A DNA stretch of 64,000 nt from an uncultured Gammaproteobacteria bacterium. Lineage in GTDB: Bacteria; Pseudomonadota; Gammaproteobacteria; QNFE01; CAZPSE01. The notes under the pieces are model-generated. The model saw nothing but the letters and a program-made list of their open reading frames with translations, did not search any database and was not told the DNA's origin. This document shows, one piece after another, positions 1 to 64,000 of the stretch. Every line of letters starts with the position of its first letter. Position 1 is the first letter of the stretch. Both the position numbers and the translations under genes were made by a program. The DNA lies in contig CAZPSE010000006.1 in the NCBI GenBank assembly GCA_964589575.1, positions 81-64,080 on the forward strand, given 5' to 3'.

Positions 1-74
1 TAAGTCAAATTCACTGTGTTTGTATATCTATTTAGGTATGCAACATTTGTGAAATTAAACCGATAGGATTCAGA

Positions 75-1220
75 ATGAAATCAAAGTTAATTTTAGGAAA
101 TAGTTTATTAGTTATTGCTTCGGCACTTTATAGCTCAGCTACTTTTTCGTACAGTATAGAGATGACCAAAGTAGATGAAGTTGGCAAAACTGTCTCTATT
201 GGGGGAACGGTAGTACCTTATAAGGAAGTGACTTTGGCTGCACAAATGCCCGGTCGGGTACAATACATATTTGGTGAAGAAGGGGATAAAGCCAAAAAAG
301 GGAATGTCTTAATCGCTTTAGGCGATGACGCGTTACGCGCTAAACGTAGACAGGCTGTAGCTGGCTTAATACAAGCTGAAACAGCCCTTAAAAATGCACA
401 AGTGCAATACTCAAAAGAATTATGGTCACCCAAATCTGACGATATTAATGCCATGCCTGGTATGGGCATGCCGTCAATGTTTGATAAGTTTTTCACTAGA
501 AATGTAGGTAGCGCAATGGGTTATGGCGATAATGACTTAGATCGCCGTGCTGATTTATTTAATCAAAGCTCTAATGTTTCAAATGCGCGTTCTGTAGTTT
601 TGCAAGCTCAATCTAATATAGATCAATTGGATACAAAACTTCGTGATGCCAAATCTATTTCTGCATTTGATGGTGTTATTGTTAAAAAATTCGTAGAACT
701 GGGCGACACGGTACAACCTGGTACACCTTTAATTACAATTGCTCAAACAAAATTTTTAAGAATACGCGCAGAAATACCAGCACGCTTGGTTACAGGTTTA
801 GTACGTGGTGAATTTGTAAATGCACGCTTAGATGTTGGCAACACGCATGTTAAAGCTAGAATATCTCAAATTTATCCAGTTGCTGATGAACACAGGCATA
901 CCGTTACCGTTAAGTTTGACTTGCCAAAAGGCATACCTGGTGGGCCTGGCATGTATGCAGAAATTTCTATACCCGATATTAATGTAAAAGCTAAAGCGTT
1001 CCCAATTATTTCCAAAAAAGCGATTATTAATAAAGGTTCGTTGCCTTATGTTTATATCCTTAATGACAAAGAAGGAGCGGAACTGAGAATAGTTAGAACA
1101 GGATCAGATGCTGAAAAAGGTTATATTACCGTTTTATCAGGTATCAAAGAAGGAGAAAAAGTTATAGTGAATCCTCCCATAGATATTAAACCCGGTTGGA
1201 TGCCAAAAAAAGAAGGCTAA
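75..1220 (+). CDS. RND efflux periplasmic adaptor (membrane fusion protein, HlyD/AcrA-like)
   Basis: 381-aa ORF. It has an N-terminal signal/anchor followed by coiled-coil, lipoyl-like and beta-barrel segments typical of MFPs. It sits directly upstream of, and is co-oriented with, the RND pump gene. Confidence 0.8.
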   Translation: MKSKLILGNSLLVIASALYSSATFSYSIEMTKVDEVGKTVSIGGTVVPYKEVTLAAQMPGRVQYIFGEEGDKAKKGNVLIALGDDALRAKRRQAVAGLIQAETALKNAQVQYSKELWSPKSDDINAMPGMGMPSMFDKFFTRNVGSAMGYGDNDLDRRADLFNQSSNVSNARSVVLQAQSNIDQLDTKLRDAKSISAFDGVIVKKFVELGDTVQPGTPLITIAQTKFLRIRAEIPARLVTGLVRGEFVNARLDVGNTHVKARISQIYPVADEHRHTVTVKFDLPKGIPGGPGMYAEISIPDINVKAKAFPIISKKAIINKGSLPYVYILNDKEGAELRIVRTGSDAEKGYITVLSGIKEGEKVIVNPPIDIKPGWMPKKEG

Positions 1221-1263
1221 ATAAAACACACACACTATAAACCATTACTAAAGACAAGAGACT

Positions 1264-4200
1264 ATGTCAGATAAAAATCACGATACCGAAGAACTTGGTT
1301 TAGCTGGAAAACTTGCTAAAAACTTTATACATTCACCCTTATCACCGCTACTACTCATTGTTTCCTTAGCCGTTGGAATTATTGGTTTAATATTAACACC
1401 ACGTCAAGAAGACCCGCAAATTTCGGTACCTATGGTCGATATTTTTGTTGGTTATCCTGGTGCATCAGCTGATCAAGTTTCAACCTTAGTTGCCGTTCCA
1501 TTAGAACGAATGATGAGCGAAATAACAGGTGTTCGGCATGTTTATTCTGCCTCTCAAAGAGAAATGGGAATGGTGACCGTGCAATTTGAAGTAGGCCAAG
1601 AAATGGAAAAATCCATTTTTAAAGTTTATGACAAAATTCATTCTAATAAGGATGTTATGCCCGCAGGCGTACAAGGTGCTTTAATTAAACCAAAAGCCGT
1701 TGACGATGTACCAGCTGTTACTTTAACGTTGTGGTCAGAAGAGGTTGCTGATTTTGAATTGCGCTTGTTAGCATTGGATGTTTTACAAAAAATAAAAGAA
1801 ATACCAGACACAAGCGCAAGTTTTATAGTGGGTGGTCGTTCTAAACAGGTACGTATAGAACCCTTGCCAGAAAAACTAGCAGGTTACGGTGTAACTTTAG
1901 GTGCCCTAGCTAATACCATCAAAACAGCCAATTCAGAAATGGGAGTAGGCACGGTCGAAGCATGGGATTCATCATTTAGTATTTATACAGGGTCGTTTTT
2001 AACTAACGCAGCAGACATTGAAAAACTAGTCGTAGCCATTATTAATGGTGCGCCCGTATATATGAGTGATGTTGCCAATGTAATAGATGGCCCAGCTGAA
2101 ACCAAAAATTTAGTACATTACTATACAGGTAACGCCTATCAAGGTGATGCGAACCTCGATATGGGCGCGCCAGCGGTTACAATCGCCATAGCCAAGAAAA
2201 AAGGTAGTAATGGTGTCACCGTAGCACAAAACATTTTAGATAGAGTTGAGTCATTAAAAGGCACGCTAATACCCAATAACGTAATGGTAGAAATCACCCG
2301 TAATTACGGTGAAAGTGCAGACAAAAAAGTAAGTTCATTGCTTCAAAAATTATTTATTGCCACTGGCATCGTCGTATTGTTGGTTTGGGGGTTTTTAGGT
2401 ATTCAAGCTGCAACAGTTGTTTTAATTGTCATCCCCGTTGTAATATTAATAACTGTTTTTGCTGCGCTAGTACTGGGTTTGACTATTGATAGGGTTAGTT
2501 TATTCGCACTAATTTTCTCAATTGGAATACTAGTAGATGATGCTATTGTTGTGGTCGAAAATATCTATCGGCGATGGTTAATGCGAGGTGAAATTCATAC
2601 AGGAACATCTATAGATGCTGTTAGAGAAGTAGGAAACCCTACTATTTTAGCGACCTTTACAGTTATAGCAGCGTTAATGCCAATGGGTATGGTACGCGGA
2701 ATGATGGGTCCGTATATGAGCCCGATTCCTATATTGGGTTCAGTAGCCATGATATTTTCATTGTTTGCTGCATTTACTTTTACGCCTTGGTTGGTAATGC
2801 GTATAAAACCTTCTATGAAGCGTTTAAAACAAATGGAAGCAAAAGAGCATAAACAAGAAGTGTTTTATGAAAAATTGTATCGCTCAATTTTGATTCCATT
2901 AATTTCAAGCAAAGCAAAAGGGCGTCTATTTTTAACATTCTTGTTTGTCTTGTTTTTTGCAAGTTGTTCTTTGTTTTACTTTAATGTTGTAAAAGTAAAA
3001 ATGTTGCCATTAGACAATAAGCCAGAATTTAACGTGGTTATTAATTTCCCAGCGGGTACGGCACTACCTGTTACCGAAAATTTAATACGAAAGCTGTCTC
3101 ATAAAATAAAACAAATTGAAGAAGTAACCGCTTTGCAAACTTATGCAGGCACCGCATCGCCTTATAACTTTAATGGTTTGGTACGTCATACTTATTTACG
3201 AGAATCACCTTGGCAGGGCGATATACAAGTTCAGTTAACCGATAAAGAAACGAGAGAGCGCACAAGTCACGAAATAGCCGTAGCTGTACGCGCCATGGTT
3301 AGGCCTATTGTTAAAGCTTATGGTGCAAAAGTACAAGTAGTAGAAATGCCACCAGGTCCTCCAGTACTTCAATCTGTTGTTGCAGAAGTTTATGGACCCA
3401 CAGATGAAATTAGGCGACAAGTCGCGACAGATTTAACCGCTATGTTTGAAGAGGCTGAAAATTTAACAGATGTTGATAATTTAATGCAAAAAGAATATGA
3501 CGTTTGGCGTTTTGAAGTGAATACTGAAAAAGCAAACCGCCGTGGTGTTTCTGTTGAAGAAATTAATAAAAACTTGCTTATGGCAATGGGTGGTTTTGTT
3601 TTAGGCGACATTAAAGTAGGGCATGTATTAGAACCACGTGAAATTGTTTTACAAATACCCATGTCTGCAAGAGCAGAGTTTTCGAGAATAGGTACCTTGC
3701 CCATTATGAGTAGTCAAGGTTATACCATTCCACTTTCTGAACTGGGCGAATTTATAAAAGACAAACAAAATAAAATTATTTTCCATAAAGACTTAAGACC
3801 CGTAGAGTTTGTAACGGCAGAAGTTCAAGCACCATTACCTGCACCTGTATACGGCATGTTTGAGGTGGGCGATAAGTTGGACGATTATACCGCACCAGAT
3901 GGTGTTAAATTGTCGGGCGAATGGTTTGGCCCACCTGCAACATCGGATGTTTCAGGGTTTGAGTGGACAGGGGAGTGGACAGTAACCTTTGAAACATTTA
4001 GAGACATGGGTATAGCATTTGGAGGCGCAATTTTATTAATTTATATGTTGGTGGTTTGGGAGTTCGGTAACTTCACATTGCCAGCTATCATTATTTCTCC
4101 AATTCCTTTAACGTTAGTTGGTATCATTCCTGGTCACTGGATAATGGGGGCTGAGTTTACCGCAACATCAATGATTGGTTTCATTGCCTTGGCGGGGATA

Positions 4201-5031
4201 ATCGTCAGAAACTCGATATTAATTGTAGATTTTACCAATCAACGAGTTAGAGCTGGTGAAGAGTTAGTCGAGGCTGTGATTACATCTTGCAAAGTAAGAA
4301 CACGGCCAATTTTAATTACCGCTTTAGCTTTAATGGGCGGATCATTGGTTATTCTTGCTGATCCTATATTTCAAGGTATGGCAGTTTCATTGTTGTTTGG
4401 AATGTTTGTATCTACATTATTAACGCTTATTGTTATTCCATTAGGTTGTATTACTGCAAAGTCATCTTTTGTTTTTGATACTGACCCTGACAATGGAGGA
4501 TTTGGCGGAGGTGGACAAGTGTTGCCAAGCTCTACTCCTCCTAGTGATGCGCATGTATCTAAAGTAAAATCGTATGAACCCAGTATTATTGAAAAATTTA
4601 TTGGTTTGTTATCTATAATTGCTATATATATTGGGCTTTTATGGTCAATGTTAATGTCTATTATGCCCGCACCGATAAGAAACTTTTTTGAAAAAGTAAC
4701 AGGCTTTTTAGCCATTATTAAAATTTACTTAGGATTGTTGTTATCGCCTTTATTCGCCTTTTTTAAGTCTAAAGAGCCAGAGCCTACTGCTGTAAAAGCT
4801 CAAGTGCCTGTGCCTGCATCGACAAACACAGATACTAAGGCCAAAGAAGAAACTAAAGCCAAAGAAGACACTAAAGCCAAAGAAGACACTAAAGCCAAAG
4901 AAGACACTATTTCTAAAAAAAGCACATCGAAGAAAAAGGCTACTAGTAAAAAGAAAACAACATCAAGTAAAAAAACAACCAGCAAAAAAAATGTAAGAAG
5001 AGGGATTAAGCTTAAAAAAGATTTGGAGTAA
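1264..5031 (+). CDS. RND (AcrB/HAE-type) inner-membrane transporter with an atypical ~200-aa C-terminal extension and lysine-rich tail
   Basis: 1255 aa. The N-terminal TM1 plus large periplasmic loops and 12-TM architecture are recognisable as AcrB/CzcA family. After TM12 there are two extra hydrophobic segments and a TKAKED x4 repeat followed by an SKKK-rich tail. Confidence 0.85.
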   Translation: MSDKNHDTEELGLAGKLAKNFIHSPLSPLLLIVSLAVGIIGLILTPRQEDPQISVPMVDIFVGYPGASADQVSTLVAVPLERMMSEITGVRHVYSASQREMGMVTVQFEVGQEMEKSIFKVYDKIHSNKDVMPAGVQGALIKPKAVDDVPAVTLTLWSEEVADFELRLLALDVLQKIKEIPDTSASFIVGGRSKQVRIEPLPEKLAGYGVTLGALANTIKTANSEMGVGTVEAWDSSFSIYTGSFLTNAADIEKLVVAIINGAPVYMSDVANVIDGPAETKNLVHYYTGNAYQGDANLDMGAPAVTIAIAKKKGSNGVTVAQNILDRVESLKGTLIPNNVMVEITRNYGESADKKVSSLLQKLFIATGIVVLLVWGFLGIQAATVVLIVIPVVILITVFAALVLGLTIDRVSLFALIFSIGILVDDAIVVVENIYRRWLMRGEIHTGTSIDAVREVGNPTILATFTVIAALMPMGMVRGMMGPYMSPIPILGSVAMIFSLFAAFTFTPWLVMRIKPSMKRLKQMEAKEHKQEVFYEKLYRSILIPLISSKAKGRLFLTFLFVLFFASCSLFYFNVVKVKMLPLDNKPEFNVVINFPAGTALPVTENLIRKLSHKIKQIEEVTALQTYAGTASPYNFNGLVRHTYLRESPWQGDIQVQLTDKETRERTSHEIAVAVRAMVRPIVKAYGAKVQVVEMPPGPPVLQSVVAEVYGPTDEIRRQVATDLTAMFEEAENLTDVDNLMQKEYDVWRFEVNTEKANRRGVSVEEINKNLLMAMGGFVLGDIKVGHVLEPREIVLQIPMSARAEFSRIGTLPIMSSQGYTIPLSELGEFIKDKQNKIIFHKDLRPVEFVTAEVQAPLPAPVYGMFEVGDKLDDYTAPDGVKLSGEWFGPPATSDVSGFEWTGEWTVTFETFRDMGIAFGGAILLIYMLVVWEFGNFTLPAIIISPIPLTLVGIIPGHWIMGAEFTATSMIGFIALAGIIVRNSILIVDFTNQRVRAGEELVEAVITSCKVRTRPILITALALMGGSLVILADPIFQGMAVSLLFGMFVSTLLTLIVIPLGCITAKSSFVFDTDPDNGGFGGGGQVLPSSTPPSDAHVSKVKSYEPSIIEKFIGLLSIIAIYIGLLWSMLMSIMPAPIRNFFEKVTGFLAIIKIYLGLLLSPLFAFFKSKEPEPTAVKAQVPVPASTNTDTKAKEETKAKEDTKAKEDTKAKEDTISKKSTSKKKATSKKKTTSSKKTTSKKNVRRGIKLKKDLE
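4834..4905 (+). repeat. 4 x 18-bp perfect/near-perfect in-frame tandem repeat (actaaRgccaaagaagaM) encoding TKAKEE/TKAKED
   Basis: Read directly in the sequence. Units start at 4834, 4852, 4870 and 4888. Confidence 0.95.
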
Positions 5032-5044
5032 AAAGTGAATTATT

Positions 5045-5503
5045 ATGAAGACTAATTTATTCTTATTAAGCTTTAGTTTAATAAGTTTTATAGCAACTGC
5101 AGATACTAATATAAAGCCGCCTCCAGGGCCTTATATTAGTAAGTCTATGGCGATGAAGTTACAACAGGTATTAGAAACAACTGTAGATGCGCCACATTTT
5201 AATTCGTACCCAGAGTTTGAAAATTCAAATTCAAACAAGCTAATAATCATTCCTCAAGCAAAACTTCAAAAACCGGTTATAAGCAAAAATATACAAAAAG
5301 AGGATGCTTTTCAAAAGTATCCCCGTATTAATCAACAAAATTTAACCGAACCATTAGTGATTAAAAATAAAAACATAATGTATGATCAAAAGACGAATGA
5401 TAATACAAAAAATTTTTGGGATGTTGATCCTAAATTTTTACACGATGAAAATAAAGAATCACATTTACCCAAAAATAAGTTTTTAGAATATCCACCTCTA
5501 TAA
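5045..5503 (+). CDS. Secreted protein of unknown function (signal peptide)
   Basis: 152 aa with a hydrophobic N-terminal signal. It starts 14 bp after the RND stop, and its stop overlaps the next start (taATG). I recognise no conserved motifs. Confidence 0.5.
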   Translation: MKTNLFLLSFSLISFIATADTNIKPPPGPYISKSMAMKLQQVLETTVDAPHFNSYPEFENSNSNKLIIIPQAKLQKPVISKNIQKEDAFQKYPRINQQNLTEPLVIKNKNIMYDQKTNDNTKNFWDVDPKFLHDENKESHLPKNKFLEYPPL

Positions 5504-6234
5504 TGAAAAAAAACGTATTAAACTTATTATTTTTAACGTTACTTTTTAGTGATAACGCATTTTCTATAAGCTATGAAGCAACAGCGATGTCAAAAACCAA
5601 TAACCTTACGTCAAGCAGTAAAGTTTTTGTAAAAGATAATAAAGTTAGAATTGAGTATGCAGCCAATGATGAAAAGTTTATTCAAATTAGTAATCCTTCA
5701 AAAAAACGCAGTTGGGTTTTATTAGAAAAAGATAAAACTTACATTGAGTCTAAAACTTCGATGGATCTTTTGCCTAAATCGTTAAAAATAAACTTAAAAA
5801 AACTGTGTAAGCCTAAAAATATAAAATGTTTTAAAGGCAAAGAAAAGTGGATAAATGGAAAAAAAACCCGAGAATGGAAAATTGAACTGTATAAAAACAA
5901 ATCAAAGACGGTTTCTTATCTTTGGGTCGATAGTGTATCTGGCATACCTATCAAACAAAAATATGCTGATGGCAGTTATACAGAGTTAAAGTTTATTAAA
6001 AATGAATTGGTAAATAATCGAAAAACACAAAAGTGGCAATTAACTTTGGTAAATAGGCTAAAACAAAAAATACATGTTTATCAGTGGTTTGATCCTAAAC
6101 TTAATTTAACAATAAAAGAACTTTATCCTGATAATTCTGTTAAAGAACTAAAAAATATTAAAATAAAAAAACTTAAAGATAGTCTGTTTACGCTACCTAA
6201 AGGTTATGTAAAAAATACTCAGTTAAATAATTAA
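5503..6234 (+). CDS. Secreted/periplasmic protein, possibly LolA-like fold, unknown function
   Basis: 243 aa with a signal peptide. It is a lysine-rich beta-type sequence and is translationally coupled to the upstream ORF. Confidence 0.45.
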   Translation: MKKNVLNLLFLTLLFSDNAFSISYEATAMSKTNNLTSSSKVFVKDNKVRIEYAANDEKFIQISNPSKKRSWVLLEKDKTYIESKTSMDLLPKSLKINLKKLCKPKNIKCFKGKEKWINGKKTREWKIELYKNKSKTVSYLWVDSVSGIPIKQKYADGSYTELKFIKNELVNNRKTQKWQLTLVNRLKQKIHVYQWFDPKLNLTIKELYPDNSVKELKNIKIKKLKDSLFTLPKGYVKNTQLNN

Positions 6235-6255
6235 AATAATAGGAATAGGTAATAT

Positions 6256-6885
6256 ATGGTTACTGTAATAGGAAACTTAAAAGGCGGAACAGGTAAAAGT
6301 ACAGTTACCTTTAACCTTGCAATTTGGTTATTAGCATCCGATAAAGATGCGGTTATTTATGATTTGGACCCACAACAAACACTGAGTGATGTAGCAGAAG
6401 TTCGCAAAGATGAAAATATACAACCCGCTATTAAAGTAAAAAAGACCTTATCTACTATAAAAAAAGATATTGAAGATGGTAAAGAAATTTTAATAGACAT
6501 AGGCGTGTCTAACATGACCGCTGTGAAAAAAGCGATTGCTTTAGCTGACAGAGTGGTTGTGCCTATTCAACCTAGTCAGGCGGATATTTGGGCGACTCAA
6601 CGGTTTTTAAAAGTGATTAAAGAGGCTGCTGGAAATAGAAAAATTGAAGTATTGGGTTTTGTTAATAGAGCCGATACGCATCACGCTGTGCGAGAAACAG
6701 CAGAAACCGAAGAAGCCATTCAGTACTTACCAGGCATTAAACATTTGGACGTACGTTTGTATCAAAGAACGGCTTATAGACGTTCTTTTAGTGAAGGCTT
6801 GGCAGTTTTTGAGATGGGTTTATCATCTAAAGCGGCTAAAGAAGTCATGAAATTTTCTCACTTACTTTATAAAGACGTCAAGTAA
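6256..6885 (+). CDS. ParA/MinD-family P-loop ATPase (orphan, no ParB)
   Basis: Has the deviant Walker A GNLKGGTGKST at the N-terminus. At 209 aa it is small, like ParF/Soj-type ATPases. Confidence 0.75.
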   Translation: MVTVIGNLKGGTGKSTVTFNLAIWLLASDKDAVIYDLDPQQTLSDVAEVRKDENIQPAIKVKKTLSTIKKDIEDGKEILIDIGVSNMTAVKKAIALADRVVVPIQPSQADIWATQRFLKVIKEAAGNRKIEVLGFVNRADTHHAVRETAETEEAIQYLPGIKHLDVRLYQRTAYRRSFSEGLAVFEMGLSSKAAKEVMKFSHLLYKDVK

Positions 6886-6886
6886 A

Positions 6887-7414
6887 ATGGAAAGTATTTT
6901 TAAGTTTTTTTTGGGTAAATTAATCTTTTTAGTTTTTTTAGGGCTAATTGCTTACATCGTTGTGTTTAAAGAGAATATAGTTTCTGAATTTACAAAATAT
7001 CAACAATCTAGCAAAGAGCTTGTTATAACCAAAGCTGAAGTAAAAACGCCTAATAAATTAGTTTTTGTCAATAAAGTTGATATTGAACCTTCACCCAAAG
7101 CGACTTTAAATACAGCTAGATTACTTTTTCTGGATAAAAACTATTCAGCATCAATTAATGAATATAAACGGTTGATTAAAACCAATAAGTCTAATGTTGA
7201 CTATCACGGAGAATTAGCCAATGTGCTTTATGGCACCGGTTTAATAGATGAAGCTGTAAAAGAATTTTATTTGACAGCCGAGCTTTTAATAGAACAAAAT
7301 GACTTATTTAGAGTCCAACGAATTCAAAATGTCTTGTCTACTTTAGATGAAGAAAAATCCAAAAAAATATTAAAAGACATTACTAATGCACGAGGCATTA
7401 ATAAAGAACTTTAA
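6887..7414 (+). CDS. Membrane-anchored protein with TPR-like helical repeats
   Basis: 175 aa. One N-terminal TM helix (LIFLVFLGLIAYIVVF) is followed by helical repeat-like sequence. It starts 2 bp after the ParA-like gene. Confidence 0.45.
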   Translation: MESIFKFFLGKLIFLVFLGLIAYIVVFKENIVSEFTKYQQSSKELVITKAEVKTPNKLVFVNKVDIEPSPKATLNTARLLFLDKNYSASINEYKRLIKTNKSNVDYHGELANVLYGTGLIDEAVKEFYLTAELLIEQNDLFRVQRIQNVLSTLDEEKSKKILKDITNARGINKEL

Positions 7415-7431
7415 ACTTAATAGAGAAAATA

Positions 7432-8928
7432 ATGTTTAATAAACCCAGCCAAGAAATAGAAGAAAAACTAAATAATTTAGTTACTCATCTAAAAGAAGAA
7501 AACCCAATATTAATTGAAGTAGTTGATGATTTTAGATCAATAGACTTAGTAGGCCGAAGATTAGGGCTAATAACTGCGGATGAATCGTATACTGCTAAAA
7601 TTCCTTGGTGGCCATTGATTTCGATTTTAGGCACATTTTCTTCTGGTAAATCTACGTTTATTAATGATTTTATGGGTAGGACACTACAGCGATCGGGTAA
7701 TCAAGCTGTAGATGATAAATTTACTGTGGTGTGTTACAGCGACAAAGAAGATGGGCGAGTATTACCTGGAATCGCTTTAGATGCTGATTTACGTTTTCCA
7801 TTTTTTAAAATGAGTGACGAAATTGACAAGGTAAGTGAAGGAGAAGGACGACGTATTGATTCTTATTTACAATTAAAAACGACCACCTCAGAAATTATGA
7901 AAGGCAAAATTTTAATTGATTCGCCTGGCTTTGATGCAGATGCTCAGCGAACATCTACATTAAAAATTACCGATCATATTATAGATTTGTCTGACTTAGT
8001 TTTAGTGTTTTTTGATGCACGCCACCCAGAACCGGGTGCAATGCAAGATACATTAGAACATTTGGTTGGTAATACCATTCATCGTCCAGATTCAAACAAG
8101 TTTTTATTTATCTTAAACCAAATTGATACAACAGCGAGAGAGAATAACCCCGAAGATGTTGTAGGTGCATGGCAGCGCGCGTTATCTCAAAAAGGTTTAA
8201 CAGCTGGAAGGTTTTATTGTATTTACAATGAAAAAGCCTCTGTGCCGATAGAGGACGATACATTAAGAGCGCGTTTTAAACAGAAAAAAGATGAAGACTT
8301 AGGCGACATTATGGACCGAATTCATCAAGTAGAAGTAGAACGTTCTTATAGAATTGTCGGTTCATTAGAACAAATAGCGCAAGATATAAAAGAAGTGCAT
8401 GTTCCTAATATAAAAGGCTACCTTAATAGTTGGTCTAAAAAAGTAATAACCTCAGATTTTATTTTGTATGCTCTTATTATTATTGCTTGTTTATACCTTT
8501 CTATAAGTAATGGTTACTGGAATGGGTTGAGTTTAAGTGTTCCATTTTTTAATGAACTGGGCATGGCATTAAAAGGCTTAGTTGTTTTTATGGTCTTTTT
8601 TGTTTTAGCGGGTATTCACTTTATGAATCGCTCGATAATGGTTCGGTGGGTCAATAAAACGATTGTAAAAAATGGTGATGAGCAGTATCAGCGAGCGTTT
8701 AAGAAGAACACGGTTTTTTGGCGAAGTATATTTAGAGATAACCCAGTAGGCTGGAGAAGGAACAGTAAAAAACGTTTAAAAACAATTATTTCTAATACGT
8801 CTAAGTTTGTACAAAATTTAAATAATGAATTTACTAATCCATCTGGCAAAGTTGCAGAAGCTACTGCGCAAGTGGTTGAAAAAACTACTGCGGTTGAAAA
8901 TACAGAAGTAAAAGAAGCAACTAAATAA
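7432..8928 (+). CDS. Dynamin-family/large P-loop GTPase with C-terminal double-TM anchor
   Basis: G1 GTFSSGKSTFIN, G3 DSPG and an NQID G4-like motif. Two hydrophobic helices lie at about aa 340-400, followed by a basic C-terminal tail. This is the last gene before a strong terminator. Confidence 0.6.
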   Translation: MFNKPSQEIEEKLNNLVTHLKEENPILIEVVDDFRSIDLVGRRLGLITADESYTAKIPWWPLISILGTFSSGKSTFINDFMGRTLQRSGNQAVDDKFTVVCYSDKEDGRVLPGIALDADLRFPFFKMSDEIDKVSEGEGRRIDSYLQLKTTTSEIMKGKILIDSPGFDADAQRTSTLKITDHIIDLSDLVLVFFDARHPEPGAMQDTLEHLVGNTIHRPDSNKFLFILNQIDTTARENNPEDVVGAWQRALSQKGLTAGRFYCIYNEKASVPIEDDTLRARFKQKKDEDLGDIMDRIHQVEVERSYRIVGSLEQIAQDIKEVHVPNIKGYLNSWSKKVITSDFILYALIIIACLYLSISNGYWNGLSLSVPFFNELGMALKGLVVFMVFFVLAGIHFMNRSIMVRWVNKTIVKNGDEQYQRAFKKNTVFWRSIFRDNPVGWRRNSKKRLKTIISNTSKFVQNLNNEFTNPSGKVAEATAQVVEKTTAVENTEVKEATK

Positions 8929-8933
8929 AGCCT

Positions 8934-9021
8934 AAAAGCCCCTAAATCGTCGACCCCTTGCTTATTAGAAGTTGAAAAACCCCTAATAAATAAGCAAGGG
9001 GTCGACGATTTAGGGGCTTTT
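8934..9021. terminator. Perfect 33-bp-arm palindrome forming a long hairpin followed by a T-run; it embeds two inverted copies of the GTCGACCCCTTGC repeat
   Basis: aaaagcccctaaatcgtcgaccccttgcttatt ...loop... aataagcaaggggtcgacgatttaggggctttttt. Confidence 0.85.
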
Positions 9022-9092
9022 TTATGACGACAATATTTTATTAATATAAAATACCATGCTTAAAAATTAAAGCACAACACAAAGGTAATGTA

Positions 9093-10346
9093 ATGTTTTC
9101 AAAATCAATGAATATCCAAGACTATGATTCACAGTTATGGGACGCGATTCAAAATGAAACGCAACGACAAGAAGATCATATTGAGCTAATTGCTTCTGAA
9201 AACTATACCAGCCCGCGCGTAATGCAAGCACAAGGTTCTTCTTTAACTAATAAATATGCAGAAGGTTATCCGTCTAAACGTTATTACGGCGGTTGTGAAT
9301 TTGTAGATGTGGCCGAGCAACTGGCTATTGATCGTGTTAAATCTTTATTTAATGCAGACTATGCCAATGTACAGCCCCACTCAGGCTCGCAAGCTAATGC
9401 ATCTGTTTATTTAGCGTTGTTACAACCTGGCGATACTATTTTGGGCATGAGCTTGGCGCACGGTGGTCATTTAACTCACGGTTCTCATGTTAGTTTTTCT
9501 GGCAAAGTTTATAACGCTGTTCAATACGGCATTGACGATGTTACAGGTTTAGTTGATTATGATGAAATTGCGGCATTGGCAAAAAAACATAAACCTAAAA
9601 TGGTTGTTGCAGGTTTTTCGGCATACTCGCGTACTTTAGATTGGAATAAATTTAGAGAAATCGCAGATTCTGTAGGCGCTTATTTATTTGTAGACATGGC
9701 GCACATTGCAGGTTTAGTAGCGACAGGTTTGTACCCAAGCCCTGTAAACATTGCCGATGTTACAACCAGTACCACACATAAAACACTACGCGGCCCACGC
9801 GGCGGTATTATTTTAGCTAAAGCCAATGCAGAGATAGAAAAAAAGTTAAGCTCGGCTGTGTTTCCTGGTATGCAAGGTGGCCCTTTAATGCATGTTATCG
9901 CAGCCAAAGCTGTTGCATTTAAAGAAGCGGCAGAGCCTGAGTTTAAAGTGTATCAACAACAAGTTATAGATAATGCAAGTGCGATGGCTAATGTATTAAT
10001 ACAACGCGGTTACGATATTGTTTCTGGCGGTACTGATGACCATTTGTTTTTAGTTTCATTAATATCGAAAGGTATAACCGGTAAAGAGGCTGATGCCGCT
10101 TTGGGTCTTGCACATATCACCGTTAATAAAAATTCTGTTCCTAATGACCCTAAATCTCCCTTTGTTACCAGTGGTTTGCGTATTGGTACACCGGCTATGA
10201 CCGCACGGGGTTTTAAAGTGAAAGAAGCTGAATTAATAGCGAATTGGATGGCAGACATTATTGATGACTTATCTAATGAAGATACTATCGTTAAGGTGCG
10301 CTCTAAAGTGTCTGAACTTTGTAAAAACTTTCCTGTTTACTCATAA
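9093..10346 (+). CDS. glyA: Serine hydroxymethyltransferase
   Basis: 417 aa. Shows the conserved PLP-site [12 protein letters not shown] and full-length collinearity with GlyA. Confidence 0.95.
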
Positions 10347-10358
10347 CACGTATCATTT

Positions 10359-10805
10359 ATGAAATGTCCTTTCTGTTCCGATTTAGAAACGCGTGTAATC
10401 GACTCTCGGTTAACACCAGAGGGCGACAAAATAAAACGTAGAAGGGAGTGCGTTGCGTGTAAAGAACGTTTTTCTACGTTTGAATCTGCCGATGTTAGTT
10501 TCCCCAAAGTGGTTAAAAGTAACGGTACACGAGAAGTGTTTGAAGAAAGTAAGCTGTTGTCTGGCATTTCTCGCGCTTTAGAGCGTCGACCTGTGCCTAC
10601 TGAGCAAGTTGAAAATGCCATTAATCAAATAAAAAAACATTTAATGTCATTAGGCGATTCCGAAGTTACCAGCAGACGCATTGGCGAATGGGTAATGGAA
10701 GAATTACGTAAGTTAGACAAAGTGGCTTATATTCGGTTTGCCTCGGTTTACCGCAGCTTTGAAGACGTACAAGAGTTTCAAGATGTTATAGATGGTTTAG
10801 AGTGA
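10359..10805 (+). CDS. nrdR: Transcriptional repressor NrdR
   Basis: MKCPFC zinc ribbon plus ATP-cone, 148 aa. The glyA-nrdR-ribD synteny also supports it. Confidence 0.9.
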
Positions 10806-10811
10806 CTTGAA

Positions 10812-11915
10812 ATGAACGCTTTAAATATTAAGCTTAGTGATTGCAAAATTTTTATGAAACGCGCCATTACATTGGCAAAAAAAGGCTTGTATACAACCAA
10901 CCCTAACCCTAGGGTTGGTTGCGTTATTGTAGTAAACAACCAAATAGTTGGTGAAGGTTTTCATAAAAAAACTGGCCAGCCCCACGCAGAAGTACACGCA
11001 TTAAAGCAAGCAGGCGCATTAGCAAACAATGCCGATGTTTATGTCACGCTAGAACCATGCAGTCATTTTGGCCAAACTCCGCCATGTGCAAAAGCCTTAA
11101 TTAAAGCCAAAGTAAAACGCGTTTTTATTGCCAGTTTAGACCCTAATCCGCTGGTTTCTGGTAAGGGTATTAAGCTTTTAGAAGATGCAGGAATTGTTGT
11201 TTACAGTGGTTTGTTATATAAAAAAGCCGCTGAGTTAAATGTTGGCTTTTTTAAACGTATGCAAACAGGCTTGCCTTGGGTAAGAGTTAAAATGGCCATG
11301 AGTTTAGATGCCCGTACTGCTATGGCATCTGGCGAAAGTAAATGGATTACAGGGGCTGAAGCTAGACAAGATGTACAAAAACTTAGAGCAAGATCGTCTG
11401 CTATTTTAACCAGTATTAGTACAATTAAGGCCGACAATCCGTCTATGAATGTACGTCTAAAAAACAAGGCATCATACGTTAAAGCACCGTTATTAGTGGT
11501 TTTAGACAGTAACGGCCAGTTAACCGGCAATGAAAAACTGTTTAGCGTTAATAAACACATTCTTATTTATAGTAAAAAAGTCAATAGCGCCTTAGAGCCA
11601 TTAAAAAGTGACGTTGAAATTTGTATTGATAAATCAGAAGGTGAACTTATTAACTTAAAGTTTGTTTTGTTTGACTTAGGAAAAAGGCAAATAAATGAGT
11701 TACATGTGGAGTGTGGCAATACCTTAGCCGGTGCACTTATCTACAATGACTTGGCAGATGAACTGGTTACTTACATTGCCCCCAAACTAATGGGCAGTGC
11801 TGCTATGGCGTTGTTGAACCTTAACTTAGATAAAATGAGTCAAACTAAAAAAATGCTTTTTAAAGAAGTTAAAAGTATTGGGCAAGACATTAAAATTACA
11901 TCTATTTTTAAGTGA
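10812..11915 (+). CDS. ribD: Riboflavin biosynthesis deaminase/reductase RibD
   Basis: HAEVHAL and PCxxC deaminase motifs plus a C-terminal reductase domain. The true start may be the MKRAI Met at about 10854. Confidence 0.88.
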   Translation: MNALNIKLSDCKIFMKRAITLAKKGLYTTNPNPRVGCVIVVNNQIVGEGFHKKTGQPHAEVHALKQAGALANNADVYVTLEPCSHFGQTPPCAKALIKAKVKRVFIASLDPNPLVSGKGIKLLEDAGIVVYSGLLYKKAAELNVGFFKRMQTGLPWVRVKMAMSLDARTAMASGESKWITGAEARQDVQKLRARSSAILTSISTIKADNPSMNVRLKNKASYVKAPLLVVLDSNGQLTGNEKLFSVNKHILIYSKKVNSALEPLKSDVEICIDKSEGELINLKFVLFDLGKRQINELHVECGNTLAGALIYNDLADELVTYIAPKLMGSAAMALLNLNLDKMSQTKKMLFKEVKSIGQDIKITSIFK

Positions 11916-11929
11916 TATTAATGCGCTTT

Positions 11930-13069
11930 CTATTCGGCTAATAAATTAACTAAAGCGTGGTAATAAACTTCGGTCAATTGGTTTAAATCATCTACCGCTA
12001 CACACTCATCAATTTGATGAATGGTTTTATTTAGTGGGCCAAACTCCAATACTTGGCTACCCGTTGGGGCAATAAACCGACCGTCAGATGTACCACCTGC
12101 GGTTGATAATTTAGTATCCAGCCCTGTCACTGTTTTTATCGCTTTTACTACGCCGCTTACTAATTGCCCAGGTTCTGTCACAAAAGGCATGCCAGACAAG
12201 TTCCAGTCTATTTTATATTCCAAATTATATTTGTCTAATATCGCGGTAAATTTTTGTTTAATATCCTCTGGAGTTAGTTCTGTAGAGAAACGAAAATTAC
12301 TCATTATTTCTAATTCGCCAGGTATTACATTGTTTGCACCAGTACCCGCATTAACATTAGAAATTTGAAAAGTAGTAGCAGGGAAAAAGTCATTGCCGTT
12401 ATCCCAAGTGGTGTTTATTAGCTCTTCTAATGCTGGAGAAAATGAAAATAACGGGTTGTTTGCAAGGTGAGGGTAGGCAACATGCCCTTGTTTACCAATA
12501 ATGCTAAAATTGGCAGATAACGAACCTCTACGGCCATTTTTGATGGTATCACCCAGTTTATTGGTGCAAGACGGTTCGCCAACTAAACACCAGTCTATTT
12601 TTTCATTTCTTGCTTCTAATGTTTCAATCACTCTAACGGTGCCGTCTTTAGCTGGGCCTTCTTCGTCGCTGGTAATTAAATAACCAATAGAACCTTTATG
12701 GTTAGGGTAGTCGTTTACAAAACGCTTACTGGCTACCATAAAACAGGCTATAGAGCCTTTCATGTCGGCCGTTCCACGCCCGTACATTACCCCGCCGATA
12801 ATATCGGCAGAAAAAGGAGGGTGTGTCCATTTATCGGCATCGCCCGTAGGCACAACATCGGTATGCCCTGCAAATACTAAAAAGGGTTTTTCTGTTCCAC
12901 GACGCATCCATAAGTTTTCGGTATCGTTAAAGTTCATTTTTTCGACGCTAAAACCGTCATTTTGTAAATAGTCGCTTATAATTTTTTGACAGCCTTTATC
13001 GTCTGGCGTAACAGAATCTATTTGAATTAGTCGTTGAGTAAGGCGTATTGTTTCTGAATTTTTAGTCAT
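11930..13069 (-). CDS. dapE: Succinyl-diaminopimelate desuccinylase
   Basis: 379 aa M20 peptidase with a GHTDVVP motif. It is collinear with DapE. Confidence 0.88.
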
Positions 13070-15734
13070 TAGAAATTGTTTGGTATAGGTTAGTAATTTG
13101 AGCGGTTAACTCGCTATGTAGTTGTTTTAATTCATCTTCTTTTAGTTGTTTGTCATCAAAGTTAGAGATAAATAATACATCGTCTATTTTTTCACCAATG
13201 ATGCCAATTTTTGCATTATGCACACGTATTTTATGGTCGTATAAAACTTGCGTAATTAAAGACAATATACCTGGGGCATCTGTAGCGGATATATGCAATA
13301 CAGTTAAATCTTTCCAAGTAGAAAATATTAGCCGTATGTAAGGGTCAAAGTGTTGGTGAGTATGGTATTGCGTTTTACGGTGATGGGGTTTAGGTTTTTC
13401 ATTGTTTTTTATAGCGTTATAAATGGCGGTATGGATTTTATCCATAACATGCCCATCTGATATGGCTTTTAAGTTATTGTCGATAATAGAAAAGTTAAAT
13501 AACGATTTATTGTCTTTAGAAATAATAATGCGTGATTCTAATATATTAATATCCATTCGCTCTAAAGCGTTACAAATGATAGAAAACAAACGGTCTGTAT
13601 TTTGAGTGTATATAAAAACATTACTGCATTGTTTTATATCGTCATTGTAAATATGTACCAAGGGTGCGTTAGACTGGTGGTTAATTATTGCCCGTGTATG
13701 AACAATAATGTCAAATTCATGATACCTAATAAAATAACCTTTTCTAAAACTGTCCCAAAGATCATTTATTTGTCCTAAATCACAGTCTTCTAAGGCTAAT
13801 TGTTTGGTGCAAGATAATTTTTTCTCTAACACAGTTTCGTCTATGTCTATAGGGTTGTCTAAGCCTCGCCTCAATAGGTTGAGCGTTTTATTGTACAAGT
13901 CGCTTAGCAGTTGATACTTCCAGTCTGACCATGCTTGAGGGTTGGTGGCGCGCATATCGCATATAGTTAGTAAATATAACTGCCTTAAATAATTAACAGA
14001 GCCAACTCTAATAGCAAACTCGTGTATTACTTCTGGGTCGGTTAAATCTTTGTGTTGTGCGGTAGTTGACATGATTAAATGGCTGGCGACCAACCAAGAC
14101 AGTAATTTGGTATCTACCGACGACATATTATGCTTTATGGCAAAATCTTTGGCTTCAATTGCCCCTAATTTGGCATGATCACCTTTACGGCCTTTGGCAA
14201 TATCATGAAATAAACCGGCCAAAAATAATACTTCGTTTTTAGGCAGTTTTTTCATAATGGCGCTGCAATCAGGAAACTCGTGATTGTGTTCTTCAATAGC
14301 AAAACGTCTTAAATTACGTACCAACATTAATGTGTGTTGGTCTACCGAATATACATGGAATAAATCATATTGCATACGCCCAACAACGTTTTCAAAAGCC
14401 GGTATATAACGGCTTAGCACCCCGTAACGTGCCATGCGCCTTAGTTGATGCGTTAAACCGTCTGGGTATCTAAATATATTAATAAACAATGTCTTACAAA
14501 TACTATCTGATCTAAATTCTTCATTAATTTCGTCTAAATTATTACGTATTTGGCGTATGGTTTCGGCACGTACACCAATAATTTCTTGATGGGTTGATAA
14601 GATAACAAAAGTTTCTAAAATAGCCGGTGGAAACAGTTTAAATAACTCTTCAGATTGGGTTTCTAAATAGCCGTTTCGTACCTGAAAGCGGTTGTTAATT
14701 CTTACAATTTCTTGTTTTTGGTTTTTAAATAAAATTTCTTCTTTAAACAGTTGCATTAACAGTTCATTAATTCGCGACAATTCGGTAATGGTTTTAAAGT
14801 ACCGTTGCATTAGCTGTTCTATGCGGTCATTTAATCGTTCGCCTTGGTAACCCAATACGTCAGATAGGGTTTGCTGGTAATTAAACAACACTCGGTTTTC
14901 TTGTCTTTTTGCAAAACCATGCAGCAAAAAACGTATTAACCACAAAAAGTTTCTGCCTTCTATTAAAGCATTACACTCATCTTCTTGTATAAAACCTATG
15001 CGTTTCATACGGTTTAAGTCATTAACATTAAAGGCGCGTTTTAATACCCAAATAATATTATGGATGTCTCGTAAGCCACCGGGGCTTTCTTTTAAGTTAG
15101 GTTCTAATTTGTAACTGGCATCGTTAAATTTTTCATAACGAATATTTTTTTCTTCTAATTTTGCCTCAAAAAACTGCTTTTTATCCCACATTTTATCAAC
15201 AGCTAAAGCGGTTTCCATTTGCTTAAATAAATCCTTTTTACCCGCAATATAAAACCCTTCCATTAAATTAGTAATAACGGTAATGTCTTTTTCTGCTTCT
15301 TGGCGGCACTCTTCAATACTACGAACGGTGCTGCCAATGTCTAAACCTGTATCCCATAAAAAGGTTATAAAACCCGATAATGTTTCTGCGTGGGTGTCTT
15401 GTGTATTTTCTTCATACAATATAACAAGGTCAATGTCAGAGTGGGGCATCAGTTCACGTCTGCCATACCCGCCTACTGCGGCTAGGCACAAGTCGTTATT
15501 GTCTTTAAAAAAGTGTGCCCAAATATTTTGTAATACAAGGTCAATGCAATAAACTTTGTATTTAACAACGGTTTCAATATCGTCTGTGTTGTTAATTAAG
15601 TAATTAACTAAGTCGTCATTGTTATTACGTATGTGTTGCTTAATTGCAATGGCTAGCTGAATATTGTTTTCGTAGTTTTTCTCAAAAAGTTGTTCAACTT
15701 CTTGCTTAATAGAATCGTAGACGCTAAATAACAT
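13062..15734 (-). CDS. glnD: PII uridylyltransferase/uridylyl-removing enzyme GlnD
   Basis: Nucleotidyltransferase, HD and ACT domains. The ORF extends to 15845, but the likely start is the MLFSVYD Met at 15734, which abuts the map stop. Confidence 0.88.
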
Positions 15735-16501
15735 TAAATGGTTTCGCCTTCGCGTAAAGTTAACACCTCTACACCTGTTTTGGTTACTAATAAGGTGTGT
15801 TCCCACTGGGCAGACAGGCTTCTGTCTTTTGTTACTACCGTCCATTCATCTTTTAAAACTTTAATTTCTTTTTTACCTAAATTAACCATAGGCTCAATAG
15901 TAAAAGTCATGCCTTCACGCAATAGGGGGCCGGAATCTTTTTTACCGTAGTGTAATACTTGTGGCTCATCGTGAAACTTTTCGCCAATGCCATGGCCGCA
16001 GTATTCGCGCACTACGGTGCAATAATTTGCTTCGGTATACTTTTGTATAGCAAAACCAATCTCACCTAGCCTTACACCGTCTTTAACTTGTTTAATGCCT
16101 TCTATTAAGGCTTGGTGTGCAACGGCAACAATACGTTTCCCTTGTACTGTGGCCTTACCTATAAAAAACATTTTACTGGTATCACCGTGGTAACCGTCTT
16201 TAATAACCGTAATATCAATATTGATAATGTCGCCTTTTTTTAAAACTTTATCACTAGGTATACCATGACAAACTTGTTGGTTGGTTGATGTGCAAATAGA
16301 TTTAGGGAAACCGTGATAATTTAGTGGGGCAGGGATGGCTTGTTGCTCGTTTACTATAAAGTCATGACAAATCTTGTCCAGTTCATTAGTGGTAACCCCC
16401 GCTTTAACAAACGGTTCTATCATTTCTAAAACTTGCGCGGCTAAACGCCCAGCCACGCGCATTTTTTGTATTTGATCTTCTGTTTTTATTTCTATAGCCA
16501 T
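15734..16501 (-). CDS. map: Methionine aminopeptidase
   Basis: 255 aa with conserved metal ligands. It is divergent from rpsB, as in E. coli. Confidence 0.93.
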   Translation of the reverse strand: MAIEIKTEDQIQKMRVAGRLAAQVLEMIEPFVKAGVTTNELDKICHDFIVNEQQAIPAPLNYHGFPKSICTSTNQQVCHGIPSDKVLKKGDIINIDITVIKDGYHGDTSKMFFIGKATVQGKRIVAVAHQALIEGIKQVKDGVRLGEIGFAIQKYTEANYCTVVREYCGHGIGEKFHDEPQVLHYGKKDSGPLLREGMTFTIEPMVNLGKKEIKVLKDEWTVVTKDRSLSAQWEHTLLVTKTGVEVLTLREGETI

Positions 16502-16576
16502 AAGGGTTTACATGTTTATAATTGTTTTGTATTTTCTCACATAATATTAAAGTGTGTAATACTTTAATAAAAGTGC

Positions 16577-16603
16577 TGTTTTCGTCGACCCCTTGCTATA
16601 TCT
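16577..16603. repeat. Solo GTCGACCCCTTGC repeat copy in the map/rpsB divergent intergenic region
   Basis: tgttttcgtcgaccccttgctatatc. Its reverse complement matches 34641-34660 in 20 of 20 positions. Confidence 0.8.
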
Positions 16604-16794
16604 TTTGTATTTATATAGTTGAAATAAGTTGTATTTTTAGGCTGTTTTTGGTATAAATGCGCCTGCTTTGAAAGAGTGGTTCTTTTAAACAAAAATTCTC
16701 ACACGTAGTCAACATTAATCACGGGTGCTTTTATTAATTTAAAAAGTTGTGATTATGTTACGTGGACGTCTAACCCAATTCTATAGGAATTATT

Positions 16795-17514
16795 ATGTCA
16801 CAAGTATCAATGCGCCAAATGCTAGAAGCAGGCGTTCATTTCGGCCATCAAACACGTTATTGGTCTCCAAAAATGTCGCAGTACCTATTTGGTGAGCGCA
16901 ACAAAATCCATATCTTCAACTTAGAAAAATCTCAGCCTATGTTGGAAGATGCGATTAACTTTATTGGTAAACTTGCCTCTAATAACGGCAAAATTCTTTT
17001 TGTTGGTACAAAAAGATCCGCACGCGATGCCATTAAAGAATCTGCAGAAGCGGTAAATATGCCTTATGTTGCACGACGTTGGTTAGGTGGCATGATGACT
17101 AACTACAAAACGGTAAAACGTTCTGTAAACCGTTTAAAAGAACTAGAAAAAATGTTTGAAGACGGTTCTGTTCATAAGTTAATTAAAAAAGAAGCATTAG
17201 CTTTAGAACGTGAAATGATTAAACTTGATGGCAACTTAGGTGGCATTAAAAATATGGGTCGTTTACCGGATGCCTTATTTATAATTGATGTAGGCCACGA
17301 AAAAATTGCCATACAAGAAGCAAATAAATTAGGTATACCGGTTGTTGCGGTTGTAGATAGCAACAGCAACCCCGATGGTGTTGATTACATTATCCCTGGT
17401 AATGACGATGCTATACGTGCAATTCAGTTATACACTGATGCTATTTCTCAAGCAATTGAAGAAGGCAAAGCCACGATTACTAACGCTAAAAAAGAAGACG
17501 CTGAAGAAGCGTAA
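16795..17514 (+). CDS. rpsB: 30S ribosomal protein S2
   Basis: [23 protein letters not shown] at the N-terminus. Confidence 0.95.
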
Positions 17515-17604
17515 TTTTAGTTTATCCTGCTTTAATTTTGTGGGATAGGTTAGGTTACTTAATGAATAAATTTAGAGCTATGCTCTATAAGTTTGAGGTT
17601 TAAA

Positions 17605-18483
17605 ATGGCTATTACAGCTAAGTTGGTAAAGGAATTAAGAGACCGCACTGGTGCGGCAATGATGGAATGTAAAAAAGCATTAGTTGCGACAGACGGAAAT
17701 GTTGATGCAGCAGTTGATGAAATGAGAAAGTCTGGAATGGCAAATGCCGAGAAAAAAGGTAGCAGAATTGCTGCCGATGGTTGTGTTGCCATTTCTGTTG
17801 CAGAGGATTCAAAGTCTGCAATTATGCTAGAAGTAAATAGTGAAACGGATTTTGTTGCCAAGGGCGACGACTTTAAAGGTTTTGTAAATACCTTGCTTGA
17901 TACTATTTCTAGTGAATCACCAACAGATGTTGCTGCATTGTCTGCCGTAACGGTTGGTGCTTATACTGTTGAAGAATTACGCCAAGCATTGGTTGCTAAA
18001 ATTGGTGAAAACATTAAAATCCGTCGTTTTGAAAACATAAGCAGCAACGGTGGTGTTATTGCTTCTTATTCTCACGGTGGTCGTATTGGTGTTTTAGCAG
18101 AAGTAGAAGGTTCTGAAACCGGTTTAGCTAAAGACGTTGCTATGCACGTGGCCGCTAGCCGTCCTACCTGTGTTTCTCAAGACCAAGTAGACCCTGCAAT
18201 ACTAGAAAAAGAGAAATCTATTTTAGTCGCTCAGGCTAAAGACAGCGGCAAGCCAGACAATATTATCGAAAAAATGGTCGAAGGGCGTATGCGTAAGTTT
18301 TTAGCAGACATTACTTTAGACGGACAACCGTTTGTTAAAGACCCTGATCAAACCGTTGCTAAATACTTAGCTTCTAAAGGTTCTAAAGCGACCATGTTTA
18401 TTCGCTATGAAGTAGGCGAAGGTATTGAAAAGAAAGTAGAAAACTTTGCAGATGAAGTTGCGGCACAAGCTGCTGGTGCATAA
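17605..18483 (+). CDS. tsf: Elongation factor Ts
   Basis: [26 protein letters not shown]. The ORF opens at 17593, but the conserved start is at 17605. Confidence 0.92.
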   Translation: [292 protein letters not shown]

Positions 18484-18507
18484 GTACTGACCATTTGCAC
18501 TTATAAT

Positions 18508-18534
18508 AAAAAGCCGGGTTACCGGCTTTTTATT
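18508..18534 (+). terminator. Rho-independent terminator after tsf
   Basis: aaaaagccgggttaccggcttttta: a GC stem followed by a T-run. Confidence 0.7.
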
Positions 18535-18562
18535 TGTCTAAAATTTATACAGAGAAAAAATA

Positions 18563-19276
18563 ATGGCAGCACTAAAATATAAAAGAGTCTTGTTAAAGCT
18601 TAGCGGCGAAGCACTAATGGGAGACTTAGATTATGGTATTGACCCCAACGTTTTAAACAACACGGCAAATGCAATTGTAGAGTTACAAGAAAGTGGCTTA
18701 GAAATGGGTATAGTAATTGGAGCTGGCAATATTTTTAGAGGCGCAGGGCTACAAAAGTCTGGCATTAACCGTGTAACTGGCGACTATATGGGCATGTTAG
18801 CCACAGTGATGAACTGCCTTGCTTTACAAGATAGTTTGCTAAAGAAAAATATAGAAGTGATTGTAATGTCGGCAATTTCTATGGACATCATTACTGAAAG
18901 TTATAATTCGATAAAAGCACGTCAATACTTGTCACAAGGCAAGGTTGTTATCTTTGCTGGTGGTTCAGGAAATCCATTTTTTACCACTGACTCAGCCGGT
19001 GCATTAAGAGCAATAGAAACCGAATGCGATTGTTTGATTAAGGCAACCAATGTAGATGGCGTTTACGATAAAGATCCATCCAAACATGATGACGCAGTTT
19101 GTTACAGTACAGTAAGTTATGATGAAGTGATTCAGAAAGATTTAAAAGTAATGGATTTAACCGCCATTATTTTATGCAGAGATCATAAAATGCCTTTAAA
19201 AGTATTAAACATGAATATTAAAGGTAATATGCAAAAAGCTGTTGAAGGCGATGAAATTGGTACTACAGTAAACTAG
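18563..19276 (+). CDS. pyrH: UMP kinase
   Basis: 237 aa, KRVLLKLSGEAL at the N-terminus. Confidence 0.93.
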   Translation: MAALKYKRVLLKLSGEALMGDLDYGIDPNVLNNTANAIVELQESGLEMGIVIGAGNIFRGAGLQKSGINRVTGDYMGMLATVMNCLALQDSLLKKNIEVIVMSAISMDIITESYNSIKARQYLSQGKVVIFAGGSGNPFFTTDSAGALRAIETECDCLIKATNVDGVYDKDPSKHDDAVCYSTVSYDEVIQKDLKVMDLTAIILCRDHKMPLKVLNMNIKGNMQKAVEGDEIGTTVN

Positions 19277-19282
19277 GTAATA

Positions 19283-19843
19283 ATGATGATAAATGAAATT
19301 AAAGATGATGCTGATGACCGTATGGACAAAACTATTGAGTCATTTAAAGAACAACTAAAAAAAATAAGAACCGGACGTGCGCATCCAAGTTTACTAGAAC
19401 ATGTGTCGGTAGAGTATTACGGTGCAGTAACACCTTTATCGCAAGTTTCAAACATTGGTGTGGAAGATGCGAGAACCTTAACCGTGACCGTTTGGGAAAA
19501 AGACATGGTGAAAGTGGTAGAGAAAGCGATAATGAGTTCAGACCTCGGTCTTAACCCATCATCTGCAGGTACAGTATTAAGAATACCGATGCCACCATTA
19601 ACAGAAGAACGACGTAAAGATTTAGTAAAAGTAGTAAAGCACGAAGGTGAAAACGCAAAAGTAGCTGTTCGTAATATAAGGCGTGATGCCAATAGTGATT
19701 ACAAAGAACTCTTAAAAGAAAAAGAAATTTCTGAAGATGATGAGCGTAAAGCCTCTGAAGTGATTCAAAATTTAACCAATAATCATGTAAAAGTTATTGA
19801 TTCTTTACTGGATGTTAAAGAACAAGAGTTAATGGCCGTTTAG
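19283..19843 (+). CDS. frr: Ribosome recycling factor
   Basis: 186 aa and collinear with Frr. Confidence 0.93.
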
Positions 19844-19855
19844 TAAAGCAATTTA

Positions 19856-20566
19856 ATGACTAAAGCTCTTAATCACGTCGCCATTATTATGGACGGTAAT
19901 GGACGGTGGGCTAAAAAACGTTTTTTACCGCGCAAAGCAGGGCATGTTGCGGGTGTAAAAGCGACAAAAAAAGCCGTTCAGTTTTGTGTAATAAATAAAA
20001 TAAAATCACTTACAATTTATGCGTTTAGCAACGAAAACTGGAATCGGCCTAAAGTTGAAACCGACCATTTAATGGGCTTATTTATTCAATCGTTAAAAAA
20101 TGAAATTGTCGAATTGCATAGCAACCAAATTAAAATAACTTTTATAGGAAATCGTAGTGATTTATCTGTAAAACTGAATGTGGAAATAAGCAATGCCGAA
20201 AAGTTGACCAAAGATAATTTGGGGTTAAAACTGAATATTGCTTTAAATTACGGCGGTCGTTCAGAAATTTTAAACGCAATTAAAAGTTTAGATTTAAAGC
20301 AAGTTGATATTCAAGCGTTAACAGAAGAAAAATTGGCCGATTATATGTACTTGCCTAATCAAGAAAATGTAGATTTATTGATTAGAACCGGTGGTGAGCA
20401 ACGAATAAGCAACTTTTTACTTTGGCATATTGCCTATGCAGAATTGTATTTTAGTGATGTTTTGTGGCCTGATTTTGATGCGAAAGAATTTGAACATGCA
20501 ATATCTGTATTTAATAACACCGAACGGCGTTTCGGTAAAACCAGTGAACAACTAAAAAAATGCTAA
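19856..20566 (+). CDS. uppS: Undecaprenyl diphosphate synthase
   Basis: HVAIIMDGNGRWA motif. Confidence 0.9.
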   Translation: MTKALNHVAIIMDGNGRWAKKRFLPRKAGHVAGVKATKKAVQFCVINKIKSLTIYAFSNENWNRPKVETDHLMGLFIQSLKNEIVELHSNQIKITFIGNRSDLSVKLNVEISNAEKLTKDNLGLKLNIALNYGGRSEILNAIKSLDLKQVDIQALTEEKLADYMYLPNQENVDLLIRTGGEQRISNFLLWHIAYAELYFSDVLWPDFDAKEFEHAISVFNNTERRFGKTSEQLKKC

Positions 20567-21366
20567 AACAACGGGTTATTACAGCTTTAGTGTTGGTTAT
20601 TTTATTAGGCTTAGATTTCTATTTTCTTTCTTTAGCATCTTTAAAGTTGGTTCTTGTTGCAATAATATTTTTAGCAGCAAAAGAATGGGCTAAGTTAAGC
20701 CTAGTAAAAGCAACGAACCTACAATGGGTTTATGCTTTTGTAATTGCTGTATCCGCATATTTTATAGAATCGTTAACCCCAGCTAATTATTTGCTCATGT
20801 TTTTAAAAATGATGAGTATTGGCTGGTTATTAACCATTGTTTATTTGTTGTTTATTATCAAAAAAATCACAAAAGGTGAAAAAACTTCGCTAACTTGGCT
20901 GTTTTCAGGAGCATTAGTTTTAACATCAACGTTTATTGCTTTAAGTGTTATTTTGCAACAGTTCGATACTAATAGACTACTAATATTGTTGTTAATCGCC
21001 GTTGTATGGATTACAGACAGTGGCGCTTATTTTGTAGGAAAAACAATAGGCAAACACAAGTTTTCACCTATTGTTAGCCCCGGTAAAACATGGCAAGGCG
21101 TTGTTGGGGGTGTAGCCTTAGCCAGTATTTATGGGTATTTTATTGCGCCATTTTTTACCACTGAAAACACCATTGGATTTGTGGCTTTAATTACTCTTGC
21201 AGCAGTAGTATCTGTTTTTGGAGACTTACTAGAAAGTTTGCATAAAAGGCAATCTGGTTTTAAAGACAGTGGCAATATATTACCCGGCCACGGAGGTGTT
21301 TTAGACAGAGTAGACAGCCTTTTATCTTATACGCCTGTTATTGTTGTAGGGTTAGCTTATGTCTAA
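20560..21366 (+). CDS. cdsA: Phosphatidate cytidylyltransferase
   Basis: 268-aa multi-TM protein with the C-terminal CdsA signature (SxxKRxxGxKDxGxxxPGHGGxxDRxD). Confidence 0.88.
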   Translation: MLKQRVITALVLVILLGLDFYFLSLASLKLVLVAIIFLAAKEWAKLSLVKATNLQWVYAFVIAVSAYFIESLTPANYLLMFLKMMSIGWLLTIVYLLFIIKKITKGEKTSLTWLFSGALVLTSTFIALSVILQQFDTNRLLILLLIAVVWITDSGAYFVGKTIGKHKFSPIVSPGKTWQGVVGGVALASIYGYFIAPFFTTENTIGFVALITLAAVVSVFGDLLESLHKRQSGFKDSGNILPGHGGVLDRVDSLLSYTPVIVVGLAYV

Positions 21367-22528
21367 AAGCATTGCTATTTTAGGTGCGACTGGAACAATT
21401 GGCATTAACACCTTAGATGTGGTTAGACAACACCCCCAAAAGTTTACCGTATTTGCATTAACTGCCAACACGAATTATGAAAAACTACTGATTTTAAGTA
21501 AAGAATTTTTACCAAAATATGTTGTGTTAGTCGATGAAAAATCAGCAGAAAAATTTCAACAACGTGCAAAACTGGACGCTTTAGACGTACACGTATTATC
21601 GGGAGCAAAAAGTTTAAGTTGGGTTGTAAAACAGCAAGAAGTCGATATGGTTATGGCCGCGATAGTTGGTGCGGCAGGGTTACTACCTAATTTAGCGGCA
21701 GTTAAAGCCGGTAAAAAAATGCTTTTGGCCAATAAAGAATCACTTGTCATGTCTGGTCAGCTTTTTATGGATTGCGTTAAAGAAAACAATGTGGATTTAT
21801 TGCCCATAGATAGTGAACACAATGCAATATTTCAATGTTTGCCCAATAATCAATATATAAAAGAAAGCATACTAGATGTTTTATTAACGGCATCTGGCGG
21901 GCCATTTTTAACTACCGACATTAATAGTTTTGATAAAATAACTCCAGAACAAGCCGTCGCTCACCCTAATTGGGTTATGGGCAAAAAAATATCGGTAGAT
22001 TCTGCAACCATGATGAATAAAGGCTTAGAAGTAATAGAAGCTTGTTGGTTGTTTGACATAACCGAAGATAAAATTAATGTTGTAATACACCCAGAAAGTA
22101 TTGTCCATTCTATGGTTCGTTATAAAGATGGCTCTGTTTTAGCTCAATTGGGTAACCCCGATATGCGTACACCCATTGCTTACTCTATGGCTTGGCCAAA
22201 GCGTATAGAGTCTGGTGTTGAACCATTGGATATATTTAAGGTCGGACAACTAAATTTTACAAAACCCGATTTATCAAGGTTTCCGTGTTTAAAAATTGCA
22301 CAAAATGTCGCCAATAAAAAGGGGACTTGTTCTGCCATTATGAATGCCGCAAACGAAGTTGCTGTAGACGCTTTTTTAAATAAACAAATTAGGTACACCG
22401 ACATCGCGAAAATTATTGAAGCCACATTAGAAAAAACACCTAATTTAACCGCAACAAAAATAGAAAATATTTTAAAAAGTGATAAAGAAGCAAGGATGAA
22501 TAGTTTAGAGGTTATTGCCTCTTTATGA
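21359..22528 (+). CDS. dxr: 1-deoxy-D-xylulose 5-phosphate reductoisomerase
   Basis: ILGATGTIG NADPH motif, 389 aa. Confidence 0.9.
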   Translation: MSKSIAILGATGTIGINTLDVVRQHPQKFTVFALTANTNYEKLLILSKEFLPKYVVLVDEKSAEKFQQRAKLDALDVHVLSGAKSLSWVVKQQEVDMVMAAIVGAAGLLPNLAAVKAGKKMLLANKESLVMSGQLFMDCVKENNVDLLPIDSEHNAIFQCLPNNQYIKESILDVLLTASGGPFLTTDINSFDKITPEQAVAHPNWVMGKKISVDSATMMNKGLEVIEACWLFDITEDKINVVIHPESIVHSMVRYKDGSVLAQLGNPDMRTPIAYSMAWPKRIESGVEPLDIFKVGQLNFTKPDLSRFPCLKIAQNVANKKGTCSAIMNAANEVAVDAFLNKQIRYTDIAKIIEATLEKTPNLTATKIENILKSDKEARMNSLEVIASL

Positions 22529-23892
22529 CTTCATTACTTATTACTATCTTTGCCTTTATTTTTGCTTTATCAATATTAATTGCGATTCACGAATACGGGC
22601 ATTACATCGTTGCGCGATTATGTGGTGTTAAAGTATTACGCTTTTCAATAGGTTTTGGCAAAGTTTTATACAGTTATCAAAAAGATAAAAACAGTACAGA
22701 GTTTGTATTGGCTGCCATACCGTTAGGTGGCTACGTAAAAATGCTCGATGAACGCGAAGGTGAAGTTCTTGAGCATGAAAAGCAAAACGCATTTAATGTA
22801 AAAAGTGTTGGGCAACGTTTTGCAATAGTCGCTGCAGGGCCTGTTTTTAACTTTATTTTAGCAATATTGCTATTATGGGTTATGTATATTCATGGTATTT
22901 CTGGCATTAGCCCAATAATTGGCGAGGTACAGCAAAATTCTATTGCCTCTAAAGCGGCATTAAATATTGAAGACGAGTTTGTTTCAATAAATGGAAAAAC
23001 CGTACAAACCTGGTCAAATGTCCAAATGGCGCTATTAAATGGGTCTTTAGCAAACGATGGTTTGGTAAAGGTAACCGTAAAAAACAGCAATAACCAGTTA
23101 GAACAAAAAACGTTAGATTTTTCGAATACCTTTTTACTTAAAGAAGAAGGGGATATTTTGCCAAAAATTGGTTTAAAGTTGTGGTTCCCCAAAATACCAC
23201 CTATCATTGGAGGCGTTATTGATGGTGGGGCGGCAAAACAAGCGGGTTTAATTGCTGGTGATAAGTTATTAACAGTAGATGGTAAAAAAATTGAAACTTG
23301 GCAAGATTGGGTTAAAATAATACGAGCCAATCCAAATCAACATTTACGTTTAGAAGTGTTAAGAAATAATTATTTAATCCATTTAAGTTTGACTCCAAAA
23401 AACAAACAAGAAAATGGTGAATCTTTTGGTTATATCGGTGCTTATCAAGAAAGGCCTAAAGAGCTTATAGACCGTTTTTATACGATTGAGTCGTACGGTA
23501 TTTTTGAATCATTCACTAAAGCGGTAGATAAAACATGGTCTATGTCTGTATTGACGGTAAAGCTGATTGGTAAACTAATAACAGGTGATGCCACTTTAAA
23601 AAATATTAGCGGGCCAATAACGATTGCACAATTTGCGGGTCAATCTGCACAAATAGGCTTAGACCATTATTTGTTTTTTATGGCATTAATAAGTTTAAGT
23701 TTGGGGGTTTTAAATTTATTACCTATACCCGTATTAGATGGTGGCCATTTATTTTTCTATATAATAGAAGCCATCAAAGGTAGCCCTGTTTCTGACAAAA
23801 TACAATTAGTAAGCCAAAATATTGGCCTGGCAATTTTAGGTAGCATGATGGTTATTGCTTTTTATAATGATATTACGAGATTAATGCAATAA
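22525..23892 (+). CDS. rseP: Regulated intramembrane protease RseP (S2P zinc metalloprotease)
   Basis: HEYGH motif, PDZ region and C-terminal LDGG motif. Confidence 0.88.
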   Translation: MTSLLITIFAFIFALSILIAIHEYGHYIVARLCGVKVLRFSIGFGKVLYSYQKDKNSTEFVLAAIPLGGYVKMLDEREGEVLEHEKQNAFNVKSVGQRFAIVAAGPVFNFILAILLLWVMYIHGISGISPIIGEVQQNSIASKAALNIEDEFVSINGKTVQTWSNVQMALLNGSLANDGLVKVTVKNSNNQLEQKTLDFSNTFLLKEEGDILPKIGLKLWFPKIPPIIGGVIDGGAAKQAGLIAGDKLLTVDGKKIETWQDWVKIIRANPNQHLRLEVLRNNYLIHLSLTPKNKQENGESFGYIGAYQERPKELIDRFYTIESYGIFESFTKAVDKTWSMSVLTVKLIGKLITGDATLKNISGPITIAQFAGQSAQIGLDHYLFFMALISLSLGVLNLLPIPVLDGGHLFFYIIEAIKGSPVSDKIQLVSQNIGLAILGSMMVIAFYNDITRLMQ

Positions 23893-26166
23893 ATGATTAA
23901 AATAATATCGTTACTTTTGGTTTTATTACCCGCAAGTGTTTCTGCAGACAGCTATTTCCATATAGATAATATTAAAATTGAAGGTGCTACTAGAATTTCT
24001 AAAGAGGCACTTTTAAGTTATTTACCTTTAAAAAATGGTCGGTTGGATATGTCAGACTCGGCTTATGTGATTAAACAACTATTTAAAGAAAATGTTTATA
24101 AAGACATACAGCTTTTTGCAGATGGCGATAACTTATTAATAAAAGTTGTAGAAAGACCGTCGATAGACAGTATTTCATTTGACGGCAATAAAAAACTTGA
24201 AGACAAACAACTAGAAAGCATTTTAAATGATGCAAATATTAAAAAAGGAAGAACGTTTAACCGTTCAATATTAAGCAGGATAGAAACGGAATTAAGAAAG
24301 TTTTACGTAAGTTTTGGTAAATACAGTGTTCAAATTGACACAGAACTGGTCAAATTAAAACGAAACAGGGTGGCATTAAAAGTAAAAATATTTGAAGGCA
24401 ATGTTTCAAAAATTCAACAAATTAATATAATTGGAAACACCGTTTTTAGTGATGACAAATTATTATCGTTAATGGAACTGGGTATTGTGTCTGAAATAAA
24501 TCCCTTTAGTAGCGCAGATGAATACTCAAAAGCAAAACTGTCGGGTGATATTGAGATTCTTAAAACCTATTATTTAGACAGAGGCTACCTTCGTTTTGCC
24601 ATTAAATCGACTCAAGTAAAATTATCGCCAGACAAAGAAAATGTATTTATAAGTATACATTTATCAGAAGGAGAACAGTACAGCGTTAGTGAAGTCGATA
24701 TTAAAGGCGATTTTAAATTAGAAAAATCCATTTTATTTGATAAATTAACGATCAAAAGTAACAGCGTTTTTTCTCGTAAAAAGATGATAAATTCATCTAA
24801 AAACATTAAAGATAGGTTAGGTGATGACGGTTATGCTTTTGCTACGGTTAGCCCAATACCCGAAATAAATGAAGAAAACAAATCCGTTAAATTAACGTAT
24901 TTAGTTAACGCAAAAGATAGGGTTTATGTAAGAAGAATTAATATACAAGGTAACACTAAAACCCACGATGAAGTATTTCGTCGTGAATTTAGACAACTAG
25001 AAAGTGCCTTATTATCACCTCGATTATTAGACCGGTCAAAAATCAGAATACAACGTTTAAGTTATGTTGCTTCTGTAAATAATGAAATTACCCGCGTACC
25101 CAATTTAACCGATCAGGTTGATATAACAACAAGTATCGTTGAAAGGGAGTCAGGCTCGTTTTCTATTGGTGGTGGTTTTTCTAATAATGAAGGTCTATTA
25201 TTTAACCTAAGTTTTGCACAGTCTAATATATTAGGTACAGGTAAAAATATAGGAATTAATTTTGATAATAGCTCCGTCAATAAAAAGTTGTCGCTGACAC
25301 TAATTAATCCATATTACACACTTGATGGTATTAGTCGGTCTTTAAGTGTTTATTTTTCTGAGGTTGATGCCAGTAGAATATCTACTACTGCAGATTATTT
25401 GACCAATAATACGGGGGGTTCAATAAGTTATGGAATACCACGAAGCGAAACTGAAACACTCAATCTAGCTATTGGCATTGATCAAACGCGTATTTCTACA
25501 ACAACAAAAACACCGACGTCTATAAGCGATTTTTTAGCAGTTAAGGGAAAAGATTTTGATGAGATAAAGCTTTCTGCAAGTTATGTGAACGATACCCGAA
25601 ATAGAACAGTATTTGCATCAACAGGTTCTAAGCATAGCCTATCGTTAGAAATGTCGGTACCAGGAAGTACCTTAGAATATTACAAATCAACGTATAGATT
25701 AGAATATAATAAAGCACTGACGGATTTAACTACGTTAGTATTTAGAAGCAATATTTCGTACGGTCACTCTTATTCGTCTGACGAGTCATTAGCCTTTTTT
25801 AAGCGTTATTATGCTGGTGGTGTGCACTCGATTAGAGGATACAGGTTTGCAGGTGTTGGGGTTAAAGATACAGATGGGCGTGCTTTAGGCGGTGATTTAC
25901 TTACTACTGGTTCGTTAGAAATAGTCATTCCTCCCTTTGATTCTGACTTATCATCGTCGGTACGTTATAGTTTATTTAGTGATTTTGGTACGGTCTTTAG
26001 TAAAGCTAGCGATGCCAATATAAGTGATATACGCTACTCAGTAGGTGCCGCTTTTAAATGGTTGTCACCTGTTGGGCCTTTAAATTTTAGCATTACCAAT
26101 GCGGTCAATGCAGACAGTACAGATTTTACCGAGTCATTTCAGTTTTTTATTGGCGGTCAATTTTAA
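23893..26166 (+). CDS. bamA: Outer membrane protein assembly factor BamA
   Basis: 757 aa with signal peptide, POTRA repeats and a C-terminal beta-barrel ending in ...FFIGGQF. Confidence 0.9.
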   Translation: MIKIISLLLVLLPASVSADSYFHIDNIKIEGATRISKEALLSYLPLKNGRLDMSDSAYVIKQLFKENVYKDIQLFADGDNLLIKVVERPSIDSISFDGNKKLEDKQLESILNDANIKKGRTFNRSILSRIETELRKFYVSFGKYSVQIDTELVKLKRNRVALKVKIFEGNVSKIQQINIIGNTVFSDDKLLSLMELGIVSEINPFSSADEYSKAKLSGDIEILKTYYLDRGYLRFAIKSTQVKLSPDKENVFISIHLSEGEQYSVSEVDIKGDFKLEKSILFDKLTIKSNSVFSRKKMINSSKNIKDRLGDDGYAFATVSPIPEINEENKSVKLTYLVNAKDRVYVRRINIQGNTKTHDEVFRREFRQLESALLSPRLLDRSKIRIQRLSYVASVNNEITRVPNLTDQVDITTSIVERESGSFSIGGGFSNNEGLLFNLSFAQSNILGTGKNIGINFDNSSVNKKLSLTLINPYYTLDGISRSLSVYFSEVDASRISTTADYLTNNTGGSISYGIPRSETETLNLAIGIDQTRISTTTKTPTSISDFLAVKGKDFDEIKLSASYVNDTRNRTVFASTGSKHSLSLEMSVPGSTLEYYKSTYRLEYNKALTDLTTLVFRSNISYGHSYSSDESLAFFKRYYAGGVHSIRGYRFAGVGVKDTDGRALGGDLLTTGSLEIVIPPFDSDLSSSVRYSLFSDFGTVFSKASDANISDIRYSVGAAFKWLSPVGPLNFSITNAVNADSTDFTESFQFFIGGQF

Positions 26167-26190
26167 CAAAGGAAACATCGTTTAAAAATC

Positions 26191-26721
26191 ATGATAAACA
26201 TTAAAAAAACAATATTAATCATTACTTTAGTTTTAGTAAGTAATGTAACGGCTGCCGAATTGAAAATTGGCTATATTAATTTTCCTGCAGTTTTAGAAGC
26301 ATCACCTCAAGCTAAATTAGCAACTAAAACTCTGCTTGATAAGTTTACGCCTCGCCAAAAATCCATCGCTTTAGATGCAGAACGTTATCACTCATTAGTC
26401 ACTAAGTTAGAAAAAGATTCGTTAATTTTAAGCACCGAGCAATTAGCCGTTACAAAATCAGAAATTTTAAAACTAGAAAGAAAACTCAAGCGAGATGAAC
26501 AAGAATTTAGAGAAGAGCTCAATGTACAAAAAAATAGTGAATTAAAGAAAACTAGAGATCTTATCCTAAAAGCTATTCACGTATATGCAGAAGAAAATGC
26601 CTACGATTTAATTCTTGCAGAAGGTGCTTTATACGCAAGCAACAAAGTTAATATAAGTGCAAAAATATTAGAAGTTTTAAACAATAAAAACAATTCAAAG
26701 ACCGAACAAGTAGAAAAGTAA
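26191..26721 (+). CDS. skp: Periplasmic chaperone Skp (OmpH)
   Basis: 176 aa with a signal peptide and coiled-coil sequence. Its position between bamA and lpxD supports the call. Confidence 0.8.
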   Translation: MINIKKTILIITLVLVSNVTAAELKIGYINFPAVLEASPQAKLATKTLLDKFTPRQKSIALDAERYHSLVTKLEKDSLILSTEQLAVTKSEILKLERKLKRDEQEFREELNVQKNSELKKTRDLILKAIHVYAEENAYDLILAEGALYASNKVNISAKILEVLNNKNNSKTEQVEK

Positions 26722-27685
26722 TGAAATTAGTTGATATTGCCAATCAGCTAAACTTGTCATTTAAAGGAGATTCAGATACCTGTATTACTCAGTTTTACAG
26801 TAAAGAATGCCCATTAAAAAATTCAATAAAATATTTAGGAAATAAAGCGAGTTATAAAGGCTTAAGCAATTCGTACATTTCTGCTGTTATTATTTCTGTT
26901 GAAAATGCAAAAAATTACAATGGCAATTGTTTGATAGATAATAATCATTATTTAGCTTTTTCTAACATAAGCCGTTTACTATCCCCTGATCAAATCCCCG
27001 CTTACTCCATTCATTCTACCGCATACGTTTTTACTAAGGCTAAACTTGGTAATAATGTTAGCATTGGGCCGCAGTGTGTTATTGAAGACAATGTAGAAAT
27101 TGGCGATAACTCAATTTTAGGTGCTGCCTGCATTATTGCTAATGACGTAAAAATAGGCGAAGGTACCTATTTTTTTCCTAAAGTGACGGTTTATCAACAC
27201 TGCACTATAGGAAACAATGTTCGTATTCAATCTGGTGCAATTATAGGCAGTGAAGGTTTTGGTTATGCAAGACAAGACAACCCAACGGCTGGAGTAGAAT
27301 TGCACATACAGGAAAGGTCATTATTGGCAATGATGTGCAGATTGGTGCAAACACAACTATTGATAGAGGCACAATTGACGATACGGTAATTGAGGATGGG
27401 GTTATTTTAGATAACTTAATTCAAATTGCTCATAATGTACATATAGGTAAAAATAGCGCTTTAGCTGGCTGTGTAGGTGTTGCTGGAAGTGCAACAATAG
27501 GAGAAAACTGTACAATTGGTGGCGGTGCTGGTGTTTTAGGGTATTTAACTATTGCAGAAGATGTTCATATAACCTTTATGTCATTAGTCACAAAATCAAT
27601 AAAAAATGCTGGACAATATTCATCTGGTGGTTTATTGGAAAAGACATCGAGTTGGAGAAAAATGCAATACGATTTAAACAGTTAA
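26721..27685 (+). pseudogene. lpxD: UDP-3-O-acylglucosamine N-acyltransferase LpxD, interrupted by a 1-nt deletion (frameshift at about 27279-27289)
   Basis: ORF 26721..27389 matches LpxD up to GFGYARQDN. The conserved continuation [29 protein letters not shown] is in the +2 frame and leads into ORF 27335..27685. Adding one nucleotide in ccaac/ccc restores a 321-aa LpxD. Confidence 0.8.
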
Positions 27686-27724
27686 ATGAACTGTTTAAAA
27701 AAATAAAAATTAATAGGTAAAATT

Positions 27725-28174
27725 ATGAACGAAATGAATATTCATGAAGTATTAAAGTATTTACCCCATCGTTACCCTTTTTTATTAATAGACAGAGTTA
27801 TCGACTTTGAAAAAGGGAAGTCAATAACCGCCATTAAAAATGTTACTATTAATGAACCAATCTTTACTGGTCATTTTCCAGATTACCCAATTTTCCCTGG
27901 CGTTTTAATAATTGAAGCAATGGCGCAAGCGTCTGCCATATTGGGCTTTCAAACTGGCGGTGGCGTACCTTTAGACGATGCTTTGTATTTATTTGTAGGT
28001 ATAGATAAAGCCAGATTTAAACGTCAAGTTACGCCCGGTGATCAAATTGTATTTACAGTAGAGGTGGTTAATAATAAGCGCGGAATATGGAAATTTAAAG
28101 CAGTAGCAAAAGTTGACGATATAATCGTCTGTGTTGCAGACATTATGTGTGCCATTAGGGAAAAGACATTATGA
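27725..28174 (+). CDS. fabZ: 3-hydroxyacyl-ACP dehydratase FabZ
   Basis: 149 aa, [13 protein letters not shown] hotdog motif. Confidence 0.95.
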
Positions 28175-28941
28175 TTCATGCTACCGCCATTATTGATGAA
28201 TCGGCCATTATTGCGGACGATGTAGAAATAGGTGCTTATACAATAATTGGTGAAAAGGTGGAAATTGGTTCAGGCTGTTGGATAGGGCCTCATGTGGTTT
28301 TATCTGGCCCGACTAAAATGGGTGAAAACAATAAAATTTATCAATTTGCGTCAATTGGTGACGCACCTCAAGATTTAAAATATGATGGCGAAGATACCGT
28401 TTTAGAAATTGGTAACAACAATACAATAAGGGAATATTGCACCATGAACAGAGGTACGCCAGATGGCGGTGGTATTACCAAAGTAGGTAATGATAATTTG
28501 TTTATGGCATACACTCATATCGCACATGATTGCCAAATAGGCAACCACACAATATTTTCTAATGCAGCGTCTTTAGCTGGGCATGTAGTCATTAATGATT
28601 ATGTAATTTTAGGTGGGTTCACTTTAGTCCATCAATTTACTAAAATTGGAGCGTATAGTTTTTCTGGCATGGGTGCGGCGATTAATCGAGATGTACCACC
28701 TTATTGTATTGTTTCAGGCAGCATGGCAAAAGCTTTTGGAATAAATAAAGTTGGGCTAAAACGACACGGTTTTTCTGCAGAAACCATTAAAAGCTTACAC
28801 AAAGCATTTAAGTTGCTAATTAAATCAAAAGGATCAAGAAAAGATAATATTGAGCAAGTAAAACAAATAGCAAAAGAGTCGGATGAAGTACAAAATATGC
28901 TAACGTTTATTACCGAAAGCGAACGTGGCATTGTCCGTTAA
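28171..28941 (+). CDS. lpxA: UDP-N-acetylglucosamine acyltransferase LpxA
   Basis: MIHATAIID start, left-handed beta-helix hexapeptide repeats, 256 aa. Confidence 0.95.
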
Positions 28942-28952
28942 AATTAATGATT

Positions 28953-29600
28953 CTAGGTGCTTTCTTTTTGCTCTTTTAATAGGTAATAAGACAGTGTTTT
29001 TGATACAAAATAAACACTAAAAAAGGCAAATATAACGTCACTCAAAAAATGTCCACCTTGAGCTATTCTACCTTAGCCTATAACGCTTCCAGTAAAAACC
29101 CCCGCAAATAATAATGATTTTTTTCTAGTTTTACTAAACCAATATAAATTGATAAAGAAAAAACCCATTGACGCATATCCACTAACAAAATAATAACCGG
29201 TTTTTTTATTATTGCTTATAACAAAAGCTGGGCTATGTTTTTCAGTCCCACCAAATTCTTCAATATGCAAAGGTCTGGCTTTATTCCAATTTTTTTTAGA
29301 ACAACGTTAACTAATAAACCTGGGGCAATAAACAAAACGTTTGCGATTGTTTTTAATAAACTGGGGCAGTTTACTCACATAACTTGCCAAAATAAAAACG
29401 CCAGTTAATACAAGGCAGAGCTTGGCAAGAATAGGAACTAAATCATATAAAAAATTTGTCCACAGCATATCGCCATATTTAAACCCTTGCTCAGGAGTGT
29501 AAAAAAATTGGCTAAAAGCAATATCAATTTTAGGAAATAGAAAAAATATGAACCCTAAAAGTACCAGAGCAATTAAGTCGTAATAAGGTTTTAGTCGCAA
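28953..29600 (-). pseudogene. PAP2-family (acid phosphatase / lipid phosphatase) gene with two in-frame TAA stops and degenerate catalytic motifs
   Basis: A single minus-strand reading frame reads ...FIS-TAA(29307-29309)-RCSKKNWNKARP (the KX6RP motif) ... VSGYAS (PSGH with His replaced by Tyr) ... VIG-TAA(29073-29075)-GRIAQGGHFLSDV (SRX5HX3D with Ser replaced by Gly) ... stop at 28953. The frame is preserved but it carries two nonsense codons. Confidence 0.6.
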
Positions 29601-30442
29601 TTTTCACAAGCCGTTAAAGTGTTTTTCATCAACATAGCTACGGTCATCGGTCCAACGCCACCGGGTACGGGGGTAATCCAACTGGCCACTTTGCGCGCAC
29701 CTTCAAACTCTACATCGCCACATAACTTACCATTGTCTAAGCGGTTAATGCCAACATCTATTACTGTTGCGCCATCTTTTATCCATTGTGCTTTTACAAA
29801 ATTAGCTTTTCCTACGGCTACCACCACAATGTCTGCATGTTTTACAAGTTCTGCAGTATTGGTGGTAAAACGGTGGCAAATAGTCGTGGTGGCACCGGCT
29901 AAAATCAATTCTAACATCATTGGTCTGCCAACTATGTTGGACGCACCAACAACAACTGCACTACGCCCTTTATAAACCTCGCCTATAGTGTCTAGCATAT
30001 GTATTATGCCAAAAGGCGTACACGGTCTTAAAAGTGGCATTCTTTGGGCTAATCTACCAATATTATAGGGATGAAAGCCATCTACGTCTTTTTTTGGGTC
30101 AATAGCTTCAATAATTTGTTCACTATTTATATGCTTGGGTAGCGGTAATTGAACTAAAATTCCATGAATTTTTGGGTCGTTATTTAGCTTCTCTATTATT
30201 GCCAAAACATCAGCTTCTTCTGCTGTATCTTTTAAATGTATTGGCGTTGAGATAATGCCAACTTTTTCACAGGCAATTTTTTTATTGTTAACATAAATTT
30301 CAGATGCTGGATTTTGACCGACTAAAATAACGGCCAGCCCAGGTGTGCTTTTTTTTTCAGCTTTTCGCTTGGTTATAGCTAATTTTATGACATCTTTTAC
30401 ATTTTGAGCAATGGCTTTACCATCAATAATTTTTGCGGTCAT
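29591..30442 (-). CDS. folD: Bifunctional methylenetetrahydrofolate dehydrogenase/cyclohydrolase FolD
   Basis: Conserved start [12 protein letters not shown]. The ORF extends upstream to 30589, but the FolD-homologous start is at about 30442. Confidence 0.9.
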
Positions 30443-30600
30443 AGTCTGAATTAGAAGATAAAAAGAATTTTTTTCATATTTTATAGGGGCTTGCAGTGTA
30501 TGAATAGTTTTTTTGAACTGATTAAAAGCAAGGGTGTCCACGCATAATGCTCTTGCAATTGTGTGTACCCACATCCTTGTAGGCAACAAAAACGCCTGTT

Positions 30601-31071
30601 TTAAGCGCGTTGTTTTTCTTTAATTTCATCTAAACTTTTACATTCAATACATAAATCTGCAGTAGGGCGGGCCTCTAAACGACGAACGCCAATTTCTATT
30701 CCGCAAGACTCACAAAAACCATAGTCATCGTCTTCAATTAAACGAATGGTTTTATCTATTTTTTTAAGCAGTTTGCGTTCTCTGTCACGGGTACGCAGTT
30801 CTAAAGAAAACTCTTCTTCTTGCGTTGCTCTGTCGTTAGGGTCAGGGAAACTGCTTGCATCATCTTTCATATGCTCCATAGTTTTATCAACATCTTGCAT
30901 TAACGACGCTTTCCAAGAAACTAAAATAGAAGTGAAGTGATTTAACATGTCACCGCTCATGTATTCTTCGCTCTTTTTTTGAGTATACGGCTCGAAACTA
31001 AATCCTTGTAAGTTGGTTTTTTTATCTGGCATTATCATTCTCAATTTTTTTTGCAAGAGCTTTAATATCAA
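30601..31071 (-). CDS. dksA: RNA polymerase-binding transcription factor DksA
   Basis: C4 zinc finger [26 protein letters not shown], with acidic coiled-coil tip DxxDxA-like residues. Confidence 0.9.
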
Positions 31072-31104
31072 AAATGAAAGCGTAATGCAAACTATTTATT
31101 AACT

Positions 31105-32436
31105 TTATTGTTTTACTTCATTAATGTTTGATATTAAATATCCATCATAAAGTATTGTTTTTATAGTGGTATTTGTACAAACTTGTGAAATACTGCTCAC
31201 TATTTCACCATTACTATTTTGGGTGATAGTATACCCTCTATTTAGTGTAGCTTTTGGGTCTAAGGTTGCTAATTTGTCTTTTAAAAAATCTAATTTATTA
31301 CGTTTTTGTTTAATAAAAGCGTTGACGGCTTTAGTTTTGTTTACATTAGATAAAAGCGAAATACTTTTATAAGAATAAACTTTAACAAGTGGCGAAAAAT
31401 GTCGAAGTAATCGTACAGTTTGAAGTGTCGCTATTTTTTTACTTGATATTAAACGCACAATACTGGTAATTAATTTTGCAGATAAGTCATCGCAGAGTTG
31501 TTGATTATTTTGTATGTTTTTTTGCGGACATAAAGAATTTAACTTAAGTAAGTTTGTTTTTAGCCGGTTAGTTTTATATAAAAACAGCTGTTCACAATTT
31601 TTATATAAATAAGTGTTCAGTTGTTTTAATTTAGATGTTATTTCTGGGAAATGTTTGGTGGTAATTTCAGCCGCTGCAGAAGGTGTTGGTGCGACGGCAT
31701 CTGATACAAACTCGGCTAAGGTATTGTCTGTTTCATGGCCTATACCGCATACAATAGGTATAACCGACTGGTAAATAGCAGATAAAACAGCTTCATCGTT
31801 AAAAGACCATAAGTCTTCTATAGAGCCGCCGCCTCTAACCAATAAACACACATCTTCTTTGTTTCTTTTGTTCATGTTGACAATTGCCTGACAAATGGAC
31901 GTGCAAGACTGGGCACCTTGAACAACAGCAGGGTAAATAACAATGTTAATAGAGGGCGCGCGCCGTTTTAAAACATTTAATACATCTTGTAAGGCCGCAC
32001 CTGTGGCAGAGGTTATAATAGCGATGTTTTTTGGGTAGTTGGGTAGTGCTTTTTTCTTGTCTAAATAACACCAGCCTTTAAGACGGATTTTTTGTTTAAG
32101 TTTTTCAAGTTTGAGTAATAAGTCGCCCAAACCTGCAGGTTCTATAAAATCTACAACCAGCTGCAGTTCGCCTCGGGGTTCATACAAAGATGGCATAGCC
32201 CTTACAACAACCTTGTCGCCATTTTTTGGTGTACTGTTTAAATATCGACTGGTCGATTTAAACATGACGCATCTAATTTGGGATTTTTTATCTTTTAATG
32301 TGAAGTAGTAATGACCTGAAGCAGGTTTTACAAAATTAGAAATTTCTCCATCAACCTTAATAATACCTAAATTAGCGGCAATTAAGCCTTGTAGAGTATG
32401 GTTTAACTCAGAAATAGAAAATATTTTTTGCATCAA
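31105..32436 (-). CDS. xseA: Exodeoxyribonuclease VII large subunit
   Basis: 443 aa with an OB-fold N-terminus and collinear with XseA. Confidence 0.88.
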   Translation of the reverse strand: MMQKIFSISELNHTLQGLIAANLGIIKVDGEISNFVKPASGHYYFTLKDKKSQIRCVMFKSTSRYLNSTPKNGDKVVVRAMPSLYEPRGELQLVVDFIEPAGLGDLLLKLEKLKQKIRLKGWCYLDKKKALPNYPKNIAIITSATGAALQDVLNVLKRRAPSINIVIYPAVVQGAQSCTSICQAIVNMNKRNKEDVCLLVRGGGSIEDLWSFNDEAVLSAIYQSVIPIVCGIGHETDNTLAEFVSDAVAPTPSAAAEITTKHFPEITSKLKQLNTYLYKNCEQLFLYKTNRLKTNLLKLNSLCPQKNIQNNQQLCDDLSAKLITSIVRLISSKKIATLQTVRLLRHFSPLVKVYSYKSISLLSNVNKTKAVNAFIKQKRNKLDFLKDKLATLDPKATLNRGYTITQNSNGEIVSSISQVCTNTTIKTILYDGYLISNINEVKQ

Positions 32437-32510
32437 ATATAGTAAGGAAGTACAGCTGTAAAGAAGTGGGGATGATACTAACAGGTCACCATGTGACCTG
32501 TATTAAAAAA

Positions 32511-32810
32511 TTAAGACTGATAACGAGGAGTAGGGTTAGCCTGATCTAAAGCTTGCTCTTGTGCTTTTATTGCTTGCCTGTGTGCTTTTTTTGCCACGTT
32601 TAAAGCTTTTTTGTAATTTTTATCTTTTATTGCATCTTTGGCTTTTTTAATCATCTTTCCGGTGTCACGCCATTCAAAACTTACTTTTTTAGCATCTCTA
32701 TTAGCAGATGATGCCGCTTTTATTGCATCATCTGCTTTTTGTTTGCTATCCGCAAAAGCCAGGTTTGCAAAAGTTAGCATTAATGAAATGGCTATTATTT
32801 TTTTAATCAT
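32511..32810 (-). CDS. Small lysine/alanine-rich secreted helical protein, unknown function
   Basis: 99 aa, signal peptide MIKKIIAISLMLTFANLAFA. Confidence 0.4.
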   Translation of the reverse strand: MIKKIIAISLMLTFANLAFADSKQKADDAIKAASSANRDAKKVSFEWRDTGKMIKKAKDAIKDKNYKKALNVAKKAHRQAIKAQEQALDQANPTPRYQS

Positions 32811-33014
32811 TTAAATCTCCAAATTACAGTTTAGGTTATCCATTTGTGGATAGGCAATCCTATTGCATCCTAAGAGTATTATCAAGTTCTTCCTAGAAAC
32901 GTCTAAAATAACCAAGGTTTTAGATGTTTTTGATAACCACTGGGCGCTTAGCAGTAATTTCTATTGTTTTTAAGGTGTTTACTATGCCAATCGAGTACAA
33001 TGGAGGGTTATTAA

Positions 33015-34496
<1,482 letters not shown>

Positions 34497-34533
34497 ACTT
34501 CGGTGATTCATCTTTCGATTTAGCTCGGCGTTA

Positions 34534-34592
34534 TTTTTTGTCACTAAACGGATCACATATTCGTTATATGCTCTCCATTTAGTGACAAAAAA
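34534..34592. repeat. 15-bp inverted repeat (ttttttgtcactaaa / tttagtgacaaaaaa) with a 29-nt spacer, downstream of guaB
   Basis: Read directly in the sequence. Confidence 0.8.
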
Positions 34593-34638
34593 TGCCTTGA
34601 TCTAAACCGAAATATGAACCATTTAGCATCATACCAAA

Positions 34639-34735
34639 GAGCAAGGGGTCGACGAAAACAGGCCTTTTTGTTGCCTACAGGGATGTAGGTACACAGAATT
34701 GCAGGAGCATTATGCGTGGAAACCCCTTGCTATCT
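34639..34735. repeat. MITE-like small element. GCAAGGGGTCGAC (left) and CCCCTTGC (right) are inverted termini that flank a hairpin-containing core, which is shared with 56939-56995
   Basis: Left end at 34641-34653 and right end at 34723-34730. The core cctacagggatgtaggtacacagaattg...atgcgtgg is about 85% identical to 56941-56985. Confidence 0.7.
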
Positions 34736-34776
34736 TATATTTATTAAATAAGTTCAATAGATTTTTAGAGACCAAC

Positions 34777-36351
34777 ATGACAGACATTCACAATCATAAA
34801 ATTTTAATTTTAGACTTTGGTTCGCAGTACACGCAGTTAATAGCAAGGCGTGTGCGTGAGGCAGGTGTGTATTGTGAGTTACGTTCGTACCAAATTACTA
34901 AAGATGAACTGGCAGACTTTGCACCTAATGGCATTATTTTATCGGGCGGGCCAGAGTCCGTCGGTTACGACAACGCCCCCAAGGTAGAAGATTGCATTTT
35001 TGCATCTGGCATACCGGTGTTGGGTATTTGCTACGGCATGCAGTCTATGGCGCATTATTATGGCGGTGTGGTACAAAAATCAGACAAGTCTGAATACGGC
35101 TTTTCAAAAGTGCGCGCGCGTAACCATTCGGCTTTATTAAAAAACATTCAAGACGAAGTAAACGAGCAAGGCCACGGGCTACTAGACGTATGGATGAGCC
35201 ACGGCGACCATGTTTCACAAATGCCAGACGGCTTTAAAATTATAGCCAGCACAACCAACGCACCAATAGCAGGTATAGCAGACGAGCAACGTAAATGTTA
35301 TGGCCTACAGTTTCACCCCGAAGTTACCCACACTAAACAAGGTGAACAAATTATAAGCCGTTTTGTGCATGACATTTGCGGTTGTGATGGACTGTGGACA
35401 CCCGAAAATATAATAGACAACAGCATAAAAACCATACGCAACAATGTAAAAAATGACCAAGTTATTTTAGGTTTATCCGGCGGGGTAGACTCGTCTGTAG
35501 TGGCCATGATGCTACACAAAGCCATAGGCAAACAGCTCATTTGTGTATTTGTAGACAACGGCCTACTCAGGTTACACGAAGGCGACCAAGTAATGAAAAT
35601 GTTTGCCGACAACTTAGGCATAAAAGTCATAAGGGTCGATGCCGAAGAGCGCTTTTTAAACAAACTAAAAGGCAAAAATGATCCCGAACAAAAACGTAAA
35701 ATCATCGGCAATTTATTTGTCGATATTTTTGAAGAAGAAGCGGCCAAATTACCCAATGCAAAATGGCTAGCGCAAGGCACAATCTACCCCGACGTTATCG
35801 AATCTGCAGGGGCAAAAACAGGTAACGCCCATTTAATAAAATCGCACCACAATGTAGGTGGCCTGCCCGACTACATGAAACTAAAATTGGTAGAACCACT
35901 ACGTGAACTGTTTAAAGACGAAGTACGCACCATCGGGCTAGAGCTGGGTTTAGCGTACGATATGGTTTACCGTCACCCATTCCCAGGGCCTGGTTTAGGA
36001 GTACGTATACTGGGCGAAGTTAAAAAAGAATTTGCCGACATACTGCGCCAAGCAGACCACATATTTATAGAAGAACTGTACAACCACGACTTGTACCACA
36101 AAGTATCGCAAGCCTTCACCGTATTTTTACCAATAAAATCCGTCGGTGTCACCGGTGACGGCCGTCGTTATAACTACGTTGTATCGCTAAGGGCGGTAGA
36201 AACCGTCGACTTTATGACTGCACGCTGGGCAAATTTACCTTATGAATTTTTAAGTTTGGTATCCACACGAATCATTAACGAGGTAGAGGACATATCGCGA
36301 GTAGTTTACGATATATCGGGCAAACCGCCCGCAACTATAGAGTGGGAATGA
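34777..36351 (+). CDS. guaA: GMP synthase (glutamine-hydrolysing)
   Basis: Conserved start [25 protein letters not shown]. The ORF opens at 34699 inside the repeat element. It has GATase and ATP-PPase domains and a C-terminal ATIEWE. Confidence 0.93.
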
Positions 36352-36371
36352 AATAGTCGGGTTTTATTGTT

Positions 36372-38636
36372 ATGCCTTCAAAAAAGACCAGCAATAAAAA
36401 AGCGAAAAGCCAAGCCAAAAGCGCGCCCAAGCCCAAAAAAACGCAGGTAAAACCCACACCGGCAAAAAAATCAGCAAAGGTAAAGCTCAGCAAAGGTAAA
36501 AAGCTAACGCCCAAGGCTAAAAAGAAAAAAGCCAAGGCTAAAAGAAAAGCCTTTTATAAAAAACACAAAAAAATAATTAACCGTTCAATAGGGTTTTTAG
36601 TATTAATTAGTATAATGTTTTTTGTTTATGCTTACTTTCAATATAACAACATTGTAAATAATTTTGATAAAGAAAATCAACAACCTATAAAAATATACTC
36701 AAGTAGTTTAGAGGTGTATGCAGGGCAAAAAATCTCAATAAACCACCTTAAAACCTATTTGCAAGAGCTGGGCTACGTACAAAAAAAACAAGCCATATCC
36801 GCCAATACATTTGGCATTCATCAACAACAAATAACCATAAATAACCGCGCCTTTAATACCGCAGAACAAACAATAAACGCCCACAAAATTAAAATAACCC
36901 TCAACAATGGCGCAGTAGAAACACTGTATTCGTTTAATAAAAAACAAAACATCGCCTTTGTAACCTTACCGCCGGTTAAATTAACGTCGTTACATACAGG
37001 CGTATATACAGACTTTGACCCCATAGCAATAAAAGACGTACCCCAAACCTTTATAAACACACTATTGCAAATAGAAGATAAGCGCTTTTACGACCATATC
37101 GGTTTTGATATTTACTCCATCGTCCGAGCCTTTTATAGCAATGTGCAAGCAGGGCGCGTAGTGCAAGGGGCAAGTACCCTAACCCAACAATATGTAAAAA
37201 CACGCTATTTAACTAATGAACGGTCTTTAATACGTAAAATTAAAGAACTGCTTATCAGCGTGGTATTAGAAATTAACTTTACAAAAAACCAAATACTGCA
37301 AGCCTATATCAACTCGGTTTTTTTAGGGCAAAAAGGCAATTACCGCATACGCGGATTTAATTTAGCCAGCCATTATTTTTTTGGAAAGTCCTTACAAAAC
37401 ATCAACATATCAGAAATGGCAAGCCTCGTCGCCTTAGTAAAAGCCCCGTCTAGCTACGTTATAAAAACAGGCAACGCTAAAGCACTAAAACGTCGAAACT
37501 TAATATTAAATGTATTGTACGAAAATAAAAAAATAGATGAAAAACTGCTTACTATTGCCAAAAACTACCCACTAACTGCAAAACAACACCAATCAGGCAC
37601 GTCGATATTTTCAAGCTATATAGGGTTAATAAAGAACGAGTTAAAACAGGTAAACCAATCGCTAAGTTGGACACAAAACAACCGCACCTTGTATACCAAC
37701 ATGGACATAAACAAACAGCTCGCCTTACAAAAAATAGTCGCCAACAATGTAACAATACTAGAAAAAAACAAACACTTTGCGCCAAACACCTTAGAAGCGG
37801 CAGCAATAATAGTCGATAAAAGCAACGGCAATATATTAGCCGCCGTGGCCAATAAAAATGACAAACGTTTCGGCTGGAACCGCCTACTGTATATGAAGCG
37901 ACCAATAGGCTCATTAATTAAACCCTTTGTGTACTACACCGCACTCAACCAATTTGGCTATAGCGCCAATTCGTTAATAAACGATGCACCCGTAAAACTA
38001 AAAATAAAAAACGCGGTACATTGGCAACCTAAAAATTACGATAAAAAATACCACGGCGAAGTAACGCTAACGCAAGCACTTAGCCAATCTTACAATTTAG
38101 CAACGGTAAACTTGGGTTTAGATATTGGTGTCAACAGTGTCATAAAAACCCTCAAACAAGCAGGTTACAAAAAACCACTGCCTAACTATGCATCACTTTT
38201 TTTAGGCGCGACAGAAATGACCCCGCTAGAAATTACCTCGTTGTATTTACCCCTAGCCAACGGCGGCTTTACCTCACCATTACGCACCTTATCAAAAGCC
38301 ACAAAAAAAGGGCAAGTAAATATCGCCAACTCATTTGTTAGTAAAGCGGTGCTTAACTACGGCACAGTAGCCATCTTGTCAAACATGTTAAAAGAGGCCG
38401 TTAGCACGGGTACAGCGCGCTCTTTAAACTGGCGATTAAAACAAAAACCCATAAGTGTAGCAGGCAAAACAGGCACAAGTAACAACCTAAAAGACAGTTG
38501 GTTTATAGCCTATGACAAAAAGTACCTAGTAATGGTATGGCTAGGCAGAGACGACAACAAATCATCAAGCTACAGCGGTAGTAGCGGTGCTTTACCCATA
38601 TATGCCGACATAAAAAATTATTTAGATGAAAACTGA
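36372..38636 (+). CDS. mrcB: Bifunctional class A penicillin-binding protein, PBP1B-like, with ~65-aa lysine-rich N-terminal cytoplasmic tail
   Basis: GT51 motifs EDKRFYDHIGFD and GASTLTQQ, plus transpeptidase SxxK (SLIKP) and KTGT. A TM helix lies at about aa 70-90 and there is a ~130-aa insert before the GT domain (UB2H-like position). Confidence 0.78.
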   Translation: MPSKKTSNKKAKSQAKSAPKPKKTQVKPTPAKKSAKVKLSKGKKLTPKAKKKKAKAKRKAFYKKHKKIINRSIGFLVLISIMFFVYAYFQYNNIVNNFDKENQQPIKIYSSSLEVYAGQKISINHLKTYLQELGYVQKKQAISANTFGIHQQQITINNRAFNTAEQTINAHKIKITLNNGAVETLYSFNKKQNIAFVTLPPVKLTSLHTGVYTDFDPIAIKDVPQTFINTLLQIEDKRFYDHIGFDIYSIVRAFYSNVQAGRVVQGASTLTQQYVKTRYLTNERSLIRKIKELLISVVLEINFTKNQILQAYINSVFLGQKGNYRIRGFNLASHYFFGKSLQNINISEMASLVALVKAPSSYVIKTGNAKALKRRNLILNVLYENKKIDEKLLTIAKNYPLTAKQHQSGTSIFSSYIGLIKNELKQVNQSLSWTQNNRTLYTNMDINKQLALQKIVANNVTILEKNKHFAPNTLEAAAIIVDKSNGNILAAVANKNDKRFGWNRLLYMKRPIGSLIKPFVYYTALNQFGYSANSLINDAPVKLKIKNAVHWQPKNYDKKYHGEVTLTQALSQSYNLATVNLGLDIGVNSVIKTLKQAGYKKPLPNYASLFLGATEMTPLEITSLYLPLANGGFTSPLRTLSKATKKGQVNIANSFVSKAVLNYGTVAILSNMLKEAVSTGTARSLNWRLKQKPISVAGKTGTSNNLKDSWFIAYDKKYLVMVWLGRDDNKSSSYSGSSGALPIYADIKNYLDEN

Positions 38637-38786
38637 AGTTGTATACAGAAACATTGAAACACCGTTTTGGCTGTTTTTAAAAAAGCTTGAGTTTAAACTG
38701 CTCTAGTTTGATGTTTCTACAACCGACACGAGCCTTGCTCGTTACGATTTTGTTGTTGTCAGGTCACTTTTAAATACATAACACTA

Positions 38787-38810
38787 CCAAGGGGTCGACA
38801 GAAACAGGCA
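38787..38810. repeat. Solo copy of the GTCGACCCCTTGC-family repeat (inverted orientation: caaggggtcgacagaaacagg)
   Basis: Read directly in the sequence. Confidence 0.8.
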
Positions 38811-38851
38811 GTTTTGAGAGAATGGCACTGTATTTTTAACGGCTACGTTTT

Positions 38852-39295
38852 ATGAAATTTTTTCACCTATTACTTTTTGTTTTTATTTTATTGCTAACGG
38901 CTTGTCAGCAAGGCGCGCAAGATAAAAAAGCCATTGTGTTTGAACCTAAAAATGATAACGAGCAACTGGAACACCCCGCAGTAATACAACTTTGGAATGA
39001 AGCTAATCAAGCTAAAACAAATTTACACTATGCTTTGGCTGCTAATAAAATACAGCAAGCCTTAAAAATATTACCGAACAAAGCGATACTGTGGAGCCGC
39101 TTAGCAGAGCTTGCGATGCTACAAAAAAATACACAAGTGGCAGAGGATTTTGCTACACGCTCTAACGCTTATTCTGGCAATAATAAAAGGCTTTTAAAAC
39201 GTAACTGGTTAATTATTAAACACGCGCGGTTACAACGTAATGACCAAGTGGGTGCAAGCCAAGCTGCATTAAAAATACAGAAACTTAGTTTTTAA
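38852..39295 (+). CDS. Lipoprotein (lipobox LLTAC) with TPR-like helices, unknown function
   Basis: 147 aa. It has a signal peptide with a cysteine lipobox. Its stop overlaps the yoaA start. Confidence 0.45.
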   Translation: MKFFHLLLFVFILLLTACQQGAQDKKAIVFEPKNDNEQLEHPAVIQLWNEANQAKTNLHYALAANKIQQALKILPNKAILWSRLAELAMLQKNTQVAEDFATRSNAYSGNNKRLLKRNWLIIKHARLQRNDQVGASQAALKIQKLSF

Positions 39296-41205
39296 TGGAA
39301 ACCTGCAAACAAGTTTTTAGCGAGACAGGCCCATTAGTTAATGTTTTAGAAAACTACTCGCCCCGAAAAGAGCAATTAGCTTTAGCCACTAAAATAGAAG
39401 AGGTATTAGAAAGCAACCAAGTGTTAATTGGCGAGGCAGGCACAGGTGTGGGTAAGTCTTTAGCATACTTAGTACCTGTGTTGTTATCGGGCAAGCACAC
39501 TATTATTTCTACGGGTACTAAACATTTACAAGACCAGTTGTTTTATAAAGATGTGCCTATTGTAAAAAAAGCACTCGGTACAAATACACGCATATCTATG
39601 TTAAAAGGGCGTAAAAATTATTTATGTTTGCACCGTATGGACATGGCACGGCATAATTTTTTAACCCGCTTAAAAGAATATGCAGACCAGTTAAATGTAA
39701 TTGAAAATTGGTCGTACAAAACCAAAGTAGGCGAAATTACAGAAATAAGTGACGTTAAAGAAGACTCTCAAATTTGGCCATTGGTCACATCTACCACCGA
39801 TAATTGCATAGGGCAAGAATGCCCAAGCTGGGACGATTGTTTTGTAGTTAAAGCGCGTAAAAAAGCGCAAAAGTCTGACGTGGTGATTGTAAATCATCAT
39901 TTGTTTTTAGCCGACTTAGCTTTAAAGGACGAAGGTTTTGGCGAGATTTTACCCAACGCTCAAGCCTATATAATGGACGAGGCACATCAACTGCCCGAAA
40001 TTGCCGTTAATTTTTTTAGTACACGCATAAGCAATAAACACATTACCGAGTTGTGTCGCGACAGCATAGCCGAACAGCTTAACGAAGCACCAGAGATGAT
40101 GGAAATACGCTTAACCTGCGAAGATATTGAAGCCAATTTAAAAAAAGTAAGGCTGCAATTAGGCGAACAAAATGCCAAAAAACCGTGGGGGCAAATTGTT
40201 CATAAACCGTCCTTAAAGGTAGAAATGGTCGGTTTAATAAACCATTTTGAAAAGCTTAAAGCGCAATTAGAAATAGGTGCTGAACAAGGAAAAGGGTTAG
40301 AAAACTGTTTAGAAAGATGCTGTAACTTATTGGAATTTTTAAATAAATTTAATAATTTACAGTTTGAAGACCGTATTTTGTGGTTTGAATCTTGGAATAA
40401 TGGTTTTGCTTTTTATGCCACCCCGTACGAGATTGATAGCTTCTTTAAAAAGAAAATAGAACAACAATTATGCAGCTGGGTGTTTACCTCGGCTACCTTA
40501 TCGGTAGATAAAAACTTTAATCATTTTAAACAACAAATGGGCATAGATGGCGTTAACGAGTTAATACTAAACAGCCCGTTTGACTATAAAAATAATGCCC
40601 GTTTATACATACCTAACGACTTACCCTTACCAAGCGCCAATAATTACCATGTAGAACTTTTTAAACAAAGCCGAAAAATTATAAAAGCGGCAAAAGGGCG
40701 CACCTTTTTTTTATTTACCAGCTACCGTTCTTTAAATGCGGCGGCAGATTACTTTGAAAACTACACCGACTTTAACGTGTTTGTACAAGGTCGGGATGCC
40801 AAAATGAAGCTAATAGAAAACTTTAAAAAAACCGACAATGCTATTTTATTAGCCACATCGAGCTTTTGGGAAGGGGTCGATATACGCGGGCAAGCATTAA
40901 CCTGTGTAATTATAGAAAAGTTGCCCTTTGCATCCCCTGGTGATCCGGTATTAAAAGCACGCTTAGATTACATACAAAAAAATGGCGGCAATGCTTTTAT
41001 GGACTACCAAGTACCGCAAGCCATTATTAGCCTAAAGCAGGGCGCAGGGCGTTTAATACGCGACTATAGCGACAAAGGCTTATTAATGCTGTGCGACTCT
41101 CGGTTAGTTACCAAACCGTACGGAAAACTGTTTGTAAATAGCCTAAACGCCATGCCAAAAGTAAAAGACAGCCAACAGGCAGAAGCCTTTTTGGAAACCT
41201 TATGA
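39295..41205 (+). CDS. yoaA: DinG-family ATP-dependent DNA helicase, YoaA-like
   Basis: 636 aa with Walker A GEAGTGVGKS, a DEAH box (MDEAHQL) and a cysteine cluster for the Fe-S domain. Confidence 0.8.
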   Translation: METCKQVFSETGPLVNVLENYSPRKEQLALATKIEEVLESNQVLIGEAGTGVGKSLAYLVPVLLSGKHTIISTGTKHLQDQLFYKDVPIVKKALGTNTRISMLKGRKNYLCLHRMDMARHNFLTRLKEYADQLNVIENWSYKTKVGEITEISDVKEDSQIWPLVTSTTDNCIGQECPSWDDCFVVKARKKAQKSDVVIVNHHLFLADLALKDEGFGEILPNAQAYIMDEAHQLPEIAVNFFSTRISNKHITELCRDSIAEQLNEAPEMMEIRLTCEDIEANLKKVRLQLGEQNAKKPWGQIVHKPSLKVEMVGLINHFEKLKAQLEIGAEQGKGLENCLERCCNLLEFLNKFNNLQFEDRILWFESWNNGFAFYATPYEIDSFFKKKIEQQLCSWVFTSATLSVDKNFNHFKQQMGIDGVNELILNSPFDYKNNARLYIPNDLPLPSANNYHVELFKQSRKIIKAAKGRTFFLFTSYRSLNAAADYFENYTDFNVFVQGRDAKMKLIENFKKTDNAILLATSSFWEGVDIRGQALTCVIIEKLPFASPGDPVLKARLDYIQKNGGNAFMDYQVPQAIISLKQGAGRLIRDYSDKGLLMLCDSRLVTKPYGKLFVNSLNAMPKVKDSQQAEAFLETL

Positions 41206-41912
41206 TTTTAGCAATAGATACCGCAACAGAAGCATTTTCTGTGGCTATTAAATTGGCCGATAACCGCATTGTAGAGCACTACCAACTGGCACCAAGGTTG
41301 CATTCTAAATTAATTTTAGCAACCATTGATACACTACTGCTTGATAATAATTTAAATAAAAAAGACCTAACCGCCATCGTATTTGGCAAAGGCCCTGGCA
41401 GTTTTACGGGTGTGCGTATTGCCGTATCGGTTGCGCAAGGTTTAAGTACCGGTTTAAACTTACCCATTATTGGTATATCTACCTTAGCGAGTATGGCGCA
41501 ATACACATACAGAACAAGCGGTCAGCAATATTTAGCTTGCGCGATAGATGCGCGAATGAAACAGGTTTACTGGGCAGAATATCAAATTAAAAATGCTAAA
41601 GCTCAGTTGATTAATGATGAAAAAGTGATCGCTCCAGAATCCGTTACATTATCGTCAAACAAACACTATTGTGGCGTTGGAAGTGGTTGGATAAGTTATC
41701 AAGAAAGCCTGACAGAGGCACTTTTTGGTATTAACGTTTCACCCATTATAGAAACCTTTCCACATGCTTACGACATGATAACCTTAGCGATAGATGCTTT
41801 AAAAAATAATAATAATTGCACCATAAAAAATGCCATGCCAACCTATTTAAGAAACAACGTAGCAAAAACCATTAAACAACGCGAACAAGCTCTAAAAGCA
41901 AAAACTGCATGA
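41202..41912 (+). CDS. tsaB: tRNA t6A biosynthesis protein TsaB (YeaZ)
   Basis: MILAIDTATEAFSVAI at the N-terminus, 236 aa. Confidence 0.85.
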   Translation: MILAIDTATEAFSVAIKLADNRIVEHYQLAPRLHSKLILATIDTLLLDNNLNKKDLTAIVFGKGPGSFTGVRIAVSVAQGLSTGLNLPIIGISTLASMAQYTYRTSGQQYLACAIDARMKQVYWAEYQIKNAKAQLINDEKVIAPESVTLSSNKHYCGVGSGWISYQESLTEALFGINVSPIIETFPHAYDMITLAIDALKNNNNCTIKNAMPTYLRNNVAKTIKQREQALKAKTA

Positions 41913-42289
41913 GCCAAATTGTTGCCATTGCGCTTGGCGGTGCTATAGGTGCCGTTTTACGCCACAGCCTTGCCCACCAAATGGTTTTACGTTTTGGGCG
42001 AGACTTTCCTATAGGTACGTTTTCTGTCAATTTAATAGGCTCATTTTTAATGGGCTTTTTAGGCATATTACTAATAGAAAAATTTCATGTATCTATGGAA
42101 GTGAAAACCTTTTTTTTAGTGGGTCTGCTGGGTTCATTCACCACGTTTTCTACCTTTTCTTTAGATGCTTTAAATTTAATACACAAAGGGCAACATTTAA
42201 AAGCACTTATTTATATGGGCAGCAGTGTGGTTGTTTGTGTCGTTGCCTGTTGGCTGGGTTTTATTTTAGCGCGGCAACTTATAAATTAA
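41909..42289 (+). CDS. crcB: Fluoride ion channel CrcB/Fluc
   Basis: 126 aa, four TM helices, GxxGTFxVN signature (GTFSVNLIGSF). Confidence 0.85.
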   Translation: MSQIVAIALGGAIGAVLRHSLAHQMVLRFGRDFPIGTFSVNLIGSFLMGFLGILLIEKFHVSMEVKTFFLVGLLGSFTTFSTFSLDALNLIHKGQHLKALIYMGSSVVVCVVACWLGFILARQLIN

Positions 42290-42407
42290 CGTAATTTTAT
42301 TGACAAAAACCTTCTTAAACTTAAAGAGTTATTGCAATGATTTATGTTTTGTACTGTATCATTGTTGTACAACGTCTAAATTCTCTTTTTAAATACTATA
42401 AAAAATT

Positions 42408-43148
42408 ATGGCTAAAATTGATTCAAACCCTTTAGGTATCTCTAATGGTTTAATAAATAAATATAAGAATATAAAAAGGCCATACCAAAAATACAAAAAA
42501 TCACCCGTTACTTTCGAAGTGGCAGAGGATTGTTTTGTAAATTGTCGCGCCATAGTGGTAAAAGACAAAACCTATGTTGTGCCACGGCACATTAATCGTG
42601 TTGATATTTGTTCAGGAAAAAATAATAAAGGCACACATGGCTGGCAATTACGTTATAAAAAAATATCTAAATTTTATAATGACCGTAAACAATCGTCTAT
42701 TAAGTTAGGCTTAGAAAAAGCCAAAAATGACTTACGAAAAGGTTATGTAGCTAAAGACCATATAGAAATTGTAAATCAAAAACTAAATAAAAAAAATTTA
42801 AAAACTAAAAAAATAAAACTCATCCCTGGTGTTAATATCGCCTCGTCAACATTGGCTAAAACAATGGTAAAACACTACAACGTAGTTTGTTGTATTTCTG
42901 TTTTAAACGGTAAAGCAAGGCAGTTTACAAAATACTTATCGGTAGAAGAACGTTTAACCCAAGAAAAACTGAACAAGGCTTTAGATGTGCTTTTAACCTT
43001 ACGAAAATATTCGGAACATTTGTACCATACAAAACAGCCAGAAATTGCCAAAATACTAAGTGTAAAACACATTACGCCATTATTAATAAAAGAGTATTGC
43101 CCTAAAATTAAATACCCAACAATCCAACAAGTAGTCAAGGCGTATTAA
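42408..43148 (+). CDS. Basic (Lys/Arg-rich) orphan protein, possible DNA-binding, unknown function
   Basis: 246 aa. It is preceded by a 118-bp AT-rich gap. A weak AP2/integrase-DNA-binding-like stretch (GTHGWQLRYKK) is present. I could not assign a family. Confidence 0.4.
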   Translation: MAKIDSNPLGISNGLINKYKNIKRPYQKYKKSPVTFEVAEDCFVNCRAIVVKDKTYVVPRHINRVDICSGKNNKGTHGWQLRYKKISKFYNDRKQSSIKLGLEKAKNDLRKGYVAKDHIEIVNQKLNKKNLKTKKIKLIPGVNIASSTLAKTMVKHYNVVCCISVLNGKARQFTKYLSVEERLTQEKLNKALDVLLTLRKYSEHLYHTKQPEIAKILSVKHITPLLIKEYCPKIKYPTIQQVVKAY

Positions 43149-43152
43149 AGCT

Positions 43153-43680
43153 GTGCTAAAGGGTACGTTTATAGCTTCTATTAAAGATGGATGGTTTCGA
43201 GCGATGCTGTTTTCCTTAATTTGGTTAATACTTGTCGATGCTAATTGGGATTCTTGGTTATTTGCGGTTCCCGTCGTGCTGATAAGTACTTATGTGAGCA
43301 TATTATTACTGCCCAGTTTTTCCATTTCAATAATCGGCCTTATTCGTTTTATTCCTTATTTTCTTTGGCATTCTTTACGTGGTGGGCTAGACGTGGCGAT
43401 ACGTGTCTTCCAGATAAAATTACAAATTTCCCCTGCGATAGTAAGCTACCAATGGCGCTTACCGCCAGGGATTTCACGCGTATTTATGGCCAATGTCACA
43501 AGTTTACTGCCTGGTACATTAAGTGTAGAACTGGAAGATGAATTGCTTTATGTGCATGTTCTTGATGAGTCAATTGATTATTTTACTGATATGCAAGAGC
43601 TGGAAGAACGTATTGCCCAAATGCTTGGCATCTGTTTAAACAATCAAGAAAAAAACCAAATAAGGAATAAATTTAAATGA
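43153..43680 (+). CDS. Multisubunit cation/H+ antiporter subunit E (MrpE/MnhE/MbhA-like)
   Basis: 175 aa. Two N-terminal TM helices are followed by a soluble domain, and it is the first gene of an Mrp-type cluster. Confidence 0.65.
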   Translation: MLKGTFIASIKDGWFRAMLFSLIWLILVDANWDSWLFAVPVVLISTYVSILLLPSFSISIIGLIRFIPYFLWHSLRGGLDVAIRVFQIKLQISPAIVSYQWRLPPGISRVFMANVTSLLPGTLSVELEDELLYVHVLDESIDYFTDMQELEERIAQMLGICLNNQEKNQIRNKFK

Positions 43681-43952
43681 CTACGTTGTATTTAGTGGTT
43701 GCACTGTTTCTTTTACTAACGCTAGTAGTTGGTTTATGGCGTGTTTTACATGGGCCTACAGCTGCCGATCGTATGCTGGCGGCGCAGTTGTTTGGTACTA
43801 CGGCGGTTGCTTGTTTAATATTGCTTTCTCAAGCTTTAAAACAGCCGTCTTTTATAGATGTGGCCTTGGTATTTGCACTACTAGCGGTAGTCACCGCCGT
43901 GGCATTTATTAAACGTTTTTGGGCGGAGGAATCAAATCATGTCGATGATTGA
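43677..43952 (+). CDS. Antiporter subunit F (MrpF/MnhF-like)
   Basis: 91 aa, 3 TM helices; overlapping starts and stops with its neighbours. Confidence 0.65.
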   Translation: MTTLYLVVALFLLLTLVVGLWRVLHGPTAADRMLAAQLFGTTAVACLILLSQALKQPSFIDVALVFALLAVVTAVAFIKRFWAEESNHVDD

Positions 43953-44238
43953 TGTTTTAACTGCCATTTTCGTAATTACTGGTGCACTGTTTTTTTTAGC
44001 CGGTACCGTAGGTCTGCTGCGCTTTCCAGATGTTTATACCAGAATTCATGCTTTAACCAAAGCCGATAATTTAGGCCTTGGGTTAATAATAGTTGGGCTT
44101 ATTTTACAAGCAGAATCTCTTATATTTGTGGCTAAACTAATATTTATTTGGCTGTTAGTATTACTTTCTGGAGCGGGTGTTGCGCATTTAATTGCAACCG
44201 CTGCACGACAGCGAGGTGTTAAAACGTGGAAGCCATAA
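43939..44238 (+). CDS. Antiporter subunit G (MrpG/MnhG-like)
   Basis: 99 aa, 3 TM helices. Confidence 0.65.
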   Translation: MSMIDVLTAIFVITGALFFLAGTVGLLRFPDVYTRIHALTKADNLGLGLIIVGLILQAESLIFVAKLIFIWLLVLLSGAGVAHLIATAARQRGVKTWKP

Positions 44239-44534
44239 GTTTACTGTTGATATTTGATGTTTTAATCGGTTTAACCTTGCTTTGGCTAGCATGGCAAGCG
44301 TTAAGCAGCCCCGATTTATTTCGTGCTGTTGTGTTATTTATCGCCTTTGGTTTATTAATGGCTTTGGCATGGGTTCGTTTAGACGCGCCAGATGTGGCCC
44401 TAGCAGAAGCGACAATAGGCGCGGGTTTAACCGGTGCATTACTACTTTCCTCGTTGGCGCGTATCCGTTTAGAGTCAAATAGAAGCAAGAACATTAAAAA
44501 TAAAAACAGCATAAGTGCAACGAAAGATACTTAA
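44226..44534 (+). CDS. MrpB N-terminal-like small membrane subunit (DUF4040/MbhD-like)
   Basis: 102 aa, 3 TM helices. It is in the position of MbhD in Mbh/Mrp modules. Confidence 0.5.
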   Translation: MEAISLLLIFDVLIGLTLLWLAWQALSSPDLFRAVVLFIAFGLLMALAWVRLDAPDVALAEATIGAGLTGALLLSSLARIRLESNRSKNIKNKNSISATKDT

Positions 44535-44539
44535 TAACT

Positions 44540-45226
44540 ATGGACGATGACATCAAACAACCGCCTTTATTTATTAGGCTACTACTTATACTGTTGTTAG
44601 GCGGGTTAACGGTAAGTTTGTCGGTGGCTATTTTGTCTTTGCCAGAACAAGCACCAGGTTTAAGTACAGATGTTGCTGAAAATTTAAATAAAAGTGGGGT
44701 AAGCAACCCCGTTACTGCCGTTTTACTTAATTACCGAGCTTACGATACCTTGCTAGAGCTGGGTGTACTGTTTTTAGCATTACTAGGTATTTGGTCGCTT
44801 GGGGAAAGCGCTAAACCCATAAACGCTAAACCAGGCCCTGTATTAGATATACTATCTCGTGTGTTAACACCATTACTTATTTTGGTTGCGGGTTACCTTT
44901 TATGGGTTGGTGCTTATCAACCAGGTGGTGCTTTTCAAGCTGGCGCGGTATTAGGGGCTGCGGGCGTTTTACTGTTATTAAGTGGTTGGCAACTCAATGC
45001 CAAATATGCAGGTTTTGCTTTTCGTGTTAGCGTGGTTGCAGGTTTGCTTATTTTTGTCATTATTGGTTTAACTTTTATCTTGTTTTCTAACCAGTTTCTT
45101 CAATACCCACCTTATTACGCACCCGGTTTGATTTTATTTATAGAAACCGCGGCAACTGTATCTATTGGGATAAGCTTAGTCGCGCTTTTTTTAGGCGGTG
45201 AACCAAAATCGGGGCTACAAAAATGA
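44540..45226 (+). CDS. Antiporter subunit B (MrpB/MnhB-like)
   Basis: 228-aa polytopic membrane protein. Confidence 0.6.
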   Translation: MDDDIKQPPLFIRLLLILLLGGLTVSLSVAILSLPEQAPGLSTDVAENLNKSGVSNPVTAVLLNYRAYDTLLELGVLFLALLGIWSLGESAKPINAKPGPVLDILSRVLTPLLILVAGYLLWVGAYQPGGAFQAGAVLGAAGVLLLLSGWQLNAKYAGFAFRVSVVAGLLIFVIIGLTFILFSNQFLQYPPYYAPGLILFIETAATVSIGISLVALFLGGEPKSGLQK

Positions 45227-45528
45227 GTTCAACATTTTTTTATGCATTAGTGGGCGTAGGTTTATTTAGCATTGGTATCTATGCCTTAATTATTTATGCC
45301 CATTTATTACGTAAAATTCTTGCAATTAATGTTATGGGCAGTGGCGTGTTTTTGGTGTTAGTGGCATTAGCCACACGAACAGGTGCAACCCCAGATGCAG
45401 TACCCCATGCAATGGTTATAACCGGTATTGTAGTTGCGGTATCTGCTACCGCTTTGGCACTGGCATTACTGTTAAAAGTACAATCAGAAACTGGCAGTGT
45501 AGAACTGCCAGAAGAACCGTTGGAGTAG
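45223..45528 (+). CDS. Antiporter subunit C (MrpC/MnhC, NuoK-like)
   Basis: 101 aa, 3 TM helices, NuoK-like. Confidence 0.75.
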   Translation: MSSTFFYALVGVGLFSIGIYALIIYAHLLRKILAINVMGSGVFLVLVALATRTGATPDAVPHAMVITGIVVAVSATALALALLLKVQSETGSVELPEEPLE

Positions 45529-45531
45529 ATA

Positions 45532-46977
45532 TTGATAGAAGGTTTTCATTGGCTAATTTTTGTTATATTTACCCCTCTTATAGGGGCGGTAAGTTGCTTT
45601 TTATGGCCTAAATACAACGTAAAACTGGCATTAATCACAACGTTTTTGTCGGTGTTTAGTGTTGCGGGTCTCACTTGGCAAATTGTCATTTATGGCGCGC
45701 AACGTTATAAATTGGGCGGTTGGGATGCACCGTTAGGTATACATCTTTATGTAGACGGTTTAAGCCTGTTAATGTTAATAATAACGGCTGTTGTAGGTTT
45801 GGCTATTAGTGTTTATTCTTCTGCTTATTTTAAAGCAGAAAAAGCCAAATATTTTTGGCCATTATGGTTGTTTTTGTGGTCGGCTTTAAATGGCTTATTT
45901 GTATCTGCGGATATTTTTAATCTTTTTGTTACATTAGAATTAATAGGTTTATCGGCAGTTGCTTTGGTCGCCTTGTCTGGTGGTGCTAATGCGATAACGT
46001 CTGCAATGCGTTATTTATTAGTGAGTTTACTCGGCTCACTCTTTTACCTTATGGGCGTAGCCTTGCTTTATCACAGTTATGGCACGGTCGATATTATGAT
46101 GTTGGGGCAACAGGCACAATTAACACCCACCATGTGGTTAGCTATCGGTTTAATTACTTCGGGCTTGCTGCTTAAAACTGCACTGTTTCCAATGCATTTT
46201 TGGTTGCCACCGGCACACTCTAGTGCGCCTACACCTGTTAGTGCGTTATTGTCAGCGTTAGTGGTTAAAGCTTCTTTTTATATTTTGTTGCGGTTGTGGT
46301 TAGACGTATTTCCATTAACTATAGAACCTGCAACAATTAATATTGGCATGATTTTAGGTTTGCTAGGTTCGACGGCAATAATTTGGGGCGGCGTTCAAGC
46401 ATTGCGTCAAACACGGTTAAAATTATTGGTTGCTTATTCAACCGTAGTACAAATTGGTTATATGTTTTTGGCCTTTCCTTTAGCAAGTATTTTAGGCTGG
46501 AAAGCCGCGCTTTATTTTGTACTGGCACATGCTGTTGCCAAAACGGCCATGTTTATGGCAGCAGGTAATATTTTGTTTTACGGAGGACATGATCGCATTG
46601 TAGATTTGGACAGAGTTGCCCAGCGTTTGCCCATAACTTTAATAGCATTTGGTGTTGCAGGCGTTAGCCTTATGGGGTTGCCACCAAGTGGTGGCTTTAT
46701 TGCAAAATGGTTATTACTAGAGGCGGCGATTGTTTCCGGTCAATGGTGGTGGGGTTTAATGTTAATAGCTGGGGGGTTACTAACCGGTACCTATGTGTTT
46801 AAAGTTATTGGTTATGCTTTTACAGAAGCAGAATGCCCGCATGAAGCTAAAAAGGTGCCTAAAATTATGGAATGGACGGCATTAATGATGGCTATATTGG
46901 CAATAGTATTGGGTTTTCTTGCACCGGTATTGCTGCCGTTAATGGAAATTGGTACTCCGTTTGGTGAAAGTTTATGA
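45532..46977 (+). CDS. Antiporter subunit D (MrpD-like, NuoN/NuoM family), TTG start
   Basis: 481 aa. It has about 14 TM helices and proton-pumping antiporter-like conserved regions (HFWLPxAH). Confidence 0.75.
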   Translation: MIEGFHWLIFVIFTPLIGAVSCFLWPKYNVKLALITTFLSVFSVAGLTWQIVIYGAQRYKLGGWDAPLGIHLYVDGLSLLMLIITAVVGLAISVYSSAYFKAEKAKYFWPLWLFLWSALNGLFVSADIFNLFVTLELIGLSAVALVALSGGANAITSAMRYLLVSLLGSLFYLMGVALLYHSYGTVDIMMLGQQAQLTPTMWLAIGLITSGLLLKTALFPMHFWLPPAHSSAPTPVSALLSALVVKASFYILLRLWLDVFPLTIEPATINIGMILGLLGSTAIIWGGVQALRQTRLKLLVAYSTVVQIGYMFLAFPLASILGWKAALYFVLAHAVAKTAMFMAAGNILFYGGHDRIVDLDRVAQRLPITLIAFGVAGVSLMGLPPSGGFIAKWLLLEAAIVSGQWWWGLMLIAGGLLTGTYVFKVIGYAFTEAECPHEAKKVPKIMEWTALMMAILAIVLGFLAPVLLPLMEIGTPFGESL

Positions 46978-48473
46978 TGAATTGGGAAAGCTGGATGCCA
47001 CTATCAGTTGTTCTTAGCTCATTTATTGTTGCGCTATTAATTTTCCCCTTGTCAGAAGAGAAAGCGAAAACCCGTATGATTTTAAACATGGCAGGTGCTT
47101 TGTTTAAGCTGGCATTGGTTATTGCCATGTTGTGGGGCGTGTATAACGGTTATCATTTTGAAACCCGCATAGCGATGTTACCTGGGCTAGACTTTGTTTT
47201 AAGAGCTGATGCCTTGTCTATGTTGTTTGTAACGCTTTCTGCGGGTCTTTGGTTATTAACTACCGTTTACGCTATTGGTTATCTCGAAGATTCCCCTCAT
47301 CGAAGCCGTTTTTTTGGTTTTTTTAGCCTTTGTGTAACGGCAACAGTAGGTGTTGCACTGTCAGGTAATTTACTTACATTTTTGGTGTTTTACGAACTCT
47401 TAACACTGGCAACCTACCCATTAATTGTACACAGAGGAACAGAAGCTGCACGTAAAGCAGGGCGGACTTATCTTGTTTATACCCTATCTGGTGGTGCAAT
47501 GCTTCTGCTTGGTACAATTTGGTTATACACCATTACTGGCACGCTAGAATTTACTCCTCAGGGGTTTGTTTCAGCCTTAGACAGTTCCTACCATCCGTCA
47601 CTTATTATTATTTTTGTATTGTTAATGATTGGCTTGGGTGTCAAAGCGGCACTTATACCTTTTCATGGCTGGCTGCCTCAATCTATGGTTGCCCCTGCAC
47701 CGGTAAGTGCCTTATTGCATGCGGTGGCCGTTGTAAAAGCCGGGGCGTTTGGCATTATTAGGGTGCTTTACGATGTGTTTGGAATAGAATTTAGTGCCAC
47801 CTTGGGCGTAACTTTACCCTTAGCAATTATTGCCGGAGTAACCGTTATATATGGCTCGACGCGGGCGCTCTTTCAGGACGATTTAAAACGACGATTGGCA
47901 TTCTCCACCGTCAGTCAAGTTTCTTACATTATTCTTGGTGTTGCTATAGTGGGCCCAGTAGCCACCATTGGTGGCATGGTGCATTTAGTGCACCAAGGGG
48001 TAATGAAAATAACCCTGTTTTTTTGCGCCGGTAACTTTGCAGAAACGCTGGGTATACACAAAATAAGTGAAATGAACGGGGTAGGTAAACGCATGCCATG
48101 GACTATGGCGGCTTTTACCATTGGTGCTTTTGGTATGATTGGTGCGCCCCCACTTGCGGGTTTTATTAGTAAATGGTATTTAGGCGTGGGTGCGTTAGAG
48201 GCAGGCCAAGGCTGGGTAATATACATTTTGGTAGGCAGTAGTTTGCTAAATGCCGCTTATTTTTTACCTATTTTATACGCCGCTTGGTTTAAACCACAAA
48301 TAGGAAAATGGCCAGCCGAACGCAAATTTGGCTCTTTTGAAACCGCTTTAGCATTATTGGCACCGCCGGTTATAACAGCAATATTGGCGGTGTTATTGGG
48401 TTTACTGGCATCGACTCCTTTTAGCCCGCTAGAGTGGGCGCGTTTTATTACCTTAAAGGAATATCGATTGTGA
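46974..48473 (+). CDS. Second MrpD/NuoM-like antiporter subunit
   Basis: 499 aa with FHGWLP and VHQGVMK motifs typical of NuoM/MrpD. Confidence 0.75.
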   Translation: MMNWESWMPLSVVLSSFIVALLIFPLSEEKAKTRMILNMAGALFKLALVIAMLWGVYNGYHFETRIAMLPGLDFVLRADALSMLFVTLSAGLWLLTTVYAIGYLEDSPHRSRFFGFFSLCVTATVGVALSGNLLTFLVFYELLTLATYPLIVHRGTEAARKAGRTYLVYTLSGGAMLLLGTIWLYTITGTLEFTPQGFVSALDSSYHPSLIIIFVLLMIGLGVKAALIPFHGWLPQSMVAPAPVSALLHAVAVVKAGAFGIIRVLYDVFGIEFSATLGVTLPLAIIAGVTVIYGSTRALFQDDLKRRLAFSTVSQVSYIILGVAIVGPVATIGGMVHLVHQGVMKITLFFCAGNFAETLGIHKISEMNGVGKRMPWTMAAFTIGAFGMIGAPPLAGFISKWYLGVGALEAGQGWVIYILVGSSLLNAAYFLPILYAAWFKPQIGKWPAERKFGSFETALALLAPPVITAILAVLLGLLASTPFSPLEWARFITLKEYRL

Positions 48474-48540
48474 AACATTATCTAAGCTTGGCTCTAGTAA
48501 TTGACGTGTTAAAACTGCCGAGTGTTTTAGTGACTACCGC

Positions 48541-50367
48541 TTGGCTAAGCAAAGGCGTGTCTCTTTTATGATGGCATTAACACCCTCACTATTTTTATTA
48601 ATGGTGCCTACTTTACCTTTTTTGCTAGCAGTAGCATTAATGGTCAGTTCTAAACGTGACAAACTGGTTTTTTTGGCACCTTGGGTTATTTTACCCGCGT
48701 TATTGTTGCCCATAATATTACCAGTAGGGTTTGAGCTTGAACTGCCGTGGATGTTATTAGGTGTTCATTTAGGTTATGACGATACTGCTAGAGTTTTTTT
48801 GATTTTTAGTTCAATACTTTGGTTAGTGGCCAGTATATATGCCTTTGGCTATTTTGATAATAAGGCTGAAAAAACAAACTTTTTTAGTTACTTCATGTTG
48901 GCTATGACGGGTAATTTTGGTCTTATACTGGCCCAAGACGTACTGATGTTTTTTACCTTCTTCACTTTAATGAGCCTTGCCAGCTATGGTTTGGTGGTAC
49001 ACAACCGTGGTGTAGAGGCTTTAAGAGCAGGGCGTATTTACATCATTTTAGTGATTGTTGCAGAAGTCACTTTGTTTGCCGGCTTTGTTATGGCCACTTT
49101 AGCGGCAGGTAGTACAGAGTTTGTTGATTTTCGCAGATTAATCCCTTTGTCAGATTCTAAAGACGTAATTATGGCATTGGTATTTTTAGGTTTTGGTATT
49201 AAAGCTGGGGTAATTGGTTTGCATGTTTGGTTACCATTAGCGCACCCCGTTGCGCCCACGCCAGCTAGTGCGGTTCTTTCGGGGGCTATGATAGCGGCAG
49301 GTTTATTGGGTTGGATGCGTGTAATGCCACTTGGCGAAGCGGCTTTACCCTTTTGGGGTGCCGTTATGATTATTGCCGGCATGGTTGCTACTTTTTACGC
49401 CGTTTTTGTTGGGGTATTACAACGTAACGCAAAAACAGTTTTGGCTTACTCTAGCATTAGCAGCATGGGCATTATGACTATGGCGACTGGTTTAGGGCTT
49501 ATTGCGCCTAATAATTGGCCATTTATTTTAACTGCTATTTTAGTCTATGTTATGCAGCATGGCCTTGCTAAGGGTGCATTATTTCTTGGCGTGGGGTTAT
49601 GTGCAAAACCTGTCGTATCTCGTAGCTTGCGCTACTTGTTTATTGTGGCATTACTCATTCCCGTACTCACTTTGGCGGGTGCGCCACTAACAAGTGGATT
49701 AATTGCTAAGCATTTACTAAATATACAGTTAATAGAAGCCGCATCGCCTTGGGCAAATTGGGTGCAAATGCTACTACCTTGGAGTGCCATAGCAAGCAGT
49801 GCACTTTTAATTCGTTTTTTATTTTTAGTTTGGCCACAAGCAAATGATACAAGCGACTCTAAAGCGGTTTTAACTACCCCTGTAATGTTAGCAAGCTATA
49901 TTAAATGGGGTTCTTGGTTAGCATTGGTTGCCGTAGTTGCACTTAGCCCGTGGTTGGTTTCGTTAATAATAATTAAAGATGGCTCGACACCCTATTACTG
50001 GTCAATAGCATCATCAATTAGCGCGTTGTGGTCTATAGTATTGGCCTTAACCGTAGCGGCAGGCGCATGGTTTATTACACGCCATACCCTGTTTTATAAA
50101 AAGTTGGCTATACCCGCAGGTGATATGGTTATTATTGTAGAACAATGGCTATGGCCGCAACTCGTGTTAATGGTATCAATGGTTTTTACTGTATTAAATA
50201 AACCAAGGTTATTTTTATTAGCCAAAATAAATGAATGGCTTAATGGTGACAATTTAACTTCTGTGATGACGAGTTTAGAGGTGCGATGTAAACACTGGAC
50301 AGTGGCAACAACTTTGTTGCTGGTACTGGTTGCTGTGTTTGTTTTTACCCTTAGCGTTTATGGTTAA
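48541..50367 (+). CDS. MrpA/NuoL-like large antiporter subunit (lacks the MrpB-like C-terminal domain)
   Basis: 608 aa, polytopic, with a WLPLAHPVAPTP motif. Confidence 0.7.
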   Translation: MAKQRRVSFMMALTPSLFLLMVPTLPFLLAVALMVSSKRDKLVFLAPWVILPALLLPIILPVGFELELPWMLLGVHLGYDDTARVFLIFSSILWLVASIYAFGYFDNKAEKTNFFSYFMLAMTGNFGLILAQDVLMFFTFFTLMSLASYGLVVHNRGVEALRAGRIYIILVIVAEVTLFAGFVMATLAAGSTEFVDFRRLIPLSDSKDVIMALVFLGFGIKAGVIGLHVWLPLAHPVAPTPASAVLSGAMIAAGLLGWMRVMPLGEAALPFWGAVMIIAGMVATFYAVFVGVLQRNAKTVLAYSSISSMGIMTMATGLGLIAPNNWPFILTAILVYVMQHGLAKGALFLGVGLCAKPVVSRSLRYLFIVALLIPVLTLAGAPLTSGLIAKHLLNIQLIEAASPWANWVQMLLPWSAIASSALLIRFLFLVWPQANDTSDSKAVLTTPVMLASYIKWGSWLALVAVVALSPWLVSLIIIKDGSTPYYWSIASSISALWSIVLALTVAAGAWFITRHTLFYKKLAIPAGDMVIIVEQWLWPQLVLMVSMVFTVLNKPRLFLLAKINEWLNGDNLTSVMTSLEVRCKHWTVATTLLLVLVAVFVFTLSVYG

Positions 50368-50436
50368 ACTGCAAATGCCAGCAGTAACTTGGCAGCAAAA
50401 AGTGCAAATATAAAAAGCCCTAAAACGGCTAAAATC

Positions 50437-50449
50437 GTCGACCCCTTGC
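50437..50449. repeat. Solo GTCGACCCCTTGC repeat copy
   Basis: Read directly in the sequence. Confidence 0.8.
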
Positions 50450-50466
50450 TCTTATTTGAATGCAAA

Positions 50467-50632
50467 CCCTAATCCTCATATAGAAAATATAAAAATGCCA
50501 CAATCCTTTAATGCACCTAGTAAAACTAAAAATCGTCTCATCACCAATAAGGTGACCACGACGTTTTTAATTTCCCTATGCACATCAAATGATTGCACCT
50601 GTTTCACATTTCTATATGAGGATTAGGGTAAT
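50467..50632. repeat. Cassette bounded by 20-bp inverted repeats: ccctaatcctcatatagaaa (50467-50486) and tttctatatgaggattaggg (50609-50628). A third solo copy lies at 62176-62199
   Basis: Perfect 20-bp inverted repeats flank about 120 bp. The interior contains a possible 43-codon ORF (50495-50626). Confidence 0.75.
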
Positions 50633-50697
50633 AGATTCCTTAATGAAACCTTCATAATAGGTTAAAATAGCCTTTTTAAATTCACCTTATTATTTTC

Positions 50698-52591
<1,894 letters not shown>

Positions 52592-52602
52592 CAGGAACAA
52601 AA

Positions 52603-53811
52603 ATGGCAACAGTTACAAACAATCGAGTTTTATCTGGCATGCGCCCAACGGGGCTTTTGCATTTAGGACACTACCACGGTGTATTAAAAAACTGGATTGA
52701 ATTACAGCACAATTACGAATGTTTCTTTTTTGTAGCAGATTGGCACGCCCTAACCACCCATTACGAAACACCGGGCGATATTGAACAACACAATTTTAAT
52801 ATGGTTGTAGATTGGCTTGCCGCAGGCGTTAGCCCAGGTTCATCTAAAATATTTATACAATCTAAAGTGCCAGAACATGCAGAATTGCACCTATTATTGT
52901 CTATGATTACGCCGTTAGGCTGGTTAGAACGCGTACCCAGTTATAAAGACCAACAACTAAAATTGCGTGAAAAAGACCTCACCACCTACGGTTTTTTAGG
53001 TTATCCGCTGTTGCAAAGTGCCGACATATTAATGTACAAAGCCGGGCAAGTACCCGTAGGCGAAGACCAAGTAGCCCACATAGAATTAACCCGAGAAGTA
53101 GCCAGACGTTTTAACCACATGTACGGAAGAGAAATAGGTTACGAAGAAAAAGCATTGGCCGCAGTAAAAAAAATGGGTAAGAAAAATGCTAAATTATTCA
53201 ATATCTTACAGCGTAATTATCAAGAACAAGGTGATCAAAAAAGTTTAGAAGTTGGACAAGCTTTATTGGAAGCACAAAAAAATATTTCAGTTGGCGATAA
53301 AGAAAGACTATTCGGCTTTTTAGAAGGTGTCGGAAAAATAATATTGCCAGAACCGCAATCGTTATTAACTAAATCATCAAAAATGCCGGGTTTAGACGGA
53401 CAAAAAATGTCCAAATCATACGGCAACACCATCTCATTACGAGACGACCCAGACGTAATAGAAAAGAAAATACGTACCATGCCAACAGATACCGCACGTA
53501 TCAGGCTTACCGACCCCGGCAACCCTGCACATTGCCCAGTATGGCAACTGCACGAAGTCTATTCGGACAATGATGTAAAAGACTGGGTAATGAAAGGCTG
53601 TACCGAAGCAGGTATAGGTTGTATCGCTTGTAAACAACCCATAATAGATGCGGTAAAAATTGAGTTAACAGAAATACAATACAGAGCAAAAGAATATATA
53701 AGTGACCCATCGTCGGTAAAAGAAATAATAAACGAAGGCACAGAAGCTGCACGCGAAGTTGCAAGAGAAACCTTAGAAGAAGTTAAAATTGCGATGGGTA
53801 TGAACTATTAA
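52603..53811 (+). CDS. trpS: Tryptophanyl-tRNA synthetase (long form, ~60-aa insertion before KMSKS)
   Basis: HLGHY HIGH-type motif and a KMSKS motif. At 402 aa it is longer than the 334 aa of E. coli TrpS. Confidence 0.85.
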   Translation: MATVTNNRVLSGMRPTGLLHLGHYHGVLKNWIELQHNYECFFFVADWHALTTHYETPGDIEQHNFNMVVDWLAAGVSPGSSKIFIQSKVPEHAELHLLLSMITPLGWLERVPSYKDQQLKLREKDLTTYGFLGYPLLQSADILMYKAGQVPVGEDQVAHIELTREVARRFNHMYGREIGYEEKALAAVKKMGKKNAKLFNILQRNYQEQGDQKSLEVGQALLEAQKNISVGDKERLFGFLEGVGKIILPEPQSLLTKSSKMPGLDGQKMSKSYGNTISLRDDPDVIEKKIRTMPTDTARIRLTDPGNPAHCPVWQLHEVYSDNDVKDWVMKGCTEAGIGCIACKQPIIDAVKIELTEIQYRAKEYISDPSSVKEIINEGTEAAREVARETLEEVKIAMGMNY

Positions 53812-53813
53812 TT

Positions 53814-54641
53814 ATGGACGCGCAAACTGGAAAACCATCAAACTTAGCCAAACAAGATGAAATGCCGTTTGCGATTGTGCAAGGCGAAAGCCTGTCTATA
53901 TTACCGAAAGATTTATACATACCGCCAGACGCTTTAGAAGTAATTTTAGAAGCATTTGAAGGCCCTTTAGATTTGCTTTTATATTTAATTAAACGTCAAA
54001 ATTTAAATATTTTAGAAATTCCCATTTCAGAAATAACCACGCAATACATGGAATATATTGCGTTAATGGACTCTTTACAGTTTGAATTAGCAGCCGAATA
54101 CTTAGTCATGGCCGCCATGCTTGCCGAAATTAAATCGCGCATGTTATTACCGCGTATAGGCGAAACAGATGATGAAGAAGACCCAAGGGCAGAATTAATA
54201 CGCCGATTACAAGAGTATGAACGCTATAAAAAAGTAGCCACAGAACTGGACCAATTACCCCGCATAGAACGCGATTTTGACATAGCACAGGCGCATATAG
54301 AACTACCAGAAAAACAAAACCAACAACCAGACATAGAACTAAAAGACTTAATAGAAGCTTTTGAAGCAATCGTTAAACGTTCATCTATGTTTAAAAGCCA
54401 CCTTATTTCAAAAGAGCCATTATCTGTTAGAGAGCGTATGGGCGTAGTTTTATCTAAACTCACCGATAACGAATTTGTTTATTTTGGCGACTTGTTTACC
54501 GACGAAGAAGGCCGCGCAGGAGCAGTAGTGACTTTTTTAGCAATACTAGAACTGATAAAAGGCAGTTTGATAGAGTTAGTGCAAAACTTACCATACTCTA
54601 AAATATACGTTCGACCAAAAACAGCAATTCAGGAAGTTTAA
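53814..54641 (+). CDS. scpA: Segregation and condensation protein A
   Basis: 275 aa, FEGPLDLLLYLIKRQNLNILEIPISEIT motif. Confidence 0.88.
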   Translation: MDAQTGKPSNLAKQDEMPFAIVQGESLSILPKDLYIPPDALEVILEAFEGPLDLLLYLIKRQNLNILEIPISEITTQYMEYIALMDSLQFELAAEYLVMAAMLAEIKSRMLLPRIGETDDEEDPRAELIRRLQEYERYKKVATELDQLPRIERDFDIAQAHIELPEKQNQQPDIELKDLIEAFEAIVKRSSMFKSHLISKEPLSVRERMGVVLSKLTDNEFVYFGDLFTDEEGRAGAVVTFLAILELIKGSLIELVQNLPYSKIYVRPKTAIQEV

Positions 54642-54645
54642 AGTA

Positions 54646-55221
54646 ATGAACCCAAACGCATTAGAAAATGTCGTAGAAGCCATTTTATTATCCACCGCCA
54701 ACCCGATGAGTGTAAAAAAAATAGTCGAACTATTAACACTCAACGACGAAGTTTCCCCGCCCAACAGTAAAGACGTAGGCAAAGCACTTAACGATTTAGC
54801 CGACAATTTAACCAATAGGGCGGTAGAGTTAGTAGAAGTAGCCAGTGGTTTTAGGATACAAATACGAACCCAGTATTACGCCGAAATTAAAGGTATTTTT
54901 GAAGAAAAACCAGCCAAATACTCTAAAGCCCTATTAGAAACTTTGGCCATAATCACCTACAGACAGCCAATAACACGTTCAGAAATTGAAGAAATACGTG
55001 GCGTAAGCGTAAGCAGCCAAATAGTTAAAAACCTATTAGAACGCAGCTGGATAAAGGTAGTAGGGCATAAAGAAGTACCAGGAAGGCCATCTATGTACGG
55101 CACAACTAGCGAACTGCTTAATTACTTTAACCTAAAGTCTTTAGACGAATTGCCAACCTTGGTAGAGATGCAAGACATAAGCAACTTAAACCAAGAGCTA
55201 GATTTAGACAACCCAAACTAA
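54646..55221 (+). CDS. scpB: Segregation and condensation protein B
   Basis: 191 aa with tandem winged-helix domains, immediately after scpA. Confidence 0.88.
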   Translation: MNPNALENVVEAILLSTANPMSVKKIVELLTLNDEVSPPNSKDVGKALNDLADNLTNRAVELVEVASGFRIQIRTQYYAEIKGIFEEKPAKYSKALLETLAIITYRQPITRSEIEEIRGVSVSSQIVKNLLERSWIKVVGHKEVPGRPSMYGTTSELLNYFNLKSLDELPTLVEMQDISNLNQELDLDNPN

Positions 55222-55228
55222 GCCTTTT

Positions 55229-55780
55229 ATGGACGATCAGCAAGCTGTAAAAAGTGTTAAAAAATGGATTAACGAATTCATTATCCCCAACAATGTTTGT
55301 CCATTCGCCTATAAAGAAATTCAAAACAAAACAACACGTTTTATCGTTAAACAACATAACTCAATTGAAGACACCTTATTTAACATAATAAATGAACTGA
55401 CGCAGTTAGATAAAGAGCTAGAAACCAATACTTCGCTATTTATTATTAACCAAGGGGTCGACGATTTTGATGCTTTTTTAGACTTGGTATCATTGGCAAA
55501 TGCGTTATTAGAAAAGCAAAACTATGCAGGCGTATATCAACTAGCAAGCTTTCACCCGCAATATCAGTTTGAAAATACCAAGCAAGACGCTGCAGAAAAT
55601 TTTAGCAATCGCGCACCATGTCCAGTTATACATATTTTAAGAGAAACAGCCGTTGAGCTAGCGGTTAAGCAACACATAGACGTACATCAAATACCCAAAG
55701 ATAATATCAAACGTTTAAATGAGATTGGTTTTAAAAAATTAAAAGGTGACTTAACAAAACTTATAGACATTAAGTTTTAA
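55229..55780 (+). CDS. Conserved hypothetical protein (DUF1415-like); contains an in-CDS GTCGAC repeat copy at 55453-55468
   Basis: 183 aa. I assign it to this family from memory only. Confidence 0.45.
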   Translation: MDDQQAVKSVKKWINEFIIPNNVCPFAYKEIQNKTTRFIVKQHNSIEDTLFNIINELTQLDKELETNTSLFIINQGVDDFDAFLDLVSLANALLEKQNYAGVYQLASFHPQYQFENTKQDAAENFSNRAPCPVIHILRETAVELAVKQHIDVHQIPKDNIKRLNEIGFKKLKGDLTKLIDIKF

Positions 55781-55794
55781 AAAATATTGTAGGC

Positions 55795-55824
55795 GAAAAA
55801 AAACCACCAGAAGGTGGTTTAAAA
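55795..55824 (+). terminator. Hairpin terminator aaaccaccagaaggtggttt
   Basis: Perfect 6-bp GC-rich stem plus flanking A/T. Confidence 0.6.
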
Positions 55825-55826
55825 AT

Positions 55827-55903
55827 TGGCGCGCCCGGAAGGATTCGAACCTCCGACACCTTAGTTCGTAGCCAAGTACTCTATCCAGCTGAGCTACGGG
55901 CGC
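55827..55903 (-). tRNA. tRNA-Arg (anticodon ACG)
   Basis: Reverse complement is GCGCCCGTAGCTCAGCTGGATAGAGTACTTGGCTACGAACTAAGGTGTCGGAGGTTCGAATCCTTCCGGGCGCGCCA. It forms a cloverleaf with a 7-bp acceptor stem, a CUACGAA anticodon loop and an encoded CCA end. It closely matches E. coli tRNA-Arg(ACG). Confidence 0.92.
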
Positions 55904-55957
55904 ATAATTTGAGCGACGAATTATGTGGATTTATGGCTTTCAAGTCAAGGTTTATTC

Positions 55958-56179
55958 TTAATTACTTTTGTTTATTAACGGGCGTATTAAAGACTCAAGA
56001 CCATTAATTTTTACTTCTAATGTTATGCCTAATAATTTACCCAATTGATTATTAGACAAGCCTTTATTTGCCAACCAAATGACATAAGGCTCTGGTAAAT
56101 CTACTAAATAATATCCAGTATATTTTCCGTAAGGCATTTTAGTATTTGCCATTTGTAATAAATCATTTTTAGAAAACAT
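55958..56179 (-). CDS. Small protein, DUF3820-like (MPYGKYTG...LPEPYVIWL motif)
   Basis: 73 aa. The motif resembles the quorum-sensing-regulated virulence-factor family. I assign it from memory only. Confidence 0.45.
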   Translation of the reverse strand: MFSKNDLLQMANTKMPYGKYTGYYLVDLPEPYVIWLANKGLSNNQLGKLLGITLEVKINGLESLIRPLINKSN

Positions 56180-56425
56180 TAACTATCCTACACAGTGGCA
56201 TATTGCTGATTAAAATCCCATCGCTGTACTTAAATGCTTTAACGTACAGGCGGGTAATTGTACTAAGTAAACAAAATCCATTTAAAGCATTTGCTATAAA
56301 TTACTAATTTAAACGTAATACCAGTAAACAATAGCAACGCCATAATACCACAATAAAAACCTATATGCGCATAATGTATATTATGTTAAATTGTATTTAT
56401 TCGTGTTTAAACGTTTTATGCTGAT

Positions 56426-56890
56426 TTATAAGGCTGTCACCTTTTCTACTTTGCGTTTGTCTACTGTCATTACATTAATGCTTTTTAAGCATTCATTAAT
56501 GTAGGCGTTAATAAACCAATTGCGTTTAATGTTTTGTGAATGGCTTCTATTTTTGTCAGACAAGTCGGCTTCTACCGATCTGGCATCGTGATATACACGC
56601 AATGTAAATTTGCCTAAACTTAATTTGTATTTTGATTGCTGCTTAAAATTAAAATAATTTTCGCCACTAATGGTTAATGTATAAATACTGGTGTACTTAT
56701 GTTTTTCTACACATCTAAAATGTACTTTAGTTTTAGCGTCATCGCTTATATAAAAATCTTTTTCAGACCTTAATATGTTTTTAAGTAAAAAATAATTGTC
56801 TTCAAATAACTCCATCAAACTGCAATAACTTAAATCATCGCATTCTAAAAAATTGACAAGATTATGTTGCGAACTAAAAGAAAAATTCAT
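56426..56890 (-). CDS. Hypothetical protein
   Basis: 154-aa ORF in the AT-rich islet between tRNA-Arg and mfd. I recognise no motif. Confidence 0.35.
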   Translation of the reverse strand: MNFSFSSQHNLVNFLECDDLSYCSLMELFEDNYFLLKNILRSEKDFYISDDAKTKVHFRCVEKHKYTSIYTLTISGENYFNFKQQSKYKLSLGKFTLRVYHDARSVEADLSDKNRSHSQNIKRNWFINAYINECLKSINVMTVDKRKVEKVTAL

Positions 56891-56938
56891 AATTGATAAT
56901 AATACGTTAAAAAGATGCTCTAGCGTTGGCTACATGGA

Positions 56939-56995
56939 TGTAGGTACACAGAATTGAATGGAACACTATGCGTGCCACCCCTTGGTGGTTTAATA
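56939..56995. repeat. Second copy of the hairpin-containing repeat core (ctacatggatgtaggtacacagaattg...atgcgtg..ccccttgg), 40 bp upstream of mfd
   Basis: About 85% identical to 34676-34730. Confidence 0.7.
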
Positions 56996-57033
56996 CGATA
57001 TAATGCCGTTTTTATTTGCATACATTCTTATAA

Positions 57034-60000
57034 ATGGCTAATTTGTTATACAAAAAAATGTTCCACAAAAATGGTGCAAATTGGTCTAATTTATTTGGCT
57101 GCAGTAAAAGCATTATTTTAAGTGAATTTGCTGCTAATTTCGACGGTTTAACCGTTTTAATATGTGCCACAACCAAAGAAGCTTTAGATTACGAAAGCGA
57201 ATTGCGTGTTTTTAATGCAGATTTAGACATATTTACTTTCCCAGACTGGGAAACCTTGCCTTACGACTATTTTTCGCCTCATCAAGATATTATATCAAAC
57301 AGGTTACGCACCCTATTCAAACTGCGCCAAGCTTCGTCTGGTATTTTAATTGTTCCTGTTTCAACTTTTTTAACTAAAGTTGCGCCTTGTGATTATATTT
57401 CTTCTAAAACGTTTATCTTTAAATTGGGTGACATTATTCACCTTAATGATTTTAAACACCATTTAGAATTTTCGGGCTACCGCCATGTTAAGCAAGTAAT
57501 GGAACATGGCGAATATTCGGTACGTGGTTCTATTATAGATATATATCCAATGGCATCGTATTTACCACTTCGTTTAGAGTTGTTTGATGATGAGCTGGAA
57601 TCCATACGCACTTTTGACGCAGACACTCAAATAACCATAGATAAAGTAGAAAAAATTGAAATTTTACCGGCTAAAGAGTTTCCGTTAGATGATGATGCAA
57701 TCGCCCTTTTTAGAACCAATATACGAGAAAAGTTTTCAGATTCTGGACGAAATTCAACAATTTACGAACAAGTTACCAATCGACAAGCCTTTCCTGGTAT
57801 TGAATATTACATACCGCTGTTTTTTAAAGAAATGGCAGGGTTATTTAGCTATTTCACTAATACGCACCAATACTTCATCACCGATAATGTTAACGAATCC
57901 GCTTTGGATTTTGTACACCAGTATGAGCACCGCTATGACCAGTACCGCCACAATACAGACCGACCACTATTAGAACCTAATCATTTACTATTAGATTTAG
58001 GCACAGTTGAAAAGCAATTAAAAAAAGCCATCACATTAACCAATAAAACGTTAAACAGTGATGATTTTGCAACAAAAGATTCGTTATTCATTTCAGAAAA
58101 TGATCAATCATCAATTGCACAGTTTTCTAACTTCTTAGATGGTTTTGATGGGCGCGCATTGATTGTTTCAGAATCATCTGGCAGACAAGAAGTTTTAAGC
58201 CATAAACTGCATGACTTGAAAATTAATTTTAAAAGAAAAAATAATTGGCAAGACGTTTTAAATTCAACCAACAAATTATCACTAATAACGGGCGTTATAG
58301 AAGAAGGCTGTTTTTTAGAAGATAAAAACCTATTAGTTATTAGTGAATATTATTTAACTGGCTATAAACCACGCCAAAAAGCCAGTAAATCTAAACGTAC
58401 TTTAGATTCTGAATCCATCATCCACAACCTGTCAGACCTTAAAGAAGGTGATGCGATTGTACATATAGACCACGGCGTGGGGCGTTACCGTGGTTTAAAT
58501 ATACTTAATATAAACGGGCAAGATGCCGAGTTTGTCACCCTGCACTATCAAGATGAAGACAAACTTTATGTACCGGTTGGCTCTTTACATTTAATTGCTC
58601 GTTACTCTGGCGCAAGCCACGACACCGCACCAATTAACCGTTTAGGTACAGATAAATGGAGCAAAGCCAAAACCAAAGCCGCCAAAAAAGTAAGAGATGT
58701 AGCAGCCGAACTGTTATTAATATACGCAAAACGCGAAGCCGCTATAGGTTATGCGGTAGATATTAATAACGATAATTACTTTAAGTTTAGTGAAGAATTT
58801 CCGTTTGAAGAAACGGTAGATCAATTAACTGCTATTAAACAAATAGAAGCCGACATGGCCATTAAAAAACCAATGGACAGGTTGGTTTGTGGCGATGTTG
58901 GTTTTGGTAAAACAGAAGTGGCTATGCGTGCGGCTTTTTTAGCCATAGACGGTGGAAAACAAGCCGCAATTTTAGTGCCAACTACCCTGCTTGCCCAACA
59001 ACACTACCAAAACTTTATAGACCGCTTTGCCAATTGGCCCTTTAATATAGCAGGCTTAACGCGTTTTACAAAAACCAAAGAGTTGGCCAAAATAGAAGCA
59101 GGTTTAGCCAATGGCACTATAGATATGGTTATTGGTACACACAAACTGCTATCTAAAAGCATTAATTACCATAACTTAGGCATTGTAATAATTGATGAAG
59201 AACACCGTTTTGGTGTTAGACACAAAGAACACATGAAAAGCATGCGCTCATCGGTAGATGTATTAACCCTTACCGCCACACCTATACCGCGTACGCTTAA
59301 TATGAGCTTAGCCGGCATGCGCGACTTGTCTATAATTACCACACCACCTGCAGAACGTTTGGCAATAAAAACATTAGTAAGTGAATGGAGCGATGAGCTA
59401 ATTGTAGAAGCCTGTCAGCGCGAATTAGCACGCGGTGGGCAAGTGTATTTTTTACATAACGAAGTAAAAACCATAGAACGTATAACCAAAAATTTAGAAG
59501 CATTAATGCCACAAGCTAAAATAAAATACGCACACGGGCAAATGCAAGAACGTACCTTAGAAACTATAATGGTCGACTTTTATCACCAAAAATTTAATAT
59601 TTTAGTAGCCACCACCATAATAGAATCTGGCATAGATATACCCACAGCCAATACCATTGTTATCAACCGAGCAGACAAATTAGGTTTGGCGCAATTGCAC
59701 CAAATACGTGGGCGTGTTGGTCGGTCACATCACCGTGCTTACGCCTTTTTACTTACCCCGCCCGAATCTTTATTAACCCGTGATGCAAAAAAACGCTTAC
59801 AAGCCATAGCATCTATGGAAGAGTTAGGTGTTGGTTTTACCTTAGCCACACACGACATGGAAATACGCGGCGCAGGAGAATTTTTAGGTGATGATCAGTC
59901 GGGGCAAATACAACAAATTGGTTTTACTTTATACAGCGAGTTATTAGACCGAGCCGTTAAAGCCTTAAAAGAAGGAAAAACATTTGATGTCGATGACGCA

Positions 60001-60444
60001 ATGGCCAACCCTGTAGAAATTGAATTGCATATATCATCTTTAATTCCTTCTGACTATATTTATGACGTACAAACACGGCTAATATTTTATAAACGCATCG
60101 CCAGTGCACAATCTATAGAGCAACTTAACCAGTTGCAAATAGAGTTAATAGACCGCTTTGGCTTATTGCCCGACGAGTTAAGAAACTTAGTTCACCAAAC
60201 CGAATTAAAATTAATTGCTATGCCTTTAGGCTTATTAAAAATAGACTTAAATGAAAAAGGCGGAAAGTTTGTATTTGATAAAACACCCAATATCAATACA
60301 ACAGAATTAATTACCATGATACAAAGCATGCCGAATATATATCGACTAGATGGTCAACAAATATTAAGATGTACTACAAAAATAGAAAAAGATTTTCAGC
60401 GCTATGAATATGCAAAATTTGTAATGGATAGACTAAAAAAATGA
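57034..60444 (+). CDS. mfd: Transcription-repair coupling factor
   Basis: 1136 aa with a UvrB-like N-terminus, an RNAP-interacting domain, DEEH helicase motifs and a TRG motif. Confidence 0.95.
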   Translation: MANLLYKKMFHKNGANWSNLFGCSKSIILSEFAANFDGLTVLICATTKEALDYESELRVFNADLDIFTFPDWETLPYDYFSPHQDIISNRLRTLFKLRQASSGILIVPVSTFLTKVAPCDYISSKTFIFKLGDIIHLNDFKHHLEFSGYRHVKQVMEHGEYSVRGSIIDIYPMASYLPLRLELFDDELESIRTFDADTQITIDKVEKIEILPAKEFPLDDDAIALFRTNIREKFSDSGRNSTIYEQVTNRQAFPGIEYYIPLFFKEMAGLFSYFTNTHQYFITDNVNESALDFVHQYEHRYDQYRHNTDRPLLEPNHLLLDLGTVEKQLKKAITLTNKTLNSDDFATKDSLFISENDQSSIAQFSNFLDGFDGRALIVSESSGRQEVLSHKLHDLKINFKRKNNWQDVLNSTNKLSLITGVIEEGCFLEDKNLLVISEYYLTGYKPRQKASKSKRTLDSESIIHNLSDLKEGDAIVHIDHGVGRYRGLNILNINGQDAEFVTLHYQDEDKLYVPVGSLHLIARYSGASHDTAPINRLGTDKWSKAKTKAAKKVRDVAAELLLIYAKREAAIGYAVDINNDNYFKFSEEFPFEETVDQLTAIKQIEADMAIKKPMDRLVCGDVGFGKTEVAMRAAFLAIDGGKQAAILVPTTLLAQQHYQNFIDRFANWPFNIAGLTRFTKTKELAKIEAGLANGTIDMVIGTHKLLSKSINYHNLGIVIIDEEHRFGVRHKEHMKSMRSSVDVLTLTATPIPRTLNMSLAGMRDLSIITTPPAERLAIKTLVSEWSDELIVEACQRELARGGQVYFLHNEVKTIERITKNLEALMPQAKIKYAHGQMQERTLETIMVDFYHQKFNILVATTIIESGIDIPTANTIVINRADKLGLAQLHQIRGRVGRSHHRAYAFLLTPPESLLTRDAKKRLQAIASMEELGVGFTLATHDMEIRGAGEFLGDDQSGQIQQIGFTLYSELLDRAVKALKEGKTFDVDDAMANPVEIELHISSLIPSDYIYDVQTRLIFYKRIASAQSIEQLNQLQIELIDRFGLLPDELRNLVHQTELKLIAMPLGLLKIDLNEKGGKFVFDKTPNINTTELITMIQSMPNIYRLDGQQILRCTTKIEKDFQRYEYAKFVMDRLKK

Positions 60445-61418
60445 CATTAAAAACAATTGCTTATACAGTATTATTAATGCTTATTAGCGTAAGTATACAT
60501 GCGGCTAAGCTGGACGAATATCAAGTTGAGATAGTGATTTTTAAACAGAAAAACATTTCTGTTAGCGAATCTGAAACATTTGAAAAAACGGTATTGATAC
60601 CAAATAACCAAAACAGTTTATCTTTACCCAATTTTGAGCTACCAAAAACTGCCGCGAAAGCACCACTTTTAAATAATAATATTAAAAAAGTTAATTACGA
60701 CGTAATAACTGCCATCCACCCTGCTAGTGTTTCACTTATTCAATTAGGTGGTGTCAAACGAAGTATTAATCGTTCTTCTCATTATAAAATACTGTCACAT
60801 ATAGCTTGGCGACAGCTTGGTTTGGACAATAAAAAGGCAAAAAAAATACGCATAACTTATGGTAAAGCTTTTGTTGTTATGCAAAACAAGGTAGATGACG
60901 ATGTGGCAAATATTGCTATTGATTATAAACACCTACTCAAGCAGTGGAAAAAATACAAAAAAGAACACAATATACCTAAAAAAGAGTCGTCTTTTTATAA
61001 TGATGATTCGCCATTAAATGAAGCGGTAATACCGATAGATTTATTGAACTATATTAAATCTATCAACTTGGTTGCCCACGTAGTTTACCCACTAGATGGA
61101 ACAATTAAAGTGGTTAGAACACGCTATTTACACATGCATACCGACTTAATATGGACCGTTGTATTGCCTAAAAAAATAGAACCTACTAATGAAGAGACCT
61201 TATTGGTAAAAGATGACTTTAATTTAGCTATTGCCAACCTTAAACAAGAGCTAGAAGAAAAACCCAATTCTTTTATTGAAACCTTAGAAAAATTGAACCT
61301 TCAATCTTATGCTTTTAAAGCTCACCGAAAGATGAGAAGTAAAAAGCAACATTATATTGATCACCCCAAATTAGGCATAGCTACGATAATAATGCCAGTG
61401 ATTATAGATAAAAAATAA
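60441..61418 (+). CDS. Periplasmic protein, possibly CsiV-like
   Basis: 325 aa with a signal peptide and a YQVEIVIF N-terminal motif. The family assignment is tentative. Confidence 0.4.
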   Translation: MTLKTIAYTVLLMLISVSIHAAKLDEYQVEIVIFKQKNISVSESETFEKTVLIPNNQNSLSLPNFELPKTAAKAPLLNNNIKKVNYDVITAIHPASVSLIQLGGVKRSINRSSHYKILSHIAWRQLGLDNKKAKKIRITYGKAFVVMQNKVDDDVANIAIDYKHLLKQWKKYKKEHNIPKKESSFYNDDSPLNEAVIPIDLLNYIKSINLVAHVVYPLDGTIKVVRTRYLHMHTDLIWTVVLPKKIEPTNEETLLVKDDFNLAIANLKQELEEKPNSFIETLEKLNLQSYAFKAHRKMRSKKQHYIDHPKLGIATIIMPVIIDKK

Positions 61419-61437
61419 ATCGAACCGTATTAAAATT

Positions 61438-62175
61438 TTAGTTAGATAAGTTTAATTGAGCAATTAACTTAGCAATCTTTTGCATGCCAATATTAAGGTT
61501 TTGTTGTATAGCCTCCATATCAATGCTTTCACCATTAATTCCTGCTGCCCAATTTACTACAATACAACAGCTCATGTAATTTATGCCCGCTTCTTTGGCT
61601 AAAATCGCTTCTGGCATAGCGGTCATACCCACCAGATCACAGCCATCATTACGCATACGTTTAATTTCGGCAACGGTTTCTAACCTTGGGCCTTGGGTGC
61701 AACCGTAAACGCCACCATCAAAATAACTAATATTTAACTTATTTAAAATATTTTTTATATAAAGTTGTAACGTTGGTGAATAAGGCTGGCTAAAGTCACA
61801 ATAACTGACCTTTTTATTAGCATCAAAAAAAGTATGCTCGCGCGAATGTGTGTAATCTATTATTTGATTAGGAAGCGCAATAGATGCAGGGCTGCATTTT
61901 GAATTGATACCGCCGACCGCATTAATTGAAACAATATCGGTTACACCGCATTGTTTTAATGCATCAATATTGGCGCGATAATTAATTAAATGTGGTGCAA
62001 TCTGATGTTGTTCACCATGTCGAGATAAAAAATAGATAAATGAATTATTTAACGATACTTCATAAATTTTAGTAGATGTAGCTCCATATTGGCTTTTGAT
62101 TTCGTGCTCTTTTACAATTTTATAATCGGTTAACTGGTACAGCCCAGTACCCCCAATTAGTGCAAGTTTTTTCAT
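61438..62175 (-). CDS. mtnP: S-methyl-5'-thioadenosine phosphorylase / PNP-family phosphorylase
   Basis: 245 aa, LALIGGTGL start, PNP/MTAP fold motifs. Confidence 0.7.
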   Translation of the reverse strand: MKKLALIGGTGLYQLTDYKIVKEHEIKSQYGATSTKIYEVSLNNSFIYFLSRHGEQHQIAPHLINYRANIDALKQCGVTDIVSINAVGGINSKCSPASIALPNQIIDYTHSREHTFFDANKKVSYCDFSQPYSPTLQLYIKNILNKLNISYFDGGVYGCTQGPRLETVAEIKRMRNDGCDLVGMTAMPEAILAKEAGINYMSCCIVVNWAAGINGESIDMEAIQQNLNIGMQKIAKLIAQLNLSN

Positions 62176-62199
62176 ATTACCCTAATCCTCATATAGAAA
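62176..62199. repeat. Solo copy of attaccctaatcctcatatagaaa, abutting the mtnP start codon
   Basis: 24 nt identical to the reverse complement of 50609-50632. Confidence 0.8.
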
Positions 62200-62250
62200 T
62201 ATGCAAGAGGTACACATTTTATGTGCATAAGGAAACTAAAAACATCACTG

Positions 62251-64000
62251 TCACTTTTCTTCAACCCACCATGTTTTTAATATATAAGGCGTAGCCGCAT
62301 AATAAAGCGGTAAAACTTTAGGGCCTTTTAAGGTATTTTTATAAGCAACCCGGTGTTCAGCTATATACCAATTAGGTATTAAGTAATGCCCTGTTAACAA
62401 TACCCTGTCTAAAGCTTTAGATGCTGCTACTAAATTGACTCTATCGGTCGCATAAATAATTTCGTCTATCAAGTTATCAACCACAGCATTATTAATGCCC
62501 GCTAAATTTAAAGAGCCTTTTTTATTTGCAGCGATAGACGAAAAATAATTTTTCAATTCATTACCCGGTGATTGGGATTGACCGTAGCTCATCACCACCA
62601 TGTCAAAGTCAAAAGATTCTATTTTGTGCTGGTATAAGGTAGTGTCAATAGTTCGATAGCTTGCATGTATGCCCAATTTTTTTAGGTTACTTACAAAGGG
62701 TGCAACAATTCGTTCAAAACCTTTTTGTGCTAATAAAATAGTAAAATCTAAGGGTTCACCTTTGTCATTTTGTAACCGTCCTTTATTAATTTTCCAGCCT
62801 GCTTCTTTTAATAGTCGTGTTGCTTGACGTAAGTTTTTTCTTAAACTGTTGGGAAAAGCAGTAGAAGCCGGTTGCAATATTGTGTCAAAAACAGGCTCTA
62901 GCGTCGACCCCTTGCCTTGGTTTTTTATGTGTTTATTTAATAAGGCTAACTCTAAACCGGTCGGTTTACCTGTGGCTGCTAATGTACTATTGCTAAAATA
63001 GCTATTGCAGCGTTTATATTGGCCATAAAATAAGTTTTTATTAGACCATTCAAAATCTAACGCCATACTGATAGCTTGGCGTGTTTTAGCATTACTAAAC
63101 TTATCCAGTCGCGTATTAAATATAAAACCTTGCATACCAGCGTTATTACTGTGTTTTAGTGTATTTTTAACTAAGGTGCCATCTTTAAATTTAGGCCCTT
63201 TATAGTCTCTAGCCCATCGTTTTGAATGATTTTCAAGTATAAAATCAAACTCCCCTGCTTTAAAACCTTCTAAGGCTACGGTTAAATCTTTAAAGTATTT
63301 GTATGTAATGGTCTTAAAATTAAACATACCCCTGCGTACATTTAAGTCATTAGCCCAATAATTAGGGTTCTTTTTGTAAACAATAACTTTACCAGGTTGA
63401 AAAGAGTCAATTAAATAAGGCCCACTGGTAATGGGCTTTTCTAGCAGCGTTTTATTAAATGCTTTACCGTTTAGCCATGTTTTACTAAATATTGGCATAC
63501 CGCCAATAACAAGGTGAAGTTCTGGGTTGGTTTGTACAAAATTAAATTTAACTCTGTATTTATCTAAAACAACGGCGTTTTTAATGTCACCATAATATAT
63601 TTTAAATTGAGGGTGCGCCTCTTCACCCGTTAAGGTATCAAAAGAAAACTTAACATCGGCAGCGGTAACAGCGTCACCATTATTAAAACGGGCATGTTCA
63701 TTTATGGTAAAAATTACAGAAAGCCCATCACTGGCGAGTTTAATATCTTTTGCTAATAAGGCATACACACTAAAGGGCTCATCAAGGCTTTTTTCCATTA
63801 ATGATTCAAACATTAATAGGTTTAAACCATCTGCAGATATAGACTTTAATAAAAATGGGTTGAGTGTTTGAAACGTACCAAATGCAGATAAGTTAATGTT
63901 TCCATTTTTGGGCGCATTAGCATTTACATAGTCAAAATGAGAAAAACCGTCTTTGTATTTAGGCTCGTACCCTAATGCCATAGACGAGGCAGCAAAACTT
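62251..64000 (-). CDS. ABC transporter periplasmic substrate-binding protein, family 5 (oligopeptide/YejA-like); N-terminus beyond the window
   Basis: FDYVNANAPKNG mature-N-terminus motif typical of YejA/OppA-like SBPs. The reading frame stays open to position 64000. It contains an in-CDS GTCGAC repeat copy at 62894-62908. Confidence 0.75.
   Translation of the reverse strand, partial: SFAASSMALGYEPKYKDGFSHFDYVNANAPKNGNINLSAFGTFQTLNPFLLKSISADGLNLLMFESLMEKSLDEPFSVYALLAKDIKLASDGLSVIFTINEHARFNNGDAVTAADVKFSFDTLTGEEAHPQFKIYYGDIKNAVVLDKYRVKFNFVQTNPELHLVIGGMPIFSKTWLNGKAFNKTLLEKPITSGPYLIDSFQPGKVIVYKKNPNYWANDLNVRRGMFNFKTITYKYFKDLTVALEGFKAGEFDFILENHSKRWARDYKGPKFKDGTLVKNTLKHSNNAGMQGFIFNTRLDKFSNAKTRQAISMALDFEWSNKNLFYGQYKRCNSYFSNSTLAATGKPTGLELALLNKHIKNQGKGSTLEPVFDTILQPASTAFPNSLRKNLRQATRLLKEAGWKINKGRLQNDKGEPLDFTILLAQKGFERIVAPFVSNLKKLGIHASYRTIDTTLYQHKIESFDFDMVVMSYGQSQSPGNELKNYFSSIAANKKGSLNLAGINNAVVDNLIDEIIYATDRVNLVAASKALDRVLLTGHYLIPNWYIAEHRVAYKNTLKGPKVLPLYYAATPYILKTWWVEEK

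Follow-up and report, generated by a model that had tools for sequence, protein, structure and literature searches.

The window analysed here, that is, the whole stretch of 64,000 nucleotides (64 kb) of gammaproteobacterial DNA, has 37% G+C, is 94% coding and carries the gene cluster rpsB-tsf-pyrH-frr-uppS-cdsA-dxr-rseP-bamA-skp-lpxD-fabZ-lpxA. The skp-lpxD-fabZ-lpxA context within this cluster follows a gene order common to the relatives L064 and L070, and intact lpxD genes of 331-338 aa are present in the same cluster in the four relatives L064, L065, L066 and L070. In L070, where lpxD is 331 aa long, skp-lpxD-fabZ-lpxA is followed by PAP2 and folD, both on the minus strand, in the same order as in the window. 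The genes that flank lpxD in the window are:

23893-26721, plus strand: bamA and skp, intact, upstream of lpxD
27725-28174, plus strand: fabZ, intact, downstream of lpxD (PF07977)
28171-28941, plus strand: lpxA, intact (NF003657, 366 bits against a cut-off of 226)

All invariant residues are kept in the products of lpxA and fabZ, with 0 private deviations at invariant columns. After lpxA, the relatives carry smpB or PAP2-folD instead of lpxB (L064 and L070, compared with window positions 28941-29600). Because the relatives have smpB or PAP2-folD there, the absence of lpxB from its canonical position is ancestral and does not represent decay. We considered the missing lpxB as a sign of pathway loss and rejected it, the two closest relatives likewise being without lpxB at this position. 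At the other end of the cluster, upstream of rpsB, lies an Rfam t44 RNA (rpsB leader; 16680-16774, plus strand), which is usual for gammaproteobacteria.

As for the host, its SerS is 79% identical to ENA metagenome proteins and ~68% identical to proteins of Cocleimonas, Leucothrix and Thiotrichaceae; judged by these matches, its affinity among named organisms appears to be best with Thiotrichaceae-type bacteria. The closest intact homologues of lpxD are just 55-60% identical, and the DNA of two close LpxD homologues, those of L064 and L070, was recovered. Against the genome contigs of GTDB representatives, the restored LpxD gave nothing above 43% identity, and a close genome is absent from that set. 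By ORF structure and family scans, three of the ~62 genes in the window are disrupted, i.e. lpxD with two frame breaks, an LpxF-like gene and serS.

The lpxD locus is made up of the following parts and lesions:

26721-27281, plus strand: lpxD 5' part in frame 0, codons 1-187, with the uridine-binding N-domain and the first left-handed beta-helix coils
27282-27286, plus strand: frame break 1, an extra CCAAC that resembles the preceding ACAAC as an imperfect tandem copy
27287-27661, plus strand: lpxD middle part in frame 2, GWSRIAHTG to SSWRK, holding the catalytic His-Asn (IAHNV)
27335-27685, plus strand: ORF B as called mechanically, 116 aa, with a GTG start and the out-of-frame tail MQYDLNS before its stop
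27542-27544, plus strand: TAT codon, active-site His to Tyr (H275Y), equivalent to E. coli LpxD H276 via the 3eh0 alignment offsets
27658-27662, plus strand: frame break 2, an A5 run where the nearest relative has A6; 1-nt deletion, frame 2 to frame 1
27661-27720, plus strand: lpxD 3' end in frame 1, TAA included, encoding the conserved C-terminal helix

Frame breaks and substitutions in lpxD

An earlier reading made from the sequence only had placed a frame switch within lpxD at 27275-27292, and three-frame translation bears this out. LpxD-like sequence occupies frame 0 over 26721-27281, continues in frame 2 over 27287-27661 and follows frame 1 between 27661 and the stop codon at 27718-27720. 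The frame 0 segment ends with GFGYARQDN, in which codon N187 occupies 27279-27281; the frame 2 segment picks up at AAC/GGC TGG (27284/27287) and closes with the AAA codon of SSWRK at 27659-27661, and the TAA ends 4 nt before fabZ. The first fragment, ORF A (26721-27389), matches positions 1-184 of TIGR01853 (lipid_A_lpxD) with E=6e-41 and 140.5 bits; for ORF B, the match covers positions 204-314 (E=4.6e-40, 137.5 bits). Each fragment on its own is below the cut-off of 242.5 bits, while the joined sequence scores 320.5 bits over profile positions 1-324 of 325. Thus, because both fragments match TIGR01853 and the joined sequence passes the cut-off, the frame switch is not a matter of chance.

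The restored LpxD aligns end to end with solved LpxD structures (E. coli 3EH0/4IHF and P. aeruginosa 3PMO/6UEC), and the alignment to E. coli LpxD covers residues 5-331. The N-terminal uridine-binding domain PF04613 has no match here at E<=0.01 and is matched by the closest relatives; the N-terminus is covered by TIGR01853 and by the structure alignments. The catalytic His (E. coli H239) is present in the IAHNV motif, and H238 and N239 occur without exception in the 118 homologues as well as in the window. The frame-1 tail aligns to the C-termini of the closest homologues and to that of P. aeruginosa LpxD, and the C-terminal helix of LpxD serves in a trimeric bundle and in ACP docking (PMC6286764). 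In other words, the locus resembles the LpxD family in its full profile match, its catalytic His-Asn and its canonical bamA-skp-lpxD-fabZ-lpxA cluster. It differs from the family in having no single uninterrupted ORF, the frame being broken twice, and in having Tyr in place of the second active-site His (H276).

Without CCAAC, the window reads GCA AGA CAA GAC AAC GGC TGG AGT AGA ATT GCA at the first break, and after this removal the match is codon for codon to the L070 counterpart, GCA AAA CAT AAA GAT GGT TGG AGT CGT ATT GCA. The loop that connects GFGxA to the following W has five residues in 111 of the 118 homologues; a 1-nt repair would give seven residues, a length seen in two of the 118. 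The break is thus explained most simply as a 5-nt insertion, which is more parsimonious than a 1-nt deletion, and CCAAC after ACAAC looks like an imperfect 5-nt tandem duplication. The alternative, loss of 1 nt from an ancestral loop that was 6 nt longer, needs two events. Accordingly, of the 1-nt deletion that had been suggested for lpxD, the net frame effect of -1 stands, and the 5-nt insertion fits the loop length and the L070 alignment better than the deletion does.

The second break had gone unnoticed. In the relatives, the site reads TGG CGA AAA AAT GCT ATT CGA TTT AAG (L070) and TGG CGC AAA AAT GCC ATT CGA (L064), and in the window TGG AGA AAA AT GCA ATA CGA TTT AAA. Read against these relatives, break 2 is a clean loss of 1 nt from an A6 run, and as such it would sever the conserved C-terminal helix. 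As a result, the proposal that one inserted nucleotide restores a full LpxD of ~321 aa does not hold, because the second frameshift at 27658-27662 makes the 7-residue tail of that product wrong. The properly restored LpxD is 331 aa long (333 aa under the 1-nt model for break 1), and an automated repair of lpxD that fixes one base would yield a wrong protein.

A perfect 11-bp inverted repeat, TTTAAACAGTT / AACTGTTTAAA, lies at 27673-27699 (plus strand) in the 3' end of lpxD, 10 nt past break 2. The hairpin that it can form is AT-only, with -9.5 kcal/mol and z=-2.7, and is probably a by-product of palindromic codons for FKQL and ELFK.

In addition to the frame breaks, lpxD carries the H275Y substitution. 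At the position of E. coli H276, His is found in 118 of 118 close homologues and in 32 of 34 distant ones, the other two having Gly; none has the Tyr that is found in the window. In E. coli LpxD, H276 contacts the UDP pyrophosphate and the H276A substitution lowers kcat 32-fold (PMC6286764). H275Y and Q196H are private changes at otherwise invariant columns, and the window is the sole sequence among 119 to have two such changes; Q196H also occurs in four of the 34 distant LpxD homologues. These substitutions by themselves are no proof of function loss. A relative-rate comparison with L064 against four outgroups gave no accelerated evolution of LpxD and, therefore, any inactivation of lpxD would be recent. 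Apart from its lesions the restored LpxD is well conserved, which counts against decay, the same pattern being equally expected from an artefact.

The LpxF-like neighbour and serS

Immediately downstream of lpxA, on the opposite strand, lies a second disrupted gene:

28953-29600, minus strand: LpxF-like PAP2 lipid A phosphatase pseudogene (NF045633 LpxF, 87 bits against a cut-off of 400; PF01569 PAP2)
after 29325, minus strand: lesion, deletion of 7 codons (21 nt)
29309-29307, minus strand: lesion, TAA
29177-29175, minus strand: lesion, TAT, SGH to SGY
29075-29073, minus strand: lesion, TAA

This gene stays in a single frame throughout; the 7-codon deletion falls in a transmembrane segment, and a conserved Cys pair is lost. 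An intact 219-aa PAP2 orthologue occupies the same position in L070 (lpxA-PAP2-folD). From its matches, the region is best described as an LpxF-like PAP2 remnant and not as a demonstrated LpxF, given that it fails both the NF045633 cut-off and the intact set of KX6RP, PSGH and SRX5HX3D motifs. Stop-codon reassignment was considered for the two in-frame stops and rejected, both being TAA, the commonest real stop codon in this DNA (40 of 61 ORFs). The decay of this adjoining lipid A gene is of the substitution type and, therefore, real gene erosion operates at this locus.

The third disrupted gene lies at a distance from the cluster:

50698-51971, plus strand: serS, split into ORFs of 217 aa and 193 aa; one A lost, TTC AAA [A]TA GGT

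That serS is also split had been claimed before, and indeed it has lost 1 nt in an A4 run at 51346-51348. The junction of the repaired gene, EEDLFKIGSE, is an exact match to homologues, and elsewhere in SerS the constraint is perfect, none of the 130 invariant columns having a private deviation. In almost all bacteria serS is an essential, single-copy gene. No Logan contig covers serS, and the neighbouring proteins either have no exact match on record or lie on contigs that end short. This break may reflect an error, an allele that segregates in the population or a lesion for which a second copy compensates. Its pattern resembles a sequencing or consensus error, which counts against decay of lpxD, and a dead serS would be hard to square with a living cell.

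Probable gene decay and its alternatives

We suggest that lpxD is probably a genuine, recently inactivated gene, that is, a young pseudogene. In this model, the LpxF-like phosphatase would have died before lpxD, through its four lesions. In lpxD, the 5-bp insertion at 27282-27286 would end normal LpxD after residue 187, the 1-bp deletion in the A6 run (27658-27662) would remove the C-terminal helix even if break 1 were repaired, and the change of the active-site His to Tyr would add to the damage; normal decoding of the locus would, thus, give no full-length LpxD. Decay in the window would fall mainly on lipid A genes, with serS as the sole other broken gene, and would have left bamA, skp, fabZ and lpxA intact. 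The lpxD mutations would be fixed in a living population, and the cell would either tolerate the loss of LpxD, for instance because a further lpxD paralogue lies elsewhere, a situation known from Francisella, or be in the course of losing or altering lipid A synthesis. The fully intact lpxA counts against decay of lpxD.

The sequence-only reading had left a choice between systematic homopolymer indel errors in the assembly and real gene erosion. Of these two, erosion is favoured by the agreement with Logan, the decay of the neighbouring gene and the substitutions. Systematic homopolymer error is not supported, given the long runs that are unbroken, the lack of any indel difference to Logan and an LpxF-like gene that was killed by substitutions, for which a chemistry prone to indels gives no explanation.

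The Logan contig SRR9822617_2799 (L001; 5,692 bp) contains both lpxD breaks, and its genes are called as 222 aa and 116 aa. Two SNPs and 0 indels separate it from the window; one SNP, G>A at 27121, causes G134D in lpxD, and the other, C>T at 28722, is a synonymous change in lpxA. Two other Logan contigs match the window at 100% identity; the three contigs, 12,358 bp in all, thus have 0 indel differences, and the two SNPs are the sole differences across 12.4 kb of Logan sequence. All three come from run SRR9822617, possibly the NCBI assembly's own reads, and they are therefore independent in the assembler used, though perhaps not in the underlying data. The SNPs indicate at least two haplotypes that would both carry the two lpxD breaks. 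When JGI metagenome contigs were scanned with allele-agnostic patterns, neither the break-1 site of lpxD nor the serS site gave a match.

A second line of evidence comes from the homopolymers. The unbroken ORFs contain 88 homopolymers of at least 7 nt and 250 of at least 6 nt, among them a T7 at 27170 in lpxD and two A7 in serS, whereas the frame breaks are at runs just 3 to 5 nt long. That long runs are intact and the breaks lie at short ones argues against a length-dependent indel error. Moreover, of the three frame breaks present in ~57 kb of coding sequence, two hit the same 1-kb gene, for which we estimate a chance of ~0.05, and such clustering fits an already-dead gene that is collecting further lesions.

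Of the other explanations, the one that survives best is that the gene is intact and the indels stem from the platform, from polishing or from consensus calling. We consider such a sequencing or assembly artefact unlikely. It implies that the true alleles are GACAACGGCTGG at 27276-27292, an A6 run at 27658-27662 and an A4 run at the serS site. Three frame breaks per 64 kb, one of them in the essential and otherwise perfectly conserved serS, are in line with error, as are the lack of rate acceleration in the restored LpxD, the location of two of the three break sites in A runs and the origin of the window in a 66-kb contig of a draft assembly. The Logan k-mer assembly, however, has the same indels, with 0 indel differences over 12.4 kb, and none of the 88 runs of at least 7 nt is broken, the breaks being at runs of 3-5 nt. 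The most fitting reading of break 1 is a 5-nt insertion, and no platform makes a homopolymer miscall of this kind; nor is H275Y an indel-type error. Finally, substitutions and a 21-nt deletion have killed the neighbouring gene, and genuine decay thus takes place in this DNA.

It is also conceivable, and in our estimate very unlikely, that the lesions are real without being fixed, the consensus having caught a defective allele or a strain mosaic while functional lpxD alleles persist in the population. The population is polymorphic, given the two SNPs between the window and L001, one of which is non-synonymous in lpxD (G134D), and the shortness of the Logan contigs is what one would expect if strain variation had broken the assembly graphs. 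Both consensus sequences, however, carry both breaks even though they differ at the SNPs, and a search of 5.8 billion protein clusters returned no near-identical intact LpxD, the next best match being 60% identical.

That lpxD is still expressed, through two -1 ribosomal frameshifts, through transcriptional slippage or as a two-piece enzyme, is highly improbable. P-site re-pairing after a -1 slip is possible at both breaks (C_CCA_A at break 1 and A_AAA_A at break 2), and the 11-bp AT hairpin follows 10 nt downstream of break 2; its distance is, however, just outside the 5-9 nt spacing for a stimulatory structure, it is explicable by the FKQL/ELFK codons, and neither break 1 (z=-1.25) nor the serS site (z=+0.38) is followed by significant structure. 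The lpxD genes of the relatives are uninterrupted, so that the slippery site is not conserved, and two sequential shifts of low efficiency would multiply. Programmed -1 frameshifting at lpxD was rejected on account of these single-frame relatives and the lack of significant structure after break 1. The A runs of 3-5 nt are far below the at least 8 nt known for useful transcriptional slippage. As for a two-piece enzyme, ORF B starts at GTG with no obvious ribosome-binding site, inspection by eye having revealed no Shine-Dalgarno-like sequence upstream of it, and ~17 residues of the beta-helix would be missing.

Comparison with known systems

LpxD had been called essential for lipid A synthesis, a statement that holds with qualification. 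In a few species, mutants in lpxA, lpxC or lpxD can live without lipid A, and two lpxD genes occur in some lineages. For instance, lipid A-deficient mutants are known in lpxA, lpxC or lpxD of Acinetobacter baumannii and in lpxA of Neisseria meningitidis and Moraxella catarrhalis. The locus described here is similar to these mutants in that small indels would inactivate an early gene of the Raetz pathway, other lpx genes are intact and the genome is otherwise a normal Gram-negative one. However, the mutants of Acinetobacter, Neisseria and Moraxella arise under laboratory or colistin selection, while here we deal with an environmental population, in which the rest of the pathway lies outside the window.

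Francisella has the LpxD paralogues lpxD1 and lpxD2 and the 4'-phosphatase LpxF. The similarities are that, among NCBIfam models, the neighbouring pseudogene matches LpxF best and that SerS is near to those of Thiotrichaceae-type bacteria. Unlike in Francisella, the LpxF match is far below its cut-off (87 versus 400 bits), and no second lpxD is present within the 64-kb window. A second LpxD, as in Francisella, would explain how the loss of lpxD is tolerated.

In insect endosymbionts such as Buchnera and Blochmannia, long poly(A) tracts allow transcriptional slippage that rescues frameshifted genes. The window shares with them frameshifts at A runs in conserved and apparently needed genes (lpxD break 2 and serS). 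It differs in that its tracts are 3 to 5 nt long, break 1 is most simply a 5-nt insertion, and the DNA is 94% coding with few pseudogenes.

Provided that the lesions are real, canonical LpxD and a lipid A-modifying phosphatase are gone from this lineage, which has kept lpxA, fabZ and the genes for outer-membrane assembly. This would point to an environmental bacterium in which a paralogue has replaced LpxD or lipid A is in the early stages of loss or remodelling. A more far-reaching scenario, which we regard as doubtful, is that a free-living-looking marine gammaproteobacterium is dismantling lipid A synthesis, with the phosphatase first and lpxD now, and that, with no backup lpxD elsewhere in the genome, it is heading for an outer membrane that is LPS-free or non-canonical. 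The case of lpxD would be a useful natural example, and yet one more instance of a common process, ordinary pseudogenisation. The contig should not be dismissed as full of homopolymer errors.

Three other regions of the window deserve mention. An AcrB/RND-like transporter of 1255 aa (1264-5031, plus strand) has a Lys/Thr/Ser-rich tail at ~4800-5031 with KAKE(D/E)T repeats, which is unusual for its family. A basic protein of 246 aa (42408-43148, plus strand), encoded between crcB and an Mrp/Mnh antiporter operon, has no Pfam or NCBIfam match and is found in exact form in the Logan contig L068. The operon itself, for an Mrp/Mnh-type cation/proton antiporter, spans 43153-50367 on the plus strand. 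Its small ORFs (43153-45528) were considered as further split genes and rejected, all of them being complete subunits; the scans identified six (MnhE, F, G, MbhD-like, MnhB and Oxidored_q2/MnhC-like). To the 3' side of these small ORFs, two MnhD-like proteins and an MnhA-like protein of 608 aa were recognised by eye.

Follow-up and report, generated by a model that had tools for sequence, protein, structure and literature searches.

Evidence for a Multiply Disrupted, LpxF-Like PAP2 Phosphatase Gene Downstream of folD in an Uncultured Gammaproteobacterium

Introduction

LpxF removes the 4'-phosphate of lipid A. It belongs with PgpB, YodM, and LpxE in the PAP2 superfamily, whose members carry an active site built from three motifs, C1, C2, and C3, laid out in that order. 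C1 is defined as KX6RP (PMC7413402; PMC6581854); the histidine of C3 acts as the nucleophile, and that of C2 protonates the leaving group (PMC7413402). A PgpB variant in which the C2 histidine is replaced by alanine keeps 27% of its activity on C55-PP (PMC7413402), and LpxE enzymes act on C55-PP besides lipid A (PMC6581854).

The stretch of DNA analyzed here (the window) comprises 64,000 nucleotides of an uncultured marine gammaproteobacterium (positions 81 to 64,080 of contig CAZPSE010000006.1, assembly GCA_964589575.1). Between lpxA and folD it holds an interrupted frame, which an earlier, sequence-only reading took for the remains of a PAP2-family phosphatase. We compared this frame with intact homologs, with the corresponding loci of relatives, and with independent assemblies of the same DNA. 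The locus shares the C1-C2-C3 layout of the superfamily and most resembles LpxF; it is an ordinary pseudogene, and in relatives the gene is intact at the corresponding position.

Results

A Disrupted Reading Frame

The pseudogene occupies positions 28953–29600 on the minus strand. Read from 29600 to 28953 it has 216 codons, the ancestral protein having had about 219–228 amino acids, and it ends in TAG at 28955–28953. Minus-strand translation recovers both internal TAA codons that had been reported (29309–29307 and 29075–29073), together with the three reported motif strings, KKNWNKARP, SGY, and GRIAQGGHFLSD. With the terminal codon the frame thus holds three stops in all, whereas each of the other five frames over the same stretch holds 11–23, and 20,000 shuffles of this 32% G+C stretch gave 16.2 +/- 3.8 stops (P ~1e-4 for the pseudogene frame). 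A profile built from 56 intact homologs matches the translation with about 204 bits over model positions 10–226. An uninterrupted frame for the six-helix core is absent, the core being broken by two frameshifts, a helix gap of about seven residues, and one nonsense codon.

Relationship to LpxF and Other PAP2 Enzymes

With the stops masked, residues 101–206 match the Pfam PAP2 model (PF01569) at 37.9 bits against a gathering cut-off of 27.2, so that the profile comparison proposed by the sequence-only reading does find PAP2 similarity. The best NCBIfam model is LpxF (NF045633), which scores 86 bits for the frame as read, 106 bits once it is repaired, and 132–195 bits for intact relatives; other PAP2 models reach at most 60 bits, compared with 106–195 bits for LpxF, in every family member tested. 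These two matches bear out the proposal of a PAP2-family pseudogene, very probably the relic of a lipid A phosphatase. The equivalog cut-off of NF045633 is 400 bits, and the pseudogene and its intact relatives all lie below it. The family resembles the Francisella-type LpxF in length (about 220 amino acids) and in its colinear coverage of model positions 13–210 of 217; it differs in score (86–195 versus 400 bits), too low for orthology in the NCBI sense, and counts as a distant subfamily; the copy described here is dead.

A search of 5.8 billion proteins returned 60 homologs of about 210–250 amino acids, all PAP2 proteins, the best of them 45% identical. Several have been named lipid A 4'-phosphatase by JGI. 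The nearest solved structures are those of YodM (5jki) and PgpB (4px7 and 5jwy), ordinary membrane PAP2 enzymes. Among the best 80 matches listed from a metagenome scan with the family alignment, none exceeded about 41% identity except one partial match at 49%, and the contigs carrying P0001, the intact protein described below, were not among them.

Frameshifts in the C1 Region and a Nonsense Codon before C3

Around the first TAA the alignment to the homologs breaks down: PRFIS*RCSKK stands opposite GPGLLVNTLFK, with a seven-residue gap. The gap falls in the helix that precedes C1, is present relative to all 18 homologs of a first alignment, and corresponds to positions 96–101 of the profile. 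Read codon by codon, the +1 frame near this TAA encodes VLFIAPGLLVNVVLKK. The 56-homolog profile matches this off-frame reading (PGLLVNVVLKK), whose consensus counterpart, lGpgllvnvvlK, is the conserved GPGLLVN..K block, and the profile score climbs from 203.7 bits to 222.0 bits (+18.3) once the frame is repaired.

These observations resolve the region into three minus-strand features. Positions 29326–29340 mark the junction where about 20 nt are missing; this deletion shifts the frame and takes about seven residues from the transmembrane helix ahead of the GPG block and C1. A stretch in the +1 frame (APGLLVNVVL...) follows at 29298–29326, identified by the codon reading, the profile, and the frame repair alike, and it is this stretch that holds the first TAA (29309–29307). 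At 29290–29297 a run of eight A's (T8 on the plus strand) has lost one A (A9 to A8), whereupon the original phase is regained. With nine A's restored, the translation becomes LVNVVLKKNWNKARP, colinear with LVNTLFKNQWDRARP of P0001, the best homolog. Because the loss of about 20 nt and of one A together amounts to 21 nt, the overall phase appears to have been kept.

The first TAA is thus out of frame, the codons GTT AAC being read as T TAA C, and arises from two frameshifts that compensate each other; no nonsense substitution is involved. The sequence-only reading had treated both stops as in-frame substitutions that could not be indel errors, which does not hold for this one, since it stems from two indels, one of them in the A8 homopolymer. 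Its description of the frame as preserved is right in the arithmetic alone, for the profile of 56 intact homologs places the codons from about 29327 to 29298 off frame.

The second TAA (29073–29075, minus strand) is a true in-frame nonsense codon. The column it occupies is mostly leucine among the homologs and stands two codons ahead of the C3 arginine, and a change from TTA to TAA takes a single transversion.

Conserved Motifs and Missense Changes

Residue conservation was assessed in alignments of 18 and then 56 intact homologs, a column being counted as conserved at 85% or more. The alignment of 56 members yields a subfamily signature, GPGLLVN-x3-K-x4-GRxRP, QC..NCSFVSGH, and xRIxQGGHFLSDVIF. 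Within the superfamily this subfamily stands apart in having no serine before the C3 arginine (xRIxQGGHFLSD) and no proline before the SGH of C2, and in carrying an additional QC..NC cysteine pair.

In the pseudogene, C1 (K-KNWNKA-RP, 29271–29297, minus strand) keeps the lysine, arginine, and proline of KX6RP, which are invariant in the family. C3 (R-IAQGG-H-FLS-D, 29037–29069, minus strand), with its nucleophilic histidine at 29051–29049 and its charge-relay aspartate, is fully conserved: it retains R, Q, G, H, F, S, and D, each of which occurs in 56 of 56 homologs. The decay of the gene is in this respect incomplete, the C3 motif still being perfect.

Elsewhere, five of the 31 columns conserved at 85% or more in the 56-homolog alignment are altered. 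Gly92 in the GPG block has become alanine; in C1, a conserved glycine (Gly106) has become asparagine, and the arginine two residues before RP (Arg107), found in 56 of 56 homologs, has become lysine; a conserved serine (Ser137) has become tyrosine; and the C2 histidine (His142) has become tyrosine, so that SGH is read as SGY at 29175–29183 on the minus strand, the TAT codon at 29177–29175 being one transition from CAT. The C2 column holds histidine in 48 of the 56 homologs, aspartate in seven, and glutamate in one, and tyrosine in the pseudogene alone. The QC..NC cysteine pair between C1 and C2, conserved in the subfamily, is also missing.

The catalytic histidine and serine had both been reported as substituted. 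The change of the C2 histidine to tyrosine is confirmed; the nucleophilic histidine of C3, however, is kept, and the absence of the serine is normal for the subfamily, the residue before the C3 arginine being G, A, V, or I and serine in none of the 18 intact homologs (in the larger set the column falls below 85% conservation). Nor does the C2 tyrosine by itself prove inactivity, since the corresponding alanine variant of PgpB is 27% active; the truncations do prove it.

Gene Neighborhood

The window carries the classical gene order rpsB-tsf-pyrH-frr-uppS-cdsA-dxr-rseP-bamA-skp-lpxD-fabZ-lpxA. Past lpxA the strand flips, and the genes that follow are xseA-dksA-folD-PAP2. Intact lpxA (28171–28941, plus strand) is convergent with the pseudogene, 11 nt separating the two stop codons, and intact folD (29591–30442, minus strand) is its upstream partner. 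The PAP2 frame opens with a TTG at 29600–29598 that overlaps the folD stop codon at 29593–29591, giving a gene overlap of 10 nt (29591–29600, minus strand).

The same overlap is found on a contig from a vent-fluid metagenome (L001; 2114 versus 2126) and in assembly GCA_054032215.1 (L084; 1142 versus 1145). On L001, whose FolD is 73% identical to that of the window, folD is followed by an intact PAP2 gene encoding P0001 (219 amino acids) and then by a convergent lpxA, 74.5% identical. In L084, with a FolD 70.5% identical, an intact PAP2 gene of 228 codons again comes after folD, and no lpxA is nearby. The intact copy that the sequence-only reading had suggested looking for at orthologous loci thus exists in both. 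The two proteins resemble the pseudogene in position, directly after and overlapping folD, and in being 46–47% identical to it over the full length; unlike it, they have open frames in which SGH, GPG, the invariant arginine, and the cysteine pair are all intact. In a closer relative (L083; FolD 80% identical) the PAP2 gene is open for its first 40 codons, where the contig ends.

Between the window and either of the two relatives, PAP2 identity is 46–47%, and between the relatives themselves it is 56%, whereas FolD identity is 70–75% throughout. This pattern would fit relaxed constraint on the PAP2 gene of the window, a modest sign drawn from three taxa only.

The gene had been described as standing where lpxB normally follows lpxA. 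The comparisons point elsewhere: its start overlaps the folD stop codon in the window, L001, and L084, the last of which lacks lpxA there, and in a genome-collection scan for LpxA (best relative 66% identical) neither PAP2 nor folD was found near lpxA at any of 80 genome loci. The PAP2 gene goes with folD and does not replace lpxB, and its adjacency to lpxA stems from a lineage-specific rearrangement, given the tie to folD and the count of zero among 80. A crude check of open reading frames (ORFs) downstream of lpxA in relatives found an LpxB-like ORF in L016 only.

Intact family members on two other metagenome contigs lie beside genes of lipopolysaccharide (LPS) export. One directly follows lptF-lptG with 1-nt spacing (L167:2836-5690), and the other is convergent with an lptB-like ABC ATPase gene (L168:5001-6400), placements that support an LPS-related role. 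This linkage of an LpxF-like family to LPS export genes appears to be unreported.

A scan for promoters and terminators across 28400–31200 gave the same counts as shuffled sequence. The folD ORF on the minus strand extends from 29591 to 30589, 49 codons upstream of a conserved MTAKIIDGK start, and the public call for folD is 327 amino acids long, where homologs have 283–285; translation probably begins at the ATG at 30442 instead.

Agreement with Independent Assemblies

A Logan contig (L082; run SRR9822617), which occurs in two samples, matches positions 28723–31701 of the window (2,979 bp) at 100% identity and spans the whole pseudogene. The window's FolD is found on this contig, and its FabZ likewise on a Logan contig; exact look-ups of LpxA, the YrdC-like protein, TrpS, and the SerS fragment gave no match. 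A second contig (L086) differs from positions 23725–28751 by two single-nucleotide polymorphisms (SNPs) and no gaps over 5,027 bp, which indicates that the window and the Logan contigs do not both go back to a single consensus, yet the lesions of the pseudogene are common to them. The SNPs lie at 27121 and 28722 (G/A and C/T), the latter exactly at the boundary between L086 and L082; they suggest strain-level polymorphism in the sample and a genome derived from a metagenome.

Other Features of the Window

Two further genes are split by 1-nt frameshifts. lpxD (26721–27685), normally essential for lipid A synthesis, is divided into ORFs of 222 and 116 amino acids by a 1-nt deletion near GACAACCCAACGGC (…GYARQDN), with the break at about 27280–27290; the frameshift is reproduced in the independent contig L086. 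serS (50698–51971) is divided into ORFs of 217 and 193 amino acids by an apparent 1-nt deletion between ttcaaa and tagg (…EEDLFK), with the break at about 51345–51352; no long homopolymer lies at this site. Disruption of serS, which encodes seryl-tRNA synthetase, is implausible unless it reflects an error or there is a second copy.

An Rfam t44 RNA is found at 16680–16774 on the plus strand (46 bits; gathering cut-off 44), just upstream of rpsB, and is the ordinary leader element expected there. From 43153 to 50367 on the plus strand, a series of small ORFs for membrane proteins, overlapping one another, leads into three large ORFs; by eye, the whole looks like an Mrp/Mnh-type multi-subunit cation/proton antiporter cluster. 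This region has a G+C content of 0.40–0.43, compared with about 0.33–0.39 elsewhere in the window. No rRNA turned up in Rfam and tRNA scans, and a literature search with the run, sample, and assembly accessions found no publication.

Discussion

We hold with considerable confidence that the locus is a genuine pseudogene, hit several times, and that its ancestor encoded a PAP2 phosphatase of the inner membrane, about 220 amino acids long, LpxF-like and most likely acting on lipid A. Several independent disabling lesions are present in it, and syntenic orthologs in relatives are intact.

The ancestral gene would have been co-transcribed and translationally coupled with folD, as the overlap of the two genes suggests, and its product would most likely have taken a phosphate off lipid A at an active site facing the periplasm. 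In this lineage a deletion of about 20 nt has shortened the helix bearing C1 and shifted the frame, and the loss of one base from the A run happens to restore the phase. A TTA-to-TAA change has put a nonsense codon shortly ahead of C3, and five otherwise conserved positions have been replaced, among them the C2 histidine (to tyrosine) and the invariant C1 arginine (to lysine). With the C1 helix short and frameshifted, a stop ahead of C3, and active-site residues replaced, the gene can no longer yield an active enzyme. The present product would be at most a membrane fragment of 97 N-terminal amino acids, translated from the folD-coupled start; we infer both the expression of this fragment and the order of the lesions.

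That the gene is intact in the organism, its stops and frameshifts being errors of the contig, is very unlikely in our view. Such an account can appeal to the 1-nt frameshifts that the same contig carries in lpxD (near 27285) and serS (near 51350), both normally essential genes, and to the position of one PAP2 lesion in the A8 homopolymer; some indels in the window could indeed be assembly artefacts, and the A8 indel, taken by itself, is a candidate. Against this, an independent assembly, seen in two samples, matches the whole pseudogene without a difference, which makes an assembler artefact unlikely, and the lesions are of four kinds that no one mode of error would combine: about 20 nt deleted at one site and 1 nt at another, a transversion to a stop codon, and missense changes where the family is invariant. 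Homopolymer error is not systematic here, since about 95 other homopolymers of at least 7 nt in the window have no associated break, the intact folD containing a T9 run, and the lpxD and serS frameshifts lie at none of them. Even the fully repaired protein still falls below intact relatives on the LpxF model (106 versus 132–195 bits). We give almost no credence to a gene kept functional by recoding or phase variation, whether through an A8 slippage switch that turns it on and off or through readthrough of TAA. An A8 tract does lie within the coding region, and C3 is perfectly conserved; repair of the A run alone, however, would leave the upstream frameshift and a helix seven residues short, the TAA two codons before the essential C3 arginine would still terminate, and the C2 histidine and the invariant C1 arginine would remain replaced. 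No recoding signal was seen, and phase variation is rejected because further, irreversible lesions are present. Reassignment of TAA is ruled out as well, since folD and lpxA both end in this codon, the ordinary stop of the two neighboring genes.

If the locus is a true pseudogene, its ancestor might still have been another kind of PAP2 phosphatase, acting on undecaprenyl-pyrophosphate or PGP or on the 1-phosphate of lipid A, a possibility that we take seriously without favoring it. PAP2 specificity is difficult to infer from sequence, LpxE acts on C55-PP as well as on lipid A (PMC6581854), the nearest solved structures are of the YodM/PgpB type, and the cut-off of the LpxF equivalog model is four times the score reached. 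Yet LpxF is by far the top model for every family member tested (106–195 versus at most 60 bits), several members are labeled lipid A 4'-phosphatase by JGI, and in various lineages genes of the family stand next to lpxA, lptFG, or an lptB-like gene. Homology and gene neighborhood together therefore point to the 4'-phosphate of lipid A as the most likely ancestral substrate. A broader reading would join the pseudogene and the lpxD frameshift, 1.3 kb apart, in one process: a lineage giving up the synthesis and modification of lipid A, perhaps as it becomes restricted to a host, with the broken serS gene as a sign of wider decay. This reading rests on indels that may be artefacts, and we consider it improbable.

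Accessory enzymes that modify lipid A are commonly lost, and the finding in itself matters little. A pseudogene that seems to preserve its frame around in-frame stops can conceal compensating frameshifts, so lesions should be called by comparing each of the three frames with a profile of the family. For the family, the LpxF-like subfamily normally lacks the canonical serine of SRX5HX3D, and its absence is not to be scored as a mutation. For the organism, should the lpxD frameshift prove genuine as well, the locus would point to a lineage in the course of losing LPS functions and would be of moderate interest for the evolution of the envelope.

Follow-up and report, generated by a model that had tools for sequence, protein, structure and literature searches.

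A probable member of a dispersed mosaic repeat family at the guaB-guaA junction of a low-GC gammaproteobacterium

The BIME/REP elements of Escherichia coli and the NIME elements (dRS3/RS) of Neisseria are mosaic extragenic repeats that occur singly, in pairs, or combined with other modules. Rickettsia palindromic elements (RPE) are small repeats of another sort: they sit inside genes, in frame, as insertions that add residues to the protein. Here we describe a 97-bp feature upstream of guaA and consider it rather probable, from comparison of sequences, that it belongs to a dispersed, non-autonomous family of mosaic intergenic repeats of the MITE-, BIME-, or NIME-like kind. Uptake sequences, the USS of Pasteurellaceae and the DUS of Neisseriaceae, are a further point of comparison. 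They are present at about 1 per kb, and the USS pattern combines a core with phased AT and T tracts, a strong consensus, and inverted pairs (PMC1626085).

We analyzed the feature within a stretch of 64,000 nucleotides, hereafter the window, to which all repeat counts for the source genome refer. The G+C content of the window is 37%, and its genes include guaB (33042-34496), guaA (34777-36351), and mfd (57034-60444), as well as folD, dksA, xseA, and a gene for a SoxAX-binding protein. This gene set, the SoxAX-binding protein included, together with the G+C content points to a low-GC sulfur-oxidizing gammaproteobacterium. Intergenic DNA makes up 3.8 kb (6%) of the window, and at gathering thresholds Rfam detects only tRNA and t44 across its whole length. 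The spacer between guaB and guaA is 280 bp (34497-34776), as the initial annotation had reported, and the inverted repeat placed in it by that annotation is real: it occupies 34533-34593, has 28-nt arms that are 86% complementary, and gives an RNA fold z-score of -7.1.

The termini and hairpin described earlier for the feature itself are also present, GCAAGGGGTCGACG at 34641-34654, CCCCTTGC at 34723-34730, and CCTACA-GGGA-TGTAGG at 34674-34689. A left inverted arm, AGCAAGGGGT (34640-34649, plus strand), pairs with ACCCCTTGCT at 34722-34731, so that the arms measure 9-10 bp. The feature can be divided into a short and a long unit. The short unit (34641-34670, plus strand), which had been called the left terminus, consists of the 14-nt core GCAAGGGGTCGACG followed by AAAA, CAGGCC, and TTTTT. 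The long unit (34655-34731, plus strand) is made of an A/T-tract part common with the short unit, a hairpin module of about 47 nt, and the right arm, and it ends 45 nt before the guaA ATG (34777). Hairpin 1 of this module (34668-34694, plus strand) reads TTGCCTACA, a GGGA loop (34680-34683), and TGTAGGTA(C)A. At 34700-34709, on the same strand, the sequence contains a second GGA motif, TGC-AGGA-GCA, a possible mini-hairpin with a Shine-Dalgarno-like AGGAG; the ATG that follows it at 34712 opens an unconserved mini-ORF of 11 codons. Judged by this layout, the 97-bp feature joins one short unit head to head with one long unit of about 77 bp. The two overlap in the near-palindromic AAAACAGGCCTTTTT, and it is because they overlap head to head that inverted ends occur in the guaA copy only.

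The core had been described as duplicated upstream of mfd. The recurrence is real, but the count was too low, since the window holds three copies of the long unit. Copy 2 (56910-56986, plus strand) ends 47 nt before the mfd ATG at 57034, lacks the left core, and has TAATACG on both sides. Copy 3 (30528-30602, minus strand), which was overlooked, lies between dksA and folD; it begins inside the dksA stop codon, runs towards folD, and ends 85 nt before the folD ATG at 30442. The 21-mer GGATGTAGGTACACAGAATTG is present exactly at 34681 and 56936, with no match in 100 shuffles, and with two mismatches at 30556-30576 on the minus strand. Between the guaA and mfd copies, identity is 88% across 50 nt (34670-34718 versus 56925-56974), and copy 3 shows 91-92% identity with the guaA copy in alignments of 69-71 nt. 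An nhmmer profile of the three long copies recovers only these in the window, with E-values between 2e-26 and 7e-24. The placement reported for the guaA and mfd copies, 40-50 bp upstream of gene starts and in the same orientation, holds (45 and 47 nt before the ATGs, both on the plus strand). All three copies are intergenic, and all are sense to the downstream gene, 45-85 nt upstream of its start codon. Inverted termini, however, are not a property of the element at large: they belong to the guaA copy, and neither the mfd nor the folD copy has GCAAGGGGTCGACG at its left.

The guaB-guaA junction of relatives shows what the locus looks like when the feature is missing. In the relative with a 90% identical GuaA (L002), the spacer is 139 nt long, has no element, and can be aligned on both sides of the insertion site; it retains the upstream hairpin, with compensatory changes. 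In two others (GuaA identities of 85% for L003 and 82% for L005), guaB and guaA are about 2-3 nt apart, again with no element. Absence from this junction in the three closest relatives found argues for an insertion rather than a conserved regulator, and the guaA feature is, on this comparison, a recent, lineage-specific insertion of a mosaic repeat. The initial annotation had offered a mobile miniature element as one option, and of this reading the view of repeated DNA acquired by insertion is supported: the sequence is multicopy, it is absent at the junction in the relatives with 90, 85, and 82% GuaA identity, and the guaA copy bears inverted arms. Its suggestion that guaA and mfd share a regulator is unlikely to hold, since in close relatives the spacing of guaB and guaA is as tight as 3 bp and the element is missing. 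Another junction in the window is expanded in a similar way. Between the SBP and MTAP genes, an 81% relative (L129) has 4 nt versus 75 nt in the window, where the space is filled by a different repeat family. Across 43 kb of relatives' contigs there are no long copies and no intergenic short units, only two orthologous words inside genes. One further intergenic short unit is found on a separate 3-kb low-GC contig (L151).

An insertion of this kind could in principle be a classical MITE, that is, a deletion derivative of an IS, mobilized by the transposase of that IS through its terminal inverted repeats and flanked by a target-site duplication. The inverted ends of the guaA copy and the alignable spacer without the element in the closest relative would fit, as would the 7-nt direct repeat TAATACG around the mfd copy and the outer inverted repeats, AGGGTCTGTT and AACAGACCCT, that appear by eye in a Pseudoalteromonas element of about 370 nt. 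But a consistent target-site duplication was not found: TAATACG flanks copy 2 only, and copies 1 and 3 have no direct repeat. The left repeat is missing from two of the three copies, and the arm is found alone, in pairs of opposite polarity, and inside genes. Neither a partner IS nor any transposase or RAYT gene was seen in the window, where about 39 of the roughly 60 ORFs were scanned for RAYT. The proposal of a MITE in the classical sense is thus distinctly unlikely.

The GTCGAC terminus, earlier treated as part of the element, is a separate unit of about 28 bp that is found alone, as an inverted pair, and inside two genes. With up to 3 mismatches allowed, GCAAGGGGTCGACG has 10 matches in the window against 1.46 expected. 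Eight of these are genuine units (six exact, one with one mismatch, and one with two), divided evenly between the strands at four each, and six of the eight are intergenic. Among the 10- to 12-mers of the window, AAGGGGTCGA and words related to it show the strongest over-representation. The unit has a constant layout of core, A/T tract, about 6 nt, and T-run; the T-run begins 10 nt past the core in most copies, and in three the distance is 11-12 nt. Apart from GTCGAC and the near-palindromic flank, it is not palindromic. Its ends, read on the other strand, are common with those of the long unit (AAAACAGGCnTTTT(C)GT at one end and CGT...CCCCTTGCT at the other), and the long unit corresponds to short-unit ends with about 47 extra nt between them.

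The inverted pair occupies 8934-9023, between a dynamin-like gene and glyA, with cores at 8948-8961 (minus strand) and 8994-9007 (plus strand). Its 33-nt arms are perfect and are followed by a T run, which makes it terminator-like; it folds at -61.3 kcal/mol, with a z-score of -12.4. Solo units lie at 16569-16596 (minus strand), in the divergent spacer between map and t44-rpsB; at 38787-38816 (plus strand, two core mismatches), downstream of mrcA; and at 50412-50449 (minus strand), downstream of a nuoN-like gene and adjoining a copy of a third repeat family. The two remaining words are inside genes. One (55450-55479, plus strand) is in a DUF1415 gene, where its frame reads QGVDDF, and the other (62888-62915, minus strand) is in a gene for an SBP_bac_5 (YejA-like) protein, where it reads GKGST.

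These two words are not insertions. QGVDDF is a motif native to the whole DUF1415 family, which means that the word in this gene was not inserted, and GKGST falls in a variable loop of the YejA-like protein, where the alignment has no gap at the word. Neither host protein shows inserted residues at this point in alignments. RPE also lie in genes and in frame, but they add residues, and here none are inserted. The DNA of the word is identical in homologues of both proteins, at 67% and 48% protein identity for DUF1415 and at 81% and 72% for the SBP; it recurs in relatives' contigs L127, L128, L129, L130, and L158. Over the whole genes, by comparison, only 44-62% of codons for identical residues are the same, and neighboring synonymous sites differ. 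Several codons of the word are rare in this genome (GGG 0.12, GTC 0.08, AAG 0.12, TCG 0.14, and ACG 0.13). The in-gene 14-mers are held by constraint at the nucleotide level in relatives, in a pattern that resembles a DNA uptake sequence. A 14-mer kept letter for letter in two unrelated genes points to a DNA signal, and a purely selfish repeat does not predict such constraint.

In an alternative reading, the short unit acts as a signal in the DNA itself, and selection or molecular drive maintains it site by site. It would be either an uptake sequence of the Pasteurellaceae USS or Neisseria DUS type or a site for a chromosome-organizing protein; the "left terminus" at guaA would be one such site, and the long unit would carry a degenerate one. 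The build of the unit is USS-like: an AT-rich segment adjoins the 3' side of the core, and a T-run comes one helical turn later, so that the unit resembles USS and DUS in core and phased tracts (PMC1626085, PMC2817400). The strong consensus fits, as do the use of both orientations, the inverted pair that forms a terminator-like hairpin, and an enrichment in noncoding DNA that does not exclude genes. The in-gene words, kept in rare codons among relatives and present without insertion, are a further parallel to USS and DUS, which also form inverted pairs at gene ends. Abundance argues the other way: with 8-9 copies in 64 kb, or about 1 per 8 kb, the density is about 8-fold below the 1 per kb of USS and DUS, and relatives give no sign of abundance, their 43 kb of contigs holding only the two orthologous in-gene words. 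The intergenic units have common flanks such as GAAAACAGGC, which implies that they were copied and did not arise in place. When metagenome contigs were scanned for the 28-bp word, the 26 matches were all single and nearly all in DNA of 45-68% GC, which is essentially the chance level; the one low-GC contig among them was L151. No competence genes were seen in the window, and the corresponding arms of the Alteromonadales elements described below differ in sequence while covarying as a helix. The 28-bp word GCAAGGGGTCGACG(N10)TTTT may, by analogy, be a signal of the uptake kind in a lineage outside the two families known to have one, yet we regard a DNA-level signal as quite unlikely to be the explanation of the short unit.

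Returning to the mosaic repeat, we looked for its relatives further afield. Permissive Rfam scans (up to E 10) with the three copies and the Pseudoalteromonas relative returned only noise. A scan of genome contigs with the core 20-mer gave one chance match, in Clostridium; viral scans gave chance matches for the bare 14-mer and none for either specific pattern; and a phage collection had no match to the element. Literature searches with the element sequences led to cloning primers or to nothing, and found no paper on the Pseudoalteromonas element. By blastn against plasmids, in turn, Pseudoalteromonas chromids matched over CTTTTTGTTGCCTACAGGGATGTAGGTA. The match sits between genes, in an element about 215 nt long that has CTAGGGGCGATT and AATCGCCCCTAG as its terminal inverted arms. 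This element occurs at 5-13 places per Pseudoalteromonas chromid and has partial matches in Catenovulum and Saccharobesus. The Pseudoalteromonas element has long and short forms, which differ by modules of about 47 nt, and the larger versions in this genus span about 215-370 nt. We built an HMM from the multicopy intergenic elements of Pseudoalteromonas and Catenovulum only, leaving the window copies out, and it ranked the three window copies first in the window (E = 2e-4, 6.5e-3, and 0.038). The window module is colinear with the first and last hairpins of the larger element, as though the part between them had dropped out. The arms that correspond to the window arms have a different sequence there and covary as a helix. 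The suggested homology with the Alteromonadales elements covers about 50 nt with modest E-values, and the similarity of the arms was judged by eye.

Several lines of evidence, then, favor the repeat family: three long copies and eight short units in 64 kb, mostly intergenic; both ends common to the short and long forms; empty junctions in relatives, with the SBP-MTAP junction likewise expanded; and multicopy relatives in Pseudoalteromonas that match by HMM. On the other side, the window has no transposase, RAYT, or IS, the target-site duplication is inconsistent, and the sense orientation at 45-85 nt from start codons also fits a cis-regulatory role. We propose that the 97-bp feature would have formed from two overlapping members of one short mosaic repeat family. 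The ends of the long unit would be equivalent to both short-unit ends on the other strand, with the module of about 47 nt as its middle, and this module would form a 10-bp hairpin that presents ACA-NGGA-UGU, followed by the second GGA motif. The block came in by insertion at a guaB-guaA junction that relatives keep tight. Spread by duplication, either by transposition in trans or by recombination between short repeats, could account for the copies, and the short forms may be deletion derivatives of the long ones. The wider family would be one of multicopy, non-autonomous elements of marine Gammaproteobacteria. At guaA, the element is most likely passenger DNA, transcribed within the guaBA mRNA, where pairing of its arms would form a stable stem-loop, with possible effects on read-through or on the stability of the mRNA. 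The feature is probably an ordinary selfish repeat.

Such a repeat would have much in common with BIME and NIME elements, being multicopy and intergenic, able to form terminator-like hairpins, and variable in presence among relatives. It differs in that the unit is not an imperfect palindrome with a 5' GTAG, its sequence is unrelated, and two in-gene copies are conserved; GTAG does occur within the hairpin stem. The Correia elements of Neisseria and the ERIC/IRU sequences of enterobacteria offer a second parallel, in size (about 90 nt here and 215-370 nt in relatives), in the inverted ends of one copy, in insertion at an operon junction, in cotranscribed stem-loops, and in the coexistence of long and short variants. 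Here too there are differences, since a consistent target-site duplication is lacking and the inverted ends are missing from two of three copies. By sequence the element is not ERIC, as the Pseudoalteromonas relative has no blastn match in 5,426 E. coli genomes. As a plain repeat, the element is of minor importance; it illustrates how short mosaic repeats are widening tight operon junctions in a small, low-GC sulfur-oxidizer genome, and it cautions that elements of this sort should not be taken for shared regulators.

Could the repeat nevertheless carry a function? SELEX gave the consensus RUACARGGAUGU for the RNA-binding protein CsrA, with full conservation of ACA and GGA and with GGA placed in the loop of a hairpin (PMC4347634). 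The hairpins of copies 1, 2, and 3 match this consensus at 11, 11, and 10 of 12 positions, respectively, with GGA in the tetraloop. ACA, GGA, and UGU are all present. The three are the best matches in the window, and the only sequences there with at most one mismatch to the consensus are among these copies. Each folded Pseudoalteromonas copy has four hairpins, whose tetraloops are UGGA, GGAA, UGGA, and AGGA. Across 11 modules, hairpin 1 is 96% paired, and its NGGA loop and closing CA/UG are invariant. Two of its pairs show two-sided changes, from C-G to U-A and from A-U to G-C, a score reached by 0 of 500 shuffles, and G-U pairs occur on this strand of the module only, which points to RNA.

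These features suggest that the module of about 47 nt could be a CsrA/RsmA-binding RNA element. In the predicted arrangement, the module would be transcribed in sense as part of the guaBA, dksA-folD, and mfd mRNAs, and a CsrA dimer would bind its GGA hairpin together with the second GGA, 22 nt downstream, and so alter translation or stability for the downstream gene; alternatively, the copies would titrate CsrA as a dispersed sponge. The match to the consensus with GGA in the loop, the four GGA-loop hairpins of the Alteromonadales relatives, the covariation of hairpin 1 around an invariant loop and closing pairs, the sense orientation of all three window copies, and a Pseudoalteromonas copy that adjoins cstA all speak for it. 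Against this, CsrA targets usually have a second GGA at dimer-bridging distance that overlaps the Shine-Dalgarno sequence of the regulated gene, and at guaA, mfd, and folD there is no such overlap; copy 3 has AAGA in place of the second GGA, and in copy 2 this motif has little structure. The loop is mutated in some of the Pseudoalteromonas copies (to UGAA, UAGA, or AUAAUAU), the Alteromonadales copies lie in both orientations relative to their neighbors, and close relatives have no element. Covariance models of CsrB and RsmX/Y/Z found no match to the element, there is no csrA gene within the window, and the consensus match was noticed after many motifs had been tried. We hold CsrA binding to be possible but doubtful.

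Dispersal also sets the module apart from the sponge RNAs of the CsrB/RsmZ type. It resembles them in its GGA loops and, in the larger relatives, in the four hairpins in a row, but those RNAs come from one or a few GacA-controlled genes, whereas here there are many dispersed copies in both orientations. CsrA binding is compatible with membership in a repeat family, and it would mean that the repeat carries function. Of the options raised at first, that of a cis-regulatory RNA module thus gained ground through the CsrA-type hairpin and its covariation, though not in the form of a regulator shared by guaA and mfd. A broader proposal is that the GGA-hairpin module might be a mobile CsrA-binding cassette that, throughout marine Gammaproteobacteria, is copied to new transcripts and also becomes part of larger repeats, with the spread of the repeat rewiring or buffering the Csr regulon; on present sequence comparisons we think this rather unlikely. 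If CsrA does bind, selfish DNA could plug genes into a global RNA-binding regulator or act as a sponge for it.

The initial annotation had also raised a small-RNA module, and one might suppose that every copy is a small RNA gene with transcription of its own. In favor of this, the hairpin is both conserved and stable, and the whole guaA element, folded as RNA, reaches -38.8 kcal/mol with a z-score of -4.3. Copies 2 and 3, however, are no more stably folded than shuffled sequence (z-scores of +0.8 and -0.7), the element has nothing resembling a promoter or terminator on its flanks, there is no Rfam match, and relatives lack the element. An sRNA gene is accordingly very improbable, and we return to the mosaic repeat as the preferred reading.

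Other candidates were rejected. For an outward sigma-70 promoter at the right end, the spacing of the hexamers is inconsistent among the copies, and a promoter scan was negative; sigma-32-like and sigma-54-like readings of CCCCTTGC each fit at most 2 of the 6 plus-strand occurrences checked. A purine or one-carbon riboswitch, to which the neighboring guaA, folD, and glyA genes might point, has no Rfam match and is absent in relatives. PurR boxes, integron attC sites, KOPS, Chi, and matS misfit in sequence or polarity. As to a conserved leader peptide, the mini-ORFs of the copies, MRGHPCF among them, have only MR in common, and the N-terminal extension of GuaA seen in 550-aa homologues is unrelated to the element. 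A Xer/dif-like site (IMEX) consists of a XerC arm, a 6-bp spacer, and a XerD arm; the likeness here is confined to 9 nt on the reverse strand, CGCATAATG, that resemble the XerC arm, and the XerD arm is absent. In the window, the true dif site is at 56364-56391.

The spacer between guaB and guaA carries, besides the ~77-bp long repeat unit, a long AT-rich hairpin at 34533-34593, with a z-score of -7.1 in the window. The relative whose GuaA is 90% identical (contig L002) retains this hairpin at 905-962, where the inner stem sequence differs and the z-score is -8.8; the 85% and 82% relatives lack the hairpin. The AT-rich hairpin is a second palindromic insert, independent of the repeat element in the same spacer.

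The window also holds a third repeat family of ~70 nt, at 50563-50632 (+), 62176-62243 (-), and 50466-50486, with 87% identity between copies. Its terminal sequence, TTTCTATATGAGGATTAGGGTAATATG, resembles a Shine-Dalgarno sequence plus start codon, and the start region of MTAP comes from one of the copies. In L129, the contig of the relative with the 81% SBP homologue, the junction filled by the MTAP-side copy is 4 nt.

We found further copies of the 14-nt core of the short repeat unit. One is exact, with matching flanks (AGAGCAAGGGGTCGACGCTACAGCACCTTTTTT), and lies at 2860-2890 of a 3-kb metagenome contig (OFBJ01000870.1; GC content, 39%), directly 3′ of guaB. The IMPDH of that contig has only 56% identity to that of the window, and the copy could reflect either horizontal spread or chance. 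The yoaA gene contains a degenerate copy at 40869-40882, GGAAGGGGTCGATA, which is read as E G V D, the same frame as in the copy within the DUF1415 gene.

The element of Pseudoalteromonas, a multicopy intergenic sequence related to the long unit, was located at L159 1343-1712, L160 18538-20170, and L166 20001-20219. It seems to be nested in a larger unit of ~370 nt, whose outer inverted repeats are AGGGTCTGTT and AACAGACCCT. An IS4 insertion splits one copy, and the start of cstA is ~260 nt from one copy.

A near-perfect dif site, TATGCGCATAATGTATATTATGTTAAAT, is present at 56364-56391, and the cumulative GC skew calculated over the whole window reaches its maximum at ~52-56 kb. Together, these two features place the replication terminus within the window. 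About 520 bp separate dif from the mfd-side copy of the long unit. On its reverse strand, the long unit has a stretch, CGCATAATG, that is similar to the XerC arm.

Several other features were recorded. serS is divided between two ORFs, 50698-51351 and 51390-51971, and its reading frame is restored if the run TTCAAATAGG in the break region (51340-51395) is lengthened by one A; the split is either a frameshift or a homopolymer assembly error. Four 18-nt tandem repeats (AGAMACTAAAGCCAAAGA) occupy 4830-4919, at the 3′ end of an AcrB-family gene (1264-5031). Other words overrepresented across the whole window are TAATGCCA/TGGCATTA (23 occurrences), CGCTTTAG (18), and TGGCATTAA (12). Upstream of rpsB, a t44 RNA at 16680-16774 scores 46 bits, where the gathering score is 44. 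A tRNA gene on the minus strand (55830-55903) adjoins a terminator 3′ of the DUF1415 gene.
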